From Octopus sinensis (lineage: Eukaryota), in assembly GCF_006345805.1 (NCBI RefSeq), contig NC_043008.1, positions 55,862,001 to 55,926,000 of the forward strand: 64,000 bases of DNA, in the 5' to 3' direction. The position numbers were made by a program, and so were the translations under genes. Positions 1 through 64,000 of the stretch are shown here, one piece after another (position 1 is the stretch's first letter; each line of letters starts with the position of its first letter). The notes below the pieces were generated by a model. The model saw nothing but the letters and a program-made list of their open reading frames with translations. It was not told the origin of the DNA and did no database searches.

Positions 1-164
1 CATAATAAAATAATCTCTTTTCAGAGTCATTCAATGTGTGTTAATAGTGAAATTAAGACAAACCTGACAGCTTGGAGTTCTATTTCCTATCCCATACATA
101 CATACGTACATACATACACACACATACACACACAACATATGTATGCATGTTATATATATATATC

Positions 165-197
<33 letters not shown>

Positions 198-280
198 TAT
201 ATGTATGTATACATATATATATATACATACATCTAAAATATATTTATATATATAACATCAATGTATATACGTATGCTTGT

Positions 281-319
<39 letters not shown>

Positions 320-2194
320 ATACACACACACACACATATATATATACAACACATACATACATGTATTGATGTATATGTGTGTGTGTATATACATACATAC
401 ATACGTACATATATGTATGTACATGTATATACATATATGTAAGTATATGTATGTATTATGTATATACATATATACTTATATCTATGTAAATGTATATACA
501 TATATATGTATGTGTGTGTATATATATTTGTGTATATATATATATATATATATATAATGATGCACACACATCTATAATATTGTTGACTTTTGCTTTGCAC
601 TTGTACTTTATAAATGAAGCACATGTACACACACTCACTCACACACACATTCTCTGATTTTGTCTCTTTCCAAGAAGGAGAGAAAAAAAAAAAACGGTGT
701 TCTACCCTCCACCCCTATTCCTCCTACACTTCCAAAGAACTGTTCTATTTTTACATTCTCTGCTACTCTTTTTTTTCCTTTTCTTTTGCTTCCCCTCTTC
801 TTCATCCAAGCAGTGATTTCCTCAACTGCTACCTTCCTGAATGTTTCTTCTTTTTTTGTCTTTTCTATCTTTTACTCTCCTTCTCCTTGTTCCACATTCA
901 TCTCCTTCTCTCCTTCCCCCCCCCTCTGCTTCCTTCCTCACCCTGGGTCAAATGTCAAGGTATCCATCTTCCCCAAAATTTGCTTTATATAGAATGTTCC
1001 TAGTTGTCAGTGTTTTCCATATGTGTGCTTACCATTAAAAAAAAAACAAAAACAAAAAAAGAGCAAACAAACCCCAAAAGCAATAAATAAATAAATAAAT
1101 AAATAAATGAACCCCCCCCCCCCAATACCAAGCAACAAAACAAACCAAATCTAAATGTGTCTACCTTCAGAAAAACCATCTTCAGAAATTTGATAGAAAT
1201 ATATATTTTAAGGAAGTAGTTCTTGCAGTTTAGTGTAATTTAACCCAAAATGTAGAGAAAAAAGGGGGGAAAAAAGGAAACAAAAAGAAAACAAATTATT
1301 AGGAACCAGGCAAAACCTTTCCCAAAACTTCCCATCCTCATCATACCCTTGAGAATTAAACGCCTCTTTCCACCTGTATAATGTTACTTTGTAAGAATTC
1401 CTCTCACCAAGTGCAAGCATGGCTGTGTCATCTAGAAGCTTGCTTTGCACCCCTTGTGGTTTTGAGTTCAGTTCTAAGTGTGGCTGCACCTTGGGTGGGC
1501 AAGTGTCTTCTGCTTTAGCTCTGGGCTGACTATAGCCTTGTGAGTGGATTTGTTTGATAGTAACTGAAAGAAGACTGTTAAATATATATGCATAGGAAAG
1601 AAGCCTGTTAAATACATACGCGTTGGAGTGGCTGTGTGGTAAGTAGCTTGCTTACCAACCATATTGTTCTGGGCTCAGTCCCATTGCATGACACCTTGGG
1701 CAAGTGTCTTCTACTATAGCCTCGGGCCGACCAAAGCCTTGTGAGTGGATTTGGTAGATGGAAACTGAATATATTGGGCTTTGTGTATTTGTACTCCAGT
1801 ATCACTTTGATGGCATGCACTGCTCTCTCACTCAAAAATAATAATAATTATTTCCACTCTAGACATAAGGCCTTGAAAATTTTTGTGGGGAGGGGGCTAG
1901 TCTATTACATCAACCCCAGAATTTAGTTTAGTGCTGGCATGGCTGTTTGGTTAAGAAGCTTGTTTTGTGATCATATGATTTCGAGTTTGGTCCCACTGTG
2001 TGGCACCTTGGACTAGATTTGGCTGCTATATCTAGTAAGTGTGTAACAGGTACTTATTTCATCGACCCCGAAAGGATGACAAGCAAAGCTAACCTCAGTG
2101 GAATTTGAACTCAGAATGTAGCAGCAGACGAAATACTGCTAAGAATTTCGTCTGGGTGTGCTAATGATTCTGTCAGCTCACCTCTTTCACAGTA

Positions 2195-2230
<36 letters not shown>

Positions 2231-4073
2231 TCAGTAAATCTTATTGGATCTTCCTTCAGCAACACAGCTTCACGTAACTACGTATTCTTCATATAAAAGA
2301 GTCAAAGAATAATTAGCTCTGAACAACTGGTAACTTTCTTTGAAGCAGAATATGTGCTACATTAGTATAGTTAGTTCTAAGTCTTCTCACATTGTGGGAA
2401 ATCTGGGAAGGTGTATCAGTCACTGAGTTCTTACACACACTTCAACACATGTGTCAAGGGAGGCTCTGTGCGTGTGCATATGTGTGTGGATGCTGTGTTA
2501 ATGAGAGGAAGCCCCTATGCAAGTTACTCTATGCTAGAAACTGAGGCATTAAAATCACGCCCTTTTTCTTAAAAAATGGGAAGGACACATTAAGATCAAT
2601 GGTTCACAAATATTTTTGATTCCTACTTTACTCTACTGGACCGCCATGGCCAATTGCTGTATATAACAAAAATTAAACAATATTAGGAATTTTATTAAAA
2701 AATTAAAATATTTTGTGTAATGTAGACCTATAACCAATTTACTGTACATAAATTTTAACAACAAAATCTTATATGGACCCTGAAGGGCCATATGGATCTC
2801 AGTTGAGAACCACAACATTAGATAATGGAGTCCTAGATACACTATACCTGAATAAGAGACAGGATGGTCTTGGCTGGAACATCCGTGATCTATTATTTAG
2901 AAAAGAATGATTTAAGCTCATTATAAAGTCCTTTGACTAATTATAAAATTCAGTGTGGTAAGAAGTTTCCTTCCCAACCATATAGTCCAGGGTTCAGTCC
3001 TGCTGCGTGGCGCCTTAGTTAAGTATCTGCATGTTTGTCCTTCATCATCATTTGACAACTAATGTTGGTGTGCTTACATCCCCATAACTTACTGGTTCGG
3101 CAAAAGAGACCGATAGAATAAGTACTTGGCTTACAAAGAATAAGTAGTCCTGAGGTTGATTTCTTTGACTAAAACCTTGTAAGGCAGTGCTCCAGGATGG
3201 CCACAGTCAAATGACTGAAACAAGTAAAAGAATATATATATGGGCTCCTTGTTGGCTCATTTACCTGACATCCTATTCATTTGCAAATTGGAAAAACCCA
3301 ACCGCTTCTTAAGTTTTTGCTTCTCACCATAAGATTGCATGCTAAACATTGAAATAGCTATCTAGGAAACAATAAGGGACAACCAGTTAGCCAGCCAGCC
3401 AGCCACTAATTTATTTTCAGTCTATATATAGCTCTATATTATATAAGTCAAAGGTAGAACAGAAAAAAATACAACAAATGTAAACCAGCAAAGCACAACA
3501 TGAGGAAAATTAGACAGAAGCACAACAAATGGCAAAACAGAACAAAAACAAGATACATGGATCATTCACAGCTGATTTACTCATCAGTTGGAGTCTGCAA
3601 TGTCCTTGTAGTTTCGCTCACTTATCTCCGATACTACTCGAATCTGGCGGGTGCCAGGGACTTAAGCTAAAAGCATTAAGCCTTTGGGAAAGGCAAATGA
3701 ATGTATACAAGAACGGAAACAGGAAAAGAAACTAAAATAAGAAAGCTAGAATTATACATGTACAATCAAACGCCCTTCGGCTATACAATAGAAGGAAATG
3801 AAAATGAATTGTACATATACAAATACAAAGGTCTTTCGTCTATCAGACAAACGTAACATGAAATAATAGTGCAAGTGCAACAGTTAATATATATATAGGT
3901 GCAGGCATGGTTGTGTGGTAAGCCACATGGTTCCAGGTTCAGTTCTACTTCGTGGCACCATAGGCAAGTGTCTTAGACTGTAGCCTTGGGCAGACCAAAG
4001 CTTTGTAAGTGAATTTGGTTGACGGAACCTGAAAAAGCATGTTGTGTTTATCTCTCTCTCTCTCTCTCTTTCT

Positions 4074-4108
<35 letters not shown>

Positions 4109-4380
4109 GTTTGTGTCTGTGTTTGTCCCTCCGCCATCGGTTGACAACTGATCTTGGTGTGTGTGTTTACGTCCCTGTAACCTAGTGGTTCGGCAAAAGA
4201 GACTGATAGAATAAGTACCAGGCTTAGAAAAAATAAACCCAGGGGTTGAGTTGTGTGACTAAAAGGCAGTGCTCCAGCATGGCCACAGTCAAACTGACTG
4301 AAGCAAGTAAAAGAATAAAAGAATATATAACATACATGCTTATATATATATATTATATATGGGTGTGGTGTGTGTATATC

Positions 4381-4417
<37 letters not shown>

Positions 4418-5197
4418 ACACACCCACATTTATATTATGTATTGTACAGTACTTTGATTATTGACTTGGGACTCGCTGTATTTAACAAATAACCAGCCGG
4501 CCGGCCGGCCAGCCAGCTCTAATGTAATTCATGTTTGTAGGGATTAAAACAGTGAATGGTGATCAATTATTGCATTTCTTACTGAATCAACAGAGTTTAG
4601 TGAATGGAAGTTAGTTTGTAGAGAAAAAAACATGGCAACAAGTTGGTGCAATGTAACGTGATTAGTTGGTCTGTTACTATGAAAGTGGAGAGATCTTTAG
4701 CAGTGCGTGAGGAATTAAGAAAAGGCAGGTGTTTCACTTTGCTAAGCTTTTATTCTCTCCAAAGAGATAAAGAGATAGTTAGTTGTTTTTGGCATGTTCC
4801 CCGTCTAGTACTCTCTCTCTCTCTCTCTCTCTCTAGACTTTCATGTATTTGTATATGTGTATGTGTATATATATATCATCATCATCATCGTTTAACGTCC
4901 GCTTTCCTGGCTAGCATGGGTTGGAGGATTTTGACTGAGGGCTGGCGAGCCAAATGGCTGCACCAGGCTCCAATCTTGATCTGGCAGAGTTTCTACAGTT
5001 GGATACCCTTCCTAACGCTAACCATTCCGAGAGTACATATATATATATATATATATATGTATATGTATGTATTTGTAGTTATATCTATCTATATATATCT
5101 ATATATATATATATATATAATAGATAGATACAAATACATACATATATATATATAGATATAAATACAAATACACACATATTATATATATATATAATAA

Positions 5198-5229
<32 letters not shown>

Positions 5230-5269
5230 GTATTTGTATTTATACTGTCTATATCTATCTATCTATCTA

Positions 5270-5309
<40 letters not shown>

Positions 5310-5688
5310 GTTTTTATATATATATATATATATATGTATGTATTTGTATCTATCTATATATATATAATATATGTATGTATGTATGTATTTGTATTTATGT
5401 GTATATAAATATATACACATGCACGTGCAAATGTATGTATCAAAGTTTATATATTTTACTCGCTTCAACAATCTAGTGAAGTGATGCTCGTGTTGACATT
5501 CCTTGTTGGCATTGTGACCAATTGTTCTGTGCTTTCTAAGATGTGTGGAATAATGATACCTATCACTTGGAAAACAGGTAAGCGTTGGCCAGAGAACATC
5601 TAGACATCAAATCTTGACTGAAATAAATCTCCATCTCAAACCATTGGTAGAATGGTTAAAAAGAAGAGGTGATATATGAACAAATACA

Positions 5689-5769
<81 letters not shown>

Positions 5770-5933
5770 AAAGGCTCTGATTTCCTGCACTTAGAGTTAC
5801 TCTTCTCAATTTTAATGTATAAAAGAATACCCTACATTTGTACTGAATCCTGTAATTTATTGCTTCTGGTGAGTGAGTGAGTGAGTGAGTGTGTGCGTGT
5901 GTGTGTGTGTGTGTGTGGTGTGTGTGTGTGTGT

Positions 5934-5966
<33 letters not shown>

Positions 5967-6259
5967 ATGTGTGTGTGTGTTATATATATTTATAGATATG
6001 TGTATGTATATATATCAGTGTGTAATATGTGTATGTGTGTGTGTGTGCATGTGTGTGTTATATATATTTATAGATATGTGTATGTATATATATCAGTGTG
6101 TAATATGTGTGTGTGTGTGTGCGTGTGTGGTGCCACTCATGGATACAGTGAGTGGGACAAGAGAATGAAGAGAATGGTCTGATGTATTATGTTTTGAAGG
6201 GAAGGAAACACTTGAATGGTAGGTGTATATGCTTAGATGGTTTCTAAGATTTGGTTGAA

Positions 6260-6480
6260 ACATGATCAGGGCCACTGAAGTCTGTGATTAATTAGCCGTT
6301 GTATTAACTATGATCTTGCTGGGGTGGCATGTCAGGGATCAGTTAAATCAAGTCTGCTGAATTCAAGAAGCAGATGTATTAAACAGAATGGACATGTGAA
6401 GAGAGACTGGGATGAGGAAAAAGGGTTCATTGAAAGGTCTTGGATACTGAAAGAGGGGAGGGCAGGGCAGGGTTTTGGGT
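6260..6480 (+). mobile_element. Decayed RTE-type LINE fragment
   Basis: GHVKRDWDEEKGFIERSWILKEGRAG resembles the RTE motif WxGHVxRM..E....K......EG.RxRGRP. Confidence 0.5.
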
Positions 6481-8004
6481 TTAAGTACTGTAATGTAGTC
6501 ATAGTAACCAAAAGTGTATGTGAATGAACTGAATTTTGGTAGACCTTTTTATCTTCTGTCTTCTACATCTGCTGGCATTCTGCAGCATCACCTTTGAAGG
6601 GTTTTAGTCAAACGAATTGCTTACTCTTAGACCTGGTACTTATTTTGTTATTCTCTCTTTGCTGAACTGTTACGTTACAAGGATGTGAACAAACCAACAC
6701 TGGTTGTCAAGCGGTAGTGGTGGACAAGCACAAACATTGAAACACATGTATAAATACATATGTATGTATGTATGTATGCATGTATGTTTGTATGTATGTA
6801 TGTATGTATGTTGGTATGTAAGAGAACAAAGTGTACATACGCTGCTATATATATATATATATATATACAATACAAAATGGGACAAGAACACAAAACATCT
6901 GGACAACTAGGTGATACAAAAAGGGACAACAAAACATCCAGATAGATGATACAAAAAAACAAGGACGGGTCATTCGAAGCTTTTTATCCTCAGTCAAGAA
7001 CCTGATCATCCTCACAATTTTGGCTGATTAATCTTGAGATTGCTCCAGTTTGGCCAGCCCCAAGGAAAAATAAGCTAAGATCATTACACACACAATGAGC
7101 TTCTTTCAGTTCCCATCTATCAAATTCACCCAGAAGGCTTTGGATGTCCTGGGGCTATAGTGGAAGATATTGACCAAGATGCTGTGCAGTGGGTCTGAAC
7201 CCAAGGCCACACAGGATGCGAAGCAAGCTTCTTACCACACAGCCACACCTGCGTCTATTTTCGTTTTTGTTGTTTTTGACTAGGACCATAAAAAATAAAA
7301 TATGAACAAAACTGTTATAATTATATATGAATCATATTAATTATTTAAAATGCATTCTTGTTTCGTGATTTCGTTTGTGAGTCGATCAATTAAATTCCTG
7401 GAAACAAAAGAACCCATCTTGTAACACTCGTTAAAACATAATTGAAATGAAATGATTACAATGTGAAAGCCGAAAAATGGGTCATTGTACACTCGACAAA
7501 ACCAAGATGTGTTGTACGCACGTAAGACATTAGTCATTTGTCCAGCGACGTGTGATTATGACTGACGGAATATAGCAGCATGTACTTTAAACCTCCTCAG
7601 ATAAACTCATGCAGTTTCCTATTGAATGCTCACTGGATGCTTTCGCCAATGCAAAGATCAATATCTTAGCGTTATTTTCTTCTAATTTATATAGACTCTC
7701 ATTCATTCCATCATTGCCTGATGTATAATCTCATTCCACCAGCTACTCACTCACGTATCAGTTTGGCCAATATTTTGTCTGTTTTCAATGGCCTCGATTA
7801 GCATTCTGCTATTATTTCCAAAATGTCTTTTAATATTGATATTTTTCATGCAGGTCACTTGACTTCATTCTATTTATAAAAGCAGTCTTTTTACGATCAT
7901 GTTCTTTCTTTTTTGTTTTTGTTGTTTGTTTCTTCGTTATTTTTCTGTTTTTCTTTCTTCTCTGTTCTTATTGTTTTTCTCTTTGCTTTCCATCTCCTTC
8001 TCTT

Positions 8005-8041
<37 letters not shown>

Positions 8042-9062
8042 TGGATTCCAAGACAAACCTGGTGCTTATCCTTTCATTTAATCCGAAAGAGATGAAAAAC
8101 AGGGATTTGAACTCAAAATATACAGGATTGGATGTGTGCATGTGTGGCAAATTTAAATCTTGTATGGTTTTTATTCAACCAGAATAAATGTGTTGTAGCT
8201 GCTATCAGAAGTAATAATAATAATAATAATAATAGTAGTTGTAGTAGTAGTAGTAGTAGTAGTACTAGTAGTGTTAGTAGTCGTCATTGTTGTTTAATAT
8301 CTGCTTTCCAAGCTGGCAGGGGTTGGATGGTTTGACTGAGGGCTGGCAAGCCAGAAGGCTGCACCAGACTCCAATCTCATCTGGCAAAGTTTCTTCAGAT
8401 GGAGGCCCTTCCTAATGCCAACCACTCCAAGAGTGTAGTGGGTGTTTTTTACGTGCCACGAGCATGAGGGCCAGTCAGGCGGTACTGGCATCAACCACAC
8501 TCAAATGGTACTTTTTACGTGTCACCGGCACAGGGGCGAGTCAGGCAGCACTGGCAATGATCACACTCGAATGGTGCTTTTAATGTGCCGCTGGCACAGA
8601 TGCCAATCAGGAGATACTATCATTGTCCATGACAATGATAATAATAATCCTTTCTATTAGAAGTACAAGGCCTCAAATTTTGGGGAGGGGATTAGTTGGT
8701 TACATCGACCCCAGTACTCAACTTAATTTATTGACCCCGAAAGGATGAAAGGCAAAGTTGATGGCGAAATTTGATAGGAGTCAGAGTTTTTTGATTCGAC
8801 TCCACAGCCCTTCTTCTTCTACCCTACCAAGAATTCACAACGACCTCGAACACACAAGTGCAAACAAGGGAGACAGAGAAAGGCAGAATGCCACTTATAT
8901 TTGAACACTATACAAATATTCCTTTAAAAAAACTTTTCTTTTAATTTTTCTAAATTTAATTATTTAATCGTTACAGTTGAAAAGGTCTCAAAATGACCGA
9001 AACTGGTACTGAAATGTTCTTTATAAAATTATTTTAGCATTTTCTATCTTGACTTGTTTTTT

Positions 9063-9106
<44 letters not shown>

Positions 9107-9363
9107 CGGGTGTGGGGTATATATATATATATACCGTTTATCTTTTAGTTGTTTCAATCACTAGACTGCGGCCATGCTGGGGCACTGCTTTGAACAATTT
9201 TTTTAGTTGAATGAATGGATTCCAGAACTTATTTTTTTGTTAACACTGGTATATAATTGATTGGTCATTTTTGCCAGCCTGTTAAGTCATGGGGGATGTA
9301 AACATACTAATATTGGTCGTCAGATGGTGGTGGGGGCAAACACAGACACACACACATTCACAA

Positions 9364-9400
<37 letters not shown>

Positions 9401-11413
9401 ATAAAATATTAGGGAATAAATCCAAACTTACAGGGAAAAATCAGATTTAGGATTGAATCCAATTTTATAGTCAAATATTATATTATATTAAATTAGAAAT
9501 AAAACCACTATTAGGCAAATCATACAATGAAAAACTTAAGCCAATACATAAGATTAATTAATTTATATTATTTTAAATATATATCAAAATTATTAAAAAA
9601 AGATAATTAGTATAATTATAATTATAATTATAATGGTGTTATACTAATTATCTTTTATTTAATAATTTTGATATATATTTAAAATAATATAAATTAATTA
9701 ATCTTATGTATTGGCTTAAGTTTTTCATTGTATGATTTGCCTAATAGTGGTTTTATCTCTAATTTAATATAATATATATTTATATATATAGATAGATACA
9801 CACACACACACACACACTCACATATATATACGATGGTGTTCTTTCAGTTTTCATCTACCAGATCCACTCATAAGGTTTTGGTTGGCCTGAGGTTATGGTA
9901 GAAGACACTTGCCCAAGGTGCCACACAGTGGGATTGAACCTGGAACCATGTGGTTGGGAAACAAGCTTCTTACCACACAAATATACATGCACACATACAC
10001 ATGTGCATATGTACACATATATACGCTGAGAACTGTAAAAGTTTATTGTGGTGAAGATGTTGGAAGGGCGTTAAATAATGGAAGTGGTAGCGGTGGTTGT
10101 AATAAGTTTAGTAAGACAGCAAACTATTTATATTTGTGAAATGAAATTTATAATAATTAAAAATCTCGTATGATTTAATACATGTGCTTTAGTGCAAGTA
10201 ATTGTCACCAAGCACCACCACCACACCACCACCACCACCACCACCACCACCACCACCACCACCACCACCGCCACCACCACTGACACTGCCGCCACCACCG
10301 AACAGCAAACAAAAGTCGTGACAAATAACAAATAACCATGTTGTCAACTACTGCCAACACGATTGCTACCACTGCTCACCATTATCATCTTGTTTACTTT
10401 CTCTTCTTTCTTTTTCTCTAGCCTTTTTTTCTTTCCCCCCTTCTCTCTCATGTTTTCTCTCTCTGTCTCTCTGATGTGCATGCTAATCTTGTCTCTCTTC
10501 CTCTCTCTCTCTCTCTCTCTCTCTCTCCGTTCCTCTCTTTCTCTCTCTATGTCTTTATCTGAAGAGCTGTGACTTTAAGTGGTTAGGGTGTTGGACTCAT
10601 GGTCATAAGATTGTGGTTTTGATCCCTGGACCAAGTGACGTGTTGTGTTCTTGAGCAGAACACCTCATTTCACATTACTCCAGTCCACTCAGCTGGCAAA
10701 AGTGAGTAACTTTGTGACACACCGGTGTCACACCCAGGTGAGGAATTTATAAGCCACTTTTTCTTTGTACCTCTCCCTTCAACCTTTTTACTTTCCCTTT
10801 CAAATGTGACACACACCACAGGTACGACCATATGTACAAAGACAAAAAGTTAGCGTATTGATATTACTGATGGAAACCGGGAAACCGGCCCTTTAGAGTC
10901 AGCATTATTCAAGAAGGTAACTTTACTTTTTACATTCACCTCTTTATGTCTTTCTCCATTTACTGTTACCAACAGCAATGTCACTGCTGTTGTCTCTTTC
11001 ATCAGCACTAACACAATTACCGACTGCTTTTTTCATTATTCTGTTTAAGTTTCTTTCCTTACCATGACACAGAAGGTAGGTAGGTATAAATATACTATTG
11101 AGTTAATCATCATCATATGTCTGTTTTCCAAAACTGGTAAGCTGATGCCCTTCCTAACGCTAACCACTCCAAGAGTGTAGTGGGTGCCTCTTGTGAATTA
11201 TTTTCTTAAGACACAAGGTTACATTGTGAGAAGGAAGTGTTGATTATATCAACTCCTGTTTTTGGTTGGTACTTCATTTTATCAACCCAGGAAAGATGAA
11301 AGCTAAAAATGGCAGCTGTCAAGATTTAAACTTGACTGTAAAGATCTGTCTTAGTCTACTGTTTAACTGATTTTGCCCTATCCTTAAATAATAATAGTAA
11401 TAATATAATAATA

Positions 11414-11444
<31 letters not shown>

Positions 11445-11638
11445 TAATAATAACAATAATAATAATAATCCTTTCTATTGAAGGCACAGGGCCTGAAATT
11501 TGTGATAGTGATTAACTGTTTTTTTATTTTATCAACCCCAAAAGATGAAAGGCAAAGTCGATCTTGACAGAATTTGAACTGACAAAATGCTGCTAAATAT
11601 TCCATCCAGTGAGCTAATGATTTTGCCAGCTCACTGCC

Positions 11639-11690
<52 letters not shown>

Positions 11691-12572
11691 CTATAATCAT
11701 AAAAATTTATTTCATTAGCCATAAGGACTCAAGGCATTGGGGGTAGTAGTACAAAGAGGAAATTAGAAAAAACAAGCAAGAAAAATATGAGGGGGAAAGA
11801 GAGGTATATGGAGTAAAAAGGGTTAGATCAATAAGATCAGGTCAATAAAGATACAGTAAATAAACAGATAAGAATAAACAGCGATAACAGTGTAGAACAA
11901 CAAGATAACAAGGAGAGAAAGACCCCTCTCAAACGAGTGTGGGGTAATGTGGGGGAAACCACATAGGGAGTTTTGCGGTACCCCCTTTCTCCCCCGCCAC
12001 AAGCACATGCAACACTATGTTACCCTTGTTCCACTTAAAGGCAAGTGCCTTCTTGCTACTAGCCTACAGCTGCATTAACTTAGTGTAGGCTCATTTCGCT
12101 GTTCCAGTTTCATCATTGTGATCCATCATTCATAAATTTTACTGGATAAGATGGCAGGCCTTGGCATAATAGTTTTAAAACTGGATTGCTTTATCCTACA
12201 CAACAATGATTCTTGATGGGTGTGAGTAGTTTGATGTAGATTTACCGTTGTTATACATTATAGTCATCCGTCTTTTTCTTTTTCTTTTTCTTCTTCATTT
12301 CTTTTCTCTTTTTTTTTTGTTTTTGATTTTGCTTTTTTTTTCCCCCCTTTTGCATTTCGTTTTTTTTTTGTTTTTTTTTGTTGTCAATTTACTTCATCCT
12401 TTAAAGTGCCAAGATATCTCTCGTTTCTGCTAGGTTTCAAATTTTGTTAACCCAATAATGGGTTATTGATCTCCAGCAGTAGATCTATACTTATGTATCT
12501 CTTTCTCTCCCCTACTCTCTCTTTATATATAATTTTATATATAATATCTATATACATACATACATACATACA

Positions 12573-12608
<36 letters not shown>

Positions 12609-12638
12609 TATATATACACACATATATATTTTTATGTG

Positions 12639-12671
<33 letters not shown>

Positions 12672-12750
12672 GTATATATTTATGTGTGTGTATATATATA
12701 TATATATGTATATATTTATGTGTGTGTATATATATATATATGTATATATT

Positions 12751-12789
<39 letters not shown>

Positions 12790-12957
12790 TTATGTGTGTG
12801 TGTATATATATTATATATATATATATAATTATATATAATTAATATATATATATATATATGTATATATATATGTATGTGTGTATATATATTATATATATAT
12901 ATATTATATATATTATACATATATATATTTTTATGTATATATATATAATATGCTGGT

Positions 12958-13103
12958 CTATAAATACTTTGCTTTATGGACATAGAGAGAGAGATATGGT
13001 GTAGGCAGTCTTTCTTTTTTCTTAACAATAAAATGTTTCCAGGAATGTTTTGATTCTTCCTTTTTTTTTTTGGTCTTCAGCTCTTCATATTTTGATGAAG
13101 GAT
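12958..13103 (-). CDS. Candidate terminal coding exon of an unidentified minus-strand gene (phase 1 start; (Y)PSSKYEELKTKKKKEESKHSWKHFIV...KAKYL*)
   Basis: Acceptor ctactgttttgcag| precedes 13103, and the frame stays open to TAG at 12958-12960, in phase with the 13451-13465 microexon. The poly-Lys comes from a T-run and no homology is recognised. Confidence 0.2.
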
Positions 13104-13450
13104 CTGCAAAACAGTAGTAGTAGTAGTAGTAGTAGTAATTTATATTGAGTGATATGGCCAAAAATGTTGGAAGAGAGAGAAAGATGGGCTTGAATGATGA
13201 TGGTTGTAGTAATGGTGATGGTGATTTTTTATTGCTGCTGCAAGGGCAATGGATAAAAGAACATTAAGAGAATGCTGGGGATAGGTTAAAATAAGTACAT
13301 GGCAGGTTTACAAAGAAATTGAAAGATTTCATAGTTTTTTTTTTTCTTTTTCTAAATATGTTATTTCATGTTTAAAAATAATTTGTGGGCATGTTTGCTT
13401 ATTCTGCTGAGGTCACTGCCATCGTAAGTACCTCTTCCTGAGCTACTTAC

Positions 13451-13465
13451 ATCCGAGGCAGCCAT
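13451..13465 (-). CDS. Candidate 15-nt microexon ATGGCTGCCTCGGAT ((Y)GCLG in phase 1)
   Basis: ttttcataaattttttgtattgcaag|ATGGCTGCCTCGGAT|gtaagt: long pyrimidine tract, UGC next to the AG, consensus donor, length divisible by 3. Confidence 0.45.
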
Positions 13466-14944
13466 CTTGCAATACAAAAAATTTATGAAAATGGTGGTTT
13501 CTGTCTTATCTTTTGCTTGATTCAGTGACTGGATTGTGGCCATTCTGGGGCACCAAGCAGAATGTTTTTGCTGAACAAATTGAACCCAGTACTTTTTGTT
13601 AAGTCTGGTAATTATTCTATTGGTGTCTTTTGCTGAACTGCTAAGTTACAGGGTTGTAAACAAACCAACACTAGTTATCAAGCTGTAGGAGGACACACAC
13701 ACACACACACACATAACTTGCTTTCATGCTGCTTCCATCCACCAAATTCACCCATAAGGTATTATTTGGCTGGAAGATATCTGTAGGAGAAGATGCTAGC
13801 CCAAGGCGAAGGTTATGGTAATAATGATTGTCTCAAATTTTGGCATCAAGCCAGTGATTTTAGTGGGAGGTTGTTAATCATTATCACTGACTCCACTACT
13901 TGATTTGTACTTTACTTCATCAACCTTGGTGAGATGAAAGGCAGTGTTGACCTTAGTGGAATTTGAACTCAGAATGTAAAGAGGTGGAACAAACATCACG
14001 AAGCATATGTTCCAAGCCCTTGCACTTCTGCCAGCTTGCTTTGTTTTTCTTTGTTTTTGTTAAGTGTTAATAATAATAGTTTCTTAGGCTCCAGCTGCCA
14101 GAATCTTTTGTACAATGCTTAGTGGTATCACGTCAGTCTTTATGTTTCTGAGTTCAAATTCCGATGAGGTCAACTCTACTTTCCATTGTTTTGGGGTTGG
14201 TAAAATAATTATCAATTGAACATTGCAACCCCCCCCTCCCGGCCCACCAACTTGCTGGCCTTGTGCCAAAGTTTGAAATCATTAATAGTGGTTTCTGATG
14301 TACGCATAAGGTCAGTAGTCTTGAGATGAATGGCAAATCAAAAATCATTATGTTTGACTGATGCTATATTTTATCAGCCTCAAAAGCTGACCAGACCATA
14401 TTTCACCACCATGAAACTTATTGCAAATTTATTGGTGGCCAAAGTTCTCCCCTTCATCTCCAACTCTTTCATGTCAAGTAGTGAAGTTAATGAAGTCAAT
14501 TAGGCATATATATATATATGTATATATATAATATATATATATATAGTTGAAATTTACAGAAAAGCAAAAGACGAAGACAGGTGTATAAGCAACAAACAGG
14601 TGTATTAGTTTAACACTCAGGAAGGTGGGAAAGTCTTTTACATTTCGAGCCTATGCTCTTTAACAGAAATATATGTATATATGTATTTGTATATTATATT
14701 CTTTTATTCTTTTACTTGTTTCCGTCATTTGACTGTGGCCATGCTAGAGCACTGCCTTTAGTCGAACAAATTGAGCCCAGGACTTATTCTTTTTAAGCCT
14801 AGTACTAATTCTATTGGTCTCTTTTGTTGAACTGCTAAGTTATGGGGACATAAACACATCAACAGCTGTTGTCAACCAATCGTTGAGGGAGAGACAATAT
14901 ACAGACACAAGAATATATACATCTATCTCTCTCTCCATCCATCC

Positions 14945-14979
<35 letters not shown>

Positions 14980-15418
14980 GATATATACATGTATATATAT
15001 TTATATATAGATATATACATTTATATATATTATATATAGATATATACATGTATATATATTTATATATAGATATATACATGTATATATATTTATATATAGA
15101 TATATACATGTATATATATGTATATATGACAGGGTTCTTTCAGTTTTTGTCTACTAAATCCACTCCCAAGGCTTTGGTTGGCCCGAGGCTGTAGTAGAAG
15201 ACACTTGCCCAAGGTGCCATGCAGTGGAACTGAACCCAGAGCCATGTGGTTGGGAAGCAAGCATCTTACCATACAGCCACACCTGTATCTATAGCTTCTT
15301 ACTACACAGCCACTCCCGTGCCTATTTTCGTGTGTGTGTGTGTACATATATATATATATATTTAAATTAGAAATAGAACCAAAATAATAACTTGTATGTA
15401 ATTGTATATGTATACATG

Positions 15419-15482
<64 letters not shown>

Positions 15483-15616
15483 TATATATATATATATATA
15501 TATATATAGATATATAATATATTTATAATAATAGATGAATATACTTGTATATGTGAATATGCATGTATGTATATATATGAAAAGGATAGGTGTACGTGTG
15601 TATGTATATATATATA

Positions 15617-15647
<31 letters not shown>

Positions 15648-16196
15648 CTAAATGATGATGATGTGATATATAATATGTCTGTATATTATGTACCAAAATT
15701 GGTTATAGAACTAGATATTTAGAAATTTATGAAATTTCAGATTATTTATGATTAAGCTTGCTCTTAAAAACGGTTTTTTTTAAATGTGTTAGCAGTTATA
15801 AAAATTTTCGATTGCTATTTTTCAAAAGATATTTATGAAGATATATCTGTCTGATGAAACCTCATTATATTTAAAATGGTATTTTATTATTCTTGAAAAA
15901 CGTCTTTTTTAATGGTGTAGAAACAGTTGTAATTTACTAGATGTGTGTCATTTGTTTGTATAAAATAATAAAATTGAATTTACTTTAATAATTTAATGAT
16001 TAAATTATTTAATTGTTCAATTTATTATTTTGGTTTCCATTTCTGATTTATATTTATATATTGATAAACTGTATCCTTATTTTATTTATTTATTTACCTA
16101 TTTATTTGTTCATGACATTGTTATTTATATAGGTAAAAAACCCAGTAAATTCTTTGGATTTTTAATATCCCTTAGGTGTTATTTAAGACATAGCTA

Positions 16197-16234
<38 letters not shown>

Positions 16235-17393
16235 GTATATATATATAATATATATATTATATATATATATATACATATATACATAATAATGTAGTTGAAA
16301 TTTACCCCAAAACAAAAGACGAAGCTAGGTGTATTAGTTAAATGCTTGAGAAGGTGAGAAAGTTTTTTATGTTTTGAGCCTATGCTCTTCAACAGAAAGG
16401 CACATGGGGAAATAAACAGAGAGAATATAAAAACTTTTGGAGTTAGCGGTCAACCATGGTGACATATATATATACATGCATTTGTATACTCTTTCACTCT
16501 TTTACTTGTTTCATTCATCTGACTGTGGCCATGCTGGAGCACCGCCATTAGTCGAACAAATCGACCCCAGGACTTATTCTTTGTAAACCTAGTACTTATT
16601 CTGTCAGTCTCTTTTGCTGAACCACTAACTTACAGGGACATAAACACACCAGCATCGGTTGTCAAGCGATGTTAGGGGAACAAACACAAACACATATACA
16701 CATACATGCATATATATGTATACGTATATATGACGGGCTTCTTTCAGTTTCCGTCTACCATATCCACTTACAAGGCCTTGGTTGGCACGAGGCTATAGTA
16801 GAAGACACTTGCCCAAGGTGCCACGAAGTGGGATTGAACCTGGAACCATGTAGTTGGTAAGCAAGCCACTTACTGGAGCCTGGTGCAGCCTCCTGGCTTC
16901 CCAGGCCCTGGTTGAACTGTCCAACTCATGCTAGCATGGAAAACGGACGTTAAACGATGGTGATGATGATGATGACATACATATATGTTAAATATATATA
17001 TATATATACACACACATATATATATACATATATATACGTATACATATATACACATACACACTCATACGCAAACACAAACACACACAGTTGCCTGTATAGT
17101 AGTACATATATAATGTATGTAATGAGATATTGTGAGGTAATGCTGTGTATTGTATTAGGTCAGTATCAGTCTCCGGAGATACATTGCTGCTGCTGCTGCT
17201 ACTTCACCTACTACTGCACACCTTGTATTTTTTTTTCCCTGCATTGTTTACAGTTTTCTTTATAGACTCAGTAAGAACTAATTGTTTTCCTGCTACTGAA
17301 TGATGGAAGTGTTTACTCCCATTACTCACACCTGCCCAGGTAGCAGTAGTAATTGTGATAGCAGCAGTAGTAGTAGTAGTTAGTAGTAGTAGT

Positions 17394-17443
<50 letters not shown>

Positions 17444-17466
17444 TGTACCTGTACATACCTGCTTAC

Positions 17467-17475
17467 CTCCGTATC
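17467..17475 (-). CDS. Weak candidate 9-nt microexon GATACGGAG with alternative donors giving 17 or 27 nt
   Basis: ctactattactactacag|GATACGGAG|gtaagcag|gtatgtacag|gtacat. It sits inside a (TAG)n array and would create TGA if joined directly after exon 22243-22361. Confidence 0.15.
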
Positions 17476-18322
17476 CTGTAGTAGTAATAGTAGGTGTGAT
17501 ATCATTTTGAAGTTTTAGCTGCTTCATGTGGTTGGTGAGAAAACCCTGACTAATATATATAATATATTATATATATATATATATATATATTATATAATAT
17601 GTATGTATATGTATATATGTATGTATATCTATATATATGTATGTATATGTTATATATGTATGTATATCTATATGTATGTATATCTATATGTATGTATGAT
17701 ATCTATATGTATGTGTGTATATCTGTATGTGTGTATATCTCTGTATGTATGTATATCTCTATGTATGTATGTATATCTCTTATGTATATATATGTATGTA
17801 TATGTATATCTATATATGTATATATAGGTGTATATATGTATGTATGTATATATACATACATCATGGAGTATGAACATACGTCATGAAGTAAAGATGTTGT
17901 GGTGTGGCGAGAGTAGGCAGTTGTGGGTGTGGGCTGACGGTCTTTTGTCTTTAGTTTGTTTTAATCATCGGACCGTGCTCATTCTGGAGCACTGCCTTGA
18001 AGGATTTAATTAAACAATTCAACCCTTCTATTTCTTTATATTTTAAAGTCTGATACCTTTTCCATTGGTCTCTTTGCTTGTAAACAAACCAACACTGGTT
18101 GGCAAGTGGTATTGGAGGCAAACAAAAACATCCACAAACACACCTAATTTTCTTTCTTCGTTATTTCCTCTCCTTCTCTATTCTATCTTTCGGAAGAAGA
18201 GCATATGCTCAAAACATTAAGACATTTCCTTCTTTTTCTGTTATTTTCTGAGTGTCAGTTACCTACTCTATGTTTATTTTTTACCTCATCTTTGTGTTGT
18301 GTTGTTCATCACCTTTGCACAA

Positions 18323-18360
<38 letters not shown>

Positions 18361-18983
18361 TCTATCTATCCATCCATCCATCCTTCTATCTATCTATCTA
18401 TCCATCCATCAATCCAGCCATCCATCCATCTATCCATCCATCCATCCATCCATCCATTTATCCATCCATCCGTCCGTCCATCCATCCATCCATCCATCCA
18501 TCTATCTGTCTGTCTCTGTCTCCCTGTCTCTTTCTCTCTCTCACTCTCTCTCTCTGTCTTTCTGTACTCAAGAAAACCTGTACTACGCAGCAGAAGTATT
18601 AAGACCACTCCCTCTGGTGGTACTATGTAAAAGTGCCTGTGTAGCACCAAGTAAACTCACTTGTGCGGTGCCGTATAAAATCACCCAACACACTCTGTAA
18701 AATTTGGATTTGAACTTGGAATGTAAAGAGTGATAACAAATACTGCAAGGTGTTTTGTTTAGTAACACAGAATTTGCCAACTGCCACCTTTGTTCAGGTG
18801 ACTTTTCATGTTTGCTATTTGAAAATATTGTTGCTGTTGTTTTTGTTGTTTATGTTCCAAAATGTCTCTGACTCAGCTGATCTATAACCCAAGATATCTC
18901 AGTTGCGATAATTCAGTCTTTATTTAAGGCATTTTCTATCTTAGCACCATTGTATTTCAATGGTAAATCAGATGGGTGGTGAT

Positions 18984-19280
18984 GTGGAGGCATATGGCCC
19001 AGTGGTTAGAGCAGCAGACTTGTGGTTCGAATCTCAGACCAGGCGATGTGTGTGTTTATGAGCGAAACACCTAAGCTCCACGTGGCTCCGGCAGAAGATA
19101 ATGTCGAACTTCTGCTGACTCTTTCGCCATAACTTTCTCTCACTCTTTCCTCCTGCATCTTGTAGCTCACCTGTGATGGACCGGCGTCCCATCCAGGTGA
19201 GGAACCTATACGTCCAGGAAACTGGGAAACCGGCCCTTATAAGCCAGGCATGGCTCGAGAAGGAACAAACAAACAACAAA
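18984..19280 (+). mobile_element. SINE family 2 (tRNA head with A box TGGCCCAGTGG and B box GTTCGAATCT), tail type a
   Basis: Near-identical copies at 19580-19848 (-) and 21322-21628 (+), and older ones at about 10570-10750 and 21965-22200. Confidence 0.8.
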
Positions 19281-19579
19281 ACAGATGGGTGGTGATATAT
19301 GGAATGACATGCAAAAAAGTTATTATTAACTTGAAATTTGTTTCTTAGTTTGGTGTAGGCATGGCTGTGTAGTTAAAAGGCTTGCTTGGTATTCATATGG
19401 TTTTAGGTTCAGTCCCACTGTGCACCTCAGCAAGTTGGCCAAATGCTTTCTATTGTAGCCTTGGACTGACCAATGCCTCGTGAGTGAATTTGGTTGATGG
19501 ACACTGTGGGGAAATTTGTTCTGTTTGTGTGTGTGCAAAAAGCACCCATGCTGGTGCCACATAAAAAGCACCCAGTACA

Positions 19580-19848
19580 TTTTGTTGTTTGTTCCTTCTC
19601 GAGTCATGCCTGGCTCATAAGGGCCGGTTTCTTTGGCATATAGGTTCCCCACTTGGATGGGACGCCAATCTGTCGCAGGTGAGCTGCAAGATGCAGGAGG
19701 AAAGAGTGAGAGAAAGTTGTGGCGAAAGAGTCAGCAGAAGTTCGCCATTACCTTCTGCTGGATCCACACATCGCCCGGTCTGAGATTAGAACCTGTGATC
19801 CCTCGACCGCGAGTCCGCTGTTCTAACCACTAGGCCATGTGCCTCCAC
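19580..19848 (-). mobile_element. SINE family 2 copy nested in a family 3 element, with TSD
   Basis: cagtaca is duplicated at 19573-19579 and 19851-19857, and the host repeat resumes after the insertion. Confidence 0.8.
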
Positions 19849-22242
19849 GTCAGTACACTTTGCAAAATGGTTGGTATTAAGGAAGGGCATCCAGCCATAG
19901 AAACCATACCAAAGCAGACAGTTGGAGCCTGATGTAGCCCTCTGGCTTGCCAGCTCCTGTCAAACCGTCCAACCCATGCCAGCATGGAAAGCAGATGTTA
20001 AATGATGATGATGATATGTACTTGTGTGTAACATGTATGTGTGCATCTTTGCGCTTGTCCTCTTACCACTTGACAACCAGTGTTGGTTTGCTTACATCCA
20101 TATAACCTAGTGGTTTGGTAAAAAGAAAATCGTAGAATAGCTATCTGACAATATTTCAGCATATCACTGCCTGGAATCGAACTCAGAATCTTGGGGTTAG
20201 TAGCCTGCGCTCTTAACCACTACGCCACATGCCCATTGGCATACCCATCAAATGTAAATAATGTACATTTCAGCATATGATTTGAAGAACATTTGTATGC
20301 TATTTTTAGCAGGATAGGTGGTTGTAGCTGGGCTGAATTATGAGTTGTTGTAAGGATTAAAATTTGTCATCAACATATCTGCTGTTTTTGTTTTATAGGT
20401 TGTTGCTGTGTTTTAGCCCTAGGTTGGCCCTATTTAAACAACCTATGATCAAAAGTATGGGACCCATGGTCCAATCCTTCTCCATCTCTTTTAGGGTTAT
20501 GTCAAAGACTACATTATCTAATATGCTCTTTTCTTTATTGAAAACAGAACGGTAGATATTAGATGGAGCTCTGGCTGCTTTTTCTAGCAGATCAAAAGAC
20601 CATTTAGATGATTCCTTACTGACCTTTAGATTGTTATTGTCTTGTTCTGTCTTTGGTCAGCCATGATCAAGTAGATCTCTGATGACAGCGATTCCAGCTG
20701 TGACCATCCCATCTTATTTTCAGGCATGTTATGTCTTGGATTACATTATCCACTATTTTAATTTTTTTATCTCTTACTTTTATAGTCACTTAATTATGAC
20801 TTTTGAGTGATTTGGCTGTTATTTCCAGCAGATCTTGCAACCACGTAAAGGCTCCCATTGTCTCCTTGTAGAATTCGTATTTTCAGATGGCAGGATGACA
20901 CAGAAAAACCATTCATTACTGTGTAAGTTTCTAATTAAAGCTGCTTCTGGAATGTAAGTCTTGATTAATTCTGTAAATGTTGATTAATTCTCAAGAAATA
21001 ATTATTTATAGCTGAGACATAATGTGCATTTTCAAAGTCAATTCTCTGAAGTATAACAATAGTTTAATCACTGCTAAATATAACCATTTCTAATTAAGCC
21101 AACGATGGAGCAGACCCATAGTCAGTTGATCAGCTAGATATGTAAACCAAATTGCCCTCAATTGTGAACTACCACCTTAAAATAGGCACAATACTTCATT
21201 TTCATGCATCTTGGTGACATTTTTCAGGCTAAAATTAACAGCCAAAAAGGATAAGTCCACTTATACACCAAGAATGATTTTGTTATGGTTATAAACAAGC
21301 ATCACTATCATACAAGTAGTGATGTGGAAGCACATGGCCTAGTGGTTAGAGCAGTGGACTCGCGGTCGAAGGATTGTGGGTTCATATCTCAGACCGGGCG
21401 ATGTGTGTGTGTGTTTATGAGCAAAACATCTAAGCTCCACGCGGCTCCGGCAGAAGATAATGGCAAACTTCTGCTGACTCTTTCGCCACAACTTTCTCTC
21501 ACTCTTTCCTCCTGCATCTTGCAGCTCACCTGTGACGGACTGGTGTCCTGTCCAGGTGGGGAACCTATACACCAATGAAACCAGGTAAGTGGCCCTTATG
21601 AGCCAGGCATGGCTCAAGAAGGAACAAGCAGTGATGTTCATTTACAGTAGTAGCCCTCAACCAGTTTTTGTCTATAGACTGACCCCTTTAATTCCTATCT
21701 TACTCAGGTGAGCCCTTATAACCATTAAGTGTTTCACCCCTTGAAATTGGTTGATGTAAATTTCAAGCGCTGTGTACTTGCTTTCAAAAAAGAGGAACGT
21801 GTCAAGACAATGTGCTGTGTGCATAATACAGTTTCAGGAAGGGGACCATATATTAATGCACAGACTGCCACGTCCCATTATGTATTACATCCTGTTTTTA
21901 GATTTACCATACCAAAATTTATTTTTGATGTTTGATGTTTTGTTAAGCCAATATACGTCATCTTGGAGGCCTGTGGCCTGGTGGTTTGGATGTTGGACTC
22001 ATGGTCATAAGATTGTGGTTTCAATTCCTGGACTGGGCGACACGTGTTCTTGAGCAAAACACATCATTTCATGTTGCTTCAGTTCACTCAGCTGGCAAAA
22101 ATGATTAATTCTGTGATGGACCGGTGCCCCATCCAGGTGGGGAATTTATATGCCATGATAACTGGGAAACTGGCCCTTATGAGTTGGTATGATTTCAGGA
22201 GAAAACTTTACCTTTTTAATATACATCATTTCTCTGACTTAC

Positions 22243-22361
22243 ATATGCCTTTAAGGGATCTCATTCTCCCAGTAATGAATGGTTTTCCTGTGTCATCTTG
22301 CCATCTGATGGCTTCAGCTGAGATGGTTATCATTGGTTTGGCCTTGTTGCCTGATAAACAG
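22243..22361 (-). CDS. Candidate 119-nt internal exon ((H)CLSGNKAKPMITISAEAIRWQDDTGKPFITGRMRSLKGI)
   Basis: Acceptor gatttttttacccccccccatgacaacag| and donor CATAT|gtaagt. Only one minus frame is open (phase 2 in, phase 1 out), compatible with the neighbouring candidates. Unique high-complexity sequence. Confidence 0.45.
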
Positions 22362-22608
22362 CTGTTGTCATGGGGGGGGGTAAAAAAATCCTATTGTCTT
22401 TTTATAATTAAATATTATTAGGATTTGTATGAAAAAGATTGTGATAATATTTTGTGTATTTGTGCAAGTGTGGCTGTGTGGTAAGAAGCTTGGTTCCAGT
22501 TTCAGTCCCACTGTGTGGCACCTTGGGCAAGTGTCTTCTACTATAGCCTCAGGCTGACCAAAGCCTTGTCAGTAGATTTGGTTGACAGAAACTGACAGAA
22601 GCCCATTG

Positions 22609-22641
<33 letters not shown>

Positions 22642-23297
22642 TTATGCACGTGTGCTTTGTGTCTGTTTGTCCTCCCACGATAGCTTGACAACTGATGTCA
22701 GTGTGTTTATATCCTTGTAACTTAGCAGTTTGGCAAAATAGACCAATAGAATAAGTACCAGGCTTACAAAAAATAAGTCCTGGGGTCAATTTCTTTGACT
22801 AAAGAACCCTTCAAGGCGGTGGTGCTCTAGCATGGCCACAGTCAAATGACTGAAACAAGTAAAAGAATAAAAAAAGAATTGTAGAAGTACAACCGTTGGA
22901 CCCTAAATTTTAACAACAAAATCTTACATGGACCAACAAAGGTCATGTAGACCCTGATTGAGAACAATTGATTTTATAGCCTTCTGTGAAAAAAATCATG
23001 TCCGGCCATGGAGGAAATACTACCTTGTTTGGAAATAGGTGAAGGTTGGTAGTGATGAAGGGCATCTGGCCACAGAAAATCTTTCCCAATAAATTCCATC
23101 TTATCCATATAAAACATGGGAAAGTGATGATAATAATTAGCTGGCCATGTGTGTGTGTGTGTGTATGTGGTGCAGCCTCCTAGCTTACTGGTCCTCAGTC
23201 AAACCTTCCAACCCATGCCAGCATGGAAAGCGGATGTATAAACGACAACAACAACAACAATGATGATGATAAATATATATATGTGTGTGTGTGTGTG

Positions 23298-23610
23298 TGT
23301 GGAGGTGCAATGGCTCAGTGGTTAGGGCAGCGGGCTTGCGGTTGTAGGATCACAGTTTCGATTCCTAGGCCGGGCGTTATGAGTATTTATTGAGCGAAAA
23401 CACCTAAAAGCTCCACGAGGCCCCGGCAGTGGGTGGTGGTGATCCCTGCTGTACTCTTTCACCACTCTTTCTCTCACTCTTTCTTCTCTTGGCCTGCTCA
23501 CTTAGCCAGCGGGGTGGTGTCATTGAAGGCTAAAAAACAATGCGAAGCGCATTGTGACTAGCGATGTGTAGCAACATCTGATGGCCTGGTCGGTCACGTG
23601 ATCACGTGAT
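23298..23610 (+). mobile_element. SINE with family 2 head and core, tail type b
   Basis: gtggaggtgcaatggctcagtgg...gtttcgattcc head and shared core, followed by a distinct tail ending in tcacgtgatcacgtga. Confidence 0.75.
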
Positions 23611-24227
23611 ATATATATATATGTATATATATATGAGCCAGGCAGATTAATGCAGCCTTCTGACTACTTTCATGTTTTATAAATTATAGCTTGAATTTAC
23701 TTTCTCTAGCAGTAGTAAACCCAGGAACAATTAAAACTGGAATTCTTTTGGCATTGAATTATTCTGTTTAATTACTTATTAATCACTTGAGTTCAGTGTT
23801 TGATAGATAAAACTTCTGGCACTTGAAATTACAATTTACTTTTTTCTCTTTTTTTTCTTCTTTTTTTTTTTTTCAATTATAAAAATAGTTTGTAATACTC
23901 ATTGATATTTTAAACTTCATTTTCGTTTCAGTGAATTGTTTATGTCAAAGCAATATTCAGTTTTACACACACACACACACTGAAGATCAGATGCCAATCA
24001 ACCCCTTCCCACCACCACCACCACCACCAGACTCATATCTATTCCCTCTCCAGCTTCTGAACTTCACATAAAATATATAAATTTTATGAAGTGAATCTGT
24101 TCTTAGAGTCATAAATCATAGAGTATAAATAATTACGGTACAGTCCAGCTGTTACATACTTTCATTAATTGTTTCAGGTGCCTGTGTAATGCAGTCCTCT
24201 GACAAAACACACAGTAAGGCAACTTAC

Positions 24228-24281
24228 TGTGTTTTGTCAGAGAATTGATATTTGAATTCCTTAGACCATGCCTCATACATA
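24228..24281 (-). CDS. Candidate 54-nt exon (MYEAWSKEFKYQFSDKT, phase 2/2)
   Basis: Donor ACACA|gtaagt is consensus. Acceptor atcatatctctag| is moderate. The frame is open and the length is divisible by 3. Confidence 0.35.
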
Positions 24282-24497
24282 CTAGAGATATGATCTTTAG
24301 AAATATTTCATCTTTTCATCATTATACGTGACACCTAGTAAGTTGAAAAAAATTAGGATAAATTTTTTTCATTTATCTTGCATTCATCTCATTTTCATGT
24401 TTTTGTTTTAATTTACTGTGTTTTGTTGGAGGTGGGACACTTTTTTGCTCCCTCACACTTTGACCCAGTAGCACGCATCCAAGATGTGACAGCTGGA

Positions 24498-24540
<43 letters not shown>

Positions 24541-26041
24541 CGAGAGCGAAAGAGAGAGGTTGTATCAGCTCTTGGCTAATACTCCTTTACAGCTGAGTGA
24601 ACTAGAGCAGCATCAAATAAAGTGCCTTACTTAAGGACATGATGCACTGCCTATTGCAGGAACTGAACCCATAATACTGCAATTATGTGTTGGTTAATGC
24701 CTGAAAAGACTCATGATTGTGGACACAAGTGTTCAAAATAAGGTTCTCCCGAAGGTAATAAGAAAATGGTAAAGTTATCTTCTTGAGTAGATTTTGATGT
24801 TGGACGAAATGCTTTATGTATTTCACCTGTCACTATGTTCTGAGTTCAAATTCCGCTGAGGTCGACTTTGCCTTTCATCCTTTCAGGGTCGATAAATTAA
24901 GTACCAGTTGCTCCCTCCCCCCAAATTTCAGGCTTTGTGCCTACAATGGAAAGGATTATTGTTATTTTTGTTTGGTTCCATTTTGGTCATGATTGAGCTG
25001 ACATACATTGAAAGGTATTCCAGCTGTGATTATCATACATTTAGAAATGTTTTGAATTTCAGAACCTAATGCAGTGCTTCCCAGTTAAGCTTCTGCAAGA
25101 AGTTGCTAGGAGTTCTGCAAGATTTAGTGCTAAATGGACTAATTATATGCAGATGTATTTGTCAGTAATTTTCATGTTTAATTCTATATTTGTAATTTTA
25201 TATTGCGTATATTATATACACATGACATATTTGAAATCCTAGCACCTGTGGGTTGCAAGGAAGCATGGAAAGAGAAATGACTTTTTAACAGGAAATTACA
25301 GGAGGGTTTGGTCTAAACAAGTCTTTCCTTAACTTTTTTTACTACCTAAGCCTTTTATTTCCTATGGATTATAGGCCATCAATGATTTTTCTTTACAGTT
25401 CTTGATTTTAGATTGTGTTCCTGTCTCAGGTGTTGTTAGTTTTAAATTATCATTGATGCTTCTTAACTTTGCTTTTTTTCTAGGTAAGACTATTGACCCT
25501 ATGCAAACCCATTTTAAAACAAGGAAGAGGGGGTTTCCATATTAGTCTGGCCTCAGTTCTTTGACCTATCCAGCCTGGGAGGCCCCATCAAGAGCTTATA
25601 CTCTGTTGACACAACTCTTGAGGTCACTGAAGCATACAAGCCACTATTCTACAAGGACTGAACTCTGTGGTGAAAACAAGGCTTTGGTTAAGATGAAATT
25701 TATTAAACCATCTTTGTGGTGTCTGATGGATTTAGCACTGTCTTACCTTTTGAAGACAGTTTTTAAGATTTGTGTAAGCTCTTACAAAACTCAAATTTAT
25801 GAAGAGAAAGCAAAAGATCCTTTAGCATTCACATTATTCTGTCAAAAATAATGCTTATTTATTCACATTGTTTTGAATTTACATGTATTACCTTGTAGCT
25901 ACGAGATTTTGATGAGGCAACTGTTAATTTTTCAGAATGACATTGTAGGGTAGGTGTGAGAAACCAGATCTAGCCAGTTTGAACATAAAACAAGTGGAAT
26001 ATTTTGGTTGGATATGGCTGGTTTAAATACTGAAGGGTTAA

Positions 26042-26405
26042 TCTCTCTATATATAAACGGCAAAATGTCTGCGTGTGTGTCCTTTATACAAATCCACAAT
26101 TTTTCAGTTAGAGGGCTCGCATTTTCTATGGTCATTCAAAACCGTCCAAGGATGGTTGTGCACATCTTTACATTTCCCCAGTCACTCCGCAAAGCCATTA
26201 AAAACTCAATAGAAGCGACTTTTTTGTGAATTTTCTATCCAAAGCCCAATCAAAATGCCCGAAACTTGATACGCCAATTGAATGCCAGCTAGCTGTATGT
26301 GATTGGTCGGAGATTTGGACAGTACCCGCGTGTATGTGCGCACGCACGCAGCTGTATATGCATGCACTAGCACTATGACCCGGCGTTGCCGAGTCATAGT
26401 GCTAG
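26042..26405 (+). mobile_element. Non-autonomous Helitron
   Basis: A|TC(tctctatatataaacggc) 5' end, subterminal GC hairpin cggc-gtt-gccg, CTAG|T 3' end, no TSD. Confidence 0.7.
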
Positions 26406-26642
26406 TAATGTTATAAAATAATTTTTAAATAAGGATTCTTTAAAACATACAATGGAGGAATGTTGATCTAATGTGTCCTCTCTTTACTTGTGACAGCATG
26501 GTGTGATTAGAGAGGGATTCTGTAGCTATTTCTAAATTGAACAACTCTGTAGAGGTTCCCTTGTTGTCATGTTCATCTGACATGCCTGTTATTCTGATAT
26601 GTGGTATCAGATATGTGGTAACTCTATAAATTACATACTTAC

Positions 26643-26651
26643 TTCAAATTA
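26643..26651 (-). CDS. Candidate 9-nt microexon TAATTTGAA (x-N-L-x, phase 2/2)
   Basis: catttttttctatttttcattattattattttctgaataaattctgcaactaatttgcag|TAATTTGAA|gtaagtatgt: branch-like CTAAT, two UGC motifs, consensus donor. Only phase 2 is stop-free, matching the 24228-24281 candidate. Confidence 0.4.
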
Positions 26652-27664
26652 CTGCAAATTAGTTGCAGAATTTATTCAGAAAATAATAATAATGAAAAAT
26701 AGAAAAAAATGTCACTTTGACTTTGTTTCTGCTGCTGCCATTTAATATTCCAAATAGCATATACATTTTTAAAAAAATTCATTACTATGCATTTCTCTGA
26801 ATAATAAATATGAAGCTGACATTTTCAAAACGATTCCTATTATTTTGAAAATCCTTGCTGTTGTTGTTGTTATCCAGTCAGCCCTCAATCAGCCTTGATC
26901 TAGCAGAACTAACATAAAAAGAGTTCCGCCCATGACCATCCAGTCTTTTTGCATTTATAGGACCAGATCAGATTGGAGTCTGGTGCAGCCATCTGGTTTG
27001 CCAGACCTCAGTCAAATCGTCCAACCCATGCTAGCATGGAAAGCGGACGTTAAACGAGGGGGAGGAGGAGGATGGTAGTGGTGGTGGTGGTGGTGGTGGT
27101 GGGGATGATGATGATGGTGATGATGATGATGATGATGATGATGAGGACTATATTGGCCAATTTATTCTTTGCTTTTTTTTTTTAAGTGACAGGCTTTGTT
27201 GATTACAGTGAGATTTGACTGTCCAGAGGCATTGCAAGGAGGTGGGGGAGAAATGAGAGAGGTAATGGACTGTCATCCCTGGACATAGTCATGGAGAGAT
27301 GCAAAAATTTCCTCTTCTTATCATCGTTTAAAATCTACTTTTCCATGCCTGCATGGGTTGGACAGAATTTGTTGAAGCCCTTCCTAATGCCAACCACTCT
27401 GAGAGTGTAGTAGGTGCTTTGATCTTTGTGATATATTTCTTATCTCAGTATTTGTAAATGAAGTTGGTGACTGAGAGACGATCTCTACATTCTGAGCTCA
27501 AATCCTGCCATACACAACTTTCCTGTTATTCTTTTGGGGTCAATAAAATAAAGTACCAGCCACGCACTGTGGTTGATGTAGTTGACTTGCTTCTTACCTG
27601 CTCAAAATTGCTGGCCTTGTGCCAAAGCATGAAACAATTTATTACTGTTATCATCACATTTTAC

Positions 27665-27789
27665 ATTCGGTCCTGTGTTATATTTCCCCCATCGATAGGG
27701 AATGGCCAGCAGATGATAGGGGGGTATTTTGTTTGTAGTTGTCTGACATCACATTCAAAGGGCAGGGAAAAGCCACGAAACCAGCCAGA
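27665..27789 (-). CDS. Weak candidate exon (SGWFRGFSLPFECDVRQLQTKYPPIICWPFPIDGGNITQDR, phase 0/2)
   Basis: Open frame in unique sequence with acceptor gcatgacag| and weak donor CGAAT|gtaaaa. Phase-compatible with 26643-26651, but other readings of this region exist. Confidence 0.2.
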
Positions 27790-29169
27790 CTGTCATGCTT
27801 GAGTGGTCGGCAGACAGAAAAGTATTCAGCTGTAAATGCAAGTGTTCCAGACAATACAACAATGTCCAAGTTTCTCAAAAACTCCACTGTCTACCCATTG
27901 AGAAAAAGGAGAAAAAAAAAAAGAGCAAGGAAAATAGATAGCAAATTATATATCTATTCTTTCTTTTTATATTTTATTATCTTTCACCTGTTGTTATTCC
28001 TGAGCTAGCTGGCTGGTCAACCACAGAATTTCCTGGCTGGGCGAGTTGGCTGGTCAGAAAGTTGACTGGCTTGGTTGACCAGCTACTCTTTCACCTTGAA
28101 CAAGTGTTGGTTTGCCAAGTGAAGGGACCTTGACATAGTTGTTTGATCTGCAAGAAACAGTGGCTGAATCTACCCCAAAGTGTACCTTGTCATCTTGAAA
28201 AAAAAAAAAAAAAAGTCACATTAGATACTGTGGTCTTAAATACCCCTAAAAAAATAGGTGGAATGGTCATGATGGAATGGCATTGAGTGTAGGTCTGCTC
28301 AGTTAAGGTTCACTTAGGGCTAAACAACAACTTAAAATAAACTGCTTCACTTCCTTTATAATCTTCTCTTTTTCTTTCTTTTCTTTTTTCCCTTGTTTTC
28401 CTTCCTTTCTATATATCTACCTATCTACCTGTTTATTTAATTTCTTCTTCCTTTCATTCTATCCTCCTCTTCCACTAATACTCCCCTCTCCCTCCTCCCT
28501 CTATTACTCATCTCTCTCCTCTTCTTTCCTTCTGAAATAAAGTTGTATCAACCTAGATAAATGCACTCCCACCCACTGTTTCATCCACCAACCCTCCTGT
28601 TACAACTAATCCACTCTAATCCCTCGCCTGTGGCTTCATTTACATATTTGATACAGTTTGTTGTAAATTTCAGACAACACTTGTATAATCCACTTTCTCC
28701 CCCCACTCTCTCGCACCCTTCCCACCTTCTCTGTCTCCCTCCCTAACTTCCTTACTCCACCCCCTTCAGTACCATCGCAACCTCTTATCAACTTGTCTTC
28801 ATTATCACCCGTTGGTATTAACATCATTACAAACTCAACCCTCCCTCCTCATCAAACCACCACCACCACCACCATCACCACAGCTAGACCACCTTCATTA
28901 TCAAAATACCATTACCAACACCCGCCCTCATCATCAACACCATCACTATCATCACCAACCACTATTATCAACAACACCATCATCCCTCACCTACTACTAT
29001 CACTGCTACTATATTTCATTAAATGTTTTTTGGTGTTTAAACTTTTCAGTACTAAGCAGCCTGATGCCACATCTGGTTCTTTGATGCAGAATCTGCCCAT
29101 TTTAAAATGTTCATGACCATCCTGTGATCCATTATGTATTTCATTAGTGTTTTTATTGGTTAGATCATT

Positions 29170-29595
29170 CATAAATTAACTGGGTGGATCAGTCTTAAGT
29201 TAGCTGGCCAGACCAGTCCTTAGGTAACTGGCTGGAATAGTCCTAGGTTAACTTGTTGGGTTAGTCCTAGGCTAACTTACTGGATCAGTCTTTAGTTAGA
29301 ACACTGGATAGGTTATATGTTAGCTGACTGGATCAATCCTAAGTTAACTGGCTGGAATAGTCCTAGGTTAACTTGTTGGGTTAGTCCTAGGCTAACTTAC
29401 TGGATCAGTCTTTAGTTAGAACACTGGATAGGTTATATGTTAGCTGACTGGATCAATCCTAAGTTAACTGGCTGGAATAGTCCTAGGCTAACTTACTGGA
29501 TCAGTCTTTAGTTAGAACACTGGATAGGTTATCTGTTAGCTGACTGGATCAATCCTAAGTTAGCTGGCTGGATCGGTCTTAAGTTAGCTGGCTGT
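29170..29595. repeat. Minisatellite with 120-bp higher-order unit built from ~21-nt subunits
   Basis: Units start at 29226, 29346 and 29466. The first two appear identical and the third lacks one subunit. Confidence 0.9.
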
Positions 29596-30334
29596 GTCTT
29601 TTATTTAAAACAACAGGGTATGATTTGATAAAGAATCTGCTGCTGTTTGTAGCAAATCTTGTGACCATGTTGCGGCATCATTGCTGACACCCATTTGTTC
29701 CTCTCAATGTAGGCATATGAAGCTGTTTACTGTACAAAATAGGTACCTGTACGTAGTTTTACAAACAACAACCTTTAATATAAACTTAAATAAACAAAAA
29801 CAAAAAGAAAACCAGCTACTTCAGTTTTCAGCCACAATGTTTGTTTTTTTTATATTGTAGTTATATTGTGTTGAGCTATTTTGTTTATATACAGCAAAGA
29901 ATACTGTTAAGTAAAGTTATACCTTTGTTCAAGGACATAAGACAATGGGATTTGAAGAGCTGATTTGTAACACAACAGAACTGTGCTTTTGTATACCATA
30001 TACATACATAATACTTGTGTTGGCAATAATTAACACAAATCCACAAGACTCAAGTCTCTAAAGTAGGTTCAAAACTTCCAAACAACTATTGTAATTGTAA
30101 GTGTTGTAGTTCTCCAACATTAGCCTAAACCAGGGGTTCTCAGATCGGGTCCATATAAGACTTTTGGGGTCCAGGAATACAATATAGTAAATTGGGGGTC
30201 AACAGTAATTTTTCAGGGGCTATGAAAAAATTGTGCTTCACATAAGTAAAATTTATGTTCAATAATTTGGTTATACATCCACGATACACAAAATGATTTT
30301 ACAATTTTTATACGTCTCCTAATAGTTTTTAATT

Positions 30335-30740
30335 TAGGTGCAGACATGGCTGCGTGGTAAGAAGCTTGCTTCCCAACCACATGGTTCTGGGTTCAGTCCC
30401 ACTCTGTGGTACCTTGGGCAAGTGTCTTCTACTATAGTCTTGGGCTGACCAAAGCCTTGTCACTGGATTTGGTAGACGGAGACTGAAAGAAGCCTGTCGT
30501 GTGTGTGTGTATGTATGTATATATTTGTGTGTGCATGCATATGTGTGTGTGTCCACCATTGCTTGATAACTGATGCTGGTGTGTTTACGTCCCCGTAACT
30601 TAGCAGTTCGGCAAAAAGAGTCAATAGAATAACTACCAGGCTTACAAAGAATAATTCCTGGGGTCAATTTCTTTGACTAAAGGTGGTGATCCAGCATGGC
30701 CACAGTCAGATGACTGAAACAAATAAAAGAATGAAAATAC
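30335..30740 (+). mobile_element. SINE family 1 copy interrupting a hAT-type MITE
   Basis: Full head-to-tail match to the 55170 copy. The MITE left part (30130-30320) and right end (30760-30823) flank it. Confidence 0.75.
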
Positions 30741-31223
30741 AGTAGGGTTTTTTTTTGAAGCGGGTCCATCCGAATAAAACAGGAATCAAAGGGGGCCACT
30801 GGTAGAAAATGGTTGAGAACCCCTAAACCATTATCGGCATCAAACTGATAGTAATAGAAGTAGTAGGAAATAAAAGCAGCTTTTATCAAAAAAAAAAAAA
30901 AAAATTTACAAAAAGATCTGAAACTATATCCTGATTTGATCTGTTAATTTTAATCCATAGTAATTTGCTCTTTTCATCACAGATTAGCTTCCAACGTCTG
31001 AACAGCTCACAATAGAGTTAACAAAGTCAGTTTCATTGGATTTACTATTATTATTATTATTTTGTTTTTCTGTCCTTACATTCTGAGTTTAAATTCTGCT
31101 GGGGTTGACTTTATGTGTCATCCTTTCGGGGTCGATAAATTAAGTACCAGTGAAACACTGGGGTTGATGTAATGACTAGTCCCCTCCCCTAAAATTTCAG
31201 GCCTTGTACCTTTAGTAGAAAGG

Positions 31224-31332
<109 letters not shown>

Positions 31333-31509
31333 TATCTTTGACTTTTGCTTTATATTTGTACAAGTTGGCTCCAAGTCTCACCCAGAGATCTCAAGAGACA
31401 ACAGGTTGGAAGTTCATGTTGTTGTTATGCCTAGTGTGCCATATATTTGGTTTATTATTATTATTATTATTATTATTTCCATTTCACTTCTTACAGCTCT
31501 CGATTTCAC

Positions 31510-31725
31510 TTGCTCTGGTTAATTCTGTAAGAGCAGACAACATCCTGCTGTCAAATGTCTCACAGGGTCTCTTTCCACAATACTTAACACCCAAGAACCA
31601 ATCTTAAGATCCTTGCTCTCCCCAATACAGCAGTTTTCTGAGCATGTTCTACCCTCTTGTCAATCTTAAGCTCTCCAGCCTGGTTAATACTTCCAGTGCC
31701 ACTACAACTAGTTGGATGACAGCTA
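31510..31725 (-). mobile_element. 3' end of a restriction-like-endonuclease (R4/Dong-like) LINE
   Basis: The minus frame GSINQAGELKIDKRVEHAQKTAVLGRARILRLVLGC* resembles the QKxxxLGTARILR terminal motif. Confidence 0.6.
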
Positions 31726-31778
31726 CTCTCTACATTCACGCATCACCATCACCACCACAACCACCACCATCATCATCA

Positions 31779-32160
31779 GTGGAGGCGCAATGGCCCAGTG
31801 GTTAGGGCAGCGAACTTGCGGTTGGAGGATCGCAGTTTCGATTCCCAGACCGGACATTGTGTGTGTTTACTGAGCGAAAGCACCTAAAGCTCCACAAGGC
31901 TTTGGCAGGGGGTGGTGGCGACCCCTGTTGTACTCTTACACTACAACTTTCTCTCACTCTTTCTTCCTGTTTCTTGTCTCCGACTTCCTACGCAACCGCT
32001 GAGCCTGGATGCGCATTCATCCATCCGTCGATGCTCTCGGTGTCGGGGGTTGACCTGCTTTCTCTTCTGCGGGACTTACGAATAGCAAAGGACCACATTT
32101 GGGACTTCTCCCACTACAGACATGGGATGAAGACCGCTTCGCTCAACAAACAAACAAACC
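31779..32160 (+). mobile_element. SINE with family 2 head and core, CpG-rich tail type c
   Basis: Same head and core, a different tail ending in (CAAA)n. Confidence 0.75.
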
Positions 32161-32228
32161 ATCATCATCAATATTGTGAGGGCGGTGGGTTGACAAAATC
32201 CTTAATACTTTGGACAAAATGCCTTGTG

Positions 32229-32280
<52 letters not shown>

Positions 32281-33489
32281 GCTTCTTTTAGTCTCCGTTC
32301 ACCAAGTCCATTTTGCAAGGTTTTGCTTGGTGCAATGCTATAGTAGAAAACATTTGTCCAAGGTGCTGTACATTGGTATGGAACTCGAAATCACATGAAT
32401 GGGAAGCAAACTTCTTCAACACACAGTCCATTCCTGCACTGTCCAATTTTTATTCTGATAATACCAGTAGTAGTCCTAAGTTAATTGGCTGGATTAATTC
32501 TAGATTAACTTGCAGGATCGATTCTAAGTTGGAAAAGTGGATCAGTTTTAAAATAGTTGAAAAAGGCCTGAACCCTTTCATTACTGTATTTATTTTGAGA
32601 TGCTGTATGTTTCTTTCAATTATTTTAGATATAACAAAGAATTTATCAAATTAACATAGTTATCATTAAGCTAGTGTTAGGAACATAAATTGTGACTAAG
32701 GTTTAGTGGAAGATTTTTATTCAAAACTTATGAAAACAAGACATTTGTACATAGAGCCAGAGCCGGGTTGGTAATGAAAGGGTTAAGTAATTGAAAGAAC
32801 CAGTTAAAGTTATTTATTAACATATATCACATATATATTTGCTTAATTTATCAATTTTTGAGAGAGTGAGAGAGAGAAAGTGAGAGAGAGTGTGATAAGG
32901 AGAGAGAGAGGAAAAGTGAGAGAGAGTGTGAGAAGCAGAGAGAAAGAGAGAGAGGGAAAGTGAGAGAGAGTGTGAGAAGGAGAGAGAGAAAGAGAGGGAA
33001 AGTGAGAGTGTGAGAAGGAAAGAGAGAGTGAGGAGGAGACAGAGAGAGTGAAAAAAACGAGAGTGAGTGTGAGAAAGAGAGAAAGAGTGTGTGAGAAAGT
33101 GATAAATAGATAGATAGATAGAGAGATAGATAGAGAAGAGGGGAGGGAGAAATCTGATTGAGTCAAACAAACTCTAGGGAACCATGAGAATGTTTATATT
33201 TTTTTTTATATTCTAATATATATATATATATTTTTTTTATTTCTGGCTTAGTGAAAGGCTTCCATAAGCTGATGTTTGGGCAATGATTAGAAGAAAACCA
33301 TGACTCATAGGTTATTTTGCAACAGCATCAACTCTGCTAAAAGCACCCAAGGGCCAGGTGGTAGTGTTGAAAAGAAACTATGCTATTAATGCAGACAGCA
33401 AAATGATCTCTCTCACGCACACACACACACTCACATGCATATATATATATGTATGTATATTATATATATGTATATATATATTTTGCTCC

Positions 33490-34140
33490 AACTATACCGG
33501 AGTCGTTTCTCCCACCACCATTATAGGTGTCTACTCTTAAACCCCTCTTCAATACGCTATTCACCATGCATTACTCTCTCTCGATATCCTACGTTCTACT
33601 TGCCAGAAACTGTCCTCTGAAACCACCCTCCCACTGGGTTCCCCTCACCCTCCCACTGTGTTTCCCCTATATTCTGGCCCCCCCCACCACCATTATAGGT
33701 GTCTACTCTTTGACCCCCCTCTTCAATACGCATTCACCATGCATTACCCCTCTCTCGAATTCCTACGTTCTATGGCCTAGAACCTGTCCTCTGAACCCAC
33801 TGGTGCTTCCCTATATTTTCGGCACCCCCCCCCCCCACCACATTATAGGTGTCTATCTTGAACCCCCCTCTTCAAACGCTATTTCACATTGCATTACCCC
33901 TCTCTCGATATCCTAGTTCTACTTGCCTAGAACCTGTCCTCTGAACCACCCCTCCCACTGGTGCTCCCCTTATTTCTGCACCCCCCCACCACCATTATAG
34001 GTTGTCTACTTTTGAAGCCCCTCTTCAATACGCTATTTCACCAGCATTACCCCCCTCTCTCGGTATCCTACGTTCACTTGCTAGTACCTGTCCTTGAACC
34101 ATCCCTCCCACTGGTGCTCCCCTATATTCTGCACCCCCCC
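33490..34140. repeat. Tandem array of ~150-170-bp units (about 4 copies)
   Basis: cccacca(c)cattataggtgtctact recurs at about 33511, 33683, 33834 and 33985. Confidence 0.9.
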
Positions 34141-34402
34141 CATTTAAAAGCACCATCCGAACGTGGCCGATGCCAAGACCACTCTGGCACCTGTGCAGGT
34201 GGCACGTAAAAAACACCCACTACACTCGCGGCAGTGGTTTGCGTTAGGAAGGGCATCCAGCTGTAGGAAACACTGCCAGACTAGACTGGAGCCTGGGGCA
34301 GTCCCGAGCTCCCCAGACCCCGTCGATCGACGAAAACCGTCCAACCCGTGCTAGGCGGAAAACGGACGTTAAATGATGATGATGATGATGATGATATATA
34401 TA

Positions 34403-34766
34403 CTAGCAGTATCGCCCGCGTGCTCAGGTTTGTAAGGGAAATAACTATAAAGCATTTTAGAGAGTTATAGCCCAAAAATAGCAAAAAATGATGGTAAATT
34501 TTTTTTTTAGTTAAAAAAGGGGGAGTTGCGTCCCGAGACAGTTTGCGGTTTTGTGTTCTGATTCTCGACCCCATGTCGAATTTATCGATTTTTTTCAGAA
34601 CTGGGGGAACTTTTCAAAATTTTTGCTGCGTTAGTTTTGAATTATGACATTGGGCTATGTGTGTGTAAGTTTCATCAGAATCGGTCGGTTGAAAGCCGTG
34701 GTCAGGGGAGGGTACAAGCAAACGGACACACAGAAACACGCACAGACAAACTGCCGTTTATATAGA
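34403..34766 (-). mobile_element. Non-autonomous Helitron related to the 26042 element at its 5' end
   Basis: Minus 5' end A|TCTATATAAACGGCAGTTTGTCTGTGCGTG resembles the 26042 start. It ends in a degenerate GC hairpin plus CTAG|T. Confidence 0.7.
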
Positions 34767-34768
34767 TA

Positions 34769-34800
<32 letters not shown>

Positions 34801-35593
34801 TATATATATATGTATAATAATATATGTATATACACAGACATATATACACCACACGCATGCACAACTACCCACACATGAAGATATATGTGTATACACACTG
34901 GCACACACACACACATATATATATATACATATGCATACGCATGCACGCATATTTATGCATATATCTAACGAGCAATATGATCAAATCTTTTCAGTCCCTA
35001 CACATAAGTCTTGACCCAAATCACTTCCTTGACCAACTGGAACGGCAAATCAAGAATACATTATTACTTATTTTATCTTAATCTCAGTATTTCTTCTGGC
35101 TCTTTGCATTCTGAGTTCAAATCCTACTTTAGTGCCATCGACCAAGACTAATCATTTCACCCTGCAAAGCACTCCATTCAATAAGCAGTTGACCCCTTGG
35201 GACAGCATAGATGAGCTGGCAGAGTTATGTTGAGGCTTTAATCCAGTTGTGGATCAACAGCTGTTGAATGGAATTAGTAGACGTAGCCTCAGGCAATTTG
35301 GTATTAAAAGAGTTAATGTCTTTGTTCTCTGTTCTTTCTATTGTTAGCAGTTTTTTAATTTAGACACAAGGCTGGCTGTTTTGAGGGGTGAGGGTTAGTC
35401 GATACGATCAGCCCTAGTATTTGACTGGTACTTCATTGACTCCAGAGGCATAAAAGGCAAAGTTTTGATTTCAGCTGGATTTGAATGCTGAGTGCAAGAT
35501 ATTTTGTTCGATGTTCTAATGAATCTGGCAGCCCACAGCCCCTAATAATAATAATGATAACAACAACAACAACAACAGCAGCAGTAGCAACAA

Positions 35594-36162
35594 CAACAAC
35601 AACAACAACAACAGATGCAGTACCAGATAGTGGCTCTCGTGGCTTCTTATTTTAACTGATTGGAAGTGTCATCATGTACATTGTTTTGTCTTGGTATAAA
35701 AGATAAGCTACAGCAAATATCCTGCTCAATACCACAGATTTGCTTGTCAGTTGCTTGACTGTAACCAGTTGAGCATGTCCCTTAGTGGCTGGTGATATGT
35801 GCATCTCTGATCACGAGCAGAAGTAGTGGGGGAGCATTATAGCCATGTTGAGATGAATTCTTTGGGGTTTGAATAATTCACCTTTGGAAACATGGGTGTT
35901 TCGTTTAACATCCACAAACAACCCTTATTCAGGGATCTTTTGAGCAGGATGGGCTACTTGACCAGAAGAAAATTCTTACTGGGCCCCCACCTGCAAGGTC
36001 ATGCGCCGTTTATCTTGATATGAGATCACCATATCACACATATATGGTTGTGATGCATGTGCCTGGTGTACCCTTATCAGATGGGTAGTCATGATGGGTA
36101 TACTGGGCTTCGTATATTTTACCCCAGTGTCACTTTGATGGCATGCACTGCTCTCTCACTCA
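35594..36162. mobile_element. Interspersed repeat embedded between (CAA)n and (TAA)n tracts
   Basis: High-complexity block flanked by trinucleotide repeats. Its end (cactttgatggcatgcactgctctctcactca + aat repeats) recurs at about 1795-1850. Confidence 0.6.
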
Positions 36163-36532
36163 ATAATAATAATAATAATGATAATAATAATAATAATAAT
36201 AATAACAATAATAATATGTATAATTATTTAAGATAGTGGAAAAGACCAATGTGTGAACTAATTTCATGTCATTAGCAATAAGGACTAATTGCGCTAAGAT
36301 AAGGTCAGCAAGTGCAATGACATATATTCCACATATTTTACCATATTTATTGCATTTTTGACCTACTTTAAACGTGAATCTTGTATAAGCTGTATTATAG
36401 CTGTATATCTATTTTCTTTGTGTATATATGTATGAGTGTAAGTTATCTATGCATATCATTTTAAGATGTCTATACTTCTGTCTTCCTCTGTGTGAGTATG
36501 TGTGTGTATTTTTCCCTCCTCTCTCTCACTCC

Positions 36533-36564
<32 letters not shown>

Positions 36565-38419
36565 ATGCTTATACTTATATCTTCATATGCTTACTCCACC
36601 AAAAAAGAAACTCTCGTCACAATCTGTGTAATATAGAGCTGATGTGGGGGAGCCTTGGTCACTCAAACGTCTAGAAATAGCAGCAGGGTGTTTCTCAGAT
36701 CACAACCTACTATCTTAAAGAAGTTTGCATTGGACTGTGTTGAAACTGATATACAAAAAGACGGAATGGTCACATTTGGAACATCATTGACCATAGGTCT
36801 ACTCAAGGGGCCAAACAAGGACAGACAAACGGATTAAGTTGATTACATCGACCCCAGTGTGTAACTGGTACTTAATTTATCAACCCCGAAAGGATGAAAG
36901 GCAAAGTCAACCTCAGCGGAATGTGAACTCAGAACGTAATGGCAGACGAAATACGGCTACACATTTTGCCCCGCCGTGCTAAGGAGATTAAGTATATAGC
37001 TATAGGTTGGAACATGATGCTGATGATGACAATGATGATGATGATGTCAACAAAAGAACCCCTTTCCTCCCTATTGGTGATTTTTCTTCCCCTCCCTAGA
37101 ATGATTGTGCCCCTCTCCCCTCAGCAATTGTTTATTCACATGACTACCTTTAAATGGTTGTCATCTGTTTACCTTTTTTTCTTCTACTCAGTTCTGCTCT
37201 GCTAGATGAATAACTAATGGATCAATTCAGCCCCCTCCCCGCCCTTCTTCTTTTGTTTATTGTTGTTATTGTTCATGCATTGTTTAATTTGTTGGGGGTT
37301 TTTGTGATGATCCCACTTTCAGTCTTACCTACTGCTGTTGATATGGGGTAAAATACAGGATCAGCAGCTGTGGTGGTGGTAGTGGTAGTGGTAGTGGTGG
37401 TGGTGGTTGTAGTAGTAGTAGTAGTAGTAGTAGAAGTAGTAGTAGTAGTAATAGTAGTAGTAGTAGTAGTAGAATTAATAGCAGTAGCTGCAGAAAATGT
37501 TTACAATTCAATTTCTCAGTTTGTTTTTCTTCACTTTATTTTCTCTGTCTTTCACCATCTACTTTTTCTCCACCCCTCTTTCTCTCTGAGAGAAAGAGAG
37601 AGAGAGAGAGAGAGTAATGAGGGAGGAGGAGATAGAGAAGGAAAAAGAAGGGAGGAAGGAAGGGAGAATGAGGGAGAGAGGGATCAGACAAGGATGGAGG
37701 GAGAAACAAAGAGGAGGAGAGAAAGAAAGAGTAAGAGAGAACGAGGGAGAGAGAGGAATCAGACAGGGATGGAAAGAGAAAGGAGAAGGAGGAGAGAGAG
37801 AAGGAAAAAAAGGGAAGGAGGGAGAAAACATAGGGGTTAAATGATAGGTGTCCCATTAGCAGGCCTGGTCTATTTGTCCTAATTGTATACCCACCAGAGG
37901 ACAGTGCCTATTCTTGCTGTGTCCCACCAAAAAGTCTTTGTTTTGTATCCTATTGGAGTGCCTGTTATTGCATTTGTGCCTTATTAGAGGACCGGTTGTT
38001 TCATTTGTGTTCCACTAGAAGGGCCTGTTCTATTTCTGTCCACACCAGAAAGCCTATTATTTTCTATTTGTGTCTGGTTGTTATATTTCTGTCCAATCAC
38101 AAAGCCAGTTGCTTTGTTCAGTTAGAGGTCCTGTTCTATTTCTGTTCTGTCATAGAGCCTATTGTTCTATTTCTGTCCCCACAAATTATTGTTTATAATA
38201 CCATCCATTGTTTATACATGGTCCTGTTTATTGACTTATTACTATCACCTCATATTTTATGACTCAATTGTGTGTTGGCATTAATATGTTTAGACCATAT
38301 TACAGGTCTGGCTAATAATGAACTCATCTATAATTGGCTTATTTTTCTATGATAATGACTTTTCCTAGAGTTTCTAATGTCTGTTTTTTTTTTGTTTACT
38401 TTGAGTATCTGTCTGTAGC

Positions 38420-39570
38420 TTCCTGTGTTTGTCTATCTTCTAGTGTCTATCTGCAGTTTCTAGTGGCCTATCTGTAGCTTCCAGTACCTGTTGCTTTCAG
38501 TGTCTCTCTGCTGTTTCTAGTGGTCTATCTCTAACTTTCAGTTCTATCTGCAGTTCCTAGTGGTCTATCTGTAGCTTTCAGTGTCTATCTGCTGTTTCTA
38601 GTGGTCTATAACTTTCAGTGTCTATCTGAAGTTCCTAGTGGTCTATCTGTAGCTTTCAGTGTCTATCTGCTGTTTCTAGTGGTCTATAACCTTCAGTGTC
38701 TATCTGCAGTTCCTAGTGGTTTATCTGTAGCTTTCAGTGTCTATCTGCTGTTTCTAGTGGTCTATAACTTTCAGTGTCTATCTGCAGTTCCTAGTGGTCT
38801 ATCTGTAGCTTTCAGTGTCTATCTGCACTTCCAAGTGGTCTATCTGTAGCTTTCTATGTCTAGCTGCTTTTTCTAGTGGTCTATCTGTAGCTTTCAGTGT
38901 CTATCTGCAGTTCCTAGTGGTCTATCTGTAGCTTTTGTGGAGGTGCAATGGCCCAGTGGTTAGAGCAGTGGACTCGCAGTTGTAGGATCGCGGTTTCAAT
39001 TCCCAGACCGGGCATTGTGAGTATTTATTGAGCGCAAACACCTAAAGTTCCACAAGGCAGGGGGTGGTCGTGAACCCTGCTGTACTCTTTCACCACTACT
39101 TTCTCTCACTCTTTCTTCCTATTTCTGTTGTACCTGTATTTGAAAGGGCCAGTCTTGTCACACTCTGTGTCACACTGAATCTCCCTGAGAACTATGTTAA
39201 GTGTACACATGCCAGTGGAGTGCTCAGCCACTTGTACGTTAATTTCACAAGCAGGCTGTTCCATCGATCGGATCAACTGGAACACTCGTCGTCGTAACCG
39301 ACAGAGCGCCATCCATCTGTAGCTTTCAGGATTTGTAGCTTTCAGTGTCTATCTGCTGTTGCTAGTGGTCTATCTGTAGCTTTCAGTGTCTATCTGCTGT
39401 TGCTAGTGGTCTATCTGCAGCTTTCAGTGTCTATCAGCAGTTTCTAGTGGTCTGTCTGTAGCTTCCAATATCTGTAAGCTTTCAGTCTCTATCTGCTGTT
39501 GCTGGTGGTCTATCTGTAGCTTTCAGTATCTATCTGCAGTTTCTAGTGGTCTATCTGCTGTTTCTAATGA
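38420..39570. repeat. 20-21-nt minisatellite (tctatctgtagctttcagtg / tctatctgcagttcctagtgg) split by a SINE
   Basis: The units repeat on both sides of the 38938-39312 insertion. Confidence 0.9.
38938..39312 (+). mobile_element. SINE with family 2 head and core, tail type d, inserted in a minisatellite
   Basis: Same head and core. The tail (...gatcggatcaactggaacactcgtcgtcgtaacc) recurs at about 55950-56120. Confidence 0.75.
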
Positions 39571-39877
39571 TGTATATGTTGTCTTGAGTGTCTTTTCAAC
39601 TTGTGATCTCTTATGAGAGTTTCTGTGAAGAGAACAGCTGAGACGCTACCATCCAAAATTAGAAAAATGAAATCCTGCCAAGGCAGTCGAAAATTTATGT
39701 ATCAGCAACTTTGCCTTTGCCGTTAATATAATCTGGGCGAGAGTATGATTCATTGATTCATAATATCTTGAAAAATGTCAACAAGATATGAAGTGCTGTG
39801 AAGCCAGCTACACTGCTTTCTGTTAATACTACAACAAAGGTAAGACATTCAGCGATGAAGGGAAATGCAGTAAACGC

Positions 39878-39911
<34 letters not shown>

Positions 39912-40440
39912 ATTATAGCATCACATGTGAATCAATGAATAAATCAATACATGTTTCAAAGACAGCAGAGCACCAGGCTAAAATACTACGTTGCAGTGTT
40001 TAGTATTAACTAGTTGCATTTCAAGTTCAAACTCTGCAGGTGAAGGATTATTTAATTTTTTTTTTTTTTAATTTTACTGAAATAATAGATTCTTTAGGTA
40101 AATAATTATGGAAATGCTTGTAAATACAATATGAAGAGTGTTTGAGGCGAGAAAAGGGACTTCTGTGTGAGTATTTAAACTGCTAGTAATAGCAGCCAAA
40201 TTTCCTTCAGTTGCATTTTGAGGATGTGTGTGTGTATGTGTCTGTCTGTCTGTCTTTGGCTATGTGTCTGTCTGTCTGTCTGTGGTTTGTAATCACATGG
40301 TTTTGGGTTCAGTCCTATAGCATGGCATTTTGGACAAGTATCATCTGTTATAGCCGTAGACTTTTTAGTGGATTTCGTAGTCGGAAACTAAAAAGAAGCT
40401 TGTCATATATTTGTATATGTGTGTTGTGTGTGTATGTGTG

Positions 40441-40479
<39 letters not shown>

Positions 40480-41034
40480 TTTCTGTCCCTTTTTTTGTCC
40501 TTGTGCTAATTGTAAACAAAACATCATGTGCTAATTGTAAAAAAAAAAAAAATCATCATGTGCTAATTGTAAAGAAAACATCATGCAAGTGTTGTTGCTT
40601 GTTTGCTGTCTTCTGTGAAAATATGTGGACTGGGGGGGGGGACATGTTTTCATGTAACATTAACTTGTTTGGAAACAGATGAAGGTTGGTGACAAGGAGA
40701 GCGTCCAGCCATTGAAAATCTGCTTTGCTTCAACAAATCCCTTCTAACCCATGCAAGCAAGGAAAAATGAATGGTAAAACTATGATGATGATATTTAGAA
40801 GACTGAAACCAATGCTACTAATAGTTTCCTTTTTTTTAAGAATCACACAGCTCATCAAGATCCCTATGTTGGAAATATTGCTTTTAATAAGGGCGATCTG
40901 ATTAACTGTGTGGCTGTCACATAAGGAAATTTATTCAACAGTTTTCCAGCCACTGCTGGTTTTAGCCAATCAAATTCAGTTTGTAGTTTAGTTTATGTCT
41001 TGAAGTACCTTCTTGTTTATTATTACTCTAGACA

Positions 41035-41247
41035 AAGCTGGTGAGCTGGCAGAATCATTAGCATGCCAGGCTTAGCAGCATTTTGTCTGTCCTTATGTTC
41101 TGAGTTCAAATTCCATCGAGGTCAACTTTGCCTTTTGTCTTTTTGCGGTTGATGAAATAAGTTCCAGTTACGCACTGGGGCCAATGTAATTGACTAGTCC
41201 CTTTCCCCAAATTTCAGGCCTTGTGCCTATAGTAGAAAGGATTATTA
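41035..41247 (+). mobile_element. SINE family 4 (gagctggcagaatc...ttctgagttcaaattcc...ggccttgtgcctatagtagaaagg, (ATT)n tail)
   Basis: Copies at about 2030-2230, 8645-8775, 11200-11640, 13820-14290, 24800-24960, 31075-31330, 36820-36985 and 59860-60420. Confidence 0.8.
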
Positions 41248-41255
41248 CTCTAGAG

Positions 41256-41459
41256 CAGGGGTTTCCAACTAGTGGTCCCCCCCCCACCAGGGGCAGGAGG
41301 CGGGGAGTTTGCATAGCCTTGCTAGAAGTGGCTTGGGATAATATTAATTTTAACTGATCAGGTACATTTTTTATGCTCTGCTGTTAGTAAGGGGTCACAT
41401 GGGTTTTAAGCTTTTGGGTAAGGGGTTGCGGGTGCAAAAAAAAACGTTGGGAACCACTG
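41256..41459. mobile_element. hAT-type MITE with perfect 8-bp TSD
   Basis: TIRs caggggtttccaac / gttgggaaccactg. The TSD ctctagag lies at 41248-41255 and 41460-41467. Confidence 0.85.
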
Positions 41460-41689
41460 CTCTAGAGATATATTATCCCTCACATTGTCATCACTATTAT
41501 CATTATCCCCGCCTCCTCCTCTCCCCCGCCTTCTCCTCCTCCTCCTCCTCATCATCATCATCATCATTATTATTTTGTGTGTTCAGTTTTCTATGCTTTC
41601 ATGAGTTGGCTGTGGTTTCTTCAGAAGAGTGTGTTTCCAAGTTGTTGTGGTTCGTTGTCTTCTCATTCATGAAGTTTTAGTCTCCGAAG

Positions 41690-41990
41690 TTTTAGTCACC
41701 GTTTCTTCTCATGGCTTCTTCATCCCATTACACATCCCTTCCACATGGATTTCTTCACGCTTACTTCGTTACCACAATGGCATTTCCCAGATAACACCCG
41801 TGTCTGTATCAGTGCAAGTCCTCTTTGCACACCACATCGGATGCCTTTTATATCCAATGTTTCTCCCTTTATAACCAATTTGTGCCCTTTTATGCTTATT
41901 GCCATTATATAAGTAAACAGAGCTTGCTTGCTTACCTTTACAACCTTTCCATGCCCTTCACATTCAATGCCCATATGTCACAGCCATGCA
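41690..41990 (-). mobile_element. Decayed RTE-type LINE 3' fragment
   Basis: Minus translations resemble GCETWALNVK..ERL and LDIKGIRCGVQ...VKK of RTE ORF ends; frameshifted. Confidence 0.65.
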
Positions 41991-42357
41991 TATATATATG
42001 TATACACAACACACACACACTATAAAGTAGTTGGCATTAGGAAAGGCATCCAGGCATAGAAACCAGTTGAGCTTTGCACACATACAGTCTTCTGACTTGT
42101 CAGTTCCTGCCAAACTATCCAATCCATGCCAGCATGGAAAACAGATGTTCATCATCATCATCATCATCATCATCGTTTAATGTCCGGTTTCTATGCTAGC
42201 ATGGGTTGGACGATTTGACTGAGGACTGGCGAACCAGAAGGCTGCACCTTAATCTGGCAGAGTTTCTACAGCTGGATGCCCTTCCTAACGCTAACCACTC
42301 TGAGAGTGTAGTTATATGATGGCAATAATTATCAAGAAAACAGAACACAAAACATGA

Positions 42358-42395
<38 letters not shown>

Positions 42396-42512
42396 TTATT
42401 ATTATTATTATTATTAAAGGGCAGAAGTTATGGAATGATTCAGTGTCCAAGAGTTTTGTGCACTGAGACTTATCAAACGATGGTGATTACATTTACATAC
42501 AATGGTATAGTT

Positions 42513-42562
<50 letters not shown>

Positions 42563-42623
42563 TATATATGTGTGTGTGTGTGTGTATGTGTGTGTGTACG
42601 TACATCTATTTCTATATATGCAA

Positions 42624-42666
<43 letters not shown>

Positions 42667-43041
42667 GAATATCTTCTGTTTGAAATCTACTAAAACATAA
42701 CTATGTTGAAGTTTGAACTTTTTTGTTTTTATTAAGGATTTTTCACATTGCCTTATTAGTCTTTTTATGTTCCATTTGAAACAATAATATTCCTAAATCC
42801 ATTAGTCTATTAATGTTTTCAAAACCTTTACAGTCCTGTTTTCGAAATAAAGTGATGGTTTTAATGGCGTGTTGTTAGTGTAAGCTCTGCAGTGTGTGAC
42901 CATGTGTGTACGTGAGAGTGTGCGCACGCGCGCATGTTATATATATATAGACATATATGCCTTTGTGTGTGCTTGTATGTGTATGTTTGTTTGTGTATAT
43001 GTGTCTGTGTGAATATATATGTATGTTTATGTATGTCTGTA

Positions 43042-43072
<31 letters not shown>

Positions 43073-43198
43073 CCACATATACACATAAAATATAGTATGC
43101 AATACATACACACATATACACATACTGCTATATACACAAATATATAATGGAAATTCATTTCTTTCTCTCTTACTGTGTGTATATTATTCTCTCTATCT

Positions 43199-43234
<36 letters not shown>

Positions 43235-43321
43235 CACATTATATACATATATATATACATACACATTTATACATATATATATATACACACATTATATATA
43301 AATATAATTGTATGTGTTTGT

Positions 43322-43354
<33 letters not shown>

Positions 43355-43398
43355 TTATATATAAATATCATTGTATGTGTTTATATATATATAATATA

Positions 43399-43433
<35 letters not shown>

Positions 43434-44336
43434 ATATGTGTGTGTGTATGTATTTGTTTGCCATTTATTGTCTGTTCCTTTTCTAGTAGTTTCATCAGTT
43501 CTTTACTCCGTTCCTTCCACGCCCCTCACCCCACACTTTCCCTCTCAGCTTGTAAAAGAATACAACAAAAATCAATATTTTTACAGAACAAGTTTCACAA
43601 TAAAACACAATAAATACCATTTTATTTCATTCATTTGCCAATTTTTTTTTTTGGTCTCTCCGCCTCTCTCTCTCTCTCCTTACTCTTCTCTCTTCTCCTT
43701 TCTGAACTTCCTCCATTTTCCTTTGTAAAATAACAAACCCAGTTTTATTGACGAAATTGTGACGCTGTTTTTTCCCCCCTGTTTTCTCAACATTTAGTCA
43801 GATTTAGTTTACGTATATTATCATTTTAATATGTTATAATTACTGTTATAATTAATGCCATTGTGTATTTATATATTTCATGTCACACAGAGAGAGGACA
43901 CAAACCTATTGGAGTTGTATATGTATGTGTGTATATGCATATATATATATGTATGTATATATGTATATATGTATATATGTATATATATGTATATATGCAT
44001 ATATATATGTATATATGTATATATATATATGCATATATATATATGTATATATGTGTATATATATATATATTATATATGTATATGTATATATATATATGTG
44101 TATATATGTATATATATATATGTATATATATCTGTATGTATATATGTGTATGTATATATATATATATTATAGGATGTCCATAAATTCCATTTACAATTTA
44201 ATACAATGCTTGGCGAAAGTTGTAAGGATAATTTAGGGAACCCTGTATGTGTGTGTATATATATATGTGTGTGTGTGTATGTGTATATGTATATATGTAT
44301 CTATGTGTATATACATATATACATACACACATTTAA

Positions 44337-44369
<33 letters not shown>

Positions 44370-44683
44370 CACATACGTATATATATGCGTATATTCAAGG
44401 TTGTTTGAAGTAAATTCTATTACAACATTACAAGATAAAATTATCTCTATCTAAAAATAAATGTAGCTTTTTCTTTTTTTTTCTTCAATATTTTACCTTT
44501 ATTTGATCATCATTTTTGAATAGATTCGAGTACAATAAACATATCTGCCATCGTTATTGACTGCACGGCTGCACCGGCATAGAAATATACCTTTGTTGTG
44601 CATAACCAACACCGCCATGACCACGTAAACCATCACCACCGTTCCACCATCACCACCACCACCATAACCACCACCACCACCAT

Positions 44684-44750
<67 letters not shown>

Positions 44751-46019
44751 GTAACAACCGCTGCCGCCGCCGCCGCCGCCACCGCCACCACCACTACTTC
44801 TACTAGCCAACAAGGATCCGCTTTGTGGACATAACTTGAATGTGTGTTGTGCTTAGATTGGTTTTTGATTGTTCAGAGCCAACTTGATCTAGTTCCAGTA
44901 GATTGACATTCTGTGTTAGAATGATTGGGCAACATGAAGGTTGGTGTGCTTCGAGGGGAGCTGGAAGGGAAGATACATCATCATCATCATCATCATCATC
45001 ATTTTATTGTTCACTTTTCCGTGCTAACATGGGTTACACGGAATTTGTTGAGGTGGATTTTCTACAGCCAGATGCTCTTCCCGTTGCCAACCCTCACCTG
45101 TTTTCAAGCCATGTGTTCACCTCTTCAGCAAGACACCTGCTCTTCACCCTTCCATCATAGTTTCTTATTTCTCCAGTCTATACCCTGCTCAGTTGAGGGT
45201 GTCTGGTCTTGCGAATACTTGGCAACCTCACTGGTGCTGGTTTCACGTGAAAGAGCAGCCAGTACACCTTGTTAAGTGGTCAGTGTTAGGAAGGACATCC
45301 AGTTGTGGAAACCATGCTAGAGCAGACATGGAACCCAGTGGAGCCCTCTGGTTTTGCCTGTTCTTGTCAGACTGTCCAACTCATGCCTGCTTGGAGAAAG
45401 AAATGTTAAATGATGATGATGATGATGGTGGTGATGATGATGATGATGGTGATTGAAAAAAAGGGACACTACTTTGTGGTTTTGATACTCATTTACAACT
45501 ATCATGAGATACCAAAGCAAGGAGACAGTAACACACACACACACACACACCACACACACACACATGTAAAAGTAAGTGTTAAATGATATTATCTAATATG
45601 TTTTTTTGCTAAAGACAATAGAATGTGATTTGAGGAAGTTTTAGCTGTTGTTTCTAGGAAGCCAAATGAGTATGTACAAATTGCTTGTGTGGGTGCTAAT
45701 GCCGGCAGTGATTGGTGGTGGTCGTTGTCGTTGTTGTGAAAGAATTGCCGGTTGTGTTTTTAGGTAGAGAAGCTTTTTCCAGTTAAACAGTTTTTATTTC
45801 CTGAATGCAGATGATTTTTGGATGTGAGACAACACAGGAAGGCCGAAGGTTGAGCAGATGGGAACTTTCTTGAAGCCTGTCCAACATATTGGAAGGAGCA
45901 AGGCTGAATGGTGGATTTTAGTAAACACACAAACACAACACTTTCCAACTTACTTGAGCATTCGAAAATAACAAACAATAACAGTAAATATATTCACACA
46001 CCTACATACACACATGCGC

Positions 46020-46175
46020 ACACACACACGCACACACACACACACACGCACACACACACTTTTCCTTTCACATATATTTCACTCCTTTCATTCTTACCTC
46101 CTCTCTCTTCTCCTCTTTCTCATTGTCCCTTCCTCTTGTTTACTAAACTTCTTTACTCAGTCCCAAGTGAGAAGT

Positions 46176-46211
<36 letters not shown>

Positions 46212-46354
46212 CCACACACACACACACGCACACACACACTTTTCCTTTCACATATATTTCACTCCTTTCATTCTTACCTCCTCTCTCTTCTCCTCTTTCT
46301 CATTGTCCCTTCCTCTTGTTTACTAACTTCTTTACTCAGTCCCAAGTGAGAAGT

Positions 46355-46385
<31 letters not shown>
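46020..46385. repeat. Direct tandem duplication, period 180 bp
   Basis: tttcctttcacatatatttc...gagaagttacatac occurs at 46061 and 46241, nearly identical. Confidence 0.9.
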
Positions 46386-46398
<13 letters not shown>

Positions 46399-47049
46399 TA
46401 TATCATCATCATTATCATCATCATCGTCGTCATCCTTTTCACCCCACCCTGCTTTTATGGGTAGGACACACACATACACATGTACACCCACATACCCAAG
46501 TTGTCGAACACATTTCAAAGCCTATAGAGTTTCCTTCCAATTCAATTAACTCTCTTATTACATTGAAGAAATTATTTATAGCTACAGCGCCATCTAGAGA
46601 CCTTTTTTTTCCACTTTTTGTTTTTGTTTTTCCTTCTGAAGTTTCCAAACTCTCACCCTCTTTTTTTTTTTTTTCCTTTTTTTATTTTTCTTTCCCGTTG
46701 GGGGGTGGTGCTCCATTTGAACTTCAGTTTTTAGTCTTCATACCAATTTCATGTTTTACATTTATGATGATTCTTTAAAAAATATATATTTTTTGCTGCC
46801 CCCTGGACTAACCAGTCCTGTAGACGGAAACTGAACACTCATCATGTGTGTGTGTGGTGTGTGTGTTGTATCAGGTCATTAAGAGTGAAACGTCTGATTT
46901 TCTTATGCACCAAGTTTGACAGTCTTTAACCCTCATGTTTTAGCCTGGCAATTCTTTGTTTTACAATATTGACGAGTTACATCATCACTTTTCGAAATGC
47001 AATTCATGGTGTCTGATTATATTGTGAGTTTTCTCTTGTAAACCAATTC

Positions 47050-47525
47050 TTGTGAACCCATGGCTAGATCAAAAATTTGTGTTGTTTATGAATATGAGTT
47101 CTCTCATGGAACCAATGCATCCCAGACAGCTTGAAATATCAACGAGGTGTTTGGTGAAGATGTGGCGAATGAGCACACTGTATGTCGATGGTTTGAGAAG
47201 TCACCGGTCTGGTGATTTTACATTTGAAAATCAGTCCTGTTGTAGATCTGAGGGCAAGGTGGATAATCATGAGCTGGAAACTGTAATGGAAGCAGATACA
47301 TCTCAAACTACACGTGAGTTAACAGCAAGGTTTGACGTTTCGACTCCAACTATATTGGACCATCTGAAACAAATCAGCAAGTTAAGGAAGCTGGAGAAAT
47401 GGATACTACACAAAGTGAACAAGCATAAATTACACATCTTGAAACTTGCTGTTCTTTGCTGTTATGGCATAAAAGCGAACCATTTTTGCATCGTATTATT
47501 ACATGTGGTGAAAAATGGATTCTTT
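47050..47525 (+). mobile_element. Decayed mariner (Tc1/mariner) transposase fragment
   Basis: The translation RSGDFTFENQSCCRSEGKVDNHELETVMEADTSQTTRELTARFDVSTPTILDHLKQISKLRKLEKW matches the mariner HTH region and a decayed WVPHEL motif. A frameshifted tail resembles FLHRIVTCDEKW. Confidence 0.85.
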
Positions 47526-48661
47526 TCTTTGCCATGTTAAAAGCATCCAGTCCATACTGTAATGTGGTTGGTGTTTGGAAGGGCATCCAGCTGTAAAAAT
47601 CATACCAAAACTAACCTCACCTGTGCTAGTGCCATATAAAAATAAATGGGATCACTCTGCTGGGTGGTTGGTCTTAGGAAGGGCATCCAGCAGTAAATTC
47701 CTTGCCAAAACAGACACAGTAGCCTAGGGTACTGGCTGGCTCCTGTCAAACCATCTTACCCATGCATGCATGGAAGATGGACATTAAACAATGATGATGA
47801 TGATGATGATGATGATATATATATATATATTACAGAGAGAGAGAGAGAGAGGAAAGGGAAGGCAGTTGGCTGTGCGGGTAAGAAGTTTGCTTTCAGCTAT
47901 GTAGTTTTGGTTTCAGTCCCACTGTATGGCACCCTGTGCAACTGTCTTTTGATATAGCTTCAGGCTGACCAAAGCCTTGTAAATGGATTCAGTCGACAGA
48001 AAGAAGCCCACAATTTATATACTACATCCATCTATCCATCCTCACGCACACACACACACACACATGCATATACATGTACATGCATACATACATAATTGTT
48101 TTATGTTTCTAGTGAAAAAGAAAAAAACTAGAATAGAACAATTTGATGCCAAGTACTCAATGCTATGCATGTAGAGTGAAGTGTATTTATTAGAAAAAGA
48201 GCACAAATAATGGCTCTGACAAAGTTTGTTTCCTTTTAGACAGAATTTGCTCATAATCTGTAGAGAAGGAAATTAGATTATTTTTATAAGAGCTGTTGTT
48301 TATTAAATACATACACACACAGATATTTCTATAGTTTTCAGCTCAGTGTACTTGACAGCAGGAAATGTATACTTTAATTTTATATTAAATTATAGTCATA
48401 CTCAGAACTCTTGGAACACCCATTGTGTGTGCATTAATATGTGTTGTCTATTGAATGTTTTAATACATGTTCTTAAATGTATAATAATGACATCCACTGT
48501 ACCAAGGACTCAATATAAATTGTAGAGCCAAGCAAACATAATAAAGTAAGGCTGATTGACAGCTACTTCGAAGTTTCATAGGAGGTGGCTAACCAAAGTG
48601 TCATTTTGATAGCCATTTCCAATGAAATCACTGAGTGTCAACCTTCTATATATATACATAC

Positions 48662-48712
<51 letters not shown>

Positions 48713-48846
48713 ACTTCTAACAATGCAGAAAGTGTAAAATACCTTTTATATTTTGGGTGCAAAGGCCTATCTTCACAAGGATACAGTTAAGGAAATGTGT
48801 GTCTACATAGATCCTGCCATTATCTATCTACGTTTGTGTGTGTGTG

Positions 48847-48892
<46 letters not shown>

Positions 48893-50095
48893 TATCATCA
48901 TCATCATCCTTTAACGTCCGCTTTCCATGCTAGCATGGGTTGGACGATTGGCTGAGGGCTGGCGAACCAGATGGCTGCACCATGCCTCAATCTTGATCTG
49001 GCAGAGTTTCTACAGCTGGATGCCCTTCCTAACACTAACCAGAGTGTAGCGGGTGCCTTTATGCGCCACCAGCATGGGGCCAGTCAGGCGGCACTGGCAA
49101 TGACCTCACTCGAATCCTTTACACATGCCACCGGCACGGGTGCGAGTAAGGCGATGCTGGTAACGATCACGCTCGAATGGTGTCTTTTATGTGCCACTGG
49201 CACAGGAATCTATGTGAAGGAAGAAACTTTGCTTCAAGCAATCTGTAGTAAATATAAAAAAACAGCTTTTAGAGACAATAGTGGTTTATTGAGATGGAAG
49301 GTTGTGGTTTTTTTTTTTTGTATCGAAGTATGACAAACTGAAAACAGTTCTTTTTATATTTCAGGGTAGGCAACCAGGGTTGCTGGGTATGCGAATAAGA
49401 ATACAAGAGTTAACAGAGTAGATAAGATCTGGGTTACATATGTTCCATAACGAGCGGAACCTCAGAAGTGGTAAATATCCTAGCAAGATGTATACTGCAG
49501 GCTATTTTTCAGGCCAAGGATATCTTGATTAAATGAAAGTTTACATTGTTGGAAGGAGGTACATGTTAACACATGGAAGATTCTGTCAGAATATACATGC
49601 ATACTCGCAAGTATATTAAAGGTTTTTTTCTGCATGTACAGTTTGATAACTCCTGTTAGCATATGAAACATACATAATGGAGAGTAGATAATTCCAAAAA
49701 CTTATTCAATTTCTTGTTTTGATGTGTGTAACCAGTATTTGTTTGTTTTGATGTGTGTAACCAGTATTTGGCATAAAACACTGATAGAATAAGTACTAGG
49801 CTTAAAAAAAACAAAACCTGATAAATACTGATATCAAGGCATTTAACTAAAACCCTTCAAGGTGGTGCCCCAGCATGGCCACAGTTCAATGACTGAGACA
49901 AATAAAAGATAGAAGATAAACGATATTCCAAAACATTGGCTTGTTTTGTCCTCTCTTTCCTTTCCATTGCTTGTTGTCTGTGACTGCGTTTTGCCAGGAT
50001 ACTTTTCGCTTATATAAAATTGTTGTCTTTTATCTTTTACATGTTTCATTCATTGGACAGCGGCCATGCCGGAGCACCACTTGAAGGTTTTAGTT

Positions 50096-50667
50096 GAGTG
50101 GTTCTCAACAGGGATCCATATGGCCCTTGAAGGTCCATATAAGATTTTGGTGGGATCCATGCAATAAAATAGTAAATTAGGGATCCACAATAGTATTTTA
50201 AGGGTCCCTGAATAAATTTTGCTTTTGATGTATGTATTGGTATGTATTGCAAGAAACAGCTAGGTTTCTTTCTCTAACATTTCACATAGTTAAACACACA
50301 CAAGTTTATGTGTGGAAAACAAAATAAGAACTTTGGAAGAAGTTTCTATAAAACTAAACACCGAATGGCTATGGGGGCCAACTAGAATAAAATTGTAATC
50401 AAAGGGGTCCATAGATAAAAAATAGTTGAGAACCCCTGCTTTAAGTATATGTATTGGTATGTATTGGAAAACACAGCTAGGTTTCTTTCTCAAATATTTT
50501 ACATAGTTCAACCTTCACAAATGAATGTGTGAAAAACAAAATAGGAACTTTGAAAGAAGTTGCAATAAAACTAGTTTTTAAACATCAAATGGCTATGGGA
50601 GTCCACCAGAGTAAAATTGTAATCAAAGGAGTTGGTTCGTAGATAGAAAGTGGTTGAGAACCCCTGG
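50096..50667. mobile_element. hAT-type MITE (xAGTGGTTCTCAAC...GTTGAGAACCCCTG) inserted in a SINE, with its 3' part duplicated
   Basis: Terminal motif at 50096, with right ends at about 50438 and 50667. Related pieces occur at about 2640-2815, 22890-22965, 30130-30825 and 57290-57350. Confidence 0.7.
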
Positions 50668-51786
50668 TTTAGTCGAGCAAAATGACCCCTGTACATATTT
50701 TTTCTTTTGAGCCTGGTGCCTTTTCTATTGGTTTGGTTTCTTTTACTGAACTGCTATGTCGCAGGGATGTGAACAAGCCAACACTGGTTGTCAAGTGGTA
50801 GTGGGGGGGGGGGAGGCATCGACAAAGACACACACACACACACACACACACAAAAACAATGCCATTGTAGCTGAGATGTTCTTAGAGCCAGCTGCTTAAC
50901 ACCAGATGGGGACAAAACACATTGTAACACTCATGTATTTACATGGTCGAATCCTCATTTGTACTGGGCCATATTATGTAACTATGAATATAGGGGACAC
51001 ACGTGCACACACACACACACACACATGTGTACACACACACACACACACACACACCAATTTACAGCTTTACAGATATACACATGCATCTATATATTTCTCA
51101 GCAACATGCACACTCTCTTTCTTTCTCCCTCTCTCCCTCGCTCTCCTTCTCTCTTTCTCTCCCTTTATCTTTCTCTCCCTCCCTCTCTCTCACAACACAC
51201 ACAGAAACACACTCACCAAAAGTAGTTACACAACCACACACACGCACATAAACATACAGGAAAAATTGTTACACACACACACACATGCACACATGCGCGC
51301 GCACACATACACACATGCGTGCGTGCAGACACAGATCTAAGCGCCACCACTGTAATTATTTATCTCCAGTATACCCTGTCATTGTTCCAGACACTTCAAA
51401 TCCTAATGACTGGTTTCCAATTCTTTTCTTCTTATTACTTCACCAAAAAAACCCCCCAAAAAACTTGATAAAACACCTCGGTTAAAATTATTTAAACATT
51501 CAAACTTCTCTCCACCTACCCCCTCCTCTCTATCTTCCTCTTCCACTCCCTGCTTCAACTGTCCTCAACAATTAGTATTTGTATTCACTAATTTTTGTCT
51601 TCATCTACCAAATTACCGGGATCACTACTGGCAATTTGAGTTTGAAAATTTAATATTTAAGAGGTAGCGGGTGTACTGTTAATAGTTTTATGATATTTTA
51701 TATTATTTTAGTGTGTGTGTGTGTGTGTGTATGTTTGTGTGTGCATTTGTATCTGTCTGTCTGTCTCAGTCCCTCTATATATGCCC

Positions 51787-51821
<35 letters not shown>

Positions 51822-51888
51822 ATATATGTGTATATGTGGGTGTTTCTATGTGTATTTGTATCTGTCTGTTCGCCTCTCTCTCTCTCTA

Positions 51889-51922
<34 letters not shown>

Positions 51923-51942
51923 TATATATGTATGTATGCATA

Positions 51943-51973
<31 letters not shown>

Positions 51974-51997
51974 TGTGTGTGTGTGTGTGTATGGTAT

Positions 51998-52097
51998 NNN
52001 NNNNNNNNNNNNNNNNNNNNNNNNNNNNNNNNNNNNNNNNNNNNNNNNNNNNNNNNNNNNNNNNNNNNNNNNNNNNNNNNNNNNNNNNNNNNNNNNN
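51998..52097. other. Assembly gap (100 N)
   Basis: Run of N between microsatellite tracts. Confidence 1.
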
Positions 52098-52109
52098 TCT
52101 TTCTCTCCT

Positions 52110-52260
52110 CACACAAACTATCTCTCTCGATCCTCTCTCTCACACACACTATCTCTCTCTTTCTCTCTCTCACACACACTATCTCTCTCTTTCTCTCTCT
52201 CACACACACTATCTCTCTCTTTCTCTCTCTCACACACACTATCTCTCTCTCTCTCTCACA
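52110..52260. repeat. 30-nt compound microsatellite unit (ctatctctctctttctctctctcacacaca) x4
   Basis: Direct inspection; it lies next to the gap. Confidence 0.85.
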
Positions 52261-52350
52261 CACACACATACACACACTATCTGTCTCGCTCACACACACA
52301 CTAACTCTCTCACTCTCACACACACACACACACACTAACTCTCTCACTCA

Positions 52351-52400
<50 letters not shown>

Positions 52401-52882
52401 CTTTCTCTCTCTCTCTCACACACACACAAACACATGCTCTCACAGTCTCCACCACTAACAGCTGTATTCAGTGTTTTATCTAAAGTGGTGAGGTTGGGAT
52501 GGGTGATAGTGTTGATAGTGGTAGCAGTGGTGTGGTGGTGATAGTGTTGACAGTAGTACTAGTGGTGGTGGTGGTGTTGATAGTGGTAGTGGGGATGGTG
52601 CTGGTGGCTCTTCTCAGGATGCAAAACTGAGTTAAATCCTTTGTTGTAATTTTTTGTTTTCTCTTTTCCATTCTACACATTACATTTTATATATTTCTTT
52701 AGCTGCTGCTCCATACAGTCTGACCTAATTTGGCCCCTTTCTTTATCTGCAAGACCCCTCTCAACCCTTGGATCTCCTTTCACTATTCAAAAGAGCGGGG
52801 CTTGACATTTTAATTTTGCTCCCTTAAGCTGTATCAGTTGGTTTATTTATTTAAATTATTTATTTCACACCAATCTTACACA

Positions 52883-52971
<89 letters not shown>

Positions 52972-53016
52972 CATGTGACATGCACATGACTCATTCACAT
53001 ACACATAAGTGGTGAT

Positions 53017-53047
<31 letters not shown>

Positions 53048-53353
53048 ATATATATATATATATATATTTATTTATATATATTTTTATATATATGTATCTA
53101 TATATTCTTTAATTCTTTCAGTTATTTGACTGTGGCCATGCTGGAGGACCACCTTAAAGAGTTTTTGTCAATAAAATATGACCCCAGATCTTATTCTTTG
53201 TAAGCCTAGTACTTATTCTATTGGTCTCTTTTGCCGAACTGCTAAGTTATGGGGACGTAAACACACCAGCATCGGTTGTCAAGTGATGATGTGTGTGGGG
53301 GGACAGACAGACAGACAGACAGACACACACACAAATATGTATATATATGTATA

Positions 53354-53397
<44 letters not shown>

Positions 53398-53425
53398 TAT
53401 CTATATCTATCTATCTATCTATCTA

Positions 53426-53464
<39 letters not shown>

Positions 53465-53629
53465 TATATATTATATATATATATTATATATATGACAGGC
53501 TTCCTTTAGTTTCTGTATACCAAATCTACTCACAAGGCTTTGTGGTTGGGAGGCATGCTTCTTTCCACACAGCCACACTTGCATACATATATACCTACAT
53601 ACATACATACAATATATATAGATATATAT

Positions 53630-53955
53630 GGCCTCGTGCCGGTGGCACGTAAAAAGCACCATCTGTTCGTGGCCGTTGTCAGCCTTGCCCGGCCCCTGTG
53701 CCGGTGGCACATAAAAAGCACCATCCGATCGTGGCCGTTTGCCAGACTCGTCTGGCACCTGTGCCGGTGGCACGTAAAAAGCACCCACTACACTCATGGA
53801 GTGGTTGGCGTTAGGAAGGGCATCCAGCCATAGAAACATTGCCAGATCAACCTGGGCCTGGTGCAGCCTTATGGCTTCACAGATCCCCGGTCGAACCGTC
53901 CAACCCATGCTAGCATGGAAAGCGGACGCTAAACGATGATGATGATGATGATATA
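53630..53955 (+). mobile_element. SINE family 3 (ggcacgtaaaaagcacc...aggaagggcatccagc...ccaacccatgctagcatggaa, (GAT)n tail)
   Basis: Copies at about 4875-5035, 8275-8630, 16870-16975, 26950-27060, 34146-34395, 42160-42310, 44995-45430, 48895-49205, 54318-54592 and 57598-57868. Internal ~55-nt subunits are repeated. Confidence 0.8.
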
Positions 53956-54267
53956 TATATATGTATGTATGTATATATGTATGTATATATGTATTCATAA
54001 CTCAAAAAACACATAGTAATAAACAAATGAATGGAAAGCACCAGAGTCTCTCTGTTCAGCTAAACCCATCAAGGAAGCGCCACTCTGATGTTTAAAGCTG
54101 AAAATATTGCGTAAATTTTCACTTTGAACTGTTGCATGAATGAGCATTGAAAGCAGAGTTAGTATGGAATCAATTGTAACTGATCATTAAACATATGTTT
54201 CTTTGTCTTCCCATTTCGCTTTACCTCTGTCTCTCTGTCTGTCTGTCCGTCCATCTCTCTCTCTCTC

Positions 54268-54306
<39 letters not shown>

Positions 54307-54651
54307 CACACACACACACGTAAAAGCACCATCCGTTCGTGTCTGTTGCCAGCCTCGCCTGGCCACCGTGCCGGTGGCACGTAAAAACACCATCTGTTCG
54401 TGGCCGTTTGCCAGCTCTGTCTGGCACCTGTGCAGGTGGCACATAAAAAGCACCCACTACACTCACGGAGTGGTTGGCGTTAGGAAGGGCATCCAGCCGT
54501 AGAAACACTGCCAGATCTGACTAGGCCTGATGAAGTCTTCTGGCTTCACAGACCCCAGTTGAACCGTCCAACCCATGCTAGCATGGAAAACGTTCCATGT
54601 CCTCGCGTTGCTGTGTTTTTTTGTTTGGATTAACTATATATATATATAGAT

Positions 54652-54682
<31 letters not shown>

Positions 54683-55169
54683 TACGTACATACATTCTAC
54701 CTGTTTTGTGTTCAATCCATCCATCCATCCATCCATCCTTCCATTCATCCATCTCAGTTGTTCTTCACTTCTCACATTTATTTGTTTTTTTAAATTTTTT
54801 TCCTCTCAATTCTAACAACTTCAAATCCATTCGAACATTTACTTCTAATTACACTCACCACAGATTACACTTCCCTTTAGTTATCTCTGACCTTTAATAT
54901 CATATATCTTGTTTACTGTGTATCTCCTATCAATTTCCGCATTCTCAAATAAGGATCTCCTATCACCTCAGTGGGTACTATATCTTGGGGGAATCCCTCA
55001 CCAGATAATTGACTCACATTTAATTGATGTCCTTTATCTCTCTATGATGCCTAAATTATCAATATTCAGAAAGGAAATTACGTTCTCTTTCCCCCACCCC
55101 CCCCAGTTTATTTAAGTGCAAGAAGTATGTTTTTTTTTTTGTTTAAACCTCCATCTTGGGAAAATGAAT

Positions 55170-55599
55170 ACTCTTTTACTCTTTACTCCTTTACTTGTTT
55201 CAGTCTTGTGATTGTGGCCATGCTGGATCACCGCCTTTAGTCGAGCAAATCGCCCCCCAGGACTTATTCTTTGTAAGCCTAGTACTTATTCTATTGGTCT
55301 CTTTTGCCGAACTGCTAAGTTACGGGGACGTAAACACACCAGCACCAGTTGTCAAGCGATGGGGGGGGGGGGTCAAACACAGACACACAAACATATACAC
55401 ACACTTACATATATATATATATATATATATATACGGCAGGCTTCTTTCAGTTTCTGTCTACCAAATCCGCTCACAAGGCTTTGGTCGGCCCGAGGCTATA
55501 GTAGAAGACACTTGCCCAAGGTGCCATGCAGTGGGACTGAACCCGGAACCATGTGGTTGGTAAGCAAGTTACTTACCACACAGCCACTCCTACGCCTAT
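55170..55599 (-). mobile_element. SINE family 1, well-preserved full-length copy (tRNA-like head, internal microsatellite, AAAGAGT-type tail)
   Basis: The same consensus recurs at about 1416-1765, 2950-3235, 3897-4325, 6560-6760, 9140-9980, 14705-15320, 16490-16866, 22465-22875, 30335-30740, 53105-53580 and 55618-55790. Confidence 0.85.
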
Positions 55600-55793
55600 G
55601 TTGAACAAACAGCAAATATAGGTGCAGGTGTGGCTGTGTGGTAAGAAGCTTGCTTCCCAATCACATGGTTCCAGGTTCAGTTCCACTGTGTGGCATCTTG
55701 GGCAAACATCTTCTACTATAGCCTTGGGCTGACCAAAGCCTTGTGAGTGGATTTGGTAGACAGAAACTGAAAGTAGCCCACCTTGTGTTTGTT

Positions 55794-55838
<45 letters not shown>

Positions 55839-56569
55839 GATGGTAAGGTTGTGAGTTCAATTCCTGATGACATGTTGTGTCCTTGAGCAAGACACTTTAT
55901 TTCACATTGCTCCAGTCCACTCAGCTGGCAAAAATGAGTAGTATCTGTATTTTAAAGTGCCGGCCTTGTCACACTCTGTCTCATGCTGAATCACCCTGAG
56001 AAGCTGAGAAGTATGTTAAGTGCACACTTGTCTGTGGTGTGCTCAGCCACTTGCATGTTCAATCTTGTGAGCAGGCTGTTCCATTGATCAGATCAGTTGG
56101 AACCCTCATCGTCGTAACCAATAAAAACATGTAATAGCAAATCTACTCTGTAGTGGCTGACCGAGGGCCAAACATCAACAGCTTCTAAATTTAAATGTGG
56201 ATGAACAAGGAATAGAATTAGCTGTTTTAGAACTAATTTGATAAATTTAATTCTAGGATATAAATTACTAATTACGAATTATTTTGAAACTGATTTATTT
56301 CCTACTGGGAAATCCACTTCAAAAATATTCCAGGTATTTGAAAAGGAAAACAAAACAATCAAAATAATGAAAAACAAACATAAATATAAAGTTTTTCAGA
56401 AATTCATTTTAACTTTATTTTTTTTAATACCTAGTTTAGTTAATATTTCTTTGTATCACTAAAATGGTAAGCTGGCAGAATCCTTAACATGCTGGACAAA
56501 GTGGTTAGACAATGTACAAAGGAATGGGAAAAAAATTCATGCTTTTGGAATGTGAGTCTGTGCTGATGA

Positions 56570-57140
56570 TTTTTTGGTTAGGAAGCAAATACAAATGTAG
56601 ATAGACAGAAGCTTGAACTGAATCAAGAAGGTCTTTGTGAAAAAGTTACTCAAAGAATAAATAAGGCTAAAACAACATTTATAAGAATGAAAAGCAAAAG
56701 ACCTTCACCCGAAAAGACATAATAATACTGAACTTAAAAATTGAGGTTAGAAAACTCTTAGTTGTCTTTTATGAGCAGAAACTTGGTCAATGTTCATAGC
56801 TATGAACAAGAAGATTGATGCTTTTGAAATATGGCTCTTTCATAGATTGGGCCAAATAAGCTGGTAATACAGAGTAACAAACACTGCAGTACTAAAAAAA
56901 AAGACGAAAATCTGAAGATGCCTATTGTTGAGAATCAAGTCTGCAAAACCATCATATTATGGACAAACAATGTGCCATGTGTCATTGCCCAAGAGTATCT
57001 TGACTGGAAGTGTGGAGGGGAAGAGAGTAAATGGCTGTCAAAGACATCTGTGGACTGATAACATCAAACAATAGTCTGGAAACAAGAGCCTGGTTGACTG
57101 GAAACTGGGAGGGCACCTGGCAAGTGAACCTTTGGTGATA
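56570..57140 (+). mobile_element. Decayed RTE-type LINE, C-terminal RT region
   Basis: Fragmentary translations INKAKTTFIRMK, ETWS, KKIDAFEIWLF, ISW..VTN..VL, KPSYYG, ILTGSVEGKR...LWTDNIK follow the RTE order, with many stops and frameshifts. Confidence 0.75.
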
Positions 57141-57430
57141 AAACACAGATGTTCTGTTCCTTCTGTGTTGGTCAGAACCCTTCTCACTATACCCTAACTC
57201 CATTCCACATATATGAGCTAGTCAACAAACCTCCCCCATTATAGCAATGCTGTTAATGATACCAACAAGGCAATGAATGAACATCTATACCAGTAATTCT
57301 CAACCGAGGTTCCATATGGCCCTTGGGGGCCCATATAAGATTTTGTTGGTAAAACTGATGTGTGATAAATTGTTTATACTTCTACAATAAAAGTCCAGGG
57401 CTGTGAAGGGTTTTGGAGCATTTATAAAGG

Positions 57431-57597
57431 GGTCTTGCAGCTGTTTCCGGGATACTTTGTATATCGATTCATCGGAGATGGTGCGGTGGGGGAGGTAGTT
57501 GAGCAATAGTTATTCTAGAGAAGATATGAAATAGAGAATAACTATTGCTTAACTATTTTCTCGCACCGTCTCCGATGAAGGGATATATAGAATATCC
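57431..57597. repeat. Inverted pair of hammerhead-like (CCGATGA...GAAAC) repeat units forming a long hairpin
   Basis: Arms ttcatcggagatggtgcg/cgcaccgtctccgatgaa and tagttgagcaatagttattct/agaataactattgcttaacta. The minus copy reads ccgatga...gaaacagctgcaagac. Confidence 0.6.
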
Positions 57598-59029
57598 TGG
57601 CTCCTGTGCAGGTGACACATAAAAAGCACCATTTGAGCGTGGCCGTTGCATGTACCGCCTGACTGGCCCCTGTGCCAGTGGCACATAAAAGCACCCACTT
57701 ACACTCTTGGAGTGGTTGGTGTTAGGAAGGGCATCCCGCTGTAGAAACTCTGCCAGATCAGATTGGAGCCTGGTGCAGCCATCTGGTTCGCCAGACCTCA
57801 GTCAAATCGTCCAACCCATGCCAGCATGGAAAGCGGACGTTGAACGATGATGATGATGATGATGATGAATACACAAAATGTTTTATATTTTTTTTTATAC
57901 AATTCCTGGTAATATTTAATTATAAAAATACAGCAGAATGTTTTTTTTTTATATACATTGAATGGCTGTAAAACAGCAATCACAGGCAAAATATGGTTGA
58001 CAACCACTGCTTTATATGATTAATAACAGCCTAATATCTGTTTAGCCCCTTTGTTACCAAACCATTTTAGACTGTCTCTGGTTCTATGATAAGATCTTCC
58101 TGTTTTGAAGTGATATATATTAAGAAAATTTAATGTTAATTTATGTTCCAAACAACAGCATAGCATTGACAAAGTTCATCATCAGCATCACCACCACCAC
58201 ACCACCACCACCACCACCACCACCACTGCCACCGCCGGCAAAGAACAAGCCTGCGTATATGGGTTACAGCGGTTCTACTTAGCTACATTGTTTTCAAAAT
58301 TAACCCTTTTGTTACCGTAATTATTTTGAGATGTTCTGTGTTTCTTTCAATTAATTTGAAATATAACAAAGAATTTAGTAAAACAACTTAGTTATCATTA
58401 AGCTAGTGTCAAGAACATAAATTGTGACTGAGGGTTGCTGGAATATTTTAATTCAAAACTTATGAAAACAAACATTTGTACCACAAAGCCAGAGGCGGTT
58501 TCAGTCAGGTTGGTATCGAAAGGGTTAATTGAAAGAAAGGTAGTATGTTTCCAAATAAACAAGATAACATAAGGCTTAATCACACCTCACTGTCTTGAAG
58601 TGAAAATATATTAAAAAAAAAAGAAGAAAAAAAATGGAAATCTGCATTGGGTTATGTTGACCTAAATAAATTCTGCCAGAAAAATAAGATGATGGAATCG
58701 ACATGGCTGGAAAGTTTGGTCCAGGCTGATCCTGGAGCTAAAACAGCACTGGTGTTAATGTTTTTGTTGTAACATTGCTGCTGTGCATTGTAATAATTCC
58801 AGCAGTGTACATTATGTTTGATTATGATCTGAGTGAAAATGTTTTTCACTCTCTTTCTAATACTTAGTTCTTGATTTTGTGTTTTTTTTTTCCCCATTAT
58901 AAATCCAGTGAAATGTGGAAAAAAAAATGTTTGTAAGTATGTGTGTGCATATGTGTATAAGCATGTACATACATATATGTAATGTATATATATATGATAT
59001 TTATGTATGCACGCGCCTGTGTGTGTGTG

Positions 59030-59092
<63 letters not shown>

Positions 59093-59113
59093 GATGATGA
59101 TGATGATGATGAT

Positions 59114-59144
<31 letters not shown>

Positions 59145-59287
59145 CACACATACATACATATATACAAACACACATATATACATGCATACATATCTACACA
59201 CACATATATAAAAACTTGCTCTCAGCTTGCGGATGAAACCAATGTTTTGATCATTAATAGGTTTTCCAGACATACACATGCGCACGT

Positions 59288-59359
<72 letters not shown>

Positions 59360-59360
59360 A

Positions 59361-59391
<31 letters not shown>

Positions 59392-59452
59392 TCTACCTTT
59401 TAATTTCTCTTTACTGAATTCACGAATGTACATTTAATCTGTGAAGTCTGCA

Positions 59453-59489
<37 letters not shown>

Positions 59490-59803
59490 AAAAAAGATTT
59501 CTAATTTTATTAAGTTTTTATTTGTTAATCTAATGAGTGATTTAGTTAATTTCTGTAATATACTCTAATTGTATTCACTTCACACAATAACTCAGCTATT
59601 GCTGTTTTCAACAACACTATTTCACCCTTACTCTTTAACACCCCTCCCGTTTTCTCTCTCTCCCCATCTCTTCCTCTGAGTTCCTCCCTCTCTCTCTCTC
59701 TCTCTCTTTCAGTATCCTTCCTTTCTATCTCTCAGTTTTCCCCTCTTTTGCATTTCTCTTCTTGTCTCCCTCATCTTTACCTCTCTGTCTCTTTTCTCTG
59801 ATT

Positions 59804-59847
<44 letters not shown>

Positions 59848-60989
59848 CCTGCTTTGTTGGCAAGCTGGCAGCAGAATCACTGGAGCATCACAAAAACGCC
59901 CTTGTTGCATTTGTTCTGGTTCTTTACGTCCTGAGTTCAAATCCTGCTGACGTCCAGTTTTGCCTTCCTTCCATCCCTCTAGCACTGGGGTTTATATAAT
60001 TCACCGGCTCCCACCCCACCACACACCTCCCCTCATAATATCTGACCTTGTGCTGAAATTAAATTATTGGTCTTTATTAAAAGAAAGTACCGGTCAAGTC
60101 CTAGATTCAATGTACTTGACTATCCTCTACTCCTAACTTTGCTGGCCTTGTGCCAAAACTTGAAAAAAATCATTATCACGATCACGGTCATCATCATCAT
60201 CATCTTCATCAAGGCAGTGAGCTGGCAGAATTTTTACAATGTTGAATAAAATGTTTAGTGGTGTTTCTTCTGGCTTGAGTTCAAATTCCACCAAGTTCAA
60301 CTTTGGTCTTTCATCCTTTCCAGTTTGATAAGCTAAGTACCAATGAAGTACTGGAGGAGTGGGGTTGGCTAGTATAATCTACTAGACCTCCTCGCTCGAA
60401 ATTTCAGGCCTTGTTCTTTGGAGAACAACAGTTGGGCGAGGGGCTGTGGATTTGGTGGTCAGTATAATCCTGAATCTGCGGGATTCCTTAACTGGACCCT
60501 ACTTAGAGGTTCTCCTCTATCAAGGGGACTGCATTATTGACACGTTTACATATTTTTTTATACCATGTATACTTTTATCTCGTTTCACTGCCTCTTCCCT
60601 TTCTTTTCCCCTCATCTTTTATGTAATTGTAGACTCTCCTTGCAGTGTCCCCTCTGATCTATGTCCCTCTGGCAAAGTAAAAGTAACTACTACCACCATC
60701 AAAACCACCACCATCACCTCCACTGTTACCACCATTGCTGCTGCCGCCGCCGCCACCATCACCACCGCCACTGTCACCGTCTCCACTACCACCACCACCA
60801 CCATCATTATTATTAACATGATTATTTTGGCTATTTTCCAACCCAACACGATAGTCAAAGTTATGATATGGTTAATTTATTGATCACACTAGTTGTTTAT
60901 TGCCAATGTCACAATTCTCTTATTGATAGATTTCATGGAACAAGTAATATTATGAGATGTTTAAAATCACACACACACACACACACACA

Positions 60990-61042
<53 letters not shown>

Positions 61043-61264
61043 ACACCCTTTGTTGTTATGCCTGAACAAGTAAAATAGTTTGTTACTATTCCATCTTTTT
61101 CTCAAGCAAAGTGTATGTAGGGCAACATTGTTCCATTGTGTCCTTCCTTTTTATGGTGTTGGAGCTTGATTTGAAGGAGAGTTGAGTGTTATTTCTAGCA
61201 GACTGAGATTCCTTTGTTGACTCATTTGTTTGTTTATAAATACCAGTTTGATATTTGGAGGAAA

Positions 61265-61650
61265 AATTTAATATTTCAGCTAGAGATCTTTATTTTTGAG
61301 GGTGAGTGCATGCGGAGTTCTTTAGCCTTGATGGTGAGTGTATGCAGAATATTTAGTCTTGAGTTTGAGTGGATGCAGATTTCTTTAATCTTGAGGGTGA
61401 GTGGATGTAGATTTCTTCTATCTTGATGGTAAGTGGTTGTATAGATTTTAAGCCATGAAGTAGAATGGATGTAGAGTACTTAAGCCTTAAGTGCGAGTGG
61501 ATGCAGTGTTCTGTAGCTTTGAGGGTGAGTGGATGTAAAGTTCTTTAGGATTGTGTGTGTGAGTGAAAGCAGGCCTCTGTAGCCTTGAGGGTGAGTGGAT
61601 GCAGAGATTGTTAGTCTCAAGTGTGAGTGAATGTAGAGGTCTTCAGCTTG
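61265..61650. repeat. Degenerate ~38-40-nt minisatellite (cttgagggtgagtggatgcag...)
   Basis: About ten diverged copies of the gagggtgagtggatg core. Confidence 0.8.
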
Positions 61651-61698
61651 GATGCAGAACTCTTGTCACTTTGTTAGTAAGTACAGTGAAGTTTATAC

Positions 61699-61738
61699 TT
61701 TGCTGATGAAGCCTTAATAAGACTGAAACATGTCCAGA
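61699..61738 (+). ncRNA. Minimal type I hammerhead ribozyme motif (Penelope-like retroelement type)
   Basis: tttg-CTGATGA-agccttaataagact-GAAAC-AT-GTC-caga: full core, stem II with one C.A mismatch, palindromic stem III (ACATGT), stem I tttg/caga, GUC site. Confidence 0.6.
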
Positions 61739-62761
61739 TTTGTCTCCTCCTCAAATAGTTAAAATATTATTATTCAGCATTTAATATTATTTTTTTTTCT
61801 TGTTCCCTCACTGCATAATTATTTTCAGTTAGATTTTTTTTAATGCTTTCTGCATTAAATGTATTAATACTAACTAGACTGCCTGTTTATTTAGCTGTCT
61901 GTCTCGTCACATATTTATTTCAAGTTAGTTTTTTTTTTATTTATGCTCCCTGCATGAAAAACGTTGATACCACCTTAATTATAGTTTCATCCAGTACTAT
62001 ATTATCTTAATATCTCTTTACATTTATTTTCTTTTTGATGTTAGAGTGTGGTTTTATAGAGACTTGGCTGCTATTTCTAAGCAGACGGAGCCTCCATGAA
62101 GAGGCTTCCTCAATGGCTCTGTAAAGCACCATATGTTGTACAATTGACTGACATTGGAAGCCTTCCAGAAATCACAGGTTCTCTCATCAGGATATATTCC
62201 TCCCCCTCCCCCAAGCCCCTGCCACACATTTGCGTATGATTCAGTGCTTATATTCCAACGAACATCTAGCTTTCTAAAACTGTGTTGTCTGCCATAAGTT
62301 ACATTGTTAAATGTAAAAGGGATGTGTAGTACATACTGGTGTTTTTATGAATGAAACAAACCCTTGCCATATGTATTCACACACAGTAAGCAAGCACATG
62401 GTTTGTGATCATTTGATTAAACATAATCTCATGTACTCGTTAGTATTTTTCTTCTCCAGTCGTTGCTAGCATTGGTATTAACTCTGATTTGTTTCAAATG
62501 CTTAACTAAACTCTCAACCATTTAACTAAAAACTAGTCATCTTCAGATTTCATTTTGATGCTTTTTAAATTTCTATTTGCTTAGTTTAGTTATTTGCCTT
62601 GTAATTAGGTTTGTTAATTAATTTGGTTATAAACTTCAGCTGTTTTTTCAAGCCTCAATGAATTATTTCACTTAACATATTTTGATGAGAATTATAATTG
62701 TTCATGCAGGCATGCATACATATACATACATACATGCACACACGGACACACACACACACAC

Positions 62762-62915
62762 AGAGGTTTTGTTAGTAAATGCTTAAAGGAGAATCTGGAT
62801 AAACTGGGATTTTCAGAAAGAGAGACTGACCGGCTGATTCGTACATTACTAGTGCAATCTGTAAGTGGAACAGTAAAAATATGCAAGACTTTTCTAAAGT
62901 TCCAAATGTGAATTT
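62762..62915 (+). mobile_element. 3' end fragment of a restriction-like-endonuclease LINE ORF
   Basis: RGFVSKCLKENLDKLGFSERETDRLIRTLLVQSVSGTVKICKTFLKFQM* resembles REL-LINE C-termini. Confidence 0.5.
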
Positions 62916-63934
62916 GTCTGTGTTAACTAAATCCCAAAGATGGAGCCTTGTATCTTAGTTGGAAACCGGTTCCCTCCTCGGTGGAAGATTTATAATAATT
63001 AAAAAAATAGAAGAGATATACATACACACACACACACAGATATGTGTGAGTGTGTTTCCTTGCCTTGATATCAGGCAGTAGTTGTAAACAAGTATCACCA
63101 TCATACAAGCAGTGTCCCTCATTTCCAATCTTCTGTGGAAACATGTTTGACCAGAGAAGATATTTATACTTTGCTTGGAAACAATATTAAGAATGGAGGT
63201 GACAAGTTCTCCTCCTGTCCCTCAAAATTTCAGGCCTTGTGCCTATAGTAGAAAAAAGAAAATTTTGGGGTCAGGAACTATCTTGGATAACTTCCAGAAA
63301 TTTCTGGCCTGGCACTGCTACTGAGAAGCACTGCTGGTTTGAGATAAACTGTACAGGCACAGAAGCGCTCCTACTCACATGTAGGAAGAATCCAGCTACT
63401 GGCCAAATCGATTGTGAAAATTGCTCCATCACCCATATTTTATGAAGCTGGGCACACACTGTGCCTCTGCCTAGTGGTTATGGCAGAAGAGGTTGTGTGG
63501 TGGACGAGGCTGAAAGGATTGAAGAAAGACACCTCGTTAGTCAAGTCCCCATCAATTTGTTCTACTAGGAAGGGAAAATGAAGTTGGTGAAGGAAGTGGT
63601 ACCTCCCATTGAATTTGTGAAGTAATGGATGACTGTGGCAAAAATGGTTTGAGTGAATCGCCCTACTTTAAGTCTACACTTGTAAATAGAACAACAGCTG
63701 GGCAAAGGCTTGTGTCTTTGGTGGTCTAGTTAATCCTGGATCTCTAGGGTTCCTTAATTGGTCCTAGTTGGACGGCCTCCTGTATCATACTTTGTATGCC
63801 ATTTATACTTTTATCTCATTTCACTGCCTTTTCCCTTTCTTTCTTTGATAAAATAAGTACCTTGAAATCACCAAAATTTGAAACCATTATTACCTTAAAA
63901 TCTCTGTGCCAAAATTTGAAATTACTACTACTAC

Positions 63935-63993
<59 letters not shown>

Positions 63994-64000
63994 CGTTATC

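What the first reader, a model, noticed from the sequence alone, without database searches (positions are those of the whole stretch)
20883..22308. Long-range 39-bp near-perfect inverted repeat pairing a candidate exon with an intronic element 1.35 kb away
Seen: plus 20883-20921 (tcagatggcaggatgacacagaaaaaccattcattactg) matches the reverse complement of 22270-22308 at 37/39 positions, giving one A.C mismatch and one G.U pair. Two further blocks extend the match: ttaaag (20935-20940 vs 22249-22254) and atgtaagtc (20952-20960 vs 22236-22244), the latter covering the donor. I saw neither arm elsewhere in the window, and two SINEs lie in the loop. Inference: a distal editing-complementary sequence. 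On the minus strand the mismatch is A22298 (CAA to CAG, silent), with neighbouring adenosines able to recode. On the plus strand the mismatched A would give GAA to GGA in RWQDDTEKPFIT.
Basis: partly seen in the sequence, partly recalled or inferred. Interest (0 to 1): 0.72.

Follow-up and report, generated by a model that had tools for sequence, protein, structure and literature searches.

The report
Inverted 39-bp repeat hugging splice-like sites
A real, one-of-a-kind 39-base inverted repeat in octopus-like, transposon-rich DNA would fold a transcript into a strong RNA duplex, and its edges sit on splice-site-like signals on the plus strand, so it may be a genuine exon/intron pairing that RNA-editing enzymes could act on, but no exon, transcript or editing could be shown here.

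Summary
20883-20921 and 22270-22308 are reverse complements at 37/39 positions, with sharp edges. No other copy exists in the 64 kb. Two SINEs with target-site duplications lie in the 1348-nt loop.

In a 2.2-kb RNA of either strand the arms pair with probability about 1. In a 3.8-kb context a 140-bp inverted SINE pair that crosses the repeat wins the nested minimum-energy fold.

Its peptide matches no protein, Pfam family or solved structure.

The plus strand looks more meaningful. Three of the four repeat boundaries coincide with TTTTCAG|, |GTAAGT and CTCATTCTCCCAG|, which chance gives at about 1e-6. The left arm is then a 36-nt, purine-rich, exon-like unit. Non-repeat DNA also has a 5-7% T>A skew on the plus strand.

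My best reading, at about 0.4, is a plus-strand exon paired with a downstream complement. That duplex would be an ADAR substrate and would mask splice sites.

The rivals are a neutral inverted micro-duplication and a low-copy transposon relic. Transcription, editing, genome copy number and cross-species conservation could not be tested.

The parts
20883..20921 (.). Left arm of the inverted repeat (TCAGATGGCAGGATGACACAGAAAAACCATTCATTACTG). On the plus strand it is A-rich (15 A, 8 T).
22270..22308 (.). Right arm, 37/39 complementary to the left arm. On the plus strand it is T-rich (15 T, 8 A).
20887..20922 (+). A 36-nt exon-like unit that the left arm covers almost exactly. Two frames are open: WQDDTEKPFIT and GRMTQKNHSLL. 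The second frame is also open upstream to 20811.
   Evidence: exon status is inferred, not shown
20880..20886 (+). Acceptor-like TTTTCAG at the outer edge of the left arm.
20923..20928 (+). Donor-like GTAAGT two bases after the left arm. A second GTAAGT lies at 20954-20959.
22260..22272 (+). Acceptor-like CTCATTCTCC-CAG (9 of 10 pyrimidines, then CAG). The CAG is the first three bases of the right arm.
22273..22379 (+). Possible second plus-strand exon-like unit. It is open in the frame that continues GRMTQKNHSLL and is followed by GTAAAA. Very tentative.
   Evidence: Pfam and PDB found nothing
22243..22361 (-). It has no homologue.
20904..20904 (+). The A opposite C22287 on plus-strand RNA, in the triplet GAA. 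Editing would give E>G or K>E, depending on frame.
22298..22298 (-). The A opposite C20893 on minus-strand RNA, in the triplet AAG.
20952..20960 (.). A 9-nt block (ATGTAAGTC) complementary to 22236-22244. A 6-nt block (TTAAAG) at 20935-20940 matches 22249-22254.
21326..21624 (+). SINE1 in the loop, with a 13-bp target-site duplication at 21313-21325 and 21625-21637. It also pairs with an inverted copy at 19626-19765.
21965..22218 (+). SINE2 in the loop, with an 11-14-bp target-site duplication at 21951-21964 and 22219-22232.
21790..21925 (+). Decayed piggyBac-type C-terminal cysteine-rich motif in the loop, with a frameshift and two in-frame stops.
   Evidence: recognised from memory only, because the pieces are too short for the tools

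Best explanation
The repeat is a single-copy inverted micro-duplication. Its left arm is a 36-nt exon-like unit on the plus strand (TTTTCAG|20887-20922|GTAAGT).

In a plus-strand pre-mRNA this unit would zip onto its complement 1.35 kb downstream (22270-22308). That complement begins at a CTCATTCTCCCAG acceptor-like site. The resulting 39-bp helix encloses a transposon-filled stretch and covers the unit's acceptor AG, abuts its donor and covers the next acceptor-like AG.

Such a helix is an ADAR substrate. One A.C mismatch sits at A20904, and 14 other paired adenosines lie in the exon-like arm. The helix would also hide splice sites, so editing and inclusion of the small exon would be coupled.

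Shown here: the repeat, its uniqueness in the window, its folding energy, and the coincidence of its edges with splice-like signals. Inferred: transcription on the plus strand, exon status, editing, and any regulatory role.
For: - The repeat is real and unique in the window.
- The core duplex is -63 kcal/mol, and pair probability is about 1.0 in a 2.2-kb RNA.
- On the plus strand three of the four repeat edges carry YYYYCAG or GTRAGT. A random non-repeat 39-mer has P=0.009 for an acceptor-like site and P=0.003 for a donor-like site at an edge. None of 61,078 random placements has both. The product for three signals is about 2e-7 to 6e-7.
- The minus strand has none of these signals at the repeat edges.
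- On the plus strand the left arm is A- and purine-rich, and the right arm is T-rich.
- Non-repeat DNA shows a T>A excess of 5-7% on the plus strand in seven of eight 8-kb bins. In other eukaryotes this marks the sense strand of introns (established knowledge, not tested for octopus).
- One frame stays open from 20811 through the unit and, if spliced at the marked sites, on through 22379.
- The literature treats a reverse-complement match of at least 20 nt and at least 80% identity within 2 kb as an intramolecular dsRNA source of editing (PMC9989829). It also notes that introns have been largely ignored in cephalopod editing-structure work (PMC8891338).
Against: - No protein, Pfam or PDB match exists for any frame of either arm or its neighbours. 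A 12-residue exon is also too short to search.
- No recognisable coding exon was found anywhere in the window among 257 non-repeat ORF pieces, so the host gene is unknown.
- In a 3.8-kb context the nested minimum-energy fold forms the 140-bp SINE pair 19626-19765/21443-21582 (127-129 of 140 pairs) and none of the 39 repeat pairs, because the two helices cross. On a plus-strand transcript the SINE pair is also completed first.
- The A at the A.C mismatch has a 5' G, which is the least favoured ADAR neighbour (established knowledge).
- A near-perfect helix predicts unselective editing.
- Two transitions in 39 bp are what a young neutral duplication would show.
- The statistics on splice-like edges were computed after I had seen the pattern.
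Confidence: 0.4

Rival explanations
1. It is a neutral local inverted micro-duplication in non-coding DNA, for example templated repair synthesis or a replication template switch. It has no selected role. If transcribed, it would be just one more, and minor, dsRNA among the many inverted SINE pairs nearby.
For: - The arms are 95% identical with abrupt edges and unrelated flanks.
- Both differences are transitions, as expected under neutrality.
- The arm divergence (2/39) is no higher than that of the SINE target-site duplications in the loop (1/13 and 1-3/14).
- The window holds other short local duplications, such as 40502-40528/40559-40585 and 60555-60606/63791-63842.
- No coding evidence was found anywhere.
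- The window holds 816 inverted pairs of at least 30 nt within 5 kb, many of them far longer.
Against: - It does not explain why three repeat edges coincide with splice-like signals on one strand, which chance gives at about 1e-6 and still at most 1e-4 after a generous penalty for looking afterwards.
- It does not explain the 9-nt inner block (P about 0.02-0.035).
Confidence: 0.3
2. A minus-strand coding exon (22243-22361) pairs with an editing-complementary sequence 1.35 kb downstream in its intron (20921-20883). A22298 is the A.C site.
For: - The ORF is open over 54 codons (22229-22390) with a GTAAGT donor at 22243. A T7AC9 tract lies upstream of ACAG|/TCAG|.
- A22298 sits in the favoured AAG context opposite C.
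- On a minus-strand transcript both arms are made before the competing SINE partner at 19626-19765, and the 9-bp donor helix has P about 0.5.
Against: - The peptide is absent from 1.84 billion representative proteins, apart from weak bacterial repeat hits, and from Pfam and the PDB. The padded searches also found nothing.
- An ORF of 54 codons is unremarkable at 37% GC. The window has 257 ORFs of at least 40 codons in non-repeat DNA.
- The pyrimidine tract fails a simple acceptor filter.
- The repeat edges carry no splice-like signal on this strand.
- The T>A skew points to the other strand.
- The A.C site would be silent.
Confidence: 0.1
3. The arms are transposon-derived. They could be terminal inverted repeats of a low-copy DNA transposon or MITE, or facing ends of two decayed copies, with short subterminal motifs (TGTAAGT, TTAAAG).
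For: - The inner arm ends read CAGT..., like Tc1/pogo termini (recalled from memory).
- Short motifs recur next to both arms with unequal spacing.
- The loop is largely transposon DNA: two SINEs, a piggyBac-type remnant, and an old repeat at 21656-21734.
- Weak old repeats lie left of the left arm.
Against: - No target-site duplication of 2, 3, 4 or 8 bp flanks the pair in either arrangement.
- No further copy of either arm exists in 64 kb, even at low stringency.
- The TTAA sites next to the arms are followed by AG, not by the CCC/GGG of piggyBac ends.
- This model does not explain the splice-like edges.
Confidence: 0.12
4. It is an intron-split hairpin. Both arms are plus-strand exons (20887-20922 and 22273-22379) and the loop is their intron. 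Splicing would then create a 32-bp hairpin with a 4-nt loop in the mature RNA.
For: - GTAAGT lies directly after the left arm, and a strong acceptor-like site lies at the start of the right arm.
- One frame is open across the hypothetical junction.
- The joined sequence folds into the hairpin, at -69.5 kcal/mol for the 143-nt product.
Against: - There is no homologue for the second unit.
- Its first 36 nt are T-rich, like intron sequence.
- Its donor (GTAAAA) is weak.
- I know of no natural precedent.
Confidence: 0.05

Closest known systems
Exon/intron editing-site complementary sequences (GRIA2 Q/R and R/G sites; long-range intronic elements of Drosophila synaptotagmin and channel genes). Cited from established knowledge.
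   Same: An exon-like segment is complementary to a sequence in the downstream non-coding stretch. An A.C mismatch lies inside the helix. The kilobase-scale distance is within the known range.
   Different: Known selective sites use imperfect helices with bulges, whereas this helix is near-perfect over 39 bp. Here the complementarity stops at the edges of the exon-like unit. Exon status, editing and conservation are all unshown.
Inverted SINE/Alu pairs that give hyper-edited intronic dsRNA
   Same: Both involve intramolecular pairing of two nearby inverted copies in a transposon-rich region, and both are expected to be edited promiscuously. The operational definition in PMC9989829 would count this pair.
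   Different: The arms are not SINE copies and are single-copy in the window. At 39 bp the helix is much shorter than the neighbouring SINE pairs of 140-210 bp.
Conserved long-range RNA structures that loop out introns or mask splice sites (intron-bridging stems; docking/selector systems). Cited from established knowledge.
   Same: The helix brackets a GTAAGT...YYYCAG stretch and overlaps splice-site-like signals.
   Different: In known cases the complementary boxes are usually intronic. Here one box is the whole exon-like unit. No evidence of an effect on splicing exists.
Short templated inverted insertions from DNA repair or template switching. Cited from established knowledge.
   Same: Both are a short inverted copy of nearby sequence with sharp edges and no target-site duplication.
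   Different: Typical templates lie much closer than 0.8-1.35 kb. This mechanism does not predict splice-like edges.

Membership tests
ADAR editing-site complementary sequence (exon/intron duplex) | Base-pairing between the segment holding the edited A and a sequence on the same transcript | tested here: met
   The arms are 37/39 complementary at -63 kcal/mol, with pair probability about 1 in 2.2 kb. In 3.8 kb, however, a crossing SINE helix displaces it in the nested fold.
ADAR editing-site complementary sequence (exon/intron duplex) | One partner is a real exon of an expressed gene | tested here: inconclusive
   Splice-like signals sit at the plus-strand edges. No homologue was found for any frame. 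No RNA data were available.
ADAR editing-site complementary sequence (exon/intron duplex) | A-to-G differences between RNA and DNA in the paired segment | not testable with these tools
   No transcriptome or reads of this organism are reachable.
ADAR editing-site complementary sequence (exon/intron duplex) | Both partners are conserved, with compensatory change, across species | not testable with these tools
   No cephalopod genomes are in the collections. Scans of metagenome and prokaryote contigs gave 0 hits.
DNA transposon / MITE terminal inverted repeats | Target-site duplication flanking the repeat pair | tested here: not met
   The flanks are ...CGTATTT| and |TGGCTTC. No 2-, 3-, 4- or 8-bp duplication is present.
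DNA transposon / MITE terminal inverted repeats | Multiple copies in the genome | tested here: inconclusive
   There are only two copies in 64 kb. The genome itself could not be searched.
Inverted SINE pair | Both arms are copies of a SINE family | tested here: not met
   The arms have no other match in the window, whereas the SINE families have 6-35 loci.
miRNA / hairpin RNA precursor | A compact hairpin recognised as a known RNA family | tested here: not met
   The loop is 1348 nt, or 767 nt without the SINEs. Rfam gave no match.
Splice-regulating long-range RNA structure | Complementary boxes overlapping or bracketing splice sites | tested here: inconclusive
   This is met at the level of sequence motifs on the plus strand. 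Whether the motifs are used splice sites is unknown.

The most novel reading that the evidence does not exclude
This could be a natural intron-split hairpin in an octopus. Two consecutive plus-strand exons would be reverse complements of each other. Removing the 1.35-kb transposon-filled intron would then create a tight 32-bp hairpin in the mature RNA. That hairpin would be a ready-made substrate for ADAR, or for Dicer, whose formation depends on splicing.
Probability: 0.05. Interest if true: 0.75.

Novelty: new member of a known kind. Interest (0 to 1): 0.42.

Why it matters
Cephalopods recode their neural transcripts by A-to-I editing on an exceptional scale. Structural studies of their editing sites have nonetheless worked almost entirely on spliced transcripts and have ignored introns (PMC8891338).

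A verified case of a small exon pairing with a complement 1.35 kb away would give a concrete, testable example of a long-range editing or splicing element in an octopus. It would also link editing to inclusion of a microexon-sized unit.

If the repeat is instead a neutral duplication, it is ordinary. It would be one short helix among many much longer SINE-derived helices in the same region.

Tried and rejected
1. Pfam, the PDB and a full phmmer scan of 1.84 billion representatives gave only weak hits to bacterial repeat proteins sharing a W.DD.G-like motif. I take these as chance or repeat inflation.

2. Searching the 90%-cluster library with the exon peptide padded with X to pass the length filter. 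Nothing was found. The X runs changed length on entry (513 and 1487 residues), so the scored region may have been offset by up to about 13 residues.

3. Looking for raw genomic ORFs of relatives, using the 125-aa plus ORF across the right arm. Nothing was found, so orthologous loci could not be fetched.

4. Finding the host gene. 257 non-repeat ORF pieces of at least 40 aa were scanned against Pfam.
   - Only marginal hits came back.
   - The TRAP_alpha hit (6e-4) probably belongs to ORF 25935-26135(-). It looks like chance when set against a remembered human sequence.

5. Rfam and tRNA scans found nothing.

6. Exact-pattern scans of metagenome and prokaryote contigs gave 0 hits, as expected.

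7. The transposon-end model. I checked TA, TTA, TTAA and 8-bp duplications and piggyBac-type ends at the two TTAA sites. None fits.

8. A larger inverted paralogous structure. tblastx of the window against itself showed none around the repeat.

9. SINE orientation as a strand indicator. The main family is 16 plus against 19 minus, so it is uninformative.

10. The mismatch pattern as evidence of selection. Rejected, because any two transitions give one A.C plus one G.U half of the time.

Full report

Arms 20883-20921 and 22270-22308 are reverse complements at 37 of 39 positions, 1348 nt apart. The 39-mer, with up to three mismatches, occurs only at these two places. Shuffles give none. A low-stringency blastn of both arms with their flanks finds no weaker relative anywhere in the 64 kb.

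The identity stops abruptly and the flanks do not align. About 43-49% of the window matches itself somewhere else. Even so, this is the only substantial inverted pair whose arms are otherwise single copy.

A 9-mer match in the two 60-nt inner flanks arises by chance with P about 0.02-0.035, so it is suggestive only.

**Context.**

The window is about 37% G+C and full of (TA)n and (CA)n runs and tRNA-derived SINEs. The commonest SINE matches what I remember of the abundant Octopus SINE. I therefore treat the organism as an octopus, on memory rather than on a test.

Both SINEs in the loop are bona fide insertions with target-site duplications:
- SINE1 is 21326-21624.
- SINE2 is 21965-22218.

Without them the arms were 767 nt apart. 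The rest of the loop holds an old repeat (21656-21734). It also holds what looks like the decayed cysteine-rich C-terminus of a piggyBac-type transposase. I recognised that motif from memory, and its pieces are too short to search separately.

**Folding.**

The 39-bp core is worth -63 kcal/mol on either strand. With its flanks the duplex reaches -77 to -80 kcal/mol. In a 2.2-kb RNA of either strand the 39 pairs have probability about 1.0, apart from the single A.C position.

The picture changes in a 3.8-kb context. SINE1 in the loop is 90% complementary over 140 nt to an inverted copy at 19626-19765. That helix crosses the 39-bp helix. The nested minimum-energy fold forms 127-129 of the 140 SINE pairs and none of the 39 repeat pairs.

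So the two helices either coexist as a long-range pseudoknot or compete, with the order of transcription deciding. On a plus-strand transcript the SINE pair is completed first. On a minus-strand transcript the 39-bp pair is completed first.

The frame is open for 54 codons (22229-22390) and ends at a GTAAGT donor. An ORF of that length is unremarkable at this base composition. The window has 257 ORFs of at least 40 codons in non-repeat DNA.

The searches for a homologue of the peptide gave:
- no Pfam or PDB match;
- only five weak hits from a full phmmer scan of 1.84 billion representatives, all to bacterial repeat proteins;
- nothing from two searches of the 90%-cluster library with the peptide padded to pass the length filter. 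Their region coordinates may be slightly off.

Neither edge of either arm carries a splice-like signal on the minus strand. The A.C adenosine (22298, context AAG) would be a good ADAR site, but it is silent in that frame.

**The plus strand.**

Three of the four repeat edges coincide with splice-like signals:
- TTTTCAG ends four bases into the left arm.
- GTAAGT starts two bases after the left arm.
- CTCATTCTCC-CAG supplies the first three bases of the right arm.

For random non-repeat 39-mers in this window, an acceptor-like site lies at the 5' edge with P=0.009 and a donor-like site at the 3' edge with P=0.003. None of 61,078 random placements has both. The product for all three signals is of order 1e-6. 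I saw the pattern before I computed this, but even a hundred-fold penalty leaves it unlikely by chance.

Further points on the plus strand:
- The left arm then delimits a 36-nt unit (20887-20922) that is purine- and A-rich. The right arm is T-rich, like intron sequence.
- Non-repeat DNA from about 8 kb onward has 5-7% more T than A on the plus strand. In other eukaryotes this marks the sense strand of introns. That rests on established knowledge and is untested for octopus.
- One frame is open from 20811 through the unit. If the marked sites were spliced, it would stay open on through 22379.
- None of these peptides has a Pfam or PDB match. Twelve residues cannot be searched meaningfully.

**What it most likely is.**

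I put about 0.4 on a plus-strand exon-like unit paired with a downstream complement. That helix would be deaminated by ADAR and would cover the unit's acceptor, abut its donor and cover the next acceptor-like site.

By established ADAR biochemistry, a near-perfect 39-bp helix is edited at many adenosines rather than at one. The A.C adenosine (20904) has the disfavoured 5' G. Editing it would change E>G or K>E, depending on frame.

The rivals and their weights are:
- A neutral inverted micro-duplication, about 0.3. It fits the sharp edges, the two transitions and the lack of any coding evidence. It does not explain the splice-like edges.
- A transposon relic, about 0.12. It fails the target-site-duplication test and the copy test within the window.
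- An intron-split hairpin, about 0.05. This is the most novel reading that remains possible.

**What could not be done.**

No cephalopod genome or transcriptome is reachable with these tools. Genome-wide copy number, transcription, RNA-DNA differences and cross-species conservation therefore remain untested.

The literature confirms two things. Pairs like this one are routinely counted as intramolecular dsRNA sources of editing (PMC9989829). And intronic partners have been largely ignored in cephalopod editing-structure studies (PMC8891338).

Noticed in passing
window 9479-9776: A near-perfect AT-rich palindrome with 123-nt arms, 98% complementary, and a 52-nt spacer. It is a far stronger hairpin than the finding and may be a foldback or MITE-like element.
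   Followed up: partly
window 19626-19765 and 21443-21582; also 19082-19225/19624-19767 and 55393-55602/55615-55824: Inverted SINE pairs of 140-210 nt at 81-90% complementarity. The first pair has one arm inside the finding's loop. It crosses the 39-bp helix and displaces it in a 3.8-kb nested fold.
   Followed up: yes
window about 21790-21925 (+): A decayed piggyBac-type C-terminal cysteine-rich motif (C..C ... CTDCHVPLCITSCF*IYHTK) with one frameshift and two in-frame stops. I recognised it from memory, and the pieces are too short for the family tools.
   Followed up: partly
window 47028-47537 (+): A 170-codon open frame that looks like the N-terminal, DNA-binding part of a mariner-type transposase. 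Marginal helix-turn-helix Pfam hits (0.002-0.006) among the ORF pieces may belong to it, but the batch scan does not say which piece matched.
   Followed up: partly
window 8001-64000, non-repeat DNA: A sustained T>A excess of 5-7% on the plus strand with no G/C skew. It is absent in the first 8 kb. This suggests a plus-strand transcription unit beginning after about 8 kb.
   Followed up: partly
window 51998-52097: A run of 100 N, which is an assembly gap.
   Followed up: no
window 60555-60606 and 63791-63842; 40502-40528 and 40559-40585: Short local direct duplications (52 nt at 90%; 27 nt at 96%) whose copies are otherwise single in the window. They show that small local duplications are not rare here.
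   Followed up: no
window 20922-20991: The stretch just inside the left arm is locally repetitive. TGTAAGT occurs twice, with a third TGTAAAT, and TTGATTAATTCT occurs twice.
   Followed up: no
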